A DNA stretch of 64,000 bases from Octopus sinensis. Its lineage: Eukaryota. The position numbers and the translations under genes were made by a program. The notes beneath the pieces are model-generated. The model made no database searches. It had not been told where the DNA came from and saw only the letters and a program-made list of their open reading frames with translations. This document shows, in pieces, positions 1 through 64,000 of the stretch (position 1 is its first letter; each line of letters starts with the position of its first letter). Where the stretch lies: assembly GCF_006345805.1 (NCBI RefSeq), contig NW_021836170.1, positions 4,480-68,479 of the forward strand, read 5' to 3'.

Positions 1-65
1 TTAGTATCTTAAAAATTTCTTCGAGAAAAACTCTTAGATATAAACTATAAAAATCACAAAAAAAA

Positions 66-1541
66 TTAATTCTTGTATTCCATTAAATATTTGGTTTGCT
101 CATTATCCAGCCCATGAGTTATCATCATTCTACGCAGCGTCTAAGACTGCCACATCAAAAAATCACCTCTGTGTAGAATTCTCCCTTAACTGGAAGACCC
201 AAAAATGCCCTGGTCTTAATAATTCTCATCGCAGCCATTGACACAGCCGGAGACATTTCATAAATAAACCTTTTCGTTATTCTTCCAAAACTCACTTCAT
301 GCGGGGAAAAATCAGCTCCAAAGTTTCAAGACCTCCAACATAATCGTTTATTTCGAATTGGAAGCCAGACTTTAGAAACATCAACGCTGTGTAATTCACG
401 TGTGTCGTGGGGAGAATAGATGGACTCCATTTGGAAATTAAATCCTCGATTTTCTTAATAAAAATTCGAACATCAATCCCTTTTTCATTATCTTGGTTAT
501 TCCTGAGATTAATAATCCAAAATACATCATCGTAATATTTTTTTTACATTCCGAGAGCATCAAAATTCTCCGATAGATGTATTCATTATTCATATGAGAA
601 AAACACTCAGTACACGTGTTTGATGAGTCCACAGAGTTCTTAGAACAAAAGGGACAATTTGTAGATGATAAGAGTGCCTCAAATTTATCGTCGCTGCACC
701 GTGGACAGCGACAAGTAAAGCAATAGGGCTTTAACAAGGATTGTCGCTCCTCGTGGCTATTCATGACGTCAATATATGTTATCGTGATAGTAGTATTGCG
801 AGGAATGTCCTTCATGGCGACCACTCGTTGTTGCAATCCATTGAAATTTGTGGCTGCATTGGGAATGCAAGAATGGTCATACTTTGATGTACTGAATTTA
901 ACGTATGAATATATTTACTTTAAATAAAGACCAACTCCTATTTTCTCGTCAAAATTCAAAATTTCAAAACTGTTTGTTTGCATTCGACAGTAAATTTCCA
1001 CAAGTTGTGAAAAATCTTGCAAATCGTGCACATTCGAACAATATTTTTCGGCAATTTCAACATTCTTTTTCATTCGGTCAGATAAATACTCGAAATCTAA
1101 CCAATTGTGATATTTTACGATTACTAGACACTAAGTCATAAAAACATCTCCCATCCGGGCCCTCTCGTTTGGTAAATAATCCCAATTTGTCCTTTTATAT
1201 AATTTAAATAGATACTTTGATAATTAAATGATAAAATAAACGAGTTGAGTCAGAAGGGAGATCGCACGAGTGTTGCACGAGTTTAAGTTGAGAACATTCG
1301 TATTTATGGATTTTCCACGATTTTTTCTGTGAATAAATAGTTTTTAATACTTGGCACATGCTGGAACAGAAATAAAGGATATTGCAAGCACTGCACTTTT
1401 TTAAAGGTCTAGAATATATATTACTCTAAATTACCTATCATTTCTCAAGCACCACGAGCAGTTAACTTTCAACAGTGATTTTTTTAATATGTGTACAAAT
1501 GGAAATGAGGATTCGATAATGTCTCCACACCTGAATTGCAT
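66..1541 (-). CDS. SMYD-family SET and MYND domain lysine methyltransferase (SMYD3-like), multi-exon
   Basis: Manual exon joining gives MQFRCGDIIESSFPFVHIL..CSWC..KKCSACNILYFCSSMCQ..SWKIHKYEC (MYND), then NSFEI..GVGLYLNTSKYDHSCIPNA..TITYID..YCFTCRCPRC (SET and post-SET). A 27-nt GT-AG intron lies at 892-918. The 3' end is approximate. Confidence 0.88.
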
Positions 1542-1639
1542 AATTTATTTTATTGCAAGTTATGTTAATTTAAAAATAAAAAATATCATGTCGAAAATTA
1601 ATTATCAGAATTAGTAAAATTAAATTTATTAAAGAATAA

Positions 1640-2570
1640 CTCCCAGAAAGTGCTCTTAGATCAGTAATCTCCTATACTGTTTGTCATATATCTGGAAGCT
1701 GTATTGAGAGAACTAAAACCATACTATGAAGGAAAGATCAATGTGGGGGCACACGCGGATGACGTGGATTTTATTTCTTCCGACAGGGACGCTCTGAAAA
1801 GCCTACTGGAGGTGATGCCAAATAGACTTGCTGAGTGGTTCCTCAATGTAAATGTGGAGAAAACAGAATTTACTGAACTAGCAAGACAGAAGTCTAAGCT
1901 GGATGAACATTGGAGAAAAGTAAAGAAACTCGGATCATTATTGGGAGACGAACAAGACGTGATTATGCGAAAAACACATGCAAACAGTGCACTACGCAGT
2001 TAAAGAAAAATTGACTAAAACGCAAAGGACTTAGCACAAAAACACGGATACGACTATACAATTCACTAGTGAAGCCAATACTCCTATATAACGCCGGAAT
2101 TTGGGGACTTTCCGCTACAGACAATGACAACCTAGACTCTTTCCATAGAGATCATCTCCGACGTACTCTAGCCTCCAAGTGGCATTCAAGGTTGAGTAAC
2201 AGAACAGTTTATGCCAGAACATCAAGCAAACCAATCTCGCTCGAAATTACCGAATGCAGATAAAGGCTGTTTGGACACATTCTAAAAATGGATTTGAATG
2301 CACCGGCAAACGCCGCTATGGAGGACTATTTCGAAGCTATGGGTCATGGTTTCCGTGGACGACTAAGAAATACTCTCCCGGGTACGCTGGATAGAGACCT
2401 AAAGAGGGCTGGTAAAGAATTGAAAGACGGAGACGATCTCGATACACTGCGGGACGTCACTTAAGATCGCGGGAAATAGAATAAACTAATTACTCTTATT
2501 GTTTCCTGTGCTGCACAAGCTTTGTCGTGATTCATGGCATCGCAAAAGTGCCTATAATAAGTGCTCTTCA
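1640..2570 (+). mobile_element. RTE-clade LINE, 3' fragment (RT domains 5-7, C-terminus and 3' UTR), decayed
   Basis: AHADDVDF (YADD-like), LNVNVEKTE, KKLGSLLG, KPILLYNAGIWG, RLFGHIL. Near-identical family copies at 30975-31270 and 44770-46390. Confidence 0.85.
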
Positions 2571-2589
2571 GACTGCAAGCTTTCGTCAA

Positions 2590-3560
2590 GGTGCAGTTCT
2601 CTGTTTTTGCTGACTAAATTTCAAGAAAGGACAGGATCGGTGAGCATCAAACGAGATGCTTTCAAGAGTCTTCTTAAAAACAGTTGACTGAAAATAAGCT
2701 TGTAAATAATTAAAAAATTGGATTTTTGATAGCTTTCTGCTTTCATTGGCAAGAGTTGAGATAGGTCGTTTTATATGCGTATCCAACTCTGTCAACTGTG
2801 TTTTAATCGTCATTTCCAAACCTCTTTTAATTGGGAGTATAGAGTTTTTCAATAAATTATTTATTTTGTACTCCCTAACAGTGTCATTTTATTTGGCCTC
2901 CTATTTGTTGCATGCTCTTTTACTTTCTAGTATATTGTGAATAATCCAAAAACTTGAATAAGTAAATATTAATTATATAATCTTCTCCATCAGAAGTAGC
3001 GACTTCCTCTTTTCCTTTCGAGGTGCTGACAAACACTGGAGATGTTGTAATCACTCTTATTTGGTGATAAATCTCCTTTATTCTTCTTTTCAGTAAAGAG
3101 TCTTCCCTACGGTTTAACTTTGCTCCTATAAGAAGCAATCATCCTCTCAAGAGTTTTCTTTATAGTAAGTGATTGTATGTATGCATGTGTTCTCTCACTG
3201 ATATAAAGCAAACGTAGATATTGTAAGCATTTCTGCATGAAGAATCGAAAAAACTTCTTTTGCAGACACCACTTCGGTGTTTTAAGTCCATAAGGAATCC
3301 AAGAAGCATAAGTTCACATAAAACAAAAATTGAGCTCAATCGTCTTCCAAAATTGTTACGGGAAAAGTATAATCTTTGTTTGTTGGCTGGTCGAAAGTGC
3401 ATCTTGTATTCTATTAATTTTGCTCGGATTCTATCGTCCACCATTTCATATTCAAATGGCACAATATCAACTAGTCCAATGTAATATTTTTACAGTCAAA
3501 GAGGGTGTTCATTAATTGCTTTGACCAGATTCACTCCATTCAGTTTTGTATTTGCTAGCC
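2590..3560 (-). mobile_element. R4/Dong-like (REL endonuclease) non-LTR fragments
   Basis: KLIEYKMHFRPANKQRLYFSRNNFGRRLSSI..MLL and C-terminal KKTLESI, shared with other copies of this family in the window. Confidence 0.6.
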
Positions 3561-3849
3561 TTTTAATTCCCGTGATTACTTCTTTGTATTTGCTAACCTT
3601 TTAAATCGAGGATTATTTTCAGGATTTCCAGTTTAACTTTCAAGTACTCCCAGATACTTATATCAATCAATTTTGTCAAAAACTTTTACCTCCGTTGTTA
3701 ACAATGCAGTGTTCACGGTTGATTTTTACAGATTTTTCTCCAGCCCAGCTGCACGGAAATAGCGATTCACCTTTTCCATCATTGGAACAGTAACATCCTC
3801 ATTTTTGAGACGTTTAAGTCATCGATTAAGAGAAAATGATTAAATGAAT

Positions 3850-4900
3850 GAATTTTTTATTAAAACGGAAAAGCCGAAAAAATAGAGAGAAAGTTAATGA
3901 GACAACGTATGCCTGTTCTCCGTTGTTTCCCTCTTTTTTTTAATTCGAGAGGAAAAGGCTCTCTCAATAACACTTCCAACCGTTTCCGTCCCGTCTTCCA
4001 TCTCTTGAGGGATGGGTTGGTCTAGCTGGAGTCCATTTGCCAATTTGATGGCATATCGTCTCGTCTTTTCGATCTTAGTGATAATGCCATCCCTCTCAGC
4101 AGTAGGGTACCATCCCTCGAACCGGTAGGTAAGCAATGGTTCGACGCATGTTTTATAAACATATAAAAACGTTTCCGGACAAAGCTGGAAGTGAATTATG
4201 CTTCTGAGAATTTGAGCGCATTTCCTTCTCCTTGAGTCGATGTATCTGAAGTAAGAGCCCTTGGATCCAACTTCAACCCCAAGGTATTTCAGGTTCTCCG
4301 TTGCTGTAAACCCATAGAGGTTTCTCGGGGGTTTTCGTTTAGCTCCCTGTTTTGCAATCCAAGTGGCGGTGCACTTTTCTTTTGCGAGCGTCAGTCCTTT
4401 TGAAATGCACCACTCTTCGACTCTTGTCACGTATCCTTTTAATTTCCTCCACGAGATGTCTTTTCTCCACAAAGCATCCGTTATTAGTATGTCGTCCGCG
4501 TAGATCATGAGACGACTGGTAGGATCTTTCAGTTTTGGAATATCAGCAACGTAAATATTAAAAAGCAGAGGGCTCAATACCGAGCCTTGAGGTACCACTC
4601 TTTTAAGATCGACAGATTCCGACAAACGGTTTCCGCTATGACCTCCTCATTGATAAATAGGTCTTCAGCCAATTGACCGTTCTAGACCCGGGTTTGATTT
4701 TGGCGACACTTTCCAAGAGGCCCAGGTGCCATACGCTGTCAAAAGCTTTTGAGACATCGAGGCAGATAGCAATAGTCGCTGTATTGTTAGCAAGACTAAG
4801 CGAGATGACTTTCTCGAGTTCTCCGAAACAATCACCACAGGATCTTTTTCGTCGGAATCCCCACTGCTCCGCTGCAAATGCTTTTTGTTGCAGCTACAAT
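3850..4900 (-). mobile_element. I/Jockey-group non-LTR reverse transcriptase fragment
   Basis: ORF 3894-4625 contains VPQGSVLSPLLFNIYVAD, IYADD and KYLGV. Confidence 0.8.
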
Positions 4901-5702
4901 GATTCCCAGTTGAATGAATGAATGAGAAAATGATTTGTTGAGAACAACGGACTAACTTAAAATAATATTTACTTAACGATTGCTTATTTAATCAAAATGT
5001 AAATTTTAATCGGAATAAATCCACACCAATAATTATTTAGCGATAGTTATAATTCGGGTGATTGATGACTCGTGTGTGCATGAAAAATGTAGTAATAAGC
5101 ATTCCAATCATAAAGAACCCGAGTATGACCGCAGTCGCAATTTTATAAGGAAGAAATTTGTCGTAAGTCTAACAGTACAAATAAGTAGAAAAACATAAAC
5201 TGTCGAATTTGATTGTTCACATTTCATAAAAACCAAAAATAATGTTACAATAAGAGATGATAAAAATAAAAGAAAAGATGTATTTCTATATTAGTTAAAT
5301 ATTGAAAACAACCTTATTTTTGTATTGTTGAAGTGTGCAGCTAATAGAGCAGTTAGAATTGTCAGACTCCAAACAACAACAATTATTTGTAGGCCTATTC
5401 CAACCATTATATATAACCAATGGAAACATGATTTAAAGTGCCAGTTATTGAATCGCTGAATTATTAATAACTAATTTAAATATTCTGCTAGTTTATGTAA
5501 ATTCAAATTAAATAAAAAATTGATGTTTCTAGTTTTTTTAAGATTAAAAAAAGAAAGATTTCTTAGAAGTACATTATCACTTTCTTTGCCAATATCTATA
5601 CCATTTTCAGTTCAATTCTGACATTTTTATATCAATTTCCACAAAACAATATTCAAATTTGACAATGCAATATTTAATTTAATTATTCCGATATTCAATA
5701 TA

Positions 5703-7373
5703 CACCCCTCGTCACCGAAAACCGGACAAGCTATTCTTGATGATTTTATTAATTAAATATGAAAAATCAAAAACTTACGCTTAAATCAAAAACTTACGCT
5801 AAAACGATCATCGAGAACGGACATGGCTTTTCCAACGCATATCAATAGCCATCTTGCGTGGGAATTGCCATTCCATCTTGTCCTCCTAAACATTTTGACT
5901 TTAATTTAAACACTTGTGTTTCAAAAAAAAATATCTTTACTTAATAATATTAATTATGTTATTATAGAACTTATATTTAAAGCAGAATTTCAATTTATTT
6001 ATGAGATGTAAAACCGGACAAAAATAAAAACAAGTCATTTAGTAGTTAATATGCCCACCATTTGCACTGAAAATTTTGTAACATCTATTTTTCATAGACA
6101 TTGCTAGTTTTTCAATAATTCTGGTGATATATTATTCCATATTTCTGTTAATTTGTCCTTTAGTTCATTTTTGTTTTTGACTACATTTTTTGATAATTCT
6201 CTCTTCATTTCTGCCCATAGATGTTCTATGGGCGTTTAAATCCGGTGACTGAGCCAGCCATTGAAGTAAAATAATGTTTTTTTAATATAATCTTGTACTA
6301 TTTTAGATTTATGGCAAAGTGCATTATTCTGTTATAAAATTAATTAGTCTATCCCGAATTTTTTGGCACATTCAAATATATTATTGGATAAAATATTAGT
6401 ATATTTTGCGCTATTTAGGATTCCATTAATAAAAACAAGATTACAGACTACTTTATATGAGAAACTGCTTCAGACCATTACTTTTCCACCAACGAATTTT
6501 ACAGTTGGGATAATATTGCATTTTTTGTATGCAGAACCATTTTCTCTATACACTATTTGATGCTTATTGGTATTAAAAATATCAAAAGACCATTCATCAA
6601 TAAAAATTACCGACTTCCATGTCTCGTCGGAAATGCTTAAAAATGATTTCGTAATTTTACGTCTTAAAATTATGTTTTTTGTGGATAAAAGAGGTTTTCT
6701 TTTAGCAGCTCGGCCATATAATCCTTTCTTATTTAAATTTCGAAATACTATTCTTGTTGAAATTTTTTTTGAACATAGTTTTAATTTTGATAGTAAGAGT
6801 TTTGGCACTTTTATTAGAAGTATTATTTGATAGTTCTACTAAAATCAAAATTTCTTCCTCTGTCGATATTTTTTTTTCAGTTCCCGGATGTCTGTTAATT
6901 GATCCAGTTTTTTTGAATTTCTGAATCACATCTGATACAGTTGATTTTGAGACTCCTATACTTGCAGGAATCATTCGATAAGTCACATTATGATTATAAA
7001 ATGCAATAATTTGTCCTTTCAGGAAATCTAAAAGGTGACTTCTTCTTTAACTATACATTTTTAGCTTCTTTTCAACGACTTTTAGATCTATAAAAGTTTT
7101 GTCCGGTTTTACATGTCATAATTTTTTTTTTAAATTTCAAATCAATGTTAAAACAAATTAATCAGAAATTAATCGGCCAGCAAGCCGGATGGAACAGCTG
7201 TTCCCATAATTAAATTGAAATTCTGCTTTAAATATTAGTTCTATAATAGCATAATTAATAATTAATACACAATTATTATTAAGTAAAAATATTAAGCATA
7301 AGTTTTTTATTTTTCGTATTTAATTAATAAAATCATAAAAAATGGCTTGTCCGGTTTTCGGTGACGAGGGGTG
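5703..7373 (-). mobile_element. Tc1-family DNA transposon with long IR/DR-type TIRs; transposase decayed
   Basis: TIR CACCCCTCGTCACCGAAAACCGGACAAGC at both ends with TA TSDs (5701-02, 7374-75). Inner AAAACCGGACAA repeats. Protein pieces GVSKSTVSDVIQKFKKTG, AAKRKPLL, WKSVIFIDE, PTVKFVGGKVMV, QSPDLN. Confidence 0.92.
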
Positions 7374-7479
7374 TAGATAATGTTTTGAATTTAAAAAAGT
7401 TGACAATTGGAGTCAACAACTTTTAATTCAGTTTTAATTTAATTCTTTTAACGGCGTAATCTTAAAGCTAGTATCCTCC

Positions 7480-8480
7480 ACAAACTAGCGAGTAATCTTT
7501 AGACCATTTCCGTTCGGGAAAATTTCAGAGAATAATGTCAGAGAGATAACGAGAAGCCGAGCGAGGAGATAGGAATGCCGGAAAGCCCAGATCGGAATAG
7601 GAGCTCATGCCAAGGCCGCTTCAGCGCATCGATAGAGATGCCTAGCCGGGATCGTCGAAAGTCAGATCAGATTGCAAAGTGAGCTTGTACCGAGCCCAAG
7701 GATATGGTTAAAGTTTGACAGAAGGTCACCCCTTTGAAAACAGGGTGCATATCTTAACGTGTAAAGGATCTTGGGGGCGGAAAAATAGTTTCGGAAAAGG
7801 AAAAAAGCCACATGAGGCTCGATGTCTTTAGATAGATTTGAGATTTTTTCAGACAGTGACCCGTGAAGAATGGAAGGACCCATGGGAGCACCAAGAATCG
7901 TCAGATTCGTTTTGGCTGTAATTTAAACGTCGGAAAGAATACTTCGGCATATGGAAGTTGCGAGTGCGAACAGAGTTGGATTTAGATGAATGCTCACAAT
8001 TTCGGATTTGTTTATAATTTTTTTACATTAACAATAATTTTTGACCTGTGAAATATTTGATTTAGATAGTCGTACTATTTGGAGTTATTCGTTTGTTAAA
8101 AACTTCACTGGGGATCTCTTACCTTCCGGTCTTAGCGTGGCGTTATGGGGTCCACCATGTCAGTTGGAAAATTCCAATCGGATATGGCAACGCTCAGGAG
8201 GCACTTAATGCCTACCGAAGAAGGACTTCTAGCTCTCAGACCCTGGGACATCGTCGTCTCAGGTCGATCATGCGGACAGGATCGAACCTTTCAGAAGGAT
8301 CTCCCTCGTTTGGATCGGCGATCACGGGAATAACTATAATTAACTGGCTTTGCCCGTGTTTGGTCTTTAATAAATAAATAAATAATAAAAACTTCACGAT
8401 ACGCTCGACTAGCCTCCGAATAGCAAGCCATTTCCTCACAGCGATCGACAAAGGTTCCAAGAGTTAAAATGACTTTCTTA
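7480..8480 (-). mobile_element. CRE-clade non-LTR RT fragments
   Basis: ILGAPMG..FSAPKILYTLRYAP and a PLSIAV..IRRLV motif, matching the family at 19200-20870. Confidence 0.6.
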
Positions 8481-8689
8481 AGTCGTGTCTTATCATTTAT
8501 ATCCGTCGACCGAGCAAACAAAACGAAAAACAGAATGTTGATCAGCAAGCGCTATAACAACTAAATTTACAAATGCTGGAAAAATCAATAAAACGATATC
8601 AGTCTTAATACTAATGCAGGAAAAAACGCTTCTGACGGTCATGAACGTATATGACCAACAATGGATATAGCAATAAAATGTCCTGAAGA

Positions 8690-10110
8690 AGTCGAAAATT
8701 TTTACTAGAATCTTGACATGGCTATAGGCGATATGCATGCTCCTCCTCTCATTTTCCTTTGCAGATACGGGAATGAAAAAGTGGGAACACGTCCTAAGGA
8801 TGAAAATTTTATCGGAGTTCATAGTAGAGGAACAAGCAACTCAAATGGCGCAGGTTTGGCAAATTTCTGCAGTGCATTGGACCTTTGTTGTGGAGCACGG
8901 CATTTAACCACCCAACAAGACACATGACAAGGTGCGTGGGATAAATACATAACCAGAATGTGGAGATTGTACCTATTTGCAATCAAATTAATTACATCAT
9001 TTGTAAGCGTAATCTCAAATGCATATTGATGGACTCAAATTTCACGAAGTAATACTTCTATCGAGTGGGCATAAAGCAGTTTTCACTTGATTTAAATTTC
9101 ATTTAAGTTAGAATTTGATCAAAAAAACAGTAGAAACACTCCTCTGGAAATCTAACCGTGCCAAACTGACATGCAAAGGATTCTACGCACAATAGATTTA
9201 ATAAGAGTCGATAAATTTGTCTTAAAATTAAATTTAAATATAAACCTGATGATCTCTGGACTTGATTATCAGACAGAATTAAAAACATGCTTGGTCGTTG
9301 CTAAAGAGTGTTTCAAGAAAACCGAAAACTGCCTATCTATATTACAAAAATTGGCATTCTATCATGAAACAGAAAAAGCTTAGATTTCGTATAGAGAATA
9401 TAAAGCATGCAAATATCAAAACAGAACTAAATTTAAGAGGAACTCCATTCTACGGGATATAAAGAGTAGAGTACGCCTGCTTTATCAAAGATCACTTGAA
9501 GAGTATGGCAAAAAAGTTGAACAGCTCAATTATGGCCCAAAAATGTTCCGAGATATTTGATTGCTAAACAGAACGAACAGGCCTAAATAGTTAATTCCAC
9601 ACAATGACTATGAAAGAAAAATGTTTGATAAAAAAGAGATGGCCGGAAAAATTGTTGTCTACTTTGAATCCCTTTTCAAAAATGACATTGAGCATATATC
9701 TCAGTTTTTTTGAGATCATAAATGTCTAACTGTTCCAATTACTATCACAAAGATGCAAGTTTCTCTACGGAAATTGAATAATGGTACGAGTTTGGGTATT
9801 GATGTCATTAATAGAGAACTTTTAGAATATTCGCCAAGCTTACTCGCTCATCAGTTATGCGACATACTAAACGGCATATTCACGGCATATACCAACGTTT
9901 CACATGGACAAGGAGTCCAAAGGGACAGAAACCAGGGAAATCGGTTGGACCATTAAAAAAATCTCAGACTTATAATTCTCTTACGATAACTATTTTCGTT
10001 AATTGTTCTTCACAGAATCTCTATTATCGTAGACAAATTCTTGTCTGTGGGACAAAGTGGGTTCAGTAGGAGAGACAAGACTGTAATCTACTCGTAGTGT
10101 TTTCTGCAAA
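8690..10110 (+). mobile_element. RTE-clade LINE, APE endonuclease plus N-terminal RT, heavily decayed
   Basis: AIGDMHA..VG..G..NSNG, NQINYIICKR, LRKLNNG.SLGIDVINRELLEY; homologous to 44770-45500. Confidence 0.75.
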
Positions 10111-11248
10111 CCAATCATTTCAATTGGTTACTAATAGGAGTCACCATTTATACACTTAGTATAGTTGTCAAAAATAGCATTACGTGTCTACGACAACGCT
10201 AGTTCATTTTTCACGATTTGGGCCTTCCCTCTGTCCCCTGCAACTAGAATTTAACAATTAGTAGACGAGTGCTGTTTGGGAACCCGAAAATATATCCTCT
10301 GTTTTTTGACTAAACATCGGTCATAAACTGGAGTAAAACAGTACATTTCTCTCGGTGCCTTGCTTTTCGACCTGGCAATTGACTAATCATTTTTGGACTG
10401 TCCTTCTGGGTTTTAAGCATTTTGGCAAAACTTTGTTTTTAAAGATGACGAATTTTGCAGACTGGTTTTTAGGACTCATTCAAACCTTTTGCTAACTACA
10501 GACAAATTAAAGAAATTAACTGGCACGAAATCTTGGCTTCAGAACTATTTAAGATTTTGAAACTCTTGCTCAACATGTACAGTGTGGCCTACCTCCACTG
10601 CACATGAAAACAACGGTACCTCGCTAAACGCATTCCAAGCAGCATGAACGGCGACTCTACTCGAAAACAATTCATTCAGAACTGGCTTTTTTCTCCGACT
10701 CGGATTTCATCAATACACAGTTTATAACTGCCGCTGCATAACCATAAAAGACGTGGAAAGACTACTTTTTCTCTTAAGTTTCTCTCCATACTTTACCGTC
10801 CAGATTGCTGGCATACCTTCTATCTCTGAACAAGCAGGTCTAGACCGTGGCAAAGAAGCAAAACCAAACAAAATGACTATATTTCCTTTTCAAGCAGGCC
10901 TTTCATTTTTGTAAGAGACAACGTGCACACGTTCTCATCTTCAAATATCATCCCATAGGAAGAACGACCAGGGCACATTCCGAATAACGCTGAGCTTGCC
11001 ACAAAAATAAGTACAAAATTCTCTCGGATCATCACTGTTTTACGCCTGTAACATTTGATACATGCCGGTAGCATTCGAATTCTTACGGGTATGATCACTG
11101 AACTCGAGAGGAGGATTGTTTTACGTAGTAATGAGAAACGCGGGTCATCAAGACATTCAAACCTATAATCACCCTGAGTCAAGACCGCTAATTTTCTATT
11201 TCGAAAAAACGAAATAGGGATTTTAGATTCAATAGTTTTTTTAACCGA

Positions 11249-11373
11249 TACGGTCCTTTCCATAATAAATAAACCAATTACAAAATAATTTTTTACAAGA
11301 AAAGTTTTTTTTAACTGAAACGGTCCTTTCCACAATAAATAAACCAATTACAAAATAATTTTTTACAAGAAAA
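11249..11373. repeat. Direct tandem duplication, about 55-bp unit present twice
   Basis: ACGGTCCTTTCCA(T/C)AATAAATAAACCAATTACAAAATAATTTTTTACAAGAAAA at about 11249 and about 11320. Confidence 0.85.
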
Positions 11374-11399
11374 ATATCAATCAATATAAAATAGGCGCA

Positions 11400-13845
11400 G
11401 AAATATCATCTAAAATGAAAAAAATAACATTTCTCACCACCAGCCTCATTTATAATAGAAACAATCAGTTTCTTTGCTACGCGACGTAATCGTTGTAATT
11501 CAACTGAAAACATAGCCAGAGCAGTAGAACAGGCCACAGCCGTATCAAATGTTAATTTAAGCTAAAATAAGCAATAGAAACCAACTTGTTGAGTAAACTT
11601 AGAGTTAACCAACAATGTCCTTGTATCTGGAAGTGCTCTTTTAACATCCAGATCCTACATAAATAAATCACCCAATCCACACCATAATAAAAAGTGATTT
11701 AACCACTATAAACTGATCGGTAATCTCAGTTGGTTTAAGAATAAGTATGTGTTTGTCCTTTACAGTGTAAAGAACTTGTTCATAGTGATCAAAGACATCT
11801 TGGCTCATCTCAACAACAACAAGCCGAGCAACACCTTACAGGTGCAAAAATATTACTAACCACGCTGTATTCGATGACTTTCAAAATATTTTGGATTTTC
11901 TGAAGTTACTTTTCCAGTAACAATTCCCAAATGGAGACAAAAGTTTCTCACCATTAAAAAACGACGAGAAAACTGTCAAAATATTTTTTAACTGTAAACC
12001 AAATCAACCAAGTCCTCTTCAGAAAAGGAATGCCCACTGCTGTCGTCATCAAAATCACCCTCTTTGAGTGGCGCGTCATATGAACAAATATGAAAATCAA
12101 CGGCCTCAAATATCTGAATATTAAAACAAACCTCATAGTGAAAGAAATGTCGATAAAAAACAATCCATGACAGTTTATATGTCTAAAGTCATTATAACTG
12201 TAATTACTCGATTAATTCTATCCAATTCTGAGCAGAAAAGTCTGTATAGTTTGTATAGACTGTTGTAACCAGAAAATGAACAAAGCAACAACAAATATAT
12301 CCGCAAAGAAAAAGTTTTGCAAACACTTTCTACCATAATAGTAAATATAAAGCAAAAACCAAGATATGCTGACTCCTCTAATATATTTGTGACTACGTGG
12401 GAAAGATTTTCTCGAATATTAAAAGTGTCTTCCACCAGGACAAAAGTCTCCCGGCAGATAAAGAGAATTATATTTCCAGCCAAGCATGAGAACAGATTCG
12501 AGCTACTTGCAAGATGAACAATCACTGATTCCATAAACACTCTCTGTCCTAAAAACTCGGCGTGTGAAGGATTTTCTTTATTTATTTGTGAATATATCCA
12601 CCTGTCAATTGGTAACTAAACTTATTTGCAATTTCTTACCTCGTTAAAGACTTGCAAATTTTCAAAAACAAGGGCATGAGCTAAATTTTCCCGCCACTCG
12701 CTTGACTCAACGTAAGTAAAAGTCTGGATTATTAAGAATAAAGGTATGGACCAACGAGAATTAGAAGAATCAAAGCACAACTCGGAGTCACAAATGGTTG
12801 GTTCTTATAAGACATGACTAGAAATATACTTTCGAGTGAAAATAATCGTATTCCACAACCAACGAGTATAAAATAAGTGGAATATAAACCCGTTCTCTGA
12901 AATAAGCACGGAAAAGTGTCGATATTTCAACACATGTTAACAAAATAATATCTTCGATATAGCATAGCTGATCTATATAGGACGAAAATAACGTGCAATT
13001 ATTCTTTCTGTCCTGTTCCAGGTGAAAAGACTCAGATAGAATTGTATTTTTAATAAAACGGGTAAACCCTCCAAGATAGGTGAGGAGATGTGAATCACAA
13101 AGTAGCTTAACTATGATTGGATCAGAGACTAAAATAAAGTCAAAAATCAACCTCTGAAAATATTTAGAAGCACATGCCGAATTACGGCCTGAACCATTGT
13201 ATCAGGGTGATTAAAAAACTTGACCGATTCTGTAAATAAGGGAAATTCATTAGAAATCTTAAATATGGATAATATGTCACCTCGTTGTAAAAGAATCCGG
13301 CGGTGTCATTAGAAAAATGTAATGAAAGTACTTTTAAGAAGGATATATAATGATTAATAGCCTAAAGAATATTTGTATCAAAAATATAATTATTACCTCC
13401 TCCTCGCGAAAGTCAAAATTATAGCTGATAAGATAATTAATTGTGTTGTTTGAGAGAAGTAAATCTAAATAATCAGATTTAATTACAGAGGATTTGTTTG
13501 TTTGTAAGACTTTCAAATATAATGCAAAGATTCTGAAGCAAGCAGAGGGCAATCTCAGGATTATCAACAAGAATGTCTTTCATTATCGTAATAATGTTCA
13601 TCTGCATAAATTGGCTGCATATGTTAAAGGATATTTAAAATCACTTTGATATTCCTTCTGACTGATTAGTTCCCCAAAGGAATATGCGGGTTACTTCATA
13701 AATTGTATTCGATATTGCTGTGCTGTCTGCGAGTTTGCCACATGAGAGCAATTCCATAAGTTCGCTGATCGTCAAAAAATAAATAATACAAAAATCTTTC
13801 TACAGAGGTAGTTTGCTTAGGCCTCCTCAGAAAACTGGGAATCAT
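11400..13845 (-). CDS. CLEC16A: CLEC16A (FPL-domain protein; Ema/GOP-1 orthologue), multi-exon
   Basis: NTIYEVTRIFLWG, LLSNNTINYLISYNFDFREEE, FPLFTESVKFFNHPDTMVQAVIRHVLLNIF and YIDQLCYIEDIILLTC..RVYIPLILYSL match recalled CLEC16A motifs (LLSNNYVNSIIVHKFDFSDEE; FALYTEAIKFFNHPESMVR; HLDHLHYLNDILII..RLFLPLYVYSL). The 3' end is approximate. Confidence 0.88.
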
Positions 13846-14437
13846 CGTAGCTGCAACAAAAAGCAAAAAATATAATTTTAAATCAAAATATTAAAAATAA
13901 AAAAATAATCAAGCAATATTACATTTCAATCAAGCGACAAAAGTATTTGAATTTATGAAAAATAAATACGTTCAGAGGAAAGATATTCAAAAACACAATC
14001 TACCTTTAGAATTTACAAATAAAACTTAAGATAATTTGGGGATTGAGCTTATTGGTTTATTCTGAAAAAGGATTTAGAACGTAACCCTAGATTTTATAGA
14101 ACTCGTCGAGGACAAGTTCATATTTGTCTGATAAGTACCAAACCATATGTCACTGCGGCAATCACTGAAGAATTGTTATATTAAAGATATGGGGAAAGGT
14201 TAATGGCTCCAAATCGATTTTTTTCTGTTTTCACATCTCATAACTTAGTCTAAACAAGCAATTAAAAAATCATTTATAGCATATTGAGCTGAAATGCGCT
14301 TATTTAATATTAAATGGAAAAAATACGACTTCATCTCAATGTTTCACTCATTTGGACATGTAGAAAAAAATAAATTGAGGGCACAAAAACAAAGTCATAA
14401 TGTTATTAGAAAAAAATAGAGTCAAAAATAATTAAAG

Positions 14438-15663
14438 CTATGATGGTCCTAGACAATCAGTACATCTCTCCATGCTATGATGATAGTTTTCCACCTGAAG
14501 ATATATTTCAGAAAAGTTGAACTCCATCCTTAACTTTTCTGAACATTCAGCTACAATTCTTTGTGAGTCGACTTCGCTGTCTATCAAAAATTAATGCAAT
14601 AAATTACCAATAGTTAAATGAGCTGCAATAACAAGCTTAGAGTGTGTAAGGGACCATGCTCGTATATTATGGCATGAACGAACTCCAGAAACGCTGCTGA
14701 GGCATTTCCAAAGTAAGTTATAGTCAACTCCAACGGGGACCGCTAAAATTGAAAAATCAAAATACCTTCCATAAGCACAAAAAATATGTCTCTCATGACT
14801 GTATAAGTGCTGATTACCACCAAAATTGAAAAAATAAAAGTACAAATTGGATCTACGATTTTTAGATTTGGCTAACATCATTTAAAGACAATTACTTTGA
14901 AATATATAATCAGAGCCGCAATAAAAACACCGATACTCTGAATTAAGTCTCCGATTACATGAATGAACGCAGCCGAGAGTCCAAGATGTTTTCCATGGCT
15001 TCTATGTGAATGTTCTTCTCCTGAATATAGCATAATTTACTACCCTGTTGAATCACATCGACTGATTTTGGCAATTCGTGGGAATGTTCGTGGCCGTGAT
15101 GCAACACTGTAACCAATCTAAACACTTTATAAAGTGTACTCTACATTATATTGAAGAATAATCCAGTTGATGCTATAATAACCATAATATTTGGGTTAAT
15201 GTCATATTCGTTTCTCTTAATTCTGATAACAGCAGCGTATACGAATACGACAGTTAAGTTGATAAGTAACATTATGGAAAGTAGTGACGCAAGTACCTCT
15301 GTGAGTTTTAAAAGTATAAATACCTATTCTATACCAACCAAAACTGAACTTTTTGGTAGAAGGTCGTGAGTGGAATACTAATGACAAGTAGCTCACCCCA
15401 ACGCTGATGACATCAACCAGCATATGTGAAGAATCTGTCATGATTGATATACTATTTGAAAGAATTCCACCTATTTTAAGAATCATTGATGTACCTATGA
15501 ATTCAACTAATGTGAACGTAGCAGACAAAATCAAAGCAATCAGAAGTTTCTTTTTCGCAATTCTTGTTTTGTTGTCAATTTCTCGAGGTGGATGGCAAGA
15601 ACAATTGTTCGCCAGTGAAGTTGTTTCTGTAAAAATCATAGAACCAGAATTCAAATTCAGCAT
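14438..15663 (-). CDS. Cation diffusion facilitator zinc transporter (SLC30A2/3/8-like ZnT)
   Basis: KKKLLIALILSATFTLVEFIG|GILSNSISIMTDSSHMLVD..PSTKKFSFGWYR; C-terminal ..WSLT..IAAHL and LQVENY..CTDCLGPS*. Confidence 0.93.
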
Positions 15664-16099
15664 GGTATATAAATCAGACTGGTTACCGCGAAAAAAGATA
15701 AGATAGCTATTCTAAACTAGCATAATTTAACGATTGAACATTAATTAAATAATCGATTGAGTGGCAAGTGGTTTTAATAATAATAATAAACCGATTAATT
15801 TTAATTCATTAGAACATTGTGAATAGATTCGCCTTTTCCAATTTAACCGCTTTTTAATTCTTTCTACTCGGTTAGGCCAAAAATTTACCGAAAAACAAGA
15901 AATTCATTAATTAGTAACGGTTTCGAATATATAAATGATTTATTACGGTATTTAAATTATTCTAGCAGTTATGTCTATTCTTAGAAACACGAACTTAATG
16001 ATTTTTAACTGATCGAAGCAAATTTAAAGATTATTTAAGCTAATCGTTTGTCTATTCTACCATTTATTTTATTAAGTTAATTTTATTTCATTGATGTTA

Positions 16100-17030
16100 A
16101 TCTGATTGTTGTCTGCTGAAAATTAATCTCCTCTTTTTAGAGGAGGAAGTAACCAACACCACTCTTTGATCCTCTGTCTTCAAGTTAGTTGCGATTCTTT
16201 TTCCCACACTATCTACATTTTCTTCGTACAAATGACTTGCTTCAATTAAGAGGCTACTGGCTGAATTATCTTTTCATCAGTGATTCTGATCCCGTATTTG
16301 TGCTCAACAATTATACTCTCCAGTGTTTTCTTTAACACAATTGATTTTATGTAACTCCAAGTTCCGTCATCGATAGCCAACTTTTCGATGTATTTCGTGA
16401 AAAATCTGTAAACGAACTCGTCCCAGGTCTAAACCAGTGGGATTATTCTCACATGAGCGTCGTAAAGAATAGACAACTCCCCGGCCAGTAGATCTTATTT
16501 ATGGCATTTCTCGACCTTGACCTGCTTAGGTGGTCCTGAGAAATGATTTCCACATCGATGAGAGTAATTTCGTTCTTAATTTTGTGGTACGAAAATATGT
16601 CAGACTTGTTGCACTGAATATTCGAGTCTGTAATTATTTGGGAATCGACTCGTATTTCGACATTTTGTGTGAATGTAATTGATTGGACAGGATAAACCTT
16701 TAATTTTTTGACTTTGCGGATTGCGTACTTCATACATAGATGCAAATGAATACATCTCAGGACCTCTTTATGTCTTCTGTTGTAATCACTTTTGAGCATT
16801 TTTCAACACCGGGTTGCCAAATGCCCAACAGTTTTTTTGCTTCTCATACAATGATTGCAAAATGCTCCCTTGGTTGAAAAGAATAGATTCCTATCCTCCA
16901 GTAGACAATATAGTGCCTCACTTCTGGGGGAAACATTTCCTCTCTAAAGCCAGCCGCTGGTCATTTAGACATTTGAATAATATGGAATGCAGAGCTTTAC
17001 ATTTGATTTTCTTGATTAACTAATTCATGT
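16100..17030 (-). mobile_element. R4-like non-LTR 3' fragment (CCHC knuckle and REL endonuclease)
   Basis: DYNRRHKEVLRCIHLHL..EIRVDSQI..NKSDIF..ITLIDV..; TWD..KTLESII. Confidence 0.75.
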
Positions 17031-17549
17031 TGGCGGTTGTGATAGACTTCGCACAGATGCTTTCTCTGCTCTGAATACCATATTTGGGGCTAGAAATCCT
17101 GCGATCATGGAAAGGGCAATTTATTTGTTTTAATTGATCGCAGAATCCCCGACCTCCTCAGGCAAACTAAAGACATTCTCTTAAGGCCACCCAAAATTGG
17201 AATAGCATAAATTCACTTTTAAAAACACTCGACGTTAATCCTTTTCAAAGGTTTTTCCTGCATAAATACAGCCGCTCTTTGTTCGCCGGCTTTAATTGCA
17301 TTTTGAGGAAGACAAGCAAGCCCCTTTTGCAGGTCGATATTTTCGAATTCGGTGGGCCTACAGGCCCCAAAACTCCACCACAGCGTTCTCATAGAAATTG
17401 TGTCGGGACTAGGGAGCAGAACCGGGCAAAGATGAGGACCCTCCTCAGAGAAGCCGGGATCACCTGATTAATTAGTTCTATGTTTTGGACGGCGATCTTG
17501 GTTTTAATAATAATAATTAATTACTACTGAATTAATTTAAATATATTTC

Positions 17550-18464
17550 ATGTTGCTCCAAAGTGATGGTAATTCACTTGTATATATTAAAGAAAATACA
17601 TTTTCCAAAATATGCTCTGATGCTGAACATAAAAAGGAGTCTAACTTTATACGGCAATCTCTTTCGTACTTTTACGAGGCTTTTACTCGTTTTAGGTTGA
17701 CTTAATTTTATTTAATGAAAATTTATTTACCTAAGCTAATTAAAATTTGACGTCAATTTGAATAGTTTTGATGAAATGTGCATAGCTTTTGGCGGAGGAA
17801 AGGAATCAACAATTGTCCTATATTTATTCATGAGTGCGTGGAAGCGACAGTTAGTAAAGTCTACAAACTTAACTTCTAGTGCGGGTTCTTTATCAAAAAT
17901 AGAAATATTAATTCTTCACATTTCCACCGGACCCGAATTTCCAGAATTAACAAATTTCATACAAGAATCTGTTAATAGGTTAAATAAATATATTTAAACA
18001 AAGATTTAATTTAAAATACGTTCACTACTGTGGGAACTATAAGGAATCACTATATCAGTTTACTAAAGACAACAGAAAGATAAAGGCCGTATTTATGGGA
18101 ACAAGGGGAGACGACTTTGGTAAAGACACAAATGTTGTAATTTTTTCAGAATATTCGATTGCTCCGTTTATGCCTTGTGATGAAGGTTGGCCTCCTTTAA
18201 TTAGAGTGAATCCAATTTTGTCGTGGAACTACAGAGAAGTCTGGAATTTTATTGAACGTTATAATATTGATCAGTGCCAATTGTATGAAATGGGGTTCAC
18301 TTAACTGATTAAGTAAAAGATATTCTTCGATTGGTGAAAAATATACGACTCAGAGAAATCCTAACCTTGTCACTTCTCTTAATGGAATTACAAACTATAT
18401 CAAAGCTTCAAAACTTGAACAAGTGGGGACCGAACGTATTGGACGGGCTAAAAAATCTGAGTAA
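17550..18464 (+). CDS. FLAD1: FAD synthase (PAPS-reductase-fold FMN adenylyltransferase domain only)
   Basis: IAFGGGKESTIVLYL, FPELTNFI, KAVFMGTRGDD, DEGWPPLIRVNPILSWNYREVWNFI..LYEMG..SSIG..RNPNL..ERIGR. Several short introns restore one frame. Confidence 0.9.
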
Positions 18465-18554
18465 AAATAGTATGATAATGTCTTTTTATTTATTTTATCT
18501 CATTAAAATTATTTAAAAAAGTATTATCTGAGTAATTAGCTTTTGGTCTAGTTA

Positions 18555-18690
18555 TACCGGGCAGGTAAATGGTCGAAAATCCGTTGCTAAACTCTAGTCC
18601 CGGGTTCGATTCTCAGAAGCTGTCTGTACCGAAAGTTCCGATTGGGTTTGACTAGTGACGCCGTTATTGACATCCCATTACAAGCGAATT
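18555..18690 (+). repeat. Candidate tRNA-derived SINE copy (head plus partial body)
   Basis: A-box-like GGCAGGTAAATGG, B-box GGTTCGATTC, then CCGAAAGTTCC..TTGACTAGTGACGCCGTTA shared with 21140, 26020 and 47905. Confidence 0.45.
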
Positions 18691-18699
18691 CCAAGCACT

Positions 18700-18970
18700 A
18701 TCTGGACTTCGGTACGTCTTAGCTTCCTGTCACACTGAACGGGTGAAGAACTTAATCAATTATTTGCAGAATTTTGTTCATCGTACCTGGATGAAAAAAT
18801 GATGAATAATTTTTCTACAAATGAAAAAATGCAATTATTTAGAAGATTGTAATTTACTTTTTGAAACCACTTCATTTCACCTTTCTAACCTTTATTCCCC
18901 ATACGGAAAACGTGTTGAAGAAATGGAATAAGAAACTAAACTTTCTTAAAGCATTTCTTGGAAACTTGAA
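18700..18970 (-). repeat. About 260-bp segment near-identical (inverted) to 32445-32700; probably R4-like element interior
   Basis: Direct comparison shows long identical stretches, e.g. CTTAATCAATTATTTGCAGAATTTTGTTCATCGTACCTGGATG. Confidence 0.7.
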
Positions 18971-19199
18971 CAGCCACACTTGAATAAAAAGAAAACTCAA
19001 AAGACAAGAGAAATTTATCTATGCCTCAACTAGAAATTAATTAGAATAACCAACTTACTTGTTATCTCTTGCTCTTGAAAAATTCTGTGTCTGGTACAAG
19101 CGAAATCTTACGTGTTGTTGTTTAGTTATACAAATTCATTTTAAAAAAAACCTGCTTATATCTTGATGTGAACTCCTCCTGAAAGAGAAAATAACAATG

Positions 19200-20870
19200 T
19201 TATTATTCATAATATATTTAGAGCAGGATGGACAAACGCGTCGGAGAGGGAGACCTTCGATGGAGAGTCTTGCCATCGCAAAAGGGACTGAGTGCACGAC
19301 CCGTAAGGACTAGGTTAAATCTACTCTTTCGCAAGTGCTGGGAAGAGCTTCCAGGATGTCCAGGAATTTTTGACCTATTTTTCTTCAATGCTTCAAATTA
19401 CGTTTTTGCGCGAATTTGTCTCTGAATGCACTGAAGAACCTGGCTAAAACTTCTTTTCAGGCTTGCGAAGGAAAACTTTTTCTGCGATTACGCCGTCAGG
19501 ATGCTCATGTTCTCAACAAAACGAGCACCAGAGTAGCGAGTTAGCCCTATTTTTGCAGGTTAGCAAGGTATTAAGTAGACATCCCTACTCTCTGAGAATT
19601 GTTTTTTCCTCATTACGGACCGCAGAATGACCCGAAATATATCTAGGTGGCAACTCAGGACTGACGTTATGAGTTGCATCAATTGTGCAATATCTTACGC
19701 GATCGTGCGTAATGCTCCAGAGACAATGGACGATATTTATCTCTATTTGTACTTGGCACAGACAACCTATGAAGGAATCACACAGAAGCTTGGGACAAAG
19801 AGTTGATGGAAATTTCGTCGAGCACACCCTGCCAAATGGAATTTTAATGAATTGAAATGTGTGCAGGCAAAGAGGATGGAGTTGATTGTTTTTTATCAGA
19901 AGAAGCTCTCAACCCACGAATTTCGGTGTCAGGGAAGGCGAGAGAACAACTTGTCTCAGTTAAATTCCAGACTGTTCTATTGGCGGTTGCATGGAGAGAC
20001 GAAGGAGGTTACCCGCATGAGGCCAAAATGCCTGACACATGAGGAAGTATGTGGAAATCAGGTCCACTATGAGTAAGTCGTTTTGCTTTTGTATATCTGA
20101 TACTCTCATGATTACCAAGTTTTGTGGTGTCTGACATCCGTTAGAAGTTCAATGAAGTAGTAACCCATTTCTCTCACTGGAAGACAATTGGGATCAATGA
20201 GATGTATAATTTATTTCTAAAAAACTGCAAACCACTTCATGATTGTATGTTTCGAGCAATTGAAAGTTTGCACTTGACCCTGGCTCGATTCCAGAAAGGT
20301 TATTTTCCGGGGTCACTTATGTGATTCCTTAAGTAAATAACTCGTCTGCTCCGACAGTGATTATCCGACATTTTTTTACAAATTGAACTCGCATCAATGA
20401 ACGCAGCCGCGCAACCACACTCAGCGGACTGGTTAAATGCCGTCCCACTATCCTCAGCCGGTTTACTCTTGTATGATTAGTCAGTTCGACTCGGTACCTG
20501 TCTTCGACTAGGAATCCCTCTTTGCCATCCCCACCCGTGCAAGTGTGGGCAGTTGATAGACTCTGATGCCCTCCACCCTCATTCCTGCCGGTTAAGTGCT
20601 AGACGTACTCCGAGACACCCCAATTTGAACAACGTCGTCAAACGGGGCCTTAATGCGCAAGCTTCCCTTATGTTCTGGAGCTCACTGGTCTTGATCGCGG
20701 AGACGGTAAGCGTCGGACAGAATGACGGTCTTTCCATACAGCGAGGGGAAGTTTCTCGTATAGGATGTAACCTGTGCGGACAGTTATTAAGTCTGCGTTG
20801 TGTCCTGGATTCATGAGAAAGTAAACGCTTTAAACTGAACAATGGATTCTTATGCGAATCTGAAAACAAT
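19200..20870 (+). mobile_element. CRE-clade non-LTR retrotransposon remnant
   Basis: CLRLGIPLCHPHPCKCGQLIDSDALHPHSCRLSARRTPRHPNLNNVVKRGL (CCHC region) followed by PDG..FPYSEGK..DVTCAD-like REL motif. Confidence 0.75.
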
Positions 20871-21139
20871 TACTTTTAATTAAGTCTTTAATTTGTTTAG
20901 TCTGGTGGATAATCAAGTTTTGATTTAAAATTAATGTGACGACAAGCCCATACTTTTGTTGCTTCTCGACCCAGTATACAAGTTCTTGTTCAAGTGCTGG
21001 CCCCCGGAAGCTTTTTTAATAGCACATTTGTTTCTTTGCATAGGTATGTTGCATTGTGTTTCCAATTTCTTACCAGTTTCTTATTTACGTCAAACTTTCT
21101 TGAAGCGGTACAGTTGTTAATTTCTTAGACAAAGTTTAC

Positions 21140-21300
21140 AACTGTTATCATTTCGGCCGAAGGTTCCATGCATATTATATGCACCCCGGATTACATGCAC
21201 CCCGGATTGACGAGTGACGCCGTTATCAGTGATACCACTGCGGAACCGGATGTCTACTTCAGCCACACTCGAAAAGAAAAATAGATGAAGCAGAGACCCA
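21140..21300 (+). repeat. Structured SINE-like repeat copy
   Basis: TTATCATTTCGGCCGAAGGTTCC..GGATTGACGAGTGACGCCGTTATCAGTGATACCACTGCGGAACCGGATGTC followed by an A-rich tail. Confidence 0.7.
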
Positions 21301-21787
21301 TGTCTTCGTTTGGATTGTCTTCCTTTGGATTAGTTAGTTTCTTAATAACATGTTCTCTCTCTGTTTTGATCTTATGTGGCTGGCCCAAGCGAGATGTTAA
21401 CATTCCGTTCTCATCTTGCGGCAGGGCTTGTTGTTGTTACAACTGTAGTCTGATATTTCATTTGTCTAGACATGGATAGGTATAATGGTTGGATGTTTAA
21501 GTGGTTATAATTTTTTAAAAGACAAGTGGTTTTAATGAGCTTGAACTAGATTCATTAGAGTAAGACAGCAGTGTTAAAACCAGTTAGGAAGCAATGCTGC
21601 ACCCTAATTAGGAGACAATTATATAAGGAAGGAACTTTGCAGTTAAAAAATCCCCGAGGGAATATTTAGTGATAAGCTATATTGATTAATTTAAAAATTG
21701 CCACAATATCTGCCATATGGAACATATGTGACCAAACCAATAAAAATTAATAAGAATAACCAATATAACATTCGATTAATAAATATG

Positions 21788-22509
21788 TCAAGTCACCGTT
21801 TCAAATAGAAGGCCAATGAAGTGGGTCAAATCGAATAAAATCAAAGTTTTCAGACCAATCTGGACGACTCTCCAAATAATTTGTTTCACAAGATTCATCC
21901 ATTTGAAGGCTTGCCGGCTCAACTGGAGGAAAATTAGTGTCACCCCCAAAAATATTATCCCAGGAATAAAAAATGTTATCAAATGGTTCCAAATATGAAA
22001 AAGTAGGCTCATTAGAGGACGAATTGAGAAACATCTTATCGTCTCCACCAATAGGGTCTTCGTCCAATATAACGAGCTCTCCCAATCCCTTTGAGTTCTC
22101 TGGGCAAAAAGGAGTAGAGAGAAAAGTGTCGTCATCTTCCACTGCGGAGAAGATTCAAGTTCTGCAGACTTGTTTGGAAACGACACTTCCTCAATCCTCC
22201 TAGTTCCCTCAGATGGGTTTAAAAGTTTTTGAGTTAAAAGTTGATTGCGTTTCATTAATTGCAAATTTTGAAGCTTAAGTTGAGCGTTGGTCTCTTCCAA
22301 GGTCAACAACTGCTCTTCTAGAGAGCTCACGTAGATTTTTTTCCTGTCACGAGCTATTTGAGCAGCAATTCGGTTCTTTACTTTTCTATATAGTGGTTAA
22401 TACTTTTAGTTTACCTTTTCTGAAGCTTTTCTTGCGCAGTTAACCGAGTATTTACACAAGTTAAAGATACAGGAAATTGACCAGAATTAACAACCAAACG
22501 CTTATCCAT
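21788..22509 (-). CDS. XBP1: X-box binding protein 1 (bZIP), with overlapping unspliced (stop 21788) and IRE1-spliced (stop 21801) products
   Basis: MDKRL..LTAQEKLQKR|KVKNRIAAQIARDRKKIYVSSLEEQLLTLEETNAQLKLQN, with a 29-nt GT-AG intron at 22386-22414; matches the XBP1 bZIP (RRKLKNRVAAQTARDRKK). A second overlapping acidic ORF is reachable through a 20-nt non-canonical intron. Confidence 0.95.
22145..22164 (-). other. IRE1-type unconventional 20-nt intron (CTG|CAG ... CCG|CAG) in twin stem-loops
   Basis: Minus strand reads caagt-CTGCAGA-acttg and atcttct-CCGCAGT-ggaagat. Excision of 20 nt joins NKSA to VEDDDTFL in the second ORF. Confidence 0.9.
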
Positions 22510-22639
22510 ATAAATAAACCAAATTATTTAAAAATTAGTTTAAAATTAGTTTAGCCATATAATATTTTTATTATTATAATATTTAAAAAAACAAATTAAT
22601 TAACCAAAACGATTAATTATTAATTTTTAATTAATGCGT

Positions 22640-23560
22640 CTGCTCTCAGTCGATTCTCTTCCTCTTTGAACCAGAGCCAATCTTTTCAATGCCCACACTC
22701 ATCCATCTCACAGGACCAGGCTCCTCTGTGGTCGCTATCAAGTCTGACTCAATACCTACCCACACTCGGCAAACTTTCTCCTTTGTTTTAAATCAAGACT
22801 TTTGACATTCTTCCGGCAGAATTATTTCAAACTTATGTTCTTTACGCATACTCTCCAATCTTTTCCGAATAACCACAGACTGAATGTAAGCTCGTGTATG
22901 TTCTTTGAGACCGATTGAGTCGCATTATAAACGTCGTCTATGTTAATAAAAATGGCACCTGTAACCTTGGCGTTGTGAATTACTCTGAGTTTACTGGAAA
23001 GCAAATCGTATTTATGGAGCTTTTCCACCTCAACCTGACTTATAAGCATGATTATGTTCCTCATTTTGTCGAGTACGAAGATGTGCGGCTTGTCTTTATT
23101 GTCAGGTCAACACAAATCTCCACAGAGTTATTCGCAGCCACTGACTCAACAGAGTGGATTTTCAATTTTCTAGATTTCTTAATTCCATACTCCTTGCATT
23201 AATTCTGATGTATACACTTCATTATTTCGTTGTGTCTTCGTAGGTAGTCACTATTTATCATTTGACCACATCTAAATGATTAACTGTTTTTCTGACTCAG
23301 TTAAAGTGACTGCACAATGCTCTAGCATTGTCGGAAATAATAAGTTCCCGTATTAGACACGGCAGCCCCTTGGTTCTCAGTGAGTTATTTCCATGTGATA
23401 ACCACCAAGACAATTCCTTCAGATCCACGTCCAAATCATCATACCAATTAAACAAAATAGAGTGAACGGGCTTTCTCCGTACATTCTTGAATTCTTAGTT
23501 CATACAGGAAAAGTGCCATCATCGTAGTTCACCTTTGTAGCGACGACATGGAAATAACTA
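22640..23560 (-). mobile_element. R4-like non-LTR fragments
   Basis: QVEVEKLHKYDLLSSKL, the same REL C-terminal motif as at 34720, 35210 and 50520. Confidence 0.65.
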
Positions 23561-24042
23561 TTCAGTTACGAAGGGAGACTACATGATTTTCCGTTGTAAA
23601 AAAATTTTACTAATTTGTTGGCTTCTGAAGTAACTTCAAAAATGATGGTTTTGAAAATAATTTTCTGGATCACCGGAGCTATTATTTAATTAAATTACAT
23701 GGTTATTTCAGGTCAAATGAACACATAAACCTCTTCTTTTTAGGTACTTTCCCCAATCCCTTGTCAACAAAATTAGCAACGATTCATACTAAAAGTTGAG
23801 AATCCACTTATTATATTTACATTATTTTCCTGATATTCTTCTAGTTCTAAACGATTTTATTTGAACCTCAAATTGTTTACCATAACCTGCTGGCAGTCAT
23901 CATGGCAATTCATCTATTCCCTAATCAACATACATTAAGTTTACCCTCTGTTGCTCGCCATTTCTATAACTCGCCACTTTTTTGGAAAAAATGCCATTTT
24001 TACTAACAACAAGCCCTGCCGCAAGATGAGAACAATATATTA

Positions 24043-25592
24043 TGTGACATGGTTTGCGTGACACCTATGGGCCGCGTGTTACCTGACGTGACCTTGAAGC
24101 TTAACTTAATGTCAATATTGTAATTAATATTAAACTTCAAAGAATAATAACTTGTTAATTATTTTTTAAGTCTGGACATTGGCACAATCGAAATTTCGCT
24201 CATCGAATTTTTTATCTATTAAATTTAAATGTTTAAACTACCTCAACGCGATTGTTCGATAAAATACTGATAATTTCTGCAGATGGATAATATGGAGATT
24301 CAAACTTATCCAGTCGCAACGAAGGATTTGTTCCAAAGTCTTTTTTAACTCGAACCTAAACATTAATTTTTATGCATACCTTATCACCAACACTAAATTC
24401 ATACTTACTATTGTGAACATTCATTTTTCTGTTCATCGCTTTGTAATAATTAGAATTAGGATCAATGGGGTGATTTCGAACTGAATCTTTTCGGACTTGT
24501 AAACGAATAATTACAATCATCTACATATAGAATTCAAATTACATGAATTTTCAATTGGACTCGGACAATTGTTTGCATCATCGACTTGATCAGGACTCAA
24601 CAAATCATTACTTGAATTATCTAAGGAATAATTTTATAATTACAACCAAAATATTGTATTTATTCCACTTATTCCCCGGTATCTTTCAAAAGGGCTCTCA
24701 TTAGAAGATGAGTGGACAGAAATGTTATAACTGTACACTGCATTTTCTAATTTTTCCAGCCACTTTTTTTATCATTGTCGATCATTTTGCCATTTTTCTT
24801 GTAATTGACTGGTTGAAGCGTTCGACAATCCCTTGTGAGCGGGGATTGTTTGGCCTTCCGTGAATTCGTTTGATATTGAATTCCTCACATAGATTGGTCA
24901 TTTCACGATTCTTGAATTCAGTCCCATTATCGGACTGAAGAAATTGACACGGACCATTTAAGAAAAATAATGATCTAAGGTTTTCACAAACTTCATTTGA
25001 GGACTTAGTGTAGAGCGGCCTCGCAAATGCAAATCTATAAAAATTGATAAAAAACTAACCTGCTATATACGTCAATGACCGTTAAAATCCATTGTCTAGA
25101 CAAATCACTAGCTTGTGATCTGAATTCGCACATTTAAGATACAATCTATACATTTACAATTTGTATGATACCTTTCATTAATTACAGTAAAATTTTCAAT
25201 TTTCTTAACTAGTCTATATTTTTTTTGCTTTGTAAGATATTCAGGAAATTTATCCTGTAAAGCATCTTTTAAAATTTGATATTCCAAACTATTCTTTACA
25301 TAACCTTTGTACGAGGACATTGCTGCAAATATACTTGCACGCTAGAAATAATTCAAGAAATTTAGGTTTTCCACCAAAAAAAAATTAATTTCTGATAATT
25401 AAATTCCTATAAATATAATTTTTTGTCAAAATGAGAGAGTCTTTAGCTAATTTAGTAAATTATTAAATGATAAGAATGAGTCGCGGTCTAATTAAAAGAT
25501 TTATAATTTAATCCCATCAATGTCATAATTGTACATTTCAAGGTCACGTCAGGTATCGCGCAAACCATAGGTATCGCGCAAACCATGTCACA
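24043..25592 (-). mobile_element. Ginger-type (integrase-like DDE) DNA transposon, decayed
   Basis: TGTGACATGGTTTGCG TIR at 24043 and inverted copy ending 25592. Integrase core FARPLYTKS..LQSDNGTEFKN..HGRPNNPRSQGIVERFN and C-terminal FSVGDKV. No clean TSD. Confidence 0.8.
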
Positions 25593-25639
25593 TATGGGAT
25601 CTGGGATCATTAATTTATCTATAATTGTCCGAAATTTTT

Positions 25640-25760
25640 TATTTTATGGTCTCCCTTAATAGGTTCTTCAATGCTTTTTTTCCATTTGGCGTGCTGAAAA
25701 CATTTTGATATTGTATCCACCGACGCATTTTTCCAGGCAAGATAAGAAAATAAAAACTCA
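25640..25760 (-). mobile_element. pogo/Tigger transposase C-terminal scrap
   Basis: LAWKNASVDTISKCF, compare AWEDVSEKTIANCF in ORF 33198-33785. Confidence 0.45.
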
Positions 25761-25929
25761 GAGAAGAGTTATCAACAAGATAAATTATAATTTCTCTTTT
25801 TGATTATAAGATAAACTAGAACACTTCCTCATGTTACACAAAAAGATACGCGGTATAAATATTCACAAAATTATTTTTGTAATAATAAATTATTATTTTT
25901 TTTAATACTAAAACGTGGCGAATAAGAGA

Positions 25930-26145
25930 ATTTGGCGAGCAATGGAATTTTCGGCCGGATGATGCAGTGCTTGAAGGATTTGGGCAGTTTTGCAAAGCTC
26001 CCTGATTCGAATCTCAATCTTATCATTCCGCCTGAAGGTTCCATTCATATTAAATGCACCGGATTGACGAGTGACACCGTCATCAGTGATTTCACTGCGA
26101 AACCGGATGTCTCCTCGGCCACAAAAGAAAGGAAAAATAAATGGA
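25930..26145 (+). repeat. Structured SINE-like repeat copy, followed by a solo Ginger TIR (26150-26180)
   Basis: B-box-like GATTCGAATCTC, shared body and A-rich tail, then CCCATAGGTGTCACGCAAACCATGTCACA, an exact inverse of the 24043 TIR. Confidence 0.7.
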
Positions 26146-27308
26146 CCAGGGCCCATAGGTGTCACGCAAACCATGTCACACCATAAAAGAAGAGGAGTTT
26201 ATAGACTTTACGTACTCTGAAAATACGAACTTTATGAATTTCTACAAAACAATAACGATGAAAATGACAAGTTGGACAATTTAATTATAGAAGATTGTCA
26301 AAGAAACAAATGTATCACACATCGAGACGCGATAAATGTGTTTCGGACCTCAAAAACATTTTTACATGACGATCATTTTAATGTGAATATGCTTGAAAGT
26401 TTAATAAAAATGCAAAAAAATAGAGAAAATATCAGTCAAAAAAACTATTAATGATTACTTAAAATCTTGGTTTTTTAATAAATGTTTCAGATATTTATTT
26501 AAATGTTTAGAATCACTTAAATAGGTAGTTAAAATTATACAAAAATTTTTTTGATAGAAAATAGGATATTGATTGTTTCATATATTTCTCTTTGTGTTGT
26601 TAGAAGGCGTGTTTATGATACAGACTTAAATCAATTCATAAGTAAGCGTCCTAATGTCAGAATTTTTAAATTCTTTATCGTTGTCTAATTATAAAATCAT
26701 AGAAGATCCATGTTCATGAAATATGCTTTTTAATTAAAATGCAACCTAAATCTTAATAATAAATTGGTATGGTGTGTGTCTGTCTATGTGTATGCGCACA
26801 CCAACTTCAAATTAGCAAAATACAGATAAACTGTCAGAATCCTTTCCCATTATAATTAGCTAATATCGGAGAAATAGTCCAAAACGAGGAGGCCCTCCAA
26901 AAATCGAACGTATTAAGAATATCCCCGATAATGAGGTCTTTAAAATTTTCCCGACAAAAAATGAACAACAAAGATCCCAAATCCCTATAGGTGGTGACAG
27001 GTGCAGCGGTTATTGTTTAATAATAATAATAATAATTGAAAAAAACTGCATGATAAAACGTTTGCTAGCTAAAATTAATTTTTAAAAATAAAGTCAATTT
27101 GTTCCAATAATTTTTGTTATGATCAACTACATAGATTATTTACTTTCAATTTTCAAAAAAAGTTAATTGAACAGGTTTTGTATTAAAAAACATTTATTTA
27201 TAAAGAAAACTAACATCTTATAAAAATTTATTTTTCAAATTATTTAAATTGTTAAAAATTTTGAGAATTTTTTTCACTATATAAATTAATTTTCGCCGTC
27301 CGATTTAA

Positions 27309-28700
27309 ATGATTTTTGGCCCTGCAGACATTGCTGTGTTTTCGTTAATTCCGATACTGCCTATTGTCCAAATTGTCATTGAGGCACTAATGCGGAAATT
27401 GCCAGTAATTGCACATCTTCAGCCTATATAGGGAAATTTTGAGCGGTATTTGGTCGGGGATCGGAATCTCCATCTAATTCCATGCACATTGTCACTAATC
27501 GCGAACTTTCAATCCGCAATTTTTATTACAGGAGTTGTTTACGAAACCTATATGACCAACTTCCACTTTTTCTGGCTTGCTTTGGGATACATTCCAGGAG
27601 CTCTAATTTCTGGAGAATTGTTAATTCCTCATTTTTTCAAAAATAAGATCTTAAATGGATTTCAGGTCCTCATTTTTATTTTTTTTAGATTTTTACAAAT
27701 CGGTTCAATTCTGAGCTCATAGAACGGGCAGTCAGTGTGGTTTATGTTTTTCAAACTGTAAACACTACCAAACATTTTATAGGTCGTTTATCTCTCTGTC
27801 GTTATGTATGTTCCTGCAAATTTTCTCCGTCTCAGTATGATTGACTAAATAATTTGCCAGTAGCTGGAATTGATCTTTATGCGTCTATTCTGATCATTTC
27901 TGGGATTTGCGTAATCTACACGACAATTGTCAGAATATTCGTATCTATATTAGGGAGGCGTCAGGTTGGTAATACTGTCCGACATGATCCAAATGATTTT
28001 CATCGCAATTGGAATTCTAGTTATTTTAGCACTGTCGACATCAAAAGTCGACAAATCGTTCCATCAAATTCTTAATGAGGCTGCTCAAAATACTGAATTA
28101 AACGGATTCGGGTCTGAATTGTTACTTATAGTTTTAGAATATTCCAAAAATTGATTTTGGCAATTTTCCTCACGTCAAGCATTTATGGGTCCAATCAGAC
28201 CATGATTCAACGCTACTTAGGTTTGGGGTCCGTGAAGAAGGCTAAACTGTACGAATCCTATTCTATTAAAGGGCGTTGTATTTACACTTGCTCGGAAATT
28301 GTACGTTTTTCACTCTTTGTGGATTTATTGGGATCGTAGCTAAGCAACTAGTTACTAAGGAGATGTTAAAGGAACAAAATTTAACAAAATTCGACGTTTA
28401 AAGTTTTGATAAATTTCTAGATCTTGTTCTATCTTGTAACTAACGTTCTTTCAAAGTATAAAGGACTGGCTGGGCTTTTTATTGGGACATTATTCTCAGC
28501 CGCATTAAGGTAAATTTTCTTGAAAAGTATTAGTACTTTGTCTTCGGGGTTAAACTCCGTGATCTCTGTAAAAGTGGAATGTAGAAAACCAAGATTCAAA
28601 ATCCCTTCTAATTTTGCGAATTTTGTGTATGTATTTCAGTTTATAATGATAGGTTTTGTTTTTGGAGTGCTTGTTTCAGGGCTGTCCCTCACACCTATGC
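27309..28700 (+). CDS. SLC5 sodium:solute symporter (SLC5A6/8/12-like), 3' part missing
   Basis: MIFGPADIAVF..YLVGDRNL..PCTLSLIANFQSA..; GGV..VILSD..Q; SNQTMIQRYL; GLAGLFIGTLFSAAL|STLSSGLNSV. Homology stops where the inverted copy begins. Confidence 0.85.
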
Positions 28701-28744
28701 TTAGAACCGCTCAATCTCAGCAGATTGCGTTTATTATTCTAAGC

Positions 28745-30968
28745 AAAACTATAAGTAACAATTCAGACCCGAATCCGTTTAATTCAGTATTTTGAGCAGC
28801 CTCATTAAGAATTTGATGGAACGATTTGTCAACTTTTGATGTCGACAGTGCTAAAATAACTAGAATTCCGATTGCAATGAAAATCATTTGGATCATGTCG
28901 GACAGTATTACCAACCTGACGCCTCCCTAATATAGCTACGAATAGTCTGACAATTGTCGTGTAGATTACGCAAATCCGAGAAATGATCAGAATATACACC
29001 CAAAGATCAAATCCAGTTACTGACAAATTATTTAGTCAATCATACTGAGACGGAGAAAATTTGCAGGAACATACATAACGACAGAGAGATAAGCGACCTA
29101 TAAAATGCTTGGTAGTGTTTACAGTTTGAAAAACATAAACCACACTGACTGCCCGTTCTATGAGCTCAGAATTGAACCGATTTGTAAAAATCTAAAAAAA
29201 TAAAAAATGAGGACCTGAAATCCGTTTAAGATCTTATTTTTGAAAAAATGAGGAATTAACAATTCTCCAGAAATAAGAGCTCCTAGAATGTATCCCAAAG
29301 CAAGCCAGAAAAAGTGGAAGTTGGTCATAAAGGTTTCGTAAACAACTCATGTAATAAAAATTGCGGATTTAAAGTTCGCGATTAGTGACAATGTGCATGG
29401 AATTAGATGGAGATTCCGATCCCCGACCAAATACCGCTCAAAATTTCCCTATATAGGCTGAAGATGTGCAATTACTGGCAATTTCCGCATTAGTGCCTCA
29501 ATGACAATTTGGACAATAGGCAGTATCGGAATTAACGAAAACACAGCAATGTCTGCAGGGCCAAAAATCATTTAAATCGGACGGCGAAAATTAATTTATA
29601 TGGTGAAAAAAATTCTCGAAATTTTTAAAAATTTAAATAATTTGAAAAATAAATTTTTATAAGATGTCACAGTCGGATAAATGGACATGCGAATAAATGG
29701 ACACTTTCAAAATTTCATTTTTAAGCAATATTACCATACAAAATACATGTTAATTTTTTCCAAATCTCACTTTAAACACATTTTTAATAATTTTGGTACC
29801 TGTTGAAAAAAGCAGGGTCTCGAAAAAACCAACATCCCACTGACATCAACAATTTTTATTGATTATCGAGAAATCTATTTGATTTTTGGTTAACCATTAA
29901 AAAATAATGATTTAAAATTGTAAATAAATCTGTTAAAATTGAGATAATAATTAAAATTTACATTAGAAAATAGAAAAAAATTCTAGATTCCATATAAAAG
30001 CTTCGTCTGCTCCTAATCCTAACTCAAATCTTAAACAATTAACCCAAACCCTATGCGGGCTTCCAATTCTTAAAAAAATTTTTTTTTTTTTTGAAACTTT
30101 ATATCTTTGTTATGAAAGCAAGAAAGAAATTAAAGATAGCTAAAAAATTTAGATGAAAAATTTTAAACAAAATCGTTAGCTCATCTAAAATACCCAAGAG
30201 AATTTATCGTTAATTTCAGAATATCTGCATAGATCAATGAGATCTGGTATATACATTTCCATTTTCAAAGCAATACCTCAGCTTCAACTCAATGACATTC
30301 TAAAAGCCAACCCAAACACTAACAAAACCCTAACGCTAAAAATAATTAAGCCTAACCCTAACCAAACCCTAACGCTTAACGTAACCAACCCTAAACCTAA
30401 TTGTACCAATCCAATTAATTTCAAACTTTTACTAAATCCTAATTTTTAAAACCAACTCTAACTTGACAGAAACTCCTATTAAGCCCTAACTCAGCGGTTC
30501 TGGTCGCAATCGCAATTTGGCTGAATTTTTAATAAAGAATACATTTCTATTTTCAAAGCATATGTTTTTCGCAAGCTGCTTTAGCCTAAATCGTTGTTTT
30601 CTGCTGGGACTGTCGTATAATGAGTTTTCTTCTTGGTTTTCTCTGATTTTTTTGATTTTTTCAAGAATTTCTTTGCTGAGCTTCACAATACGCATAGTTC
30701 CACGCTTTTTTTATAAATTAAAAAGTACAATATTTCTCTAAAATATTTAACTAATTGTTAATATTGATGTATAAAATAACTATTGATATATTTTTTAAAT
30801 ATTTTTAAGCTAGGTGTCTATTTATTCGCGTGTTTATTTATCCGACTGTGACATAAGATGTTAGTTTTCTTTATAAATAAATGTTTTTTAATACAAAACC
30901 TGTTCAATTAACTTTTTTTTGAAAATTGGAAGTAAATAATATATGTAGTTGATCATAACAAAATTATT
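28745..30968 (-). pseudogene. Inverted duplicate of the SLC5 5' half and upstream region (mirror of about 27106-28135), interrupted by a 1.19-kb insertion
   Basis: Reverse-complement match with scattered substitutions (e.g. AGIDLYASILIISG versus TGFDLWVYILIISR). Confidence 0.88.
29665..30853 (-). mobile_element. Non-autonomous Ginger-like element with telomere-like CCTAAC/CCCTAA tracts
   Basis: TIR TGTCACAGTCGGATAAAT..., TSD TAAGA. The empty site TTTTTATAAGATGTTAG is visible in the left arm at about 27208-27225. Contains a short integrase N-terminal-like ORF (30486-30695). Confidence 0.8.
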
Positions 30969-30974
30969 TTTTAG

Positions 30975-31270
30975 GCTGTGTAGTGCGCTGTTTGCATGTG
31001 TTTTACGCATTATCACGTCTTGATCGCCTCTAAATAGGGATCTAAGTTTCTTAACTTTTCGCCAATGTTCGTCCAGCTTAGACTTTTATTTGACAAGTTC
31101 ACTAAATTCTGTTTTCTCCACATTTACATTTAGGAACGACTCAGCAAGTTTATTTGCCATCACTTCCAATAGGCATTCTAGAGCATTCCTGTCGGAGGAA
31201 ATAATATTCACATCATCTGCGTATGCCGCCACATTGATCTTTCCTTTATAGTATAGTTTTAATTCTCCAG
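30975..31270 (-). mobile_element. RTE-clade LINE fragment
   Basis: AAYADDVNIISSDRNALECLLEVMANKLAESFLNVNVEKTEF, near-identical to 1704 and 45560. Confidence 0.85.
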
Positions 31271-31639
31271 ATAGAGGATTCGTCAAGGAATTTTGTAAGG
31301 ACATCCATAAATTTTTGACGATTCATCAAGTTAATGCGGGCACATTCCTATTTATATTTAATGCCACTATTCTATCACTTTAATCTAAGAATTTAAGGCC
31401 CAGTTTTCTACATAAACAACGTCTCTCGCTTTTAAATGAAAATAATGTGCCATATTTAAAGGAAACTGCTCAGTGTTGCAATATTTAGAGGAAACTGCTG
31501 AGCGATCCGTACAGACTACTCTCCATAACTAATTATAACTTTATTTTTTTGTAAAATTCGGCAAAACCCAATTTAAACAATCTTGGAAAAACAACAAAAG
31601 AAAATTAAACATTCCTTGTTCCAGGTTTAGTATCTTTCT

Positions 31640-31890
31640 TTCACTCTCTTCCAAAGTCCTTAATAATAAAGGAGTACATAATATACCTAAAGCAGGATCC
31701 TCTTGACTGACGCGGGTATGCCGAAAGGATGTCCGCCCTGTTCTGAACAACACAAACGAGTTATCGCTACTCTTGCAGGTTAAAAAATATTTAGCAAGCA
31801 TATCTCTGCGAATCGTGTTGTCCACCTTGCGGACCGCAGAGTGACTTAAAAGATATTTCGGTGGCAACTCAGGAGTTACGTTTTGAAGAA
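31640..31890 (+). mobile_element. CRE-family fragment
   Basis: GACCGCAGAGTGACTTAAAAGATATTTCGGTGGCAACTCAGGA is similar to 19619-19665. Confidence 0.45.
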
Positions 31891-32439
31891 AATAACAGGT
31901 TTATTATTTTAGAAAAAGACATTGGTATTTATTGTGGTATCCATCCGTATCTCTAGGAAATCATTTGCATCTGTAGAATTTACTGACTATGTCTAAGCCT
32001 CTTTGATCTTTGAATATCATATCAACGACAAAGCCGAACGTGAAAGTATCTAATTGCTTTATTATGTCGTTTATTTATTTATCAGGACCAAAAACACCGT
32101 CATAACAATAATTAACTATTTCAGGTGATCCCAGCCTCTTTTAGAAACCTTCGCATCTTTTCTCTGTTTTACAGCGCATTGTCTAAGAGGTCGGGGATCC
32201 CGAAAATTGACTTTTTTCCTGGGGTCTCCACCGTTTTCTTTCACAATTTCTTCTAGTCCCTTTGGTTGAATTTGATTACCCGTGACATTCGCTAGGAGGT
32301 TTACAATCTTCATTTGAATATTGTCAATTTTTTGACATTTGTATATGCTAGATTGCTTCCCCATACTGTACATCCGTAAACAATTGTTGGTTTAATTTAT
32401 TGGGTGTATAGAGACTCTAATCCGTAAGTTCCTTTGGCG

Positions 32440-35130
32440 TCTTCCAAGTTTCCAAGAAATGCTTTAAGAAAGTTTAGTTTCTTATTCCATTTCTTCAACA
32501 CGTTTTCCGTATGAATAGTAAAGGTTAGAAAGGTGAAATGAAGTGGTTTCAAAAAGTAAATTACAATCTTCTAAATTATTGCATTTTTTCATTTGTAGGA
32601 AATTATTCATCATTTTTTCATCCAGGTACGATGAACAAAATTCTGCAAATAATTGATTAAGTTCCTCACCCGTTCTGTGTGATAGGAAGCTAAGAATGAT
32701 CGCGCTGAAGTCGGACAATCTGAATAATGATACCGTCCTCTTAAAATTTGACACATTCAGATTCCGAGTCACTCTATCTGGTAATAGAAACAGACTGCTG
32801 ACCATCTAGCCTCACGATGTGTTAGCAGTGATTATTTTCGAAGACATAATGAAGTGGTTAAGTGTATTCATCTTCAGTTACAGTGACTCCTCTGAAATCG
32901 GCCATTTTTGGTTCCACGTGTTTTTGTGGTCAATTCGAGAAATGGCCAATTTGAGAAATAAAATCAATCTTTTGTGTAAATTAAATTTTGAATAAGAACA
33001 ACTTTTATCCAGAAAATTTTAAGTAATTAAGCATTATTAATGTTCTTAAAGTAGAATTGGATGCCCATCTGCTTTTTTTGAGTTTTAATGACATTTTCCT
33101 TATAGCGCCTTATGGATGTAATCAATTGAACTTCATGTTCGTTCTCAATGTTTTTTAGGAGGTCGTTTTTAATTTTAGTTAACTTAACCACAATGTCTTA
33201 TTTGTCAATTGAATCATTGGATTCTACTTCATTGGATTCTACTTCAGCTTCTACTTCTTCTTCATTTTTTATATTTTCAATATCCTCAACGTCTTGAAAT
33301 GTATCATTTTCAGAATATTCAAAATTAAGAAATTCTTCGACTTCTAAGGGATCAAAAATGTCAGTTTTTTCTACTGCAATATCTTGAACTTCAACTACAT
33401 GATTCTTTTTGAATGGGTTGCTTAAAATTCCAAAACAATTTGCAATCGTTTTTTCAGACACATCTTCCCAAGCCATTTTTACGAAAATTACAGTATCCTT
33501 TAGAGTTAACTTTTTGTAGGAACTGTATACTGAAATATTTTGCTGTTCCAACAAATCAGTCAAATACATTAACTTGTGTCGAGTAAAATGTGTTTTAAAT
33601 GTTTTTATTATACCCAAATCCACAGGTTGAATAAGACCAGTACTATTTGGAGGAAAAAACAACATTTTTATGTTATCCAAATTTGATGGAACACAATGTG
33701 AAGGACAATTGTCCATGAGAAGTAAAATTTGCTTTTTTTCATTTTTGAGATGGTAATCAAAGTTAGTAAAAATTGTTCCTGTCATCCAAGCCAGTTAGTA
33801 AAAATTGTTCCTGTCATCCAAGCTCGTTTTGAGCTATAATAATCAATGAAACATTTATAGTCATAAGATTTAAAGCATCTTGGCATTTTAGGTTTCGAGA
33901 TCATCACAGGTTTCAATTTATGATTTCCACTCATATTTGAACATAGCATAATAGAAACAAGATCTTTGAAATTTTTATATCCTTGAAATCTGTTTCTACA
34001 AATACTCTTCGAAGGAATCAGCTTGTAATACAATCCCGTTTCGTCCAAGTTATAAATTTGATCGGCATTATAACTCTTTGATATTTCTATGAATTTTTCG
34101 ATAAATAAGTCGACATCTACTGGATCATTAGTTCTCATTTCTCCATGTAACTTGGTCATTCGAAAACCATGCCTCTTTTTGAATTTATGAAGGTATCCAT
34201 TTGAGTTTTTAAAATTATCCAGTTTTAATTCAGACGCGAATCTATCAGCCAAATACTGACATGAAACATCTTCATTTTGATTTTTATAAGTTAAAATCTG
34301 TATTTTTTGATAAAAAGTGAGACGAGTATAATTACCACGAGAATTGTTCGAAGACATAAAATAACTGAAATTTTATTAATTTGCAAATTATATAAAATAT
34401 ATTTTAAAATTTATGGTCAATTTGAGAATTGGCCACTTTCAATGGAAATTCGAATTTTTCTTAAGATAATTTTATAAGTGTGGTCAATTTCAGAGGTGGC
34501 CAATTTCAGAGGAGTCACTGTATATCGAATGTATAGAATTAAACAAAGCAGGAAATTGAAAGGACATTCAATAATGTCGATCCAAAATGTTGAAATCAGA
34601 GTTGATACGTCAATTATGTTTTAAACGAAATTCCAATTCAATAAACCTGACATTTTGTGTATGACAAGAGGGAAAAAGAAATAAATTAATCGAAGTAGCA
34701 ATTACCTTACAAGAGCGTTTTAAGCAAGTTGAAGTGGAGAAATTTCACAAATAAGACCTGCTTGTAAAAGAACTGTCGGTCTTTCGAGAAGCAAAAATAA
34801 AGATTATTCCAATTGTCTTGACATGGGATGGAGTTGTGTCAAAGTTCTTTAAAAGTCACATTGATAAGTTATCCATTGAAAAAGAAACTAGAAATACATC
34901 TAGTCGGTTTTGCTGAATAGGACGCTGGAGAGTATGTTAATTGAACACTCACACGGAGTGAAGATAGACAACAAAGAGTACGTCTCTTCCACCAATCAAC
35001 TTGCGGAGTTGGCATGCCGCAAGGACACTCAGGTGAACATAAACCTTGACACAGAAATGGGAAAAGAAAAGAAGATTGACAAACTTTTTTTAAGCGAAGA
35101 AGGGAAATCATCTGACGATCTGGATTCTTA
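32440..35130 (+). mobile_element. R4-like non-LTR element split by a Tigger insertion
   Basis: Removing 32881-34520 and one TA restores the in-frame RRHNEVVKCIHLQL-YRMYRIKQSRKLKGHSIMSIQNVEIRVDT, followed by NKPDI, IEVAIT, QVEVEKFHK, PIVLTWDG, RTLESML. Confidence 0.85.
32881..34520 (-). mobile_element. Tigger/pogo DNA transposon; transposase frameshifted by a 32-bp internal tandem duplication (33761-33823)
   Basis: TIR CAGTGACTCCTCTGAAAT with TA TSDs. CENP-B-like region, NLDETG, AWMTG, LLMDNCPSH, FFPPNSTGLIQPVDLGII. Confidence 0.95.
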
Positions 35131-35199
35131 GATATTTCAAAATAGAATTGACATTTATTGAATAAAGAATTTTTTAAGTTTATTGGATCATCTCTCAAA

Positions 35200-35560
35200 A
35201 ATCCTGAAGCAAGTTGAGGTGGAAAAGCTCTATTAATACGATTTGCCTGCCAGTGAACTAAGAGTAATCCATTACGCCAATGTATATTACCATTAGTATT
35301 GACATGGGAAGGTATTGTGAGTAAATTCTATAAACATCTCTACGACTCAATCGGTCTCGAAGAACCCACTCGAGCTTACATTAAGCCGGTGGTTATTGGG
35401 AAAACATTGGAGAGTATGCGTACAGAACACACGTTTGGAATAATCCCATATGAAGAATCTTAAAAGATCGGGTTAAGAAGTACAACAACGAGAAAAGCTT
35501 TGCCGACTAAGGCCATTCAATCGGACCTGAGAATGACCACAGACGAGGCCGGCCTTGTGA
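35200..35560 (+). mobile_element. Second R4-like REL C-terminal fragment
   Basis: KQVEVEKL..YDL..SEL..PLVLTWEGIVSKFYKH..KTLESM. Confidence 0.7.
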
Positions 35561-35691
35561 GATGCGTGAGTATGCCCATCAAAGAGATATGCTCTGGCTT
35601 GAAGAGATGGAGAATCGACTGAAAGCATATGCATTAGTTAGAAATTAATCATTAATTGTTTTATTTTTAAAATTTTTTTTTATAAAAGACA

Positions 35692-36655
35692 ATGTTATCT
35701 GTATCCTATAACGATACTTTTTATGCTGTTTATAGTTTTTATTTTCAACAAGGAAACTCATTAAATGATTTTCGAAGTGATCTAAAGAGTCAGCCAAATA
35801 CATACTATGACAAAAGTTCAACAAACAGAATCATTTCTGGTGGCGCACATCCAGAATTTACAGGTTTTTTGTTGTTTTCCAAGATTGTTAATCGGATTTG
35901 ATAAAAACTATGTATACTTTATAGATCAAACGCGTAATCATATGCGGTGTAAATGACGTCATTATTGCGCAGGTCGGTAAATACGTAGATTTTACCATAA
36001 AATAAATATCTTACGATTTGTAATAATTTCTAAAAATGGTAAATATCATTATTTCACTGACATTAGGATTGTGACCAAAACAACGATACTTTATTATTGA
36101 TAACAAAATTGTTTGACAGCAAAATTGTTAAAAAAATAAAATGCTCTTTCAAAAATAGAATTAAGAATGGACTGATTTCTGACATTGAAATTCCAATCGA
36201 AGATAAAAAAATTATATTGTCACATAGATTTTCAGCTCTGCTTCTCCTCGAATCTTTCTACTTATTTCCTATCATTTGTTTCCCGAAAATTTTTTTAAAT
36301 TTCCACATATTCCCGCCAGATTTTATACTCAGCCTCAAAGCTATTTACGAGTTTTTAAATATAATGTCACTTATTTCCTCTGACTATCATCAAATTTACA
36401 GAATAATAATGAGCGAATATGGTTAAAATACTACATTTATATTTAGATGCGAACACGTACTTTGAAAATGTCAATTCTTTAGTATTTGATGAATTTTTAG
36501 AACACATCCATATCCGGAGATACAGCAGTCTCTGTTTCTACAATCAGGTGATCTCCGTAATTGGAATTCTCATCAATATGGATATCCATATTCTTAATGA
36601 CGTCTTTCATGTTACTCAAGAAGATTATGATAATATTTTTTCAATGAAAATTTAA
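35692..36655 (+). CDS. Possible lineage-specific multi-exon gene, unidentified
   Basis: Consecutive ORFs (35692, 36097, 36419) separated by GT..AG-bounded AT-rich gaps. No recognisable motif and the exons could not be joined with confidence. Confidence 0.3.
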
Positions 36656-37113
36656 TATTTTACTATAAAATTTACTATAAAATATACTTTTTGAGATTTT
36701 TAATGAAAAAGTTTTTTATATTTATTTTTCAAAAATTAAAGTTTATTTGAACTAAACCAGCGGTTCTCAACTTTTTTTAGACTGGGGACCACTTTTGCAC
36801 TATAAAATTTTGTGGGGACTACCTTAAATAAAATAAACATTTTTTGGTATTAGCGCACAATTTTTGGCCTCGTCAGGGCCAGGTTTAGACATGTTCGAAT
36901 ATTTATTATAAAAATAACATGAACATTATGAAAATAACAGAAAATTTTATAGTAATTTAGTGAGATTTCTGATCTTGTTTGCTCAGAATAATTTTACTTA
37001 TATCAGGCTCTATGTTCGACAAAGCTACTCGCATATCATCTTGTCCCGTAGTCTATTTCTATATTTTGTTTTTAGAAAAGTCAGACACGACATCGCCATT
37101 TCACAGTGATAAG

Positions 37114-40041
37114 TAGGGCAACCAAAAGTCATATACAGTCCGACCCCTAAATAGGGCACCAAGTGCCCCAAAATGCGGGGGTGCCCCAAAAACAGGGGTT
37201 TGTTATTTTTTTAAAAATTAAACCATTAATAAACATCAAAAAACATTTTTACTAAAATATTCAGTTATTTTCTTTTTATTTGTAGAGTTTTGTCTGATAT
37301 TGTTCGTCAATTCAGCCGAAAATCAAAAAAATCTCGGAGCATACTTGGTGCAACATTAGAAATTTTTTCTTCTAAATTGTTAAGCAGATCTTTTGTTTTT
37401 GCTACGACATTTTCACTATTTTCGGTTTCTGAATATGTATCATAAACATTTTGTTCATGTCTTCGCATTCTCCATCATTGTTTCGTTAACAACTTGATCT
37501 AAATGTTCATCTGTTAGACAGTTTTTTGTTGCATAAGAATCACGGTTCCTGTCGATTTTCTTCCAACAATTACAATACTTTTAGCATCTATTTTCTCCCA
37601 TCCTTTTGAAATTAGCATCATAACCTGACGCAAATTTAATTTACCAATAGAATGTGTAAAATCGTTTTCGAATCTTGAAAACATAAAAATTCCATTAAGA
37701 AAGAGGAATAATAATCTTTAAAAATCTTGATTATTCCCATATCCAAAGGTTGTAAATAGGGCGTTGTATTTTTCGGCAAAAAAAAAAATTCGATGTTCGA
37801 ACATTCGGCAGTTTTATGGCATCCCGCATTGTCAAGTATTAATAATTTTTTCTGTTGTTTTTGCAAAACGATTCATTTATAAGTGTAAGCCAACTCATAA
37901 AAGTCTTTCCAGTCATCCATGCATTTTGAGAAGATGATACAATAACCCAAAATCTTGAACATCAAAATTTTTTAGACACCGAGGTTTTTTTATATTTTCC
38001 AATAATCAATGGATTAAGTTTTTCCCCGATTAAACTGCAGCATAGAAGAACAGTGAGTCTTTCTTTCCCTTGTTTATAACCAAAACACGGTTCGCCTTGT
38101 TCAACAAATGATTTTGAGGAGTTCTTTTTATAAAAAGCGCAGTTTCATCACAATTAAATATATTCTCAGGTCCATATTTTAATACTTTCTGGTCATATTT
38201 TTCAAAATAATTTTTCACATAAGATAAATCACATGAAGCTTTTCCACCACATATTGACTTGAATTGAAGTTCATGCCGCAATTTAAATCTATCAAGCCAC
38301 CCATTGGAAGCTTTAAAAGAAGTAAATCCAATTTTTGAAGCTGTAACTAAGGCAATTTTTTTCAAAATAGGGTTTGAAATCGGAATTTTATCTACGCGTA
38401 GTCTTTGAAATATTTCAAAGACTTGCTCATCAAATTTATCTTTATCGGCTTTAAATGTGTCATATTCCTCAGAAATAGTATTGCCGTGTTGCAAGAAAGG
38501 TACAATATTTCGTTTTATTCTTGATATTGTTCCTTTACTTGTGTTGTACTTTTTCATTAGTTGCCTCTCAGATAAATTTTTCTTCAAAATTTCTTTAGCA
38601 ATCTTCAATTTAGTTTCGTAATCCATAACCACAACAATAAAAATATAAATTGAAAATAAAACAAAAAATAATTATTTATTATAATTTTATTTATTTTTAA
38701 TTCCTTATAAATGATTTTATGGTGCCCCAAAAATTCCATAATTTTTTATCGATTTTTATTTTTTTTCTGCCAAAATGTACTTTTGGAATAAAGTGCCCCA
38801 AATTGCGGGGGTGCCCCAAAATCCGAGGGTGCCCCACCCCTGGGGTCTGCCCCATTTTGGGGTCGGACTGTAATGCTTATCACAAAATAAGGTCATTTTG
38901 TGTTTGTTTATATTAATTAAATATTTTAATTATATTTTTTAACTATTTAAACACTTATTAATAGGTCATATAAGTCATATTCAATAATAAAGTCATATTA
39001 TAAAAATAAAGTCATATTCAAATTTTTGTATATTTTAATGAATTAGATTAATATTTATTTTTTTTAATATAAATATTTGAATAATAATATTTGAATTATT
39101 TTTTATAATGTGAGATATAATCGGTTTTTTGTTGAGTGAGATAAAGGTTTTTATATGAAAAAAGGTATATTAATAGATGCCTAAATCAAAAAAATCTAAT
39201 GAATTCAAACTCTCTAAAACATTAAATAAATATCCGCACGAATTTACGAGAAGTACTAATGGGGGACTTAATTGCAAGTTCTGTTGTGTTCCGGTAAACT
39301 TTTCAAAAAGTTTTAACGTGGAACAACACAGACAGACGGAAATGCATAAAAAAAGAAGCAAAACACACGACTTGCGTCAATCGAAATTGATTGCAATTCC
39401 AAATTATTTTTGTTTTAAATTGGTTTAACAAAAAAGGTTTCTGGTCCTGAATTTAACAAAAAAGGGAAAATCTTAGATAAAGTAAAAACTGCTTTAGATT
39501 CAATTAATTTGGAAAGAAACCTTGCATTGATAAAATCATGTTATAGTGACATATTAGATGGATTACATCAATGCCAAGAAACTTTTTTACCATTGAGGAT
39601 GCCGTTAAATTTATTAATGTGATAAATTTTGGGGATGATCCATGTGGAATATCTAAATATTTCCGTAAAAGAATAGATAAAAATCGATTAAAAGAAATTT
39701 ATACTGCTAAGATCGATAATTGTTCACCAGAAGTTTGTTCGATATTATGGAAATGTCCAGCAACAACTATTTCCATTGAAAGAAGTTTTTCTATGCTTCA
39801 AAAGATGTTGGAGAAGGATAGAAACTTTAAAAATGATAACATTAAATATTACTTTTCGTTATATTACAATAAATTTGAGTGATTAGTTCTAAATATAAGC
39901 CTTATTAAAACTTTATTAGTACATAAAAATACAAATTTATTAGGTCATATTAAGGGCATATATTTTTTCGTTTAAGGTCATATAAGTCATATTTTATCGG
40001 TCATATTTGAAATTTTTTAGGTCATATTTGCGGTTGCCCTA
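37114..40041 (+). mobile_element. hAT element with CGGBP1-like zinc finger, nested in the Buster element
   Basis: TIR TAGGGCAACC, 8-bp TSD GTGATAAG (37106-13, 40042-49), subterminal GTCATAT repeats. ORFs with CKFC..QHRQTEMH and PATTISIERSFSM (hAT dimerisation-like). Confidence 0.9.
37136..38870 (-). mobile_element. Tigger/pogo transposon nested 22 bp inside the hAT left end
   Basis: TIR CAGTCCGACCCC.AAAT.GGGCA with TA TSDs. HTH plus CENP-B region (FKASNGWLDRFKLRH), NCDETAL, AWMTG, LILDNAGCH, FLPKNTTPYLQPLDMGII; frameshifted. Confidence 0.95.
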
Positions 40042-40419
40042 GTGATAAGTAGTGGGGCTGTGAATCAAACTTCGTTCTTTTGACTTTAAAATATTCATGT
40101 GAGGAAGAATTTTCTGGGTGTACAGACTCTTTGTGGCGCCTAAGTTGAGAAGGTTTCAGTGAATTGTTTCCCAAAATTAAAACCACTAAAAATTTTCTGG
40201 GGACCACGATTGAGAACCGCTTGATTAATTTCAATGTTTTTGATTTATACTTAATTGTACAATTAGTTTTAACTTTAATATATTTTTATTTTTCGAAAAT
40301 TCCTGGGGACCACGGTTGAGAACCGCTAAACTAAACCAAAATATATACAGTAAAACCTCTGGTGCTCGCCATTTTCGGGACCGAAGAAAAAATGGCTTGA
40401 AGTTGTCTCTATTTGATGA

Positions 40420-41990
40420 CCAGAGCTCTTTTCAATTGTAACACTAGCGTATTCTTCTCCAAGCTGTTTTTTGGATTTACGACCATATTATCATGTCTGA
40501 ATTCGATATTCAGTAAGGTGACCCAGTGGGCCCATTGCTGCTTGCCCTCTCTGTTGACCATATTGCACGGAACTTTACATCCAGTATTAACTTTTGATAC
40601 TTGGATGACGTGACGATTGGTGGACTCCCAGAGTCGTTATGAAGGACGTAAACAAGATCACTTCTGGCTTCTCCAAGATCGATCTATCTTTAAACGACGG
40701 CAAATGGAACTCGTCAATATTTCGCTTGCCCCTGCCGCTCTCTCCCACACATCTTCCTCTCTCTGCCTGATTGATGGGTTAAGGCTTATCACCGATCTAT
40801 ACCATTTCCTATACTAAATGGGATTAACGTCAAACAAAGTGGGATTAACGTCAAACAAAGTGGGATTAAGGTCAAACTATGTGGGATTAAGGTCAAACAA
40901 AGTGGGATTAACGTCAAACAAAGTGGGATTAAGGTCAAACTATGTGGGATTAAGGTCAAACAAAGTGGGATTAACGTCAAACAAAGTGGGATTAAGGTCA
41001 AACTATGTGGGATTAACGTCAAACTAAGTGGATTACGTTTATTATAAATATTATATTTCGACGCAGCAAATAAAAATGCCACGTAAATCATTGGAAGAGA
41101 AAAATCAAATGCATAGAAATAAAATACATTTAATTTCAGCTGCAGAATCAGGTGGAGATTGGAAAAAAACAGCACTTGAACTCAATATCCCGAGAACAAC
41201 GAGAACAATATAATTGGATGCATCTCAAATCTAGGACTCATTTACTGTAAAATCCGAAGGGGAGCTTTTAAAAAAGAGCAGATATGGTTAACATAAAATT
41301 TTAAAAAAAGAATTTTTGGTGTTAATCCCATTTAGTTTGACGTTAATCCCACATAGTTTGACCTTAATCCCACTTTGTTTGACGTTAATCCCACATAGTT
41401 TGACCTTAATCCCACTTTGTTTGACGTTAATCCCACATAGTTTGACCTTAATCCCACTTTGTTTGATGTTAATCCCACATAGTTTGACCTTAATCCCACT
41501 TTGTTTGACCTTAATCCCACTTTGTTTGACGTTAATCCCACATAGTTTGACCTTAATTTCACTTTGTTTGACGTTAATCCCATTTAGTATAGGAAATGGT
41601 ATAGTTATATTGGGCTCGCCAATTTCCAACCATGCTTTAGTAAAAGCCCTATCGTCTGAATATGAAGAAAATTAAGCTGCCTATGATCGGATCCGTAGGG
41701 TTGGCTCACATTTGGCGTTTTTCTTGCTGTAGAATTTTTTGTTCAAGACTGACTTAGTTCTTCCGTATGTTTTGTTTCCGCTAGTTTCCTGTTTAGAATC
41801 GACAATCTTGTCTACGAAATTTTAACATACCATCTTGATTTGAGTTTCACTGATGACGGTTTGACCCGTGCCAGCCTATTTACACGTTTCGGAGGATTAG
41901 GGTTCGCTCTTGTACCGACCCAATCTTGTGATCTTTTTTCCACCTGGCTTCTAGAAATTTTGTTTTCTTAGTTCTATTTCCCTCTCTCGA
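40420..41990 (+). mobile_element. CRE-clade RT fragment interrupted by the foldback MITE
   Basis: GDPVGPLL.., YLDDVTIG-like motif, and VILGSPI directly after the insertion. Confidence 0.65.
40802..41599. mobile_element. Foldback-type MITE (TA TSD) with subterminal 21-bp tandem arrays
   Basis: TIR CCATTTCCTATACTAAATGGGATTAACGTCAAAC, TA at 40800-01 and 41600-01. 10 units of GTGGGATTAA(C/G)GTCAAAC(AAA/TAT) on the left and about 13 inverted units on the right. Core encodes a possible HTH remnant (WKKTALELNIPRTT). Confidence 0.92.
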
Positions 41991-42329
41991 ACTCCACGAG
42001 CTACGGAATTCTTTTAAGTTTTTAGATATTTCTGAACTTGATAAATTTTGACCACCTTAATCTATAGTAGTTGCCCAACAATGTATTTAGGTACTTAACC
42101 ACTGCATTGTGCGTCTATGTGTAGATGTGAGGAACATATAATTTATATTTTACTGCCGGATAGTCTTTTTATAGTTCATAGATACTATAAACCCCTCAAC
42201 AAAGAAGAAAATTATTTATTTAAAAAGAGGCTGTTAGTAGATGGTAGATAAAGTTCGGTTTCTTTTTTAATCAATAAACGACATTCCATTCCAATTATAT
42301 TAATGAATTAAAGAGGTGATGCTTTACTG

Positions 42330-43080
42330 GGCGAGAGGCTGACGCGATCTAGAAAGAGTTCGAGTGTACTATCGCGAGGGATATCCGCTCAAAAAACCAT
42401 CTCGATTCGCGGGCGTCGCATGTGACTGTCGACATCCGAGACCCGATCTCCTGAACGAAGCTGATTGCCGTTCCGCCCAAAGAACCAGACGTCTCAACTG
42501 CGAATGGGAAGGAATTGGTACTTCTTCACAAGTGAAGAGTACTTTCGCATCTTTTTACATTCGACATTAGTGGCGATTGATCCAGGGGCGGATGCGGACA
42601 TCAGCAGATTCTCGGGCGAGAATGAGTCCATACACGTGGCGTCCAAGGTAAGTGGCTTCCCTCTGTTGAAGGGAAACACAGTTATCCCGTCCCGTCTCTT
42701 CCCGTCCCCTAGATCGACCCCAGTGGGTTCGAGTATGTAAGGGATTCAGGCAACTTCTAAGGCTCTCCTGATGAGATCATTTAGAGCAGCGTGCCGCGGG
42801 ATACGGCCAGCGCTACGTCTACACGGTAGCGCGTGCAGACCAAAGCGACAAATTTTTGCACCACAGCGACAGACATGTGGCTCACATAGGCGAAGACCAA
42901 GGCGTAAACAAACCCCTGTCCTAACGACTCATTGTCCAAAAGGTTACCAATACTTGACAGTGGAGTGGCTTTAACCAGGAACTGCTGTGGGAACGACAGC
43001 CCGTCTCAAAGAAGGTCAAACGATGTTGATCGAGGGATGCGCGGAATGACTTAATACGCGGTTGAAGGCGAAGATTTCTT
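42330..43080 (-). mobile_element. CRE-clade element, REL endonuclease C-terminus
   Basis: ITVFPFNRGKPLTLDATCMDS..SAPGSIA..KKMRKYSSL..FLP..ETSG..IG.R..RE.RWF.ERISLA. Confidence 0.8.
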
Positions 43081-44093
43081 GTTACATGTACCGAATACAC
43101 GAACAGAAGCACAAAAATAAAGAATTTAAAAAACTGCTCAGAAACTTTGTCTGCTTTCCAATCATCAGGAGCAATCAAAAAGCCAAAAAGTTATGATAGA
43201 GCAGAAATATAAATCATCATCAAAGTAATCCAAGATACTTTTATTTGCAAAAACCCGAAAGTCTAAGAATTAAGATGCATCCATCTAGATTTTAAACTAA
43301 CAATACTCGAATGCAATGCCCTCAAACAAATTAGAATTATGTATGTGGATCTTAGCGAAAAGATACTAGTATCAACTCAGATTAATCTCCTCACTGATGA
43401 AGTATTAATGAAATCAGAGAATGGAGACGCAAAATTAGTGGAGAATCCAGTAGTTAGCATTATTTAAAAACTTTAGCATTTAACCACTAGCGGTTTGGTT
43501 TTCGACCAAAAAATGATCCTATAAAAGCATCAAAATGAAAAAAATAATTAATGGCTATCAGGATTGATCTTAGTTTTATTTCTAATTTTATTTCTAAAAT
43601 CATTCGTGAACTTATGATTCAATTAGTGCTTTAAAAACATAATTACAGAGGAAATTAAACTTTCCAACATTCTTTTGTTTCACGTTCTTCCCCTGTGTTA
43701 CTTCGGGGGCAGTATAAACTCTGCAACTGGCATTCTTTAGGAACCAAATTGATTACGTAAAATGTTTTAAAAGGAGGATTGCTCAAAGGATGGATGAAAG
43801 TGATTCTTCTTATGAGTTAGAACACTAACTACTATATTCCGACTGTTACTAAATGCTAATAAAAATTAGAAAAACATTAGGGGACGCCATTAGAGGAAGG
43901 CAAAGTTTTTTTAGAATGTAAAGAGAAATATTATGGAATGTGTAAAAACTTTAATAGGCTATTTAACGTGGAATGGATTTAAAAATTAGTATGATTGATA
44001 ATGCGTTTCTAATAGTAATAATAAAAACAAATTAAAAACATATTTATTAATTCTTTGTTCTATATGTATTAATACAATAAACTATCGTGGCTT

Positions 44094-44718
44094 ATGATTC
44101 AGTTCAATGTGGATGATTCCCCTTTTTGCCTTGAATTTATTCCTAACAACTCAAGTTCTGGATCTATTCAATTTTTATACGGATCATCTATAATTTCCTG
44201 CTCTGTCTATGGTCCTCATGAAACAAATGCTCCTTCCGAACAGCCCGGAAAGGCAAACATCATTTTTCACTATAATTCTAAAAAACTGTAAAAATATTCA
44301 ACGTTAGAAAAATACCTGAAATCCTTATTTATTCAAGTTATACAATCTGATCTATTTCCATGCTGCAGTATTGAGATTTTTATTCAGAAATAAATGGTGG
44401 AAATTTCCAATTGGCGTGTGCCATAAATGCAATATCTAGTGCTCTGGTCTTGGCATGTATTCCGATGAAATATATAATTGTTGCTCTCTGTTTTTCAGTC
44501 TATGGACAAGAAGTAACTTTGTCTGCCCCAAACGATGATAAAATTGTCGTTGTTGTTTTTGAAAGTGTTAAACAGTCTATTTTGTGTTTGATTCCCCCTT
44601 TCAGATAGCTCATTCTCAGTTGGTTCAATGTTCTGTTTTGGGTGCTATACATGTGGTGGAAATTGTTAATTCGTGGAGAAAGTTACTTCTTGATAAATCA
44701 TCTTGTTCATTTTTTTAA
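44094..44718 (+). pseudogene. EXOSC5: Exosome core subunit Rrp46/EXOSC5; as assembled it carries one in-frame stop and two -1 frameshifts
   Basis: GSIQFLYGSSIISCSVYGPHE..KANIIF..LEKYLKS..LFPCCSIEIFIQ..LACAINAISSALVLACIPM. TAA at 44289-91; frameshifts near 44388 and 44598. Confidence 0.75.
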
Positions 44719-44769
44719 TTTCAATTACTTTAAATTTACAATTATTTTTTTACGTTTTTCTAGTTTATT

Positions 44770-46390
44770 GTTTGGAGCCATAGATGGCGATCCTCAATGA
44801 AAATGAGATACAGATCCAGGCAATGGAAGTTCTGAAGGACAATTGCAGGTACTACGAAGCGATGCGAGTACCACGAGGACGTAAACACTGATAACCTCTG
44901 TTCATAAATGACGAAAATGGAAGACTAATCGCAGATTCTGCAGAAGCAGCAGAATTAATTACTGTCCATTTCAAGAAATTGGTTAAATCAGAAAGCAACG
45001 GAATTGCAGCATTTATTGGCCATCTCAGGAAATTGGAGTTGGAAATAACTCCTGAAAAATTTCAAAGAGCATTTGATATGCTCAAAAACAATAAAAATCC
45101 AGGACCAGATGGGCTAGGACCAGAACTACTTAAGTATGGAGTAAAAACCTACATGTGGACTTTTTCAACGGAATGTTCAAAGAAAACGACCATTTGCCCC
45201 TAGGACGAGGGATACTGATCCCTGTCCAAAAACGGAGCAAAGCTAAAGGAAAAGTGAAGAACCTTAGGCCATTAATTTTAATAAACAGCATACGGAAACT
45301 GCTGGCAATTATTATTCTAAAAAAATAAGCTTTGTGCGGAACTATTTAAATTAATAGTGGTTTTCGTGAAGGAATATGTACTTCTGACATTGTTTGGAGC
45401 CATAGATGGCGATCCTTCACTATTCAAAGGTTTTAAAATGCAACAAACATTCTTGGAATCAATATGTCAAGAGCTTTTGACTCGATGAATCGTCAAGAAT
45501 TGATGGATGTCCTTACAGAATTCCTTGACGAATCCTCTATCTGGAGAATTAAAACTATACTATAAAGGAAAGATCAATGTGGTGGCATACTGACGTGGAT
45601 TTTATTTCCTCCGACAGGAATGCTCTAGAATGCCTATTGGAAGTGATGGCAAATAAACTTGCTGAGTGGTTCCTAAATGTAAATGTGGAGAAAACAGAAT
45701 TTACTGAACTTGTCAGATAAAAGTCTAAGCTGGACGAACACTGTAGAAAAGTTAAGAAACTTGGATTCCTATTTGGAGACGAACAAGACGTGATTATGTG
45801 AAAAACACATGCAAACAGTGCACTACGCGGCTTAAAGGAAAATTTGCTAAAACGCAAAGGACTCAGCACAAAAACACGAATATGATTATACAAATCAGTG
45901 GTGAAACCTATTCTTCTTTATAATGCCGGAACATGGGGCTTTTTGATACAGACAATTTGAATCTAGATTCCTTCCATAAAGACCAACTTTGGCGCACTTT
46001 AGCCTCTAAATGGCATTCGAGGCTCAGCAGTAAAACAGTTTTTCCAGAAAATCAAGCAAACCATCTCTTCCGAATTTATTGCATACAGTTGGAGTCTATT
46101 CTGACACATCCTAATGATGGATCTGGAGACACCGGCAAACACCGCTATGGAAGGCTATTTCGTAACTGAAGGTCCTCGTTTCCGCGGACGCTAAAGAAAT
46201 ACTCTCCCAGTGACACGGGACAGAGACCTTCTAAGTGTGGGGGAAAATTTTAAGGACGGGACGATCTTGACGCATTACGGGACGTCGACCAAGATAGAGG
46301 GAAATGGACCAAACTAATAACTTCATTGTTTATTTGCTGCATAAGCTTTATCATGATTCATGGCATCTCGAAAGTGCGTAAAAAATGCAC
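44770..46390 (+). mobile_element. RTE-clade LINE, RT region to 3' UTR, decayed
   Basis: LKNNKNPGPDGLGPELLKY, NLRPLILINSIRK, MSRAFDSMNR, NVNVEKTEF, KPILLYNAGTWG. Confidence 0.9.
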
Positions 46391-46409
46391 TTTGTTTAAA
46401 AACAGTTTG

Positions 46410-46490
46410 TTTATCGTTAAAAGAAATACTAAAAAGATGATATGCGAGTTGCTTTGTCAAATATAGAACCAGACATTACTTACATTAACA
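46410..46490 (+). mobile_element. Buster transposase C-terminal scrap
   Basis: DDMRVALSNIEPDI, same family as 36758-40328. Confidence 0.7.
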
Positions 46491-46567
46491 AACATAATAA
46501 AATTTAAGTTTTTCATTTAAGAATTTCTATTATTAAAAGTTCAAGGGTAAATTTTTTTAGAAAATAA

Positions 46568-47759
46568 TTAAATTATATTAAAATTATTAATATTATATTT
46601 AATTTTGTAGTTGTCAAATAATTCATTTATTAGCTCTCCAGTGATCACACAGTTATAGTTGTGGGATATTAGTCTTAGAACAAGAATTCCTTCTGATTTT
46701 AAATAATTGATAGTGAATTTCCGAATCGATTCGTCATTATGACTAAAATTATTTTCTTGTATTTTAATATATTTTTTAATGTAGTTAACCATTGATCCTT
46801 TATTAAATAAATTCCAGCACCAAAAGGTTAAATTTACAGAATTTAAAATAAGCATCAGAACCATCCAAAACCAATAAAATGAGAATATTATCTCATTATA
46901 AATGTTTATTGGCAATGTGCACTGAACTTGAAATTTACTATCGACCATTTTACTGCCAAGTTCTCTAATATAAAAATCACAAAAAACAATATGTGGGAAA
47001 TATGCAGAATAATCCGTATGCTTGTTTTGAATAAAACTTTTAAAAATATTCATCCCATAAAATGTAATTTTGCCATTCGAAAATAAAATGTCGGTCAAAT
47101 AAATTTGAAGTACTAAATTAAATATGTAGAGAAATTTTGTTGCAACATAGACATGTGATAAATAATATCCATTGGAATTATCTGTAAAAATTTCAAATAT
47201 TTTTGTTTCACGATTTTCTAATTTTTTGCATGAATTGCGAGTATTTAATATTAGTTCAAAATGTTTAGTTGCAAAATTTAAACAAAATTGGTTGTCTCGA
47301 AAATTATTTACTTTTTCAAACTTAAATGGAATTTCTAGAAGACTGCTAAAACTAATTTTCCCTGCTTTTTGCATAACAGTCCAGAAGAACCAAGGAAGTT
47401 GGTAACAAATTGCACATGCAATTAAAATCCAGATGACCCAGTTGTAATAATTATTTTTTTCAATCAAATACATTTCTGATTCATGGATGCTCTGATTAAT
47501 AGGAACTTTATATTTTTTAGATATCAAGCAAACATCTAAAATATATCCGTGGAAACTACCTAAATTAATATTATTAATAAAAAATACTTTCTAGATGCCT
47601 TGGGCACATGCAAAATATTTCTCCCTTCATTTTTTGATTAGTAATAATCGTAACAAAGAAGAGAATCAAATAAGTAGTGAATGAGTGATTAAGTCGGTCG
47701 ATGAAATCATCTTGCCTTTTAGTTCTAAAAGTATTTTTGAGAACTTCAAGTAAGTCCAT
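46568..47759 (-). CDS. Innexin (invertebrate gap-junction subunit), two exons
   Basis: DDFIDRLNH..IFCMCP..|..YILDVCL (28-nt intron at 47560-47587), YYNWV..LPWFFW, YFPHIVFCDF, QCTLPINIYNEIIF..WFW, SEGILVLRLISHN. Confidence 0.96.
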
Positions 47760-47904
47760 AACTAATTGAAAACGTAAAATCAGTAATAAATAATCATTTA
47801 TTAATTTCGTAATTAAATCACTTGAAAAATGTTACCGTAAATTTCATATACTATTCTAGTTTTTGCAATATGGACTAAATTTACATAACACAGACTGCAT
47901 TTTT

Positions 47905-47985
47905 TGCTTGACGAGTGACGTCGTCATCAGTGAAGATTCATTGCGGAACTGGATTGTCTATCTTGGAAAAAAATAAATAAACCAG
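47905..47985 (+). repeat. Structured SINE-like repeat, 3' part, in the divergent innexin/Rab11-FIP intergenic region
   Basis: TTGACGAGTGACGTCGTCATCAGTGAAGATTCATTGCGGAACTGGATTGTC plus A-rich tail. Confidence 0.65.
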
Positions 47986-48675
47986 TAAAGATCATTCCAC
48001 GGTCCTACCTACGATTAGCTAAAAATAAATTCTTTATTTAAAATAAAGTGTGTGTCCTGCTTGTGCGGAGCTATAAAATAGTATGCCTCTATGGAAAAGG
48101 CTATATTGAATTTTGACTTTATTCTAGTTTTTGGAAATCTGTTGACGTCATGACTCATTTTAAGATCTACTAAGTTAATGGTTTTTATATTCGAAATACA
48201 AAAATTAAGAACAATAATACACCTGTTAATTTTAGTCTGATCTGATAGTCTAAATACAAATTTTGTTATTTACAAAATTGTATTCATAAGTCTAGGAATA
48301 ATTGAGCTTACTAATTGATTTTTAAAAGTTTATATATTAACCAAATAAATAATTGTCAACAAACTTGAAATAATTGTCAACAAATCTGTTTAAAGGTAGT
48401 AATATTAATTAGAAAAAAAATGTATTTAGTCAAATATGTCAAGAATTTAAAAAAATTGATTAATTTTTGTTTGAATATTTGGCAAAAAAATAGGAAGTGT
48501 GTTAGTTAATTAAAATTATTGAAAATAGAAATATTCATCGATCATAAATTATTTTGTTAAATTTTAATAACTATAAAAATTAATTTTAAATAAATTATAA
48601 ATTTTGAATTAATTGTTCTGTGTTATTGTGCTCACGTTTAATTCCTAACGAAATAGGAACATCTTGTTTAAATAA

Positions 48676-50110
48676 ATGAGCTCAGATATAATTCCTCAAG
48701 AAATTACTGTTATTAGTAAGTATCTAATTTAATATCATTTAAACTGTTGATTAAATAATATTTTTAGTTATGAATGGAAAAAACATAGTGGGCAGAAAAA
48801 GCGGTTTGTGTTTCTAATCTAACTCCCAAGGTCTGAGAAGTTTTTCATGTGTTTTTGGCATCGGAAACAAGAAATTTACGACTACAAACGACCCTGTAAG
48901 CGAGGGAAATCCAAAATGGAACGAAGAGGCCACAGTGTATATAAAAATAATTCTAAGCCCAGGCCAATCAAAGTTGACTGCAAAGACGATCTTGTTCTTA
49001 AAATTTGCGACAATTCCAAAAAAATAGGGAAAATTCAGGTCCCATTGACAGATATTTCTGTTGATCCAGTTCGCAGGTTTTCAATTTACATAAAATATAG
49101 TCTAAAAATACTTCAAATCAAACCATCAAAAAATTTTCCAAATTGTTCAGGACAAATAACCTTTAAATGCTGGGTCTCCAAAGTATATCCCCTGGATATC
49201 GCAGATAAATCGATCCGAATAAGATCCATGTCCACTTTTTTGGCCAAAAAACCCAAAATAAGTGCATCCAAATATTCAATTGACGGGTCTTCTGTCGTAA
49301 CTGGTGTAACTTCGATTCCTTCAATTCCACCTATTGTCGAAGATTACACAAAAAATAACCACAAAGACCCACGGAAAGGATCTCAGAAGAATTCATGGAC
49401 AGAAACGATGATTAGTAGTGGAATTGGCGACTCACGACAAGACTGTTCTGACTGTATAAACGACGACCAAGTCCCCCATGTGGAGAAAATTGACCCAAGG
49501 TTCATAAAAATGAACAAAAGACAAAAAATTTCTATTCACGGAAAAAATTTTGGTTCTTCGATCCAGGACATTGCCGACGTTGAGATTGGAGGGATATCAA
49601 TATTGTCAAATGTCCTCTATCATTCTTCTAGTCTTTTATTTGCTACGATAGAAGCTAATTTGCTTGTATAATTACTGTATGCTATAATTACTAGGATTCA
49701 ATTGAGGAAGCTGAAGTTATAATTACTTCTAGAACCAGGGGAAAGGGAACATGTAGTACCTCTCTTTGTGCACAAAATAGGGGGAAAAGTGTTAAGGACA
49801 GAAGAATGTCTCAAAAAATTAAAGATTTTGTGGTATGATTTATTATTAAAATTTTATCAACAATTAGGTTAATGATTCTGTTCACTCAAACCGTACGTTG
49901 AATCCATTTGATGACCAGGCTTCTGTACTAAATGCTAAAATTGACGACTTGAATAAAAAAAATATTGGTTTTTTTAATTATTACGCACTTAAAGATTTAA
50001 TTGCAGAAAATAATTCGCTTAAACAATCTTTTAAAGATTTGAAGGATCGTTATGATCAACTCCTCGTCAAAGTGCTTGTACAATGTCCTGAAATTTTGGA
50101 AGTCCTTTAA
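48676..50110 (+). CDS. Class I Rab11 family-interacting protein (C2 + IPT/TIG + NPF + FIP-RBD)
   Basis: Spliced N-terminus IPQEITVIIMNGKNIVGRKSGLRSFSCVFGIGNKKFTT..GNPKWNEEATVPI (FIP-type C2). C-terminus LKDRYDQLLVKVLVQCPEILEV resembles the FIP-RBD (LEDYIDNLLVRVMEETPSIL). NPF motif near 49900. Confidence 0.82.
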
Positions 50111-50379
50111 TATTTAAATTAATGATTTATTCTTAGTTATGCTTATAAAAATAATTTTTTAATTAAAGTACAAATTTTAAATTACATGAAGCACAAATAG
50201 ATAGGTCGATTAACAATAATTGTTTTAATTTTTAAAATTTTGCTTTTATTTTACCTGGTTTGAAAAATGCCTAGTCTTCTGTCTAGGGTGTTTTCAATAG
50301 ATTTCAAAATGCAATTTTTATATGAAATGTCAAGCAAAAATTTTAATCTTCATTCTCCACCTTGCGTCTCCTCAATCTC

Positions 50380-51560
50380 CTCAAATATTTTTTTCTTGCG
50401 TTTCATAATTGTTTAATTATAGTGCAAATTTCGAAAAACCTGAATCAACCACTCTAGCTAAGCAGGACAAGGAATACTTTTCCTTTATGGATAATTTCCA
50501 GTTAGCATGCTAGCAGGTCGTATTTGTACATTTGCTTCACTTCTACCTGTCTGAGGCGATGCTGGGACGTTCCGATCTTGATAATGGCAATCTGGATCGT
50601 TGTATTGTCATGGAAAGAATATCGGGTTTGTTGTTTTCACTACAGTGTCGATTCTGATTGTTTTATTTACTCTTATTTCGTCAAACTCATTAGTCACAGC
50701 AGATTGAACTGAATGAATTTTGCTGCATAAATGCAGATGCATGCACTTGACGGTCTCGTTATCTGTTTAAAATACAGTCCGATTCCGGTTTGGATCGCCA
50801 ATTGGGGCGGTGTCGGACTGTATAAGCTGCTGAGCATCCTCTCACATTTCTTAGTAAGGTTGTCAACTGTCTTTTTGCAGAATTATAGTGCTTACATTAA
50901 TTTTCACCACACCAGAAAAACAAATTGCGGCCTTTCAGTAAGCATAACATTCCATCAACTGGCGGAGAGTTATTTCCGTTTATTAGCCACCTTTCAGATT
51001 TGACAACGTTCACTTCAGTACTTTTCAAACACTGATATAGAATTTAATGTAACAGTTTCTACTCAATTTTTACTATCAGATGTTTAATCTTTTTTAGTTC
51101 TTTGGATGTCAATCCTTTCACATTGCCAATGTTGTACTTTCAAAAAATAAAATCCCCAATTGTGGGCATATATGTTTTTTCTTTTTTGTATGACCATTAG
51201 AATCTCTGGCCTTCTCAAACAGTGATTGACTTTATGTTCAAGGTTTCAAAGAAACTTTGGGAGAATTCGTTAAGCTTTACTACTTATAGACTCGAGACCT
51301 GACCATAGACTTTCTTTTTTTACTTGCCGGAAATTTATTCAATTGTCCGTTACGATTTAAAGAATCTTCTTGTCGATGCATTCGAATTCTTTGGACTCGA
51401 TATCAATAAGCCTAATATAATAATTGTAAGGATACTGCAAATTCGTCGATTATCTTGAACAGGTGCACTGAATGTAGTTTTGTGGCTCGTAGACTTTTAG
51501 AGTAGAAACCAGTAGACTGACAAAAGAATAAAATCATTAAACTTTATTCCTTTCATTGAA
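50380..51560 (-). mobile_element. R4-like non-LTR fragments
   Basis: LIDIESKEF..IDKKI, RWLINGNNSP..LC.L.GRNL, NKPDI, QVEVKQMYKYDLLA. Confidence 0.7.
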
Positions 51561-51995
51561 AATGACTAATTAACTTATTGAGTTTGGGTAAGTAATTCAA
51601 AAAAAATATGTATTTAGAAAAAAGAAAAAATAACAGAAGATTTACATCAAGACAAGACTACGTGTTAATTATTTTCAAGCCTAATTTTATATAATTAAAT
51701 AATGTTTAAAATTTTTTAATTGACCTAGTTAACAAATAATTCATTGATTAAAAGTAGAAAATTGTCCAAATACGAATCAAAAACATACTTTGAATATTTA
51801 AGTGTAGGCTAGACAAGCGATGTAAACTCAGCGTATAAACATGTAACCTTTGTTTATTAAATCAACCATTCTTCCTAGGAGATATTAATCCTCATTAATT
51901 GGGCCTTGTAAATTATATTCATGATGATTCTCGAAAAGAATGCCAAATAAAACTCTTATGTAATTTTTATAATTAAAAGCTAATTATAACAAATA

Positions 51996-53159
51996 TCAAA
52001 AACTTAAAGAGTAAATCATAACTCCACTAATTATTAAGAAATCATTTCCCATAAGACATGTCCAAAATAAGGTGATATAAAAGCAGTAACACACGATACA
52101 ACCAAGTTAACTTCATTATTGGTTAGCAGGTCCCATCCAGAAATATGTTCAACATCTTCTCCAGGAGAATCAGTTATTTTTCCATCTTTATTTTTTCCTA
52201 GAAAAACCAAAACAAATTTTAACCAGAAAATTGTAAAATAGATCCCAACAAAGAATCAAGAACTGATCCAACAGTGCCAGCTATACAACAAACAAGTATT
52301 ATCGGCCACTGAGGATCCTCAGCAAGTGTTGAGAACATGTAGTGATATATATATGTAGAAATATAAAATATCACACCGATCACAATCCCTCCTAAAAAAC
52401 TCATAAAAGTCCCGATCAAAGTGACCCCTCCATTTACTCCCGGAGACACAATTTTAAAAGAAATTATCGAATATGTTGTAAATGATGTAAAGGATGATCC
52501 TATTTCTGAAGCCAGGGTATCGGCCAGAGAGCATGACAAAGACCCAAGAAATGCAATTTTTGAATTTGAGGTTAAAAATAATTTCCCAAAATCAATTGCG
52601 GGGTCGTTCAATTGCCCATTTTTTAAAACTCCCAAAATTGAAAGAGCGGGAATTCCGCCATTACAAATTACTTGAATCCAATTTCTTTTTGAGTCTAAAT
52701 AATAAATAAAAGTATATTTCCTGGTTTATTATAAATGCGTCTTTTAGTTGATTTTCGAAATTTTGTTGCTTTGGATGCAATTCCAAAATATATTATTAAA
52801 GTTATGAAACAAATTGGAGAAGAAACATAAACAATTATACCAATAAAAAATGCTATTGTGTTTAAAATATACTTATAATTAAATTATATTTTATATAATA
52901 ATAAACCAGTAATTATCCCAGAACTTGTAAGCGAGGACCTAGACAGTCTTGAGATTATGAGATTAAAAAGAATTGCACAAAAAATGCGAAAAATTGACGG
53001 GGAATTAATATCTAATATTAAAAATGCGTGATTACTTGAAAAAAGTGCTAGACAAAGCCACTGAAAGAATGATACATTAATCGAAATAAGAACTAAAAAA
53101 GCAAATAAATTTTTTCTTATGTTGCCAAACAAGCGCCATGGAAATAAATATGTCAGCAT
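51996..53159 (-). CDS. TMEM19: TMEM19 (DUF92) multi-pass membrane protein
   Basis: SLTSSGIITG, GGIPAL, SLADTLASEIG, VSPGVNGGVTLIG, GSVLDSLLGSILQFSG, HISGWDLLTNNEVNLV. Confidence 0.92.
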
Positions 53160-53329
53160 CACAAGACTCAGATATTGAAATACAATAATGTTAAATTATT
53201 TATTCGTTTTTGATAAATATAAAAATCAGAGATAAACTCTTTAGATAGTTTGATTAATCATTAATTTTAAAGATTAACTAAAATCTATGTTGCCCGTCAT
53301 ATTAATAAATAAATAAAATTCTCGACGAG

Positions 53330-54300
53330 AACCTCAAAGGCATCGGGAAACGCCTTAAAGCTAAAGAGAATCTCGGAATTTTTTGCATGACATATGTCAC
53401 GAGCCTAGCGCTTTACTGAACTTAAGTGGTTACATTTCTGATCGAGTTCTGATCCTGCAAATTACAAGTCAATCAGTCTCCTATATCCTATCTAAAAAAT
53501 CGTGGGAAAAAATGTCGTTAAAAGACAATCAACTTATATTAAAGATAAAAAGTATCTTTTGCAAGACCAATGGAGATTTCGGCGTAACAAAGGCACTGGA
53601 AATTTTTTTCACTTCTAAAGGTTTCTTGCCATTCCCCCGATTGATCCCAATGTGTTCAACTATGGAGGGGATTCCGGCGACTTCCAAAGCTCTCACGATA
53701 AGGTCATTTAGAGCAGCGTGTCGTAGGATACGACCAGAACTGCACCTACACGATAAAGCGTGCAGACCAAAACGACAGATTTTTTGCACCACAGGGGCAG
53801 ACATGTGGCTCAAATATGCGAAATACGAGGCGTAAACAAACCCCAGTCCTAACGGACTCATTGTACAAAAGGTTCCCAATACTTGGTAGTAGAGCGGCAT
53901 TTAAACAGGAACCGCTGTAGGAAAGACAGGCCGTCTTAAAGCAGGCCAAACGATGTTGTTCGAAGGATGCAGGGAAGATCAGTAAGAATGTCCACATGCA
54001 GATAACATGGTGCACTTCTGAGGTAGTAGAGTAATTTGGCCAGGGCGAAAAAGTTATTCGCGAAAAAAAAGCCGACATGGGTGTCCAAAGTTGTAAGGCG
54101 GTTCAAAAAACGAATGAGTGTGAAATTTTTAATACGAAGATCAGTCTTAATAGCGGTTGATAGAATGGAGGATCCGAGAATCAGGAGATCGTTGACATCA
54201 ATCGTGCGCTTTTGACAAGACCAGTGTGGAAGGACGATGATAGATGGTCAAAGGGTTCATTACCAAGGTTGAGGCTAACTAATTTAGATTTTGCGCAGTT
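53330..54300 (-). mobile_element. CRE-clade element 3' fragment
   Basis: PHVCPCGA..LHALSCRCSSGRILRHAALNDLIVRALEVAGIPSIVE; similar to 42750-43080 and 20400-20860. Confidence 0.8.
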
Positions 54301-54899
54301 CTCCAGTTTAATCTTAAGAATTAACTAGGTTTAGAAGATAAAAAACTCTAGTACACGAAACGTCAAAATCCCCTTCAATGACAACCGCCAGCTTCCTGCA
54401 TGTCAGGGAGTTCGTGAGTACTAACTAATCCAAAAAGACGCTCTATTGTTGGCACCTGTCAGCGACGGCAATCCTAGCGGCTTTCGAAATTTTTATGCAT
54501 ATCTTCCGTGCCCGGCGCAGACCGGCAACAGTGGATAACACATCTTTGAAGAGGATGTCACGAACAGCTGAATAAAACAAAGGTGGAGGATTTTGAAAAA
54601 ATTCTGACTTTGAAACACTTAGACCCGTTGGACATTTCCAGATTGCAAGGGCCGCAGATGATAACTTAGTTAAACCGGCACGAGATAAGTGAACATCTCT
54701 CTGGCAGTTGAAGCATTTCCTCGCCTTCTTCCAAGTATTATTGGTCAAGCAAATAAGGCATTGGAATAATTGAAAAGATTCGATATGAGACGGATTTGTA
54801 GTTAAGTGATTGATTAAAAGATGATATAACAAAGAATTATCGAGAAAGAATTGATATGTTAGGAAGCTGACGCTCGACTGCAGAGCCGAGGCTAACAGC

Positions 54900-56800
54900 C
54901 TCATCAGCTTTGGAATTACAGCAGGCTTCAGTCATCCATTGGAAATGACATAATCCTCCCGGCCGTTAGATGCCTCAGATGCAACCAATTTGAACACAAG
55001 TCCCAGGGGTGCACCGAAAAAGTCCGGTATCTGCTCTATGGGGGCGAACATAAACACAAGAACTGACCGAAAACAAAACCCGGTTCCAACGACCCTGCTG
55101 AGAGAACCTGCATAAATTGCAACAATCCTGGATATCTGGTGGATGCCAGTCAGCCAAAGCCAAGAAAGCTGCCATACGGGTTGTAAACAGTCCGCTGCCT
55201 AGAAACCCGGTCCGCTGGGCAAAGGTCGAACAAACAGAATCAGTATGAACGAAGGGGTCCATCCCTGGTCCGTCCAAAGTCGATGTCTGCATCCAGACAC
55301 TGCCAAAACTCAACCCATTCATCAATCCGAAGCCGATGGCTGACATCAGTTCCAGTACCAGAGCTGGTCGTACGACTGTCACCTGCAAGAAGACAATACT
55401 TCGTCGCAAATAGATACCTACTCGGACCAGGACCTGTGCAACAGAGATGCCTTTTTAAAATTCTTTTGCCTTTATGTGGAAGCACTGATAAAACTAGGTG
55501 TAGAACCTGAAATGCTGCAACAGCTCCTATTATAGGGAAGCACACCAACAACATAGCTCATATTAAGATCATCGCTGTGAATGCCCGATCTATCAAGAGA
55601 AGGCACCACGATTTCGTGAGATGGTAAACAGCAGTCGTCCAGACATTATTGTCGCCAACGAGTCCACGCTCAAGGAAGATTACTCATACTAAATCCCCCG
55701 GTACCTGAATCTAAAATGGACTATCTGCTTTATCCTAGAACCGGATGGAACATATTCTCTCTTGATAAACTTCAAGTCCGTAACTTCAATATTATCGAGG
55801 ACACTCTTTGTGAATTCCTATCTCTGAAGGTGAAAACCGAATCTTTCTAGCTGAAAGTCGGAGCCATGTATTGGCAAAACCTCTCTCCCTGGGACAACTT
55901 TGTTTGAGCGTCTGCTCGCATACTGTCGCGGATTTAATAAAAAAGCCCACGGTACGATGACATGGGGAATGGCCATTTACCAATTGAGGTCAAAATTCAC
56001 GCGGACATCGAAAAGTAAGAACTTTAATCCACTCGATACATCCTATCAAAGATCAACTGGCCGCACTACTAAGCTCTGTGAGTGCATTCTAGCACGACTA
56101 CTGTCGCCTGGTCAGTTACGGCTTTGTCCTTGATATCGACATCTCGAGTGAGGCGTAAACGAGATTCATGCAATGCTATCTGAACACTCAAGCAAACAAG
56201 CCACGTACTTGGCAGGGGCAGAAGGTTAATCCAAACACCAAAGTTACAAACTTCCTCAGCGAAAGAAAGAGTTTGTAGTACAAACTCAGACGCAATGTGA
56301 ACTTTATCGCCTGACCCACACTTAAAAAAATAATGTGTGCGATTGGACGAAAACTTGATTACACGATAAAGCTCAACGTCGCAAGCAAATGGCACAACCG
56401 AGGTTGTGCAATCATTCCGGCATGCCTGCTTAGCCGAAGGAGATTCCAGAAATATTTGCAGAACACCTGAACTCCAAGAGGCGTATTCAGGAACACCGCA
56501 AGGTGGCGAGTCGGAACCACTGCTACGCCAATTGTCCTCGGACCATTACTTGATCACCTCCGCAAAAGTGATTCGTACGGTAAGAAACAACGTTCCTGGC
56601 AAGACTGTCTTTGGCAAACCTGAAATGGAGCCACATATCAAAAGTATGGAAAATCTCCAAGGTCCGGATGGTCAAAAAGCCTGCAAAGGCAATGAATCTA
56701 ACTAGCAACTACCGTCCAATAGCCAATAATCTCAAGACTAATGAAAAAAATCATGGCCAAGTGCATTGACTTCTTCGCCGAAGTGAAGAACGTGTTGTTC
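54900..56800 (+). mobile_element. I/Jockey-group LINE 5' part: gag zinc knuckles, APE endonuclease and start of RT, decayed
   Basis: C.QFEHKSQGC, Y(C)LLY(C)GGEHKHKN, CINCNNP; IKIIAVNARSI..PDIIVANEST (APE start). Confidence 0.7.
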
Positions 56801-56933
56801 CCACAAAAATGGGCAATGTCTGATTGTTAGTTTTTGCGAACCCGGTAATCTATAAAATTTTTTTTAATTTGTAGGCTACCTCTTCTACATAAACTTTATA
56901 CAATAAAATTTTTTTAAATTTATATAGAAAAAA

Positions 56934-57006
56934 CGACCACGATGGGATTCGAACCCACAATCTTCTGGTTCGAAGCCAGACGCCTTATCCGTTAGGCCAC
57001 GCGGCC
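56934..57006 (-). tRNA. tRNA-Arg (anticodon TCG), 73 nt, no intron
   Basis: GGCCGCGTGGCCTAACGGATAAGGCGTCTGGCTTCGAACCAGAAGATTGTGGGTTCGAATCCCATCGTGGTCG folds as a cloverleaf with A and B boxes, followed by a T-run. Confidence 0.97.
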
Positions 57007-57265
57007 TTTGATTCTAATTCGCATTTCATTAAATGATACGCCTATCTTTCTTCTACTGGACTTGAATTTATCTCTCCACCCTTTTATTTTTTAACAGTGC
57101 AACCCTTTTTTGGGCGATCCCGGAGGTTTTCCAAAACAGACTTTAGACTGTATCTAAATAATAGCTATAACTAAAAATATGTTTAATTTCTCTCTATAAT
57201 ACAATTAATCTTTATTCGAATCCTAGACAATATAAGCCATTACAAATAAGCATAAAAGTAAAAGA

Positions 57266-59151
57266 CTAATTTTCTCTTTGACTTCTCTCTTCTGAAATTA
57301 TCATCCTTTCCAACTCTTTTATTACCTCGCATCGAGGTACCCTGACCTAACAATCAAATATAATCACAAAAACCTCCTCCCGAGAATTAACTCGTTGAAT
57401 AACCACAATTTCGTTCGCAATTTCATCCTCCCCAATGATGACCGCAAACTTTATTTTCTTGTCTTGACATATAATTTTTTGCCCTTTAAATTTTGTATTT
57501 TCTTTATAACAAAACTCGGTCTACGTATATGATTCGATCACGGATACATTAATTCCCCCATCAAACAATTCGCGACACAATTTGATCCTTTCATGAATCA
57601 TTTGATTACTCTTCTCTTTGCTTGGAATCGAAATCACAAACACGTCTGTGTAGTTTGTCTTCAAGTTTTGATTATTTTTCTGAAAATAATTAATTTTTGT
57701 AGTTATTTATCGAAATATTAAAAAAAACTTTTAATTGCGATTCTGAAAATGCGAAAAGGCGTTCAACTCCAATGGAGAAACCGACACAGGGAATTTGTGA
57801 TCCCTTCTCTTGAAACATATTTACTAAGTTATCATAACGGCCGCCTCCCGCAACACTTCCCACAGAATACTCGTCTTCACACTGCCCTAATTGAAATATG
57901 CAAAACACAAAACCTATAAACTGTACTTCAAATATAAGTCCTGTGTAATAATCCAACCCTCTCGCCAAACTCAAGTCGAAATTTAACTAATATTAGCTGT
58001 TAAACTACTTTGGAAGCTATTCCAAAAGATTCGCAATACTCAAAAAGGGTCTCCATTTCCTTCAAAGCTTCTTGAGCACCTGCATTTCTTTTCAATGTTT
58101 CGTCCATTTGTAATTTTTCGACCAACTCCTTTCCTCCTATATAATTATCATATTCAAGTTAATAAAATAATTAATCATTCAAATAAAACCGTTTAGTTGA
58201 ACATATTTCTTAAGGTTTCCAACCACATGTGAATTAATATTTTTAATTTGCAGCAGCTCAGTTTCAACTTCATCCCATGAAATCTCAATTGTATTAAAAA
58301 TCAGAGTACTTTGTCTAATTTATCAATCGAAGAACAAATCGTTGTGAATTTATCAGGAGGAGAATCTAAAGATTCCAACAACCCGTCCAGCAATTTTCTA
58401 CTGTTTATCTACCCTTTGATACAGCAATATCACCTTTATTACAAAATCAGACAAATCGAGATTAGTGAAAATCTCATAAATTATCCGTAACACCTCCGCA
58501 TCTGGCAGCAACGAGGAATAGTCTCCGGCAATGTCAAAGTCCTTAGGAAATAGTTTCTTGTAGAACTTACACATTGCATGAACTCCCTAAACCTTCCGCG
58601 ACCCATAGCGGGATTGTCTCTCCTGTATACTTTACCAATGTGATATCTTTTCATATTCATAATCTTTCTCGATGCCAAATATCTGGCAAAAGGGACCTTC
58701 AGGTATTTTTAGTGATAAAAAACTGTTAGATCATATCTTAGAGACAACAATTCCCCTCCCTGGTCTGCCAAATCGTAGATCAATTTCGAGTCCTCTCCAT
58801 ATTTCCCCGTTAATAATTCCTTGCGTTCAAAAACTGGGGTGTCGATTCTTTCGGCTCCGTGTTGCTTAAAGCAGGAAATAATTTTATTGAGAATCTCCTC
58901 TCTGATAATCATTTGAGAAGGAATAAAGTCTTTAGTGCCCTGAGTGAATGTTAGTTCAATTTACTTTGGCTGTCTTTATTTTTAATTTTGGAGTCTCTTG
59001 AGCTTTATTTCGTAGAATAAAGAGTTTATTTACTTCACCCTGAATCTTATTTTAATTATGGTTTTTTTATATTTACTTCTTCGTTGGTTAAATTTTCGTA
59101 GTTGAGAGTTTTTAATATTTCATAGCGGTCGGAAAGTTCTTTAGAACACAT
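57266..59151 (-). CDS. HARS1: Histidyl-tRNA synthetase, many short introns
   Basis: KTAK|[54 protein letters not shown]|[28 protein letters not shown]|DFDIAG; [11 protein letters not shown]; [12 protein letters not shown]; [11 protein letters not shown]. Confidence 0.98.
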
Positions 59152-60283
59152 CGATAAACAACGTGGAAGTCTGATTTTTAAAAAGTTCAAAATCATTGAT
59201 TTGAATTTTGAAAATAATATATTAATAGAAAGTTCCGTTTAATAAATTATATATAATCAATTTTTAGCTTCGTTTCCAAGCAGTTCCTATCGAGTCATCT
59301 CGCCAGCCAATCATCGGGATTTTTAAGTGAATAGTTCAGCTTGAGAATATTAAGATTAGATTCAATTAAATTAAAAATTATTAGACTAAGGAAAAGTATA
59401 ATTAAGGAAATCTTAGATTATTTTTAAAGGTTTTTCCTACCAGGTAATATCTGACGAGATATCATGTTTCATGGTGATTTGGTTGGCGGAATTGACATCT
59501 CAATTATTTAAGGCTTTAGCCTGCTTATATATGAACTGAAGATTGTAAAAAAATTCATATCTGAACTCATATAATTACAAGTTACTGTGGATAATAAATG
59601 GTAAAGAATCAATGGAGTCACTTGTACTTTCAGTCATTTTTAAAGTAAACAAAGGCTATTTAAGCTGAAGGTTTGCCAATTTATTGAGACTTCAAGTTTT
59701 ATAGAGAATACTTTTGTAGCTTTCCTTAAAATGTCATAATTTGTTGAACAAACACAATGTTATACAGTTAGAGATTACCCGCTACAAAATACGGAAAATA
59801 AAATTATAATTCTTATGAATATTGTTTCTTTCACAAATATCTCTCCAGTTACAAACATTTCCCCATAGTTTGCTATAAAGCTACTGGAATATATTGATTT
59901 TGAATAAAATCGAGCACAAGTGACAGTACTGAATTTTGTGTTTGTTTTTCAAAACTTTGAGAAATTGATGAAAATCAACAATGGAATATCAGACTAAAAA
60001 AATTATTAATTAGATATTTAAATTAATAGAATGAATAAAATACTTTATATTTTTTATCGACAATATTTTTTTTGGAGAACTGAAAATATTAAATTAATGT
60101 GTTTACCGAAGTACTTATTTCATCAAAATCGATCTCAGCAATATCAAGTGCTTTATTCCAGCACAAATTATTGTTTTATTTTGCAAAATCTTAATAAAAC
60201 TTTTCCTTAGGATCTATTAAGAACATTTACGAAATTAAAATAAAAAAGAAATTTCTTTTTATAAATAGAATTGTCTTTTTATA

Positions 60284-61338
60284 CACTTAAACCCCTCTAT
60301 AATGTCATCCCCTTATAACGCCACCCCGCTTAGTGCCACGTCATTTTTTGGTTCTTCTTTGAATTTCTCTTTATAATGCAAAACCCCCTCCACTCAGTTA
60401 TTTCCATGCCAAACTACGTGCCTTATTTGATATAACGCCATTCAACTCAAAAATATGGAGACTATCTGTCAAAAGAAGGACTGTTTGTAAAATACTACGA
60501 TACAGAGAAAAATTAAAAAACTTGGATGATTATAACTTAAAAGCTAAACGTACTAAATCTGCGAATCATTTGGATTTGGAGGAAGCTCTTTGGATTTTGT
60601 TTGTAAACAAAAGGTCTCAAAATATTGTTTTGAATGATGAAGTATTACGGGAACAAGCAAAAAAATTTGTAAACGATTTAAGATTGGATTCTGGAATAAT
60701 ACATAGTTTTAAGGCACATTACCGAAAACTACAGCTAAAACATATTATCAACTAACTTGAAACAAGTAAAAATTGGCATATTGGGTTGGATGGAAAATCA
60801 TGAGACAGCGTAAAAGAAGAAATAATTAAAAACTGCTGAAGGCAAACCAAGATTTGTCATGTCAAAACTTATAACACTGAAAATTGGAGAAAAAAATTGC
60901 TGATCAAAATCTATTGAATCAACTGATTTCAACAATGAATATTAATGATGAGATGGATGTCAACGAATATGTTTCGTTGGACAGTAATGCTAAAACATAC
61001 TGTCATATTGAAGAAGACAAAATATTGTCTACACTTCTAAGAATCAAGAACAATGATAAAGAAGACATAAAAGAAGACTACTAAAAAAAGATCTTCTAAA
61101 AATGAAATGGCTAATGCGTTCAAAGTTATACTGCGCGGGACGAGTTTACTCATGGAATGGCGGAAAAAAAGCTCGGGATTGTCTAAAAAATAGTTATAGA
61201 CAGTCAACGATTATGAATTTTTTAATAAATATTAAATATCTTGTGTTTAATTAATTTTAGCGGGGTCGCGTTATAATGCCACCCCGTTTATTGCCATGAA
61301 TACTTGGTTTTTTGTGGCAATATAAAGAGGTTTAAGTG
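60284..61338 (+). mobile_element. Internally deleted Tigger/pogo element
   Basis: TIR CACTTAAACC(C)CTCT.TA with TA TSDs; CENP-B-like LEEALWILFVNKRSQNIVLNDEVLREQAKKF. Confidence 0.85.
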
Positions 61339-61379
61339 TATATACAAATATTTTGGTGGCATACAAGCTATCGTTAATT

Positions 61380-62260
61380 AGTGTATCAGCCTAAAAAGCG
61401 TAGCAAATTGACCTTAATGTGAATCGACGTCAAGAATGTATTTGATTCCGTTGATTATGACATTACAAAAATCTGGACTATAGTTATATTGTGAACTTTA
61501 TATCGAAACTTTTGACAAAATAAAGATAAAGCTTACCTTTCTGAATAGACAATTTGGAAAAGTCAAACTAAAAGAATGAATATTGCAGGGTGATTCTCTC
61601 TCGCCCCCAATTTATTTTTCTATTGATGAAAATTCCCAAAGGTGACAACGAGGAGCCCTGGAAACGGGAAACAATATACAGCGATACAAATAAAAAACGA
61701 AACACTCATTTTCTCGATTTAAGTAACAAACAATCTGCTTTTTATTGATAATATTAAGTTTTTCTTTTATGAATCCACACAATGGTCAAGATGAATCGTT
61801 TTATGACGTGACTAGGTTAGAGAGAAACTTCACAAAGTTTTTTATCTTTATTTTTATTCGAATGAATTGTTTGTATATTAGTTTAAAATTTTCCTCGGTT
61901 TGTCCAAAAAAGAATGAGAGGAGCTTATTGATATTGAGACACAAGAATTTGAATACATCAACAAAAAGATTCGCTAAATCCTAAAGACAATCAAATAAAT
62001 TTCCAGGAAACAAAAAAAGAAAGGCAATGTTTACCACGGAATAAATTGGGTCAGGTCACGAGTCTATAGGCAGTAAAGCAGAACGAATGCTCTTACAGTT
62101 AAACCCAATCACTGTTTGAAAAGACCAGAAATCCCATGCTGGAAATTTTGAGTATGGTGAAAATAAATTTAATCACCCTAATTAGGCAAAAAACAGTAAC
62201 CACCTCACCTAAGAGTACATACAACAAACAGAACCGACACTGTTGTGGAAAACCACAAAC
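61380..62260 (+). mobile_element. R4-like non-LTR RT fragment
   Basis: IDVKNVFDSVDY, ILQGDSLSP, LIDIETQEFEYINKKIR, KAERMLL. Confidence 0.75.
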
Positions 62261-62788
62261 CTGATATTTACATGAAGATAGCATGTCGCCGCTGCGCTTT
62301 GTGCTCTTTCTTGAACCATTGAGTAGGCTTCTCATTGACAGACACGAACAACTGTCGATAAATCATAGGGGACATGTGTTTAACACAAACCACTTGTGTT
62401 TATCGACGGCATTAAATTGTTCGCTCGGTCCTCAAAGAAACTCTACTCTATGGGAATGCGAGTGGCAAATAGGATTGGAACTAAATTTCTTAAAGTCGAA
62501 GACTAATTCGCAATTGTGTGGCGATCGTTTCAAAGTTCCGAACTCATAAAATGCAATCTGTGGTAGAGAACGTTAGAGTATGCATTAAAGTGGATATTAC
62601 CATTCAAAAAATTAATCAGGGTATTAAAAAGCTAAAAATTATTTTGTATATCTGTTTAAAATATCAGTCGTTAAGACTGTTGGAGAAAATGAGTTAAATT
62701 TATTTTTTAACTATTAATTTTATAAGTTTAAAATTAATTAATTATTAATATAAGTAATAGAAAATAATCAATTTCAAAGTTTTTCGCG

Positions 62789-64000
62789 ATGTGTGACGAT
62801 TTTGATCTTGTGTCATTTATGCTTGGGAATACTGACGAAGGCGAGTCCCAGGAAGATTTACTCGACAAAAAAAAATTGGTTGGATTTAATATTGAAATTA
62901 TATAAAAAGAATGATAGCAAAATAAATTATCTTCTTAAAAATGTTTTTGAAGTTGACTACATTGAAGACGAAAAATCTAATGAAGAATCTTTTGGTACAA
63001 TTCTTCGTCTAAATTTTCACCAAAAAGATTTTTGTAGAACTTCGATTGATCAAAAAAGCGTCGACGCAATTGACTTTTTTGACTTTGATGAGGCTTGTGA
63101 AGAAGTTCTTCTTTCTGACAAAACAACGTCAAATTCGCTCATTCAACCAAATTTCTCAAACGAGTTGTTTTTTGATAATATAAATAGGATTCCGTTTTCT
63201 GAAAAAAGGGAGAACTCAGTTAGTGACAAAGTTTACAAAACTCCTCTCGGAATGCTTATGCCAGAAATTTTAAAGGACATTCCAATCAACCAAATATTTC
63301 CAAAATTTACCAGAGACAAACCATTGCGATTTTCAATGTTGAATTCGACAGATTTTTACGATTTCGACTATAAAATACCCGAAAATAAAAGTAATTCAAT
63401 CAAATCTGTATTGGCTTAGAAATCGACATTCGAGCTACTCGTCCGCGTGATCCAAGCACGTGGGAATGCGTGGAAGATGGTCTCGATTGCTTAAGAAGAC
63501 ACAAACATTCAATATCCTCAAAACAAACTGATGTGACACCAACTCAAAAGGAATCTCAAATAACAACTAATAATTCTCGATTTGGTCTTTGCCAAGTGTG
63601 GTATGACCTTATGGGAACCAATTCCGACTGTTCAGACCTCACTTATGGTTTCACAGTTAATAAAGTATGAGTCTTTGATTATATGAAAGAACGTTTTGTC
63701 CCCAACGATTATTGTCGACGGACTGTCTTCGCTGCCATTTACCGAGCATCGATATCTTATGGTGACACAAAAGAAATGGGAGGAAAGTATTGTCTGGGAT
63801 CTGAACCACGCTAAGCCTACTACACAATCGGTTAAAGGAAAGCGATGTTCTGGGTGGACGGCGCTCCAAATCAGGAGTAATTCTATTCCATCCCATGTGA
63901 AACCTGGTTTGGCTGTGTTGTTTTGACTAATAAGCAACGATGGGACATTTGTGTAGCACAATGATATTTTTCACGGAGAATTATGAGATGATGTATTCAG
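62789..64000 (+). CDS. TAF1: TFIID subunit 1, N-terminal part; gene runs off the window
   Basis: MCDDFDLVSFMLGNTDEG (TAND-like; putative 31-nt intron follows), SVDAIDFFDFDE (cf. DAVDYSDINE), IFPKFTRDKPLRF (cf. LFPEFRPGKVLRF), WYDLMG..YGF, YLMVTQKKWEESIVWD (cf. FLMVTQLHWEDDIIWD). Confidence 0.92.

What the first reader, a model, noticed from the sequence alone, without database searches (positions are those of the whole stretch)
48676..50110. Rab11-FIP with an inserted Sec5/EXOC2-like IPT domain: possible Rab11-Ral bridging adaptor
Seen: C2 domain at the N-terminus, NPF motif plus FIP-RBD-like helix at the C-terminus, and between them (about 49471-49770) PHVEKIDP..KISIHGKNFGSSIQDIADVEIGG..YHSSSLLFATI..EVIITSRTRGKGTCSTS. 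This aligns with the human EXOC2 Ral-binding IPT as I recall it ([59 protein letters not shown]). Established: vertebrate FIP1/2/5 and Drosophila Rip11 have C2 plus RBD without an IPT. Inference: one protein could couple Rab11 endosomes to Ral/exocyst-type signalling.
Basis: partly seen in the sequence, partly recalled or inferred. Interest (0 to 1): 0.75.

Follow-up and report, generated by a model that had tools for sequence, protein, structure and literature searches.

The report
Rab11-FIP-like adaptor carrying a Sec5-type IPT domain
The gene is real and encodes a fast-evolved member of an unstudied invertebrate protein family that joins a C2 domain, an exocyst-Sec5-like IPT domain and a Rab11-binding helix, but this copy has lost the two residues Sec5 needs to bind the Ral GTPase.

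Summary
Window 48676-50110 (+) is one 8-exon gene with 24-52 nt GT-AG introns. It encodes 404 aa: C2 (1-127), IPT (224-311), NPF (345-347) and a C-terminal FIP-type Rab11-binding helix (367-404).

It is not a lineage-specific insertion. An exhaustive search found the same collinear architecture in annelids, bivalves and a hemichordate. Those proteins are named only "uncharacterized", "C2 domain-containing" or, wrongly, "Exocyst complex component 2".

- **Fit to the family:** the window protein scores 84 bits (C2), 35 bits (IPT) and 24 bits (RBD) against family profiles; shuffles reach 10 at most.
- **IPT type:** the family IPT profile hits the Sec5 Ral-binding domain at E=2e-27.
- **Helix type:** the helix-core profile ranks all nine Rab11-FIP RBD sequences in the PDB first.

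The Ral-bridging idea is plausible for annelid and hemichordate copies, which keep the Sec5 Thr11 and Arg27 equivalents. It is weak for this gene, which has Glu227 and His245 there and RYD in place of the Rab11-contact YID motif.

No paper describing the family was found. I rate it a new variant of a known kind, of moderate interest.

The parts
48676..50110 (+). Whole gene: 8 exons, 404 codons plus stop. Exons are 48676-48715, 48768-48803, 48831-48936, 48963-49076, 49101-49665, 49695-49832, 49868-49967 and 49995-50110.
   Evidence: Model built. All introns are GT-AG, 24-52 nt long. The exon junctions give gap-free collinearity with family members. An in-frame TAA sits directly before the ATG.
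48676..49185 (+). C2 domain, residues 1-127, spread over exons 1-5.
   Evidence: Pfam C2 28.4 bits, above the 22-bit cut-off. Family C2 profile 83.8 bits, E=4e-28, with a shuffle maximum of 10.1.
49186..49473 (+). Basic, Ser-rich linker, residues 128-223. It includes the segment IRSMSTFLAKKPKISASKYS (49219-49284), which aligns with the family's conserved LKKxKxKLSHSPxLxRKS motif.
   Evidence: Alignment A1. In the AlphaFold model of the scallop orthologue this region is predicted to be disordered.
49474..49766 (+). IPT/TIG domain, residues 224-311, interrupted by the 29-nt intron 49666-49694. Glu227 (49483-49485) is the Sec5 Thr11 equivalent and His245 (49537-49539) is the Sec5 Arg27 equivalent.
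   Evidence: Pfam TIG 20.1 bits against a 20.9 cut-off. PDB best hit is Sec5, E=0.01. Family IPT profile 35.2 bits over positions 1-83 of 90. Sec5 profile 23 bits. The stretch from the first Pro to the R27-equivalent position is 22 residues long, as in the family, against 20 in Sec5.
49901..49909 (+). NPF motif, residues 345-347, followed by acidic residues (NPFDD). Putative EH-domain ligand.
   Evidence: Read directly from the sequence. It aligns with the NPF that precedes the RBD of human FIP2. The scallop orthologue has two NPF motifs at the same place. FIP2 NPF motifs bind EHD1-3, Reps1 and Eps15 (PMC5391185).
49967..50107 (+). C-terminal helix and Rab11-binding-domain homologue, residues 367-404, interrupted by the candidate 27-nt in-frame intron 49968-49994. 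RYD (50048-50056) stands where FIPs have YID. Cys-Pro (50084-50089) is a family signature.
   Evidence: Pfam RBD-FIP 14.4 bits, below threshold. Family RBD profile 24 bits. The family core profile ranks all nine FIP1/2/3 RBD sequences in the PDB first.

Best explanation
The locus encodes one 404-aa protein. It is a strongly diverged member of a conserved but unstudied bilaterian family with three parts: an N-terminal C2 domain, one to three Sec5-type IPT domains, and a C-terminal Rab11-FIP-type binding helix.

**Inferred mechanism, by analogy with class I Rab11-FIPs.** The C-terminal helix dimerises and docks on Rab11-GTP recycling vesicles. The C2 domain binds acidic phospholipids of the target membrane. 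The NPF motif recruits EH-domain proteins (EHD, Reps or Eps15 type). The IPT domain supplies a further protein-binding surface.

**Role of the IPT.** In the family at large that surface is most likely a Ral-GTP site inherited in common with exocyst Sec5. In this copy the two Sec5 residues needed for Ral binding are replaced (Glu227, His245). The IPT therefore either binds a co-evolved Ral in a modified way or has another partner. I consider canonical Ral binding by this copy unlikely.

**Shown here:** gene structure, domain identities, family membership and residue states.

**Inferred:** every binding activity.
For: **One gene.** The C2 end, the linker and most of the IPT share exon 5. The remaining junctions are 24-35 nt GT-AG introns. 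Orthologues encode all modules in one ORF, for example P0005 as a single 2874-nt ORF on genome contigs and P0017 on a 2.5-kb contig from a sequencing-run assembly.

**Family.** P0005 has C2, three TIG domains and RBD-FIP. Members come from the annelids Paralvinella and Owenia, four bivalves and the hemichordate Glandiceps.

**Window protein against family profiles.** 83.8, 35.2 and 24.0 bits; shuffles reach 10.1 at most.

**IPT type.** The family IPT profile hits Sec5 at 98 bits, E=1.8e-27, over the full length; plexin is next at 70 bits. Single family IPTs score 75-90 bits against a Sec5 profile. In a Foldseek search with the scallop orthologue model, the first non-C2 hit is 1UAD_C (TM-score normalised to the target 0.75, 43% identity).

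**RBD.** The top nine PDB hits of the core profile are all Rab11-FIP1, FIP2 or FIP3. Most members carry Y-[IML]-[DEQ] where FIPs have YID.

**Residue states.**
Against: - Pfam RBD-FIP is below its curated cut-off in every family member (13-18 bits against 23.3). E-values of the PDB FIP hits are only 0.03-0.44.
- In the window protein the YID motif reads RYD. The Ile whose mutation to Glu abolishes Rab11 binding in FIP1, 2, 3 and 5 (PMC9282008) is Tyr here, and the Tyr is Arg.
- The C2 domain cannot be shown to be of the class I FIP type.
- There is no transcript evidence for this organism. Intron 7 is in frame and stop-free, so it may be retained.
- No binding was tested.
Confidence: 0.72

Rival explanations
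1. One reading: this protein itself binds Ral-GTP through its IPT in the Sec5 manner and Rab11-GTP through its RBD, and so physically bridges the two GTPase systems.
For: - The family IPT is about 43-50% identical to the Sec5 Ral-binding domain across bilaterians. That degree of conservation argues for a shared, constrained ligand.
- Most annelid and hemichordate copies keep S/T at the Thr11 position and Arg at the Arg27 position.
- The window IPT is a full-length member of that domain family.
Against: - The window has Glu227 at the Thr11 position. Sec5 T11A greatly weakens RalA binding.
- The window has His245 at the Arg27 position. That Arg27 is required is my recollection of the Fukai et al. 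2003 abstract; the paper was not retrievable here.
- Bivalve single-IPT orthologues have also lost Arg27 (Glu or Val), and the scallop has Leu at the Thr11 position.
- The window IPT alone is no closer to Sec5 than to other IPT repeats.
- Whether this genome has a Ral gene is unknown.
Confidence: 0.2
2. The protein is a C2-IPT scaffold that does not bind Rab11. On this view the C-terminal helix is a generic coiled coil and its resemblance to the FIP RBD is convergent or decayed.
For: - RBD-FIP is below threshold in all members.
- With the longer helix profile, generic coiled coils outrank FIPs.
- The window has RYD instead of YID.
Against: - With the 26-residue core profile, the nine best of 177,635 PDB sequences are all FIP RBDs.
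- The motif sits at the extreme C-terminus, as in all FIPs.
- The Y-[IML]-[DEQ]-x-[LIV]-[LV]...P-x-[IVA]-L pattern is shared.
- An NPF directly upstream matches FIP2.
- An N-terminal C2 plus a C-terminal RBD is the defining layout of class I FIPs.
Confidence: 0.15
3. Gene-model artefact: two neighbouring genes, or a pseudogene, have been wrongly joined.
For: There are no transcript data. The introns were placed by eye. An AATAAA occurs inside exon 7.
Against: - C2 and IPT share one exon.
- Only 29 and 35 nt separate the remaining exons, which leaves no room for a terminator and a promoter.
- The reading frame is intact across 404 codons.
- The same order of modules occurs in single ORFs in at least eight other animals.
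Confidence: 0.03

Closest known systems
Class I Rab11 family-interacting proteins (FIP1/RCP, FIP2, FIP5/Rip11; Drosophila dRip11)
   Same: The C2 domain sits at the extreme N-terminus and a roughly 25-residue Rab11-binding motif sits at the extreme C-terminus of a helix. An NPF motif lies just upstream of the RBD, as in FIP2, and long disordered linkers separate the modules.
   Different: One to three Sec5-type IPT domains lie between the C2 domain and the RBD. The RBD has Cys-Pro where FIPs have Thr/Ser/Asn-Pro and stays below Pfam's RBD-FIP cut-off. The window copy has RYD instead of YID. Whether these animals also have a canonical IPT-less class I FIP gene was not determined. One oyster isoform (P0041) of the same gene lacks the IPT and looks like a plain class I FIP.
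Ral-binding IPT domain of exocyst subunit Sec5/EXOC2 (PDB 1UAD, 1HK6)
   Same: The family IPT matches it at 98 bits over the full length, with 43-50% identity, the same fold, and mostly conserved Thr11 and Arg27 equivalents.
   Different: There is no Sec5 core domain (PF15469), so these proteins are not EXOC2 orthologues despite the UniRef name. The segment from the first Pro to the Arg27 position is two residues longer. The window copy has Glu and His at the two Ral-contact positions and scores only 17-23 bits against Sec5.
The indirect mammalian link Rab11-FIP2 - Reps1 - RalBP1 - Ral, and Rab11-Sec15 / Ral-Sec5 within the exocyst
   Same: Rab11 recycling vesicles are functionally coupled to Ral-regulated exocytosis. 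FIP2 NPF motifs bind Reps1 (PMC5391185).
   Different: There the coupling runs through separate proteins. Here a potential Ral-binding module and a Rab11-binding module lie on one polypeptide. The RalBP1 and Sec15 parts of this comparison rest on my own knowledge, not on a tool result.

Membership tests
Class I Rab11-FIP | C2 domain at the N-terminus | tested here: met
   Pfam C2 28.4 bits, above the 22 cut-off, at residues 9-92. Family C2 profile 83.8 bits.
Class I Rab11-FIP | RBD-FIP domain (PF09457) at the extreme C-terminus | tested here: inconclusive
   Pfam 14.4 bits, below the 23.3 cut-off. All family members are below threshold. However, the core profile ranks all nine PDB FIP RBD sequences first, at E 0.03-0.44, and phmmer with the window C-terminus gives FIP2 as its top hit.
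Class I Rab11-FIP | Y-I/M-D Rab11-contact motif (Ile to Glu abolishes binding) | tested here: not met
   The window has R-Y-D at residues 385-387. Other family members have Y-[IML]-[DEQ]. The mutant data are cited from PMC9282008.
Class I Rab11-FIP | C2 specifically of the FIP type (binding PI(3,4,5)P3 and phosphatidic acid) | tested here: inconclusive
   There is no FIP C2 in the PDB. This is a lead only.
Class I Rab11-FIP | GTP-dependent binding to Rab11 | not testable with these tools
   Needs pull-down, ITC or complex modelling.
Sec5/EXOC2 Ral-binding domain | IPT/TIG fold with specific similarity to the Sec5 N-terminus | tested here: met
   Family: 98 bits, E=1.8e-27, and Foldseek hit 1UAD_C with target-normalised TM-score 0.75. 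Window: Sec5 is the best PDB hit at E=0.01, with 35 bits against the family IPT profile. Pfam TIG is 20.1 bits against a 20.9 cut-off. Taken alone, the window domain is not specifically Sec5-like.
Sec5/EXOC2 Ral-binding domain | Thr11 and Arg27 Ral-contact residues | tested here: not met
   The window has Glu227 and His245. Annelid and hemichordate copies have S/T and R. Oysters have T and E. The scallop has L and V. The role of Arg27 is from my memory of Fukai et al. 2003.
Sec5/EXOC2 (whole protein) | Sec5 core domain (PF15469) after the IPT | tested here: not met
   Absent from the window protein and from all family members. tblastn with Lottia Sec5 finds only the IPT in the window.
C2-IPT-RBD family found here (e.g. 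C. virginica LOC111128182, Mizuhopecten LOC110454211, Glandiceps LOC144443651, Owenia CAH1796622.1, Paralvinella KAK2146876.1) | Collinear C2, conserved post-C2 basic motif, IPT with a 22-residue first-Pro-to-R27 segment, and a C-terminal helix ending ...C-P-x-[IVA]-L | tested here: met
   Alignment A1. Profile scores of 83.8, 35.2 and 24.0 bits. Cys397-Pro398 are invariant in the family. Segment length.

The most novel reading that the evidence does not exclude
An ancient bilaterian family of Rab11 effectors carries one to three Sec5-derived Ral-binding domains. It would act as a single-polypeptide coincidence detector for Rab11-GTP and Ral-GTP on exocytic or recycling vesicles, in parallel with or in competition with the exocyst. 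It has gone unnoticed because it is not known from vertebrates or Drosophila and because its RBD falls below Pfam's cut-off. The window gene would be a derived member in a reduced parasite genome whose IPT interface has been remodelled.
Probability: 0.3. Interest if true: 0.75.

Novelty: new variant of a known kind. Interest (0 to 1): 0.55.

Why it matters
Rab11 and Ral are the two main GTPase inputs to exocyst-dependent delivery of recycling vesicles. In the model organisms studied they are coupled only through multi-protein assemblies: Rab11-Sec15, Ral-Sec5/Exo84, and FIP2-Reps1-RalBP1.

A conserved protein that carries both a Rab11-binding helix and Sec5-type Ral-binding domains would be a direct, testable link between the two systems. 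It would also be a natural competitor of Sec5 for Ral.

The result further shows that the Sec5 Ral-binding IPT is not unique to the exocyst. It explains why several proteins are mis-named "Exocyst complex component 2". It also offers natural variants at the Thr11 and Arg27 positions (annelid against bivalve against the window copy) for dissecting Ral recognition.

For the window genome itself, the gene is one more fast-evolving trafficking adaptor.

Tried and rejected
- **Word-indexed homology search with the whole spliced protein:** no hit at E<=1. The protein is too diverged for it.
- **Structure prediction and exhaustive search with the spliced protein:** I used exon 5 alone for the exhaustive search and modelled an orthologue instead.
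- **Top exhaustive-search hits P0001-P0004, P0006 and P0007:** these are large multi-IPT repeat proteins that score by summing repeats. They are not orthologues.
- **Long (53-column) helix profile against the PDB:** swamped by generic coiled coils. I replaced it with the 26-residue core.
- **Ral-Sec5 structure papers:** Fukai 2003 and Jin 2005 were not held. A text search for the interface residues found nothing useful.
- **Literature searches for a FIP with an IPT/TIG domain:** nothing relevant.
- **Resolving the organisms behind GCA_029979725.1, GCA_013332715.1 and SRR23076770:** not possible.
- **Organism of the window:** not determined. Introns of 24-35 nt occur among animals only in myxobolid myxozoans and Dicyema (PMC13644364). 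Window GC of about 34% lies between Henneguya at 29% and D. japonicum at 36.7%. The family's presence in spiralians mildly favours a dicyemid.
- **Idea that the IPT was recently captured from the organism's own Sec5:** rejected. The domain shares the family's longer first-Pro-to-R27 segment and scores higher against the family profile (35 bits) than against the Sec5 profile (23 bits).

Full report
**1. What is in the sequence**

The region is AT-rich eukaryotic DNA (about 30% GC locally). Reading the three forward frames and joining them at GT-AG sites gives an 8-exon gene. The exons are 48676-48715, 48768-48803, 48831-48936, 48963-49076, 49101-49665, 49695-49832, 49868-49967 and 49995-50110. 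The introns are 52, 27, 26, 24, 29, 35 and 27 nt long.

The product is 404 aa. The ATG is directly preceded by an in-frame TAA.

Exon 5 (565 nt) encodes, without interruption, the last C2 strands, the linker and the first 62 residues of the IPT. C2 and IPT therefore cannot belong to different genes. The IPT is completed and joined to the NPF and helix part across introns of 29 and 35 nt. Intron 7 (27 nt) is in frame and has no stop codon, so it could be retained; that would add 9 residues upstream of the helix core and would not change any conclusion.

Introns this short are reported among animals only for myxobolid myxozoans and Dicyema japonicum (PMC13644364; PMC6736024). I could not determine the organism.

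**2. Domain identities in the window protein alone**

- Pfam: C2 at residues 9-92 scores 28.4 bits (cut-off 22). TIG/IPT at 224-285 scores 17.4 bits, or 20.1 bits when the domain is scanned alone (cut-off 20.9). RBD-FIP at 375-403 scores 14.4 bits (cut-off 23.3).
- PDB, middle domain: the best matches among 177,635 distinct sequences are the two Sec5 Ral-binding-domain entries, 1HK6 (E=0.01) and 1UAD (E=0.027).
- PDB, last 68 residues: the best match is Rab11-FIP2 (3TSO, E=0.12). The alignment starts at the NPF motif and runs to the C-terminus.

Each hit is marginal on its own. All three fall in the order expected for a class I FIP with an extra domain. A word-indexed search of 5.8 billion proteins found nothing, so the protein is highly diverged.

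**3. The same architecture exists elsewhere**

An exhaustive HMMER search with the exon-5 translation returned mostly giant multi-IPT proteins. It also returned P0005 (957 aa) and P0008.

Pfam shows P0005 to be C2, three TIG domains and a C-terminal RBD-FIP match. Two follow-up searches and a cluster look-up found further members:

| Group | Members |
|---|---|
| Annelids | Paralvinella palmiformis KAK2146876.1; Owenia fusiformis CAH1796622.1 |
| Bivalves | Crassostrea virginica LOC111128182; Mizuhopecten yessoensis LOC110454211; Magallana gigas A0A8W8HN06; Saccostrea cucullata LOC134251513 |
| Hemichordate | Glandiceps talaboti LOC144443651 (taxonomy checked) |
| Unlabelled | several sequences from sequencing-run assemblies and metagenomes |

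These are named "hypothetical", "uncharacterized" or "C2 domain-containing". Two UniRef entries are called "Exocyst complex component 2" although they have no Sec5 core domain.

Copy number of the IPT varies. It is three in P0005 and Paralvinella, two in P0016 and P0017, and one in Owenia, the bivalves, Glandiceps and the window protein. The bivalve and hemichordate proteins (444-472 aa) have the same size and layout as the window protein. The scallop protein even has two NPF motifs between the IPT and the helix.

The gene encodes one uninterrupted ORF in the genome contigs that hold P0005, and one ORF in the assembled contig that holds P0017. That is independent evidence that the three modules belong to one protein.

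**4. The window protein is a member of that family**

I built profiles from family members, leaving the window protein out, and scored the window protein against them.

| Module | Score | Coverage / E-value | Best of 2,000 shuffles |
|---|---|---|---|
| C2 | 83.8 bits | residues 2-126, E=4e-28 | 10.1 |
| IPT | 35.2 bits | profile positions 1-83 of 90 | 8.7 |
| Helix | 24.0 bits | residues 367-403 | 9.0 |

The full-length alignment is collinear through all exon junctions without gaps in the C2 domain, which also validates introns 1-4.

Two shared derived features point the same way:
- The RBD ends in an invariant Cys-Pro (VQCPEIL here), where mammalian FIPs have Thr, Ser or Asn before the Pro.
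- From the first Pro of the IPT to the Arg27-equivalent position there are 22 residues in the family and in the window protein, but 20 in Sec5.

**5. What kind of IPT and what kind of helix**

A profile of 14 family IPT copies hits the Sec5 Ral-binding domain at 98 bits (E=1.8e-27) over its whole length. The next hits are plexin-A1 (70 bits, two stretches) and Met. Individual family IPTs score 75-90 bits against a small Sec5 profile. Lottia Sec5 is 49% identical to P0005 over the IPT.

An AlphaFold model of the scallop orthologue has three confident parts separated by disordered linkers: a C2 domain (pLDDT about 90), an IPT sandwich (about 70-86) and a 40-residue C-terminal helix (74-90). In a Foldseek search of the PDB with that model, the first non-C2 hit is chain C of 1UAD, the RalA-Sec5 complex (target-normalised TM-score 0.75, 43% identity).

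The family IPT is therefore Sec5-type. The window's own IPT is much more diverged. It scores 23 bits against the Sec5 profile. In pairwise comparison it scores 16-17 bits against Sec5, 15-28 bits against family IPTs and 23-27 bits against IPT repeats of unrelated multi-IPT proteins. Its Sec5-likeness follows from family membership and cannot be shown from the domain alone.

For the helix, a 53-column profile is swamped by coiled coils. The 26-residue core profile places all nine distinct Rab11-FIP1, FIP2 and FIP3 RBD sequences of the PDB at ranks 1-9 (E 0.03-0.44). Most members have Y-[IML]-[DEQ] where FIPs have YID.

Pfam's RBD-FIP model stays below its cut-off in every member (13-18 bits). 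That explains why databases show only C2 plus TIG and why the FIP relationship is not annotated.

**6. Functional residues**

*Ral contacts.* Sec5 Thr11 hydrogen-bonds RalA Tyr36, and T11A strongly reduces binding (bioRxiv 10.1101/2025.08.28.672893). From my recollection of the Fukai et al. 2003 abstract, Arg27 is also required; that paper could not be retrieved. The states at these two positions are as follows.

| Source | Thr11 position | Arg27 position |
|---|---|---|
| Annelid-type, hemichordate and unlabelled copies | Ser or Thr | Arg |
| Oysters | Thr | Glu |
| Scallop | Leu | Val |
| Window protein | Glu227 | His245 |

*Rab11 contacts.* In the RBD, the Ile of YID is essential for Rab11 binding in FIP1C, FIP2, FIP3 and FIP5 (PMC9282008). 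The window protein has Arg-Tyr-Asp there. The position therefore stays hydrophobic but is changed, and the preceding Tyr is lost.

*NPF.* The NPF followed by acidic residues matches the EH-domain ligands of FIP2 (PMC5391185).

**7. Interpretation**

The gene encodes a Rab11-FIP-like adaptor of a family that already had Sec5-type IPT domains in the common ancestor of spiralians and hemichordates. The word "inserted" is therefore misleading for this lineage.

The very high conservation between family IPTs and Sec5, including the two Ral-contact residues, makes Ral-GTP binding a reasonable hypothesis for the annelid and hemichordate proteins. For the bivalve proteins and for the window protein, canonical binding is doubtful. 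Every binding statement here is an inference.

An oyster isoform of the same gene lacks the IPT cassette and is a plain C2-RBD protein (P0041). This suggests the IPT is an optional module on what may be the class I FIP orthologue of these animals.

**8. Novelty and score**

No paper in the searchable library links a Rab11-FIP with an IPT/TIG domain. The proteins are in public databases but are unnamed or mis-named.

The finding is a real, previously undescribed variant of a known effector family. It is not unique to this genome. The specific mechanistic claim made for this copy is weakened by its own residues. Interest 0.55.

Noticed in passing
window 46568-47759 (-): Innexin gene (PF00876, 157 bits) in two ORF blocks separated by a roughly 46-nt gap. 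It lies head-to-head with the FIP-like gene across a roughly 900-nt AT-rich spacer.
   Followed up: partly
window 33198-34357 (-) and 38030-38632 (-): Remnants of pogo/Tigger-type transposases (DDE_1 plus HTH_Tnp_Tc5). The first is split into two overlapping ORFs, so it is probably frameshifted.
   Followed up: partly
window 3894-4625 (-): Reverse-transcriptase fragment of a LINE-like element (RVT_1, 61 bits).
   Followed up: partly
window 15217-15663 (-) and 52219-52635 (-): Exons of a cation-efflux (ZnT-type) transporter gene and of a DUF92/TMEM19-like membrane protein gene.
   Followed up: partly
window 54001-56000: Locally GC-rich stretch (44% against about 32% elsewhere) carrying ORFs of 144-153 aa on the minus strand that I did not scan against any protein-family library.
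   Followed up: no
P0041 versus P0032/P0038 (Magallana gigas A0A8W8HMY6 versus A0A8W8HN06): A 266-aa predicted isoform of the oyster orthologue skips the whole IPT region and joins the post-C2 linker directly to the pre-RBD segment. The IPT therefore looks like an alternatively spliced cassette.
   Followed up: partly
L001 2051-4924 and L002 238-3111 (P0005; GCA_029979725.1 and GCA_013332715.1): The three-IPT family member is encoded by one uninterrupted 2874-nt ORF on genome contigs, meaning it is intronless there. The organism could not be resolved.
   Followed up: no
P0015 (Paralvinella) and P0018 (Owenia) UniRef names: Both are labelled "Exocyst complex component 2" although they lack the Sec5 core domain. 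The name appears to have been transferred from the IPT similarity alone.
   Followed up: yes
P0004, P0009, P0010, P0014: Proteins made of many IPT repeats, at least two of them (P0004, P0010) with a hydrophobic, apparently membrane-spanning stretch near the C-terminus. Their repeats share the G-x-x-[LF]-G...D-I-x-x-V-x-I-x-G motif and score as high against the window IPT as true family members do. Organisms unknown.
   Followed up: no
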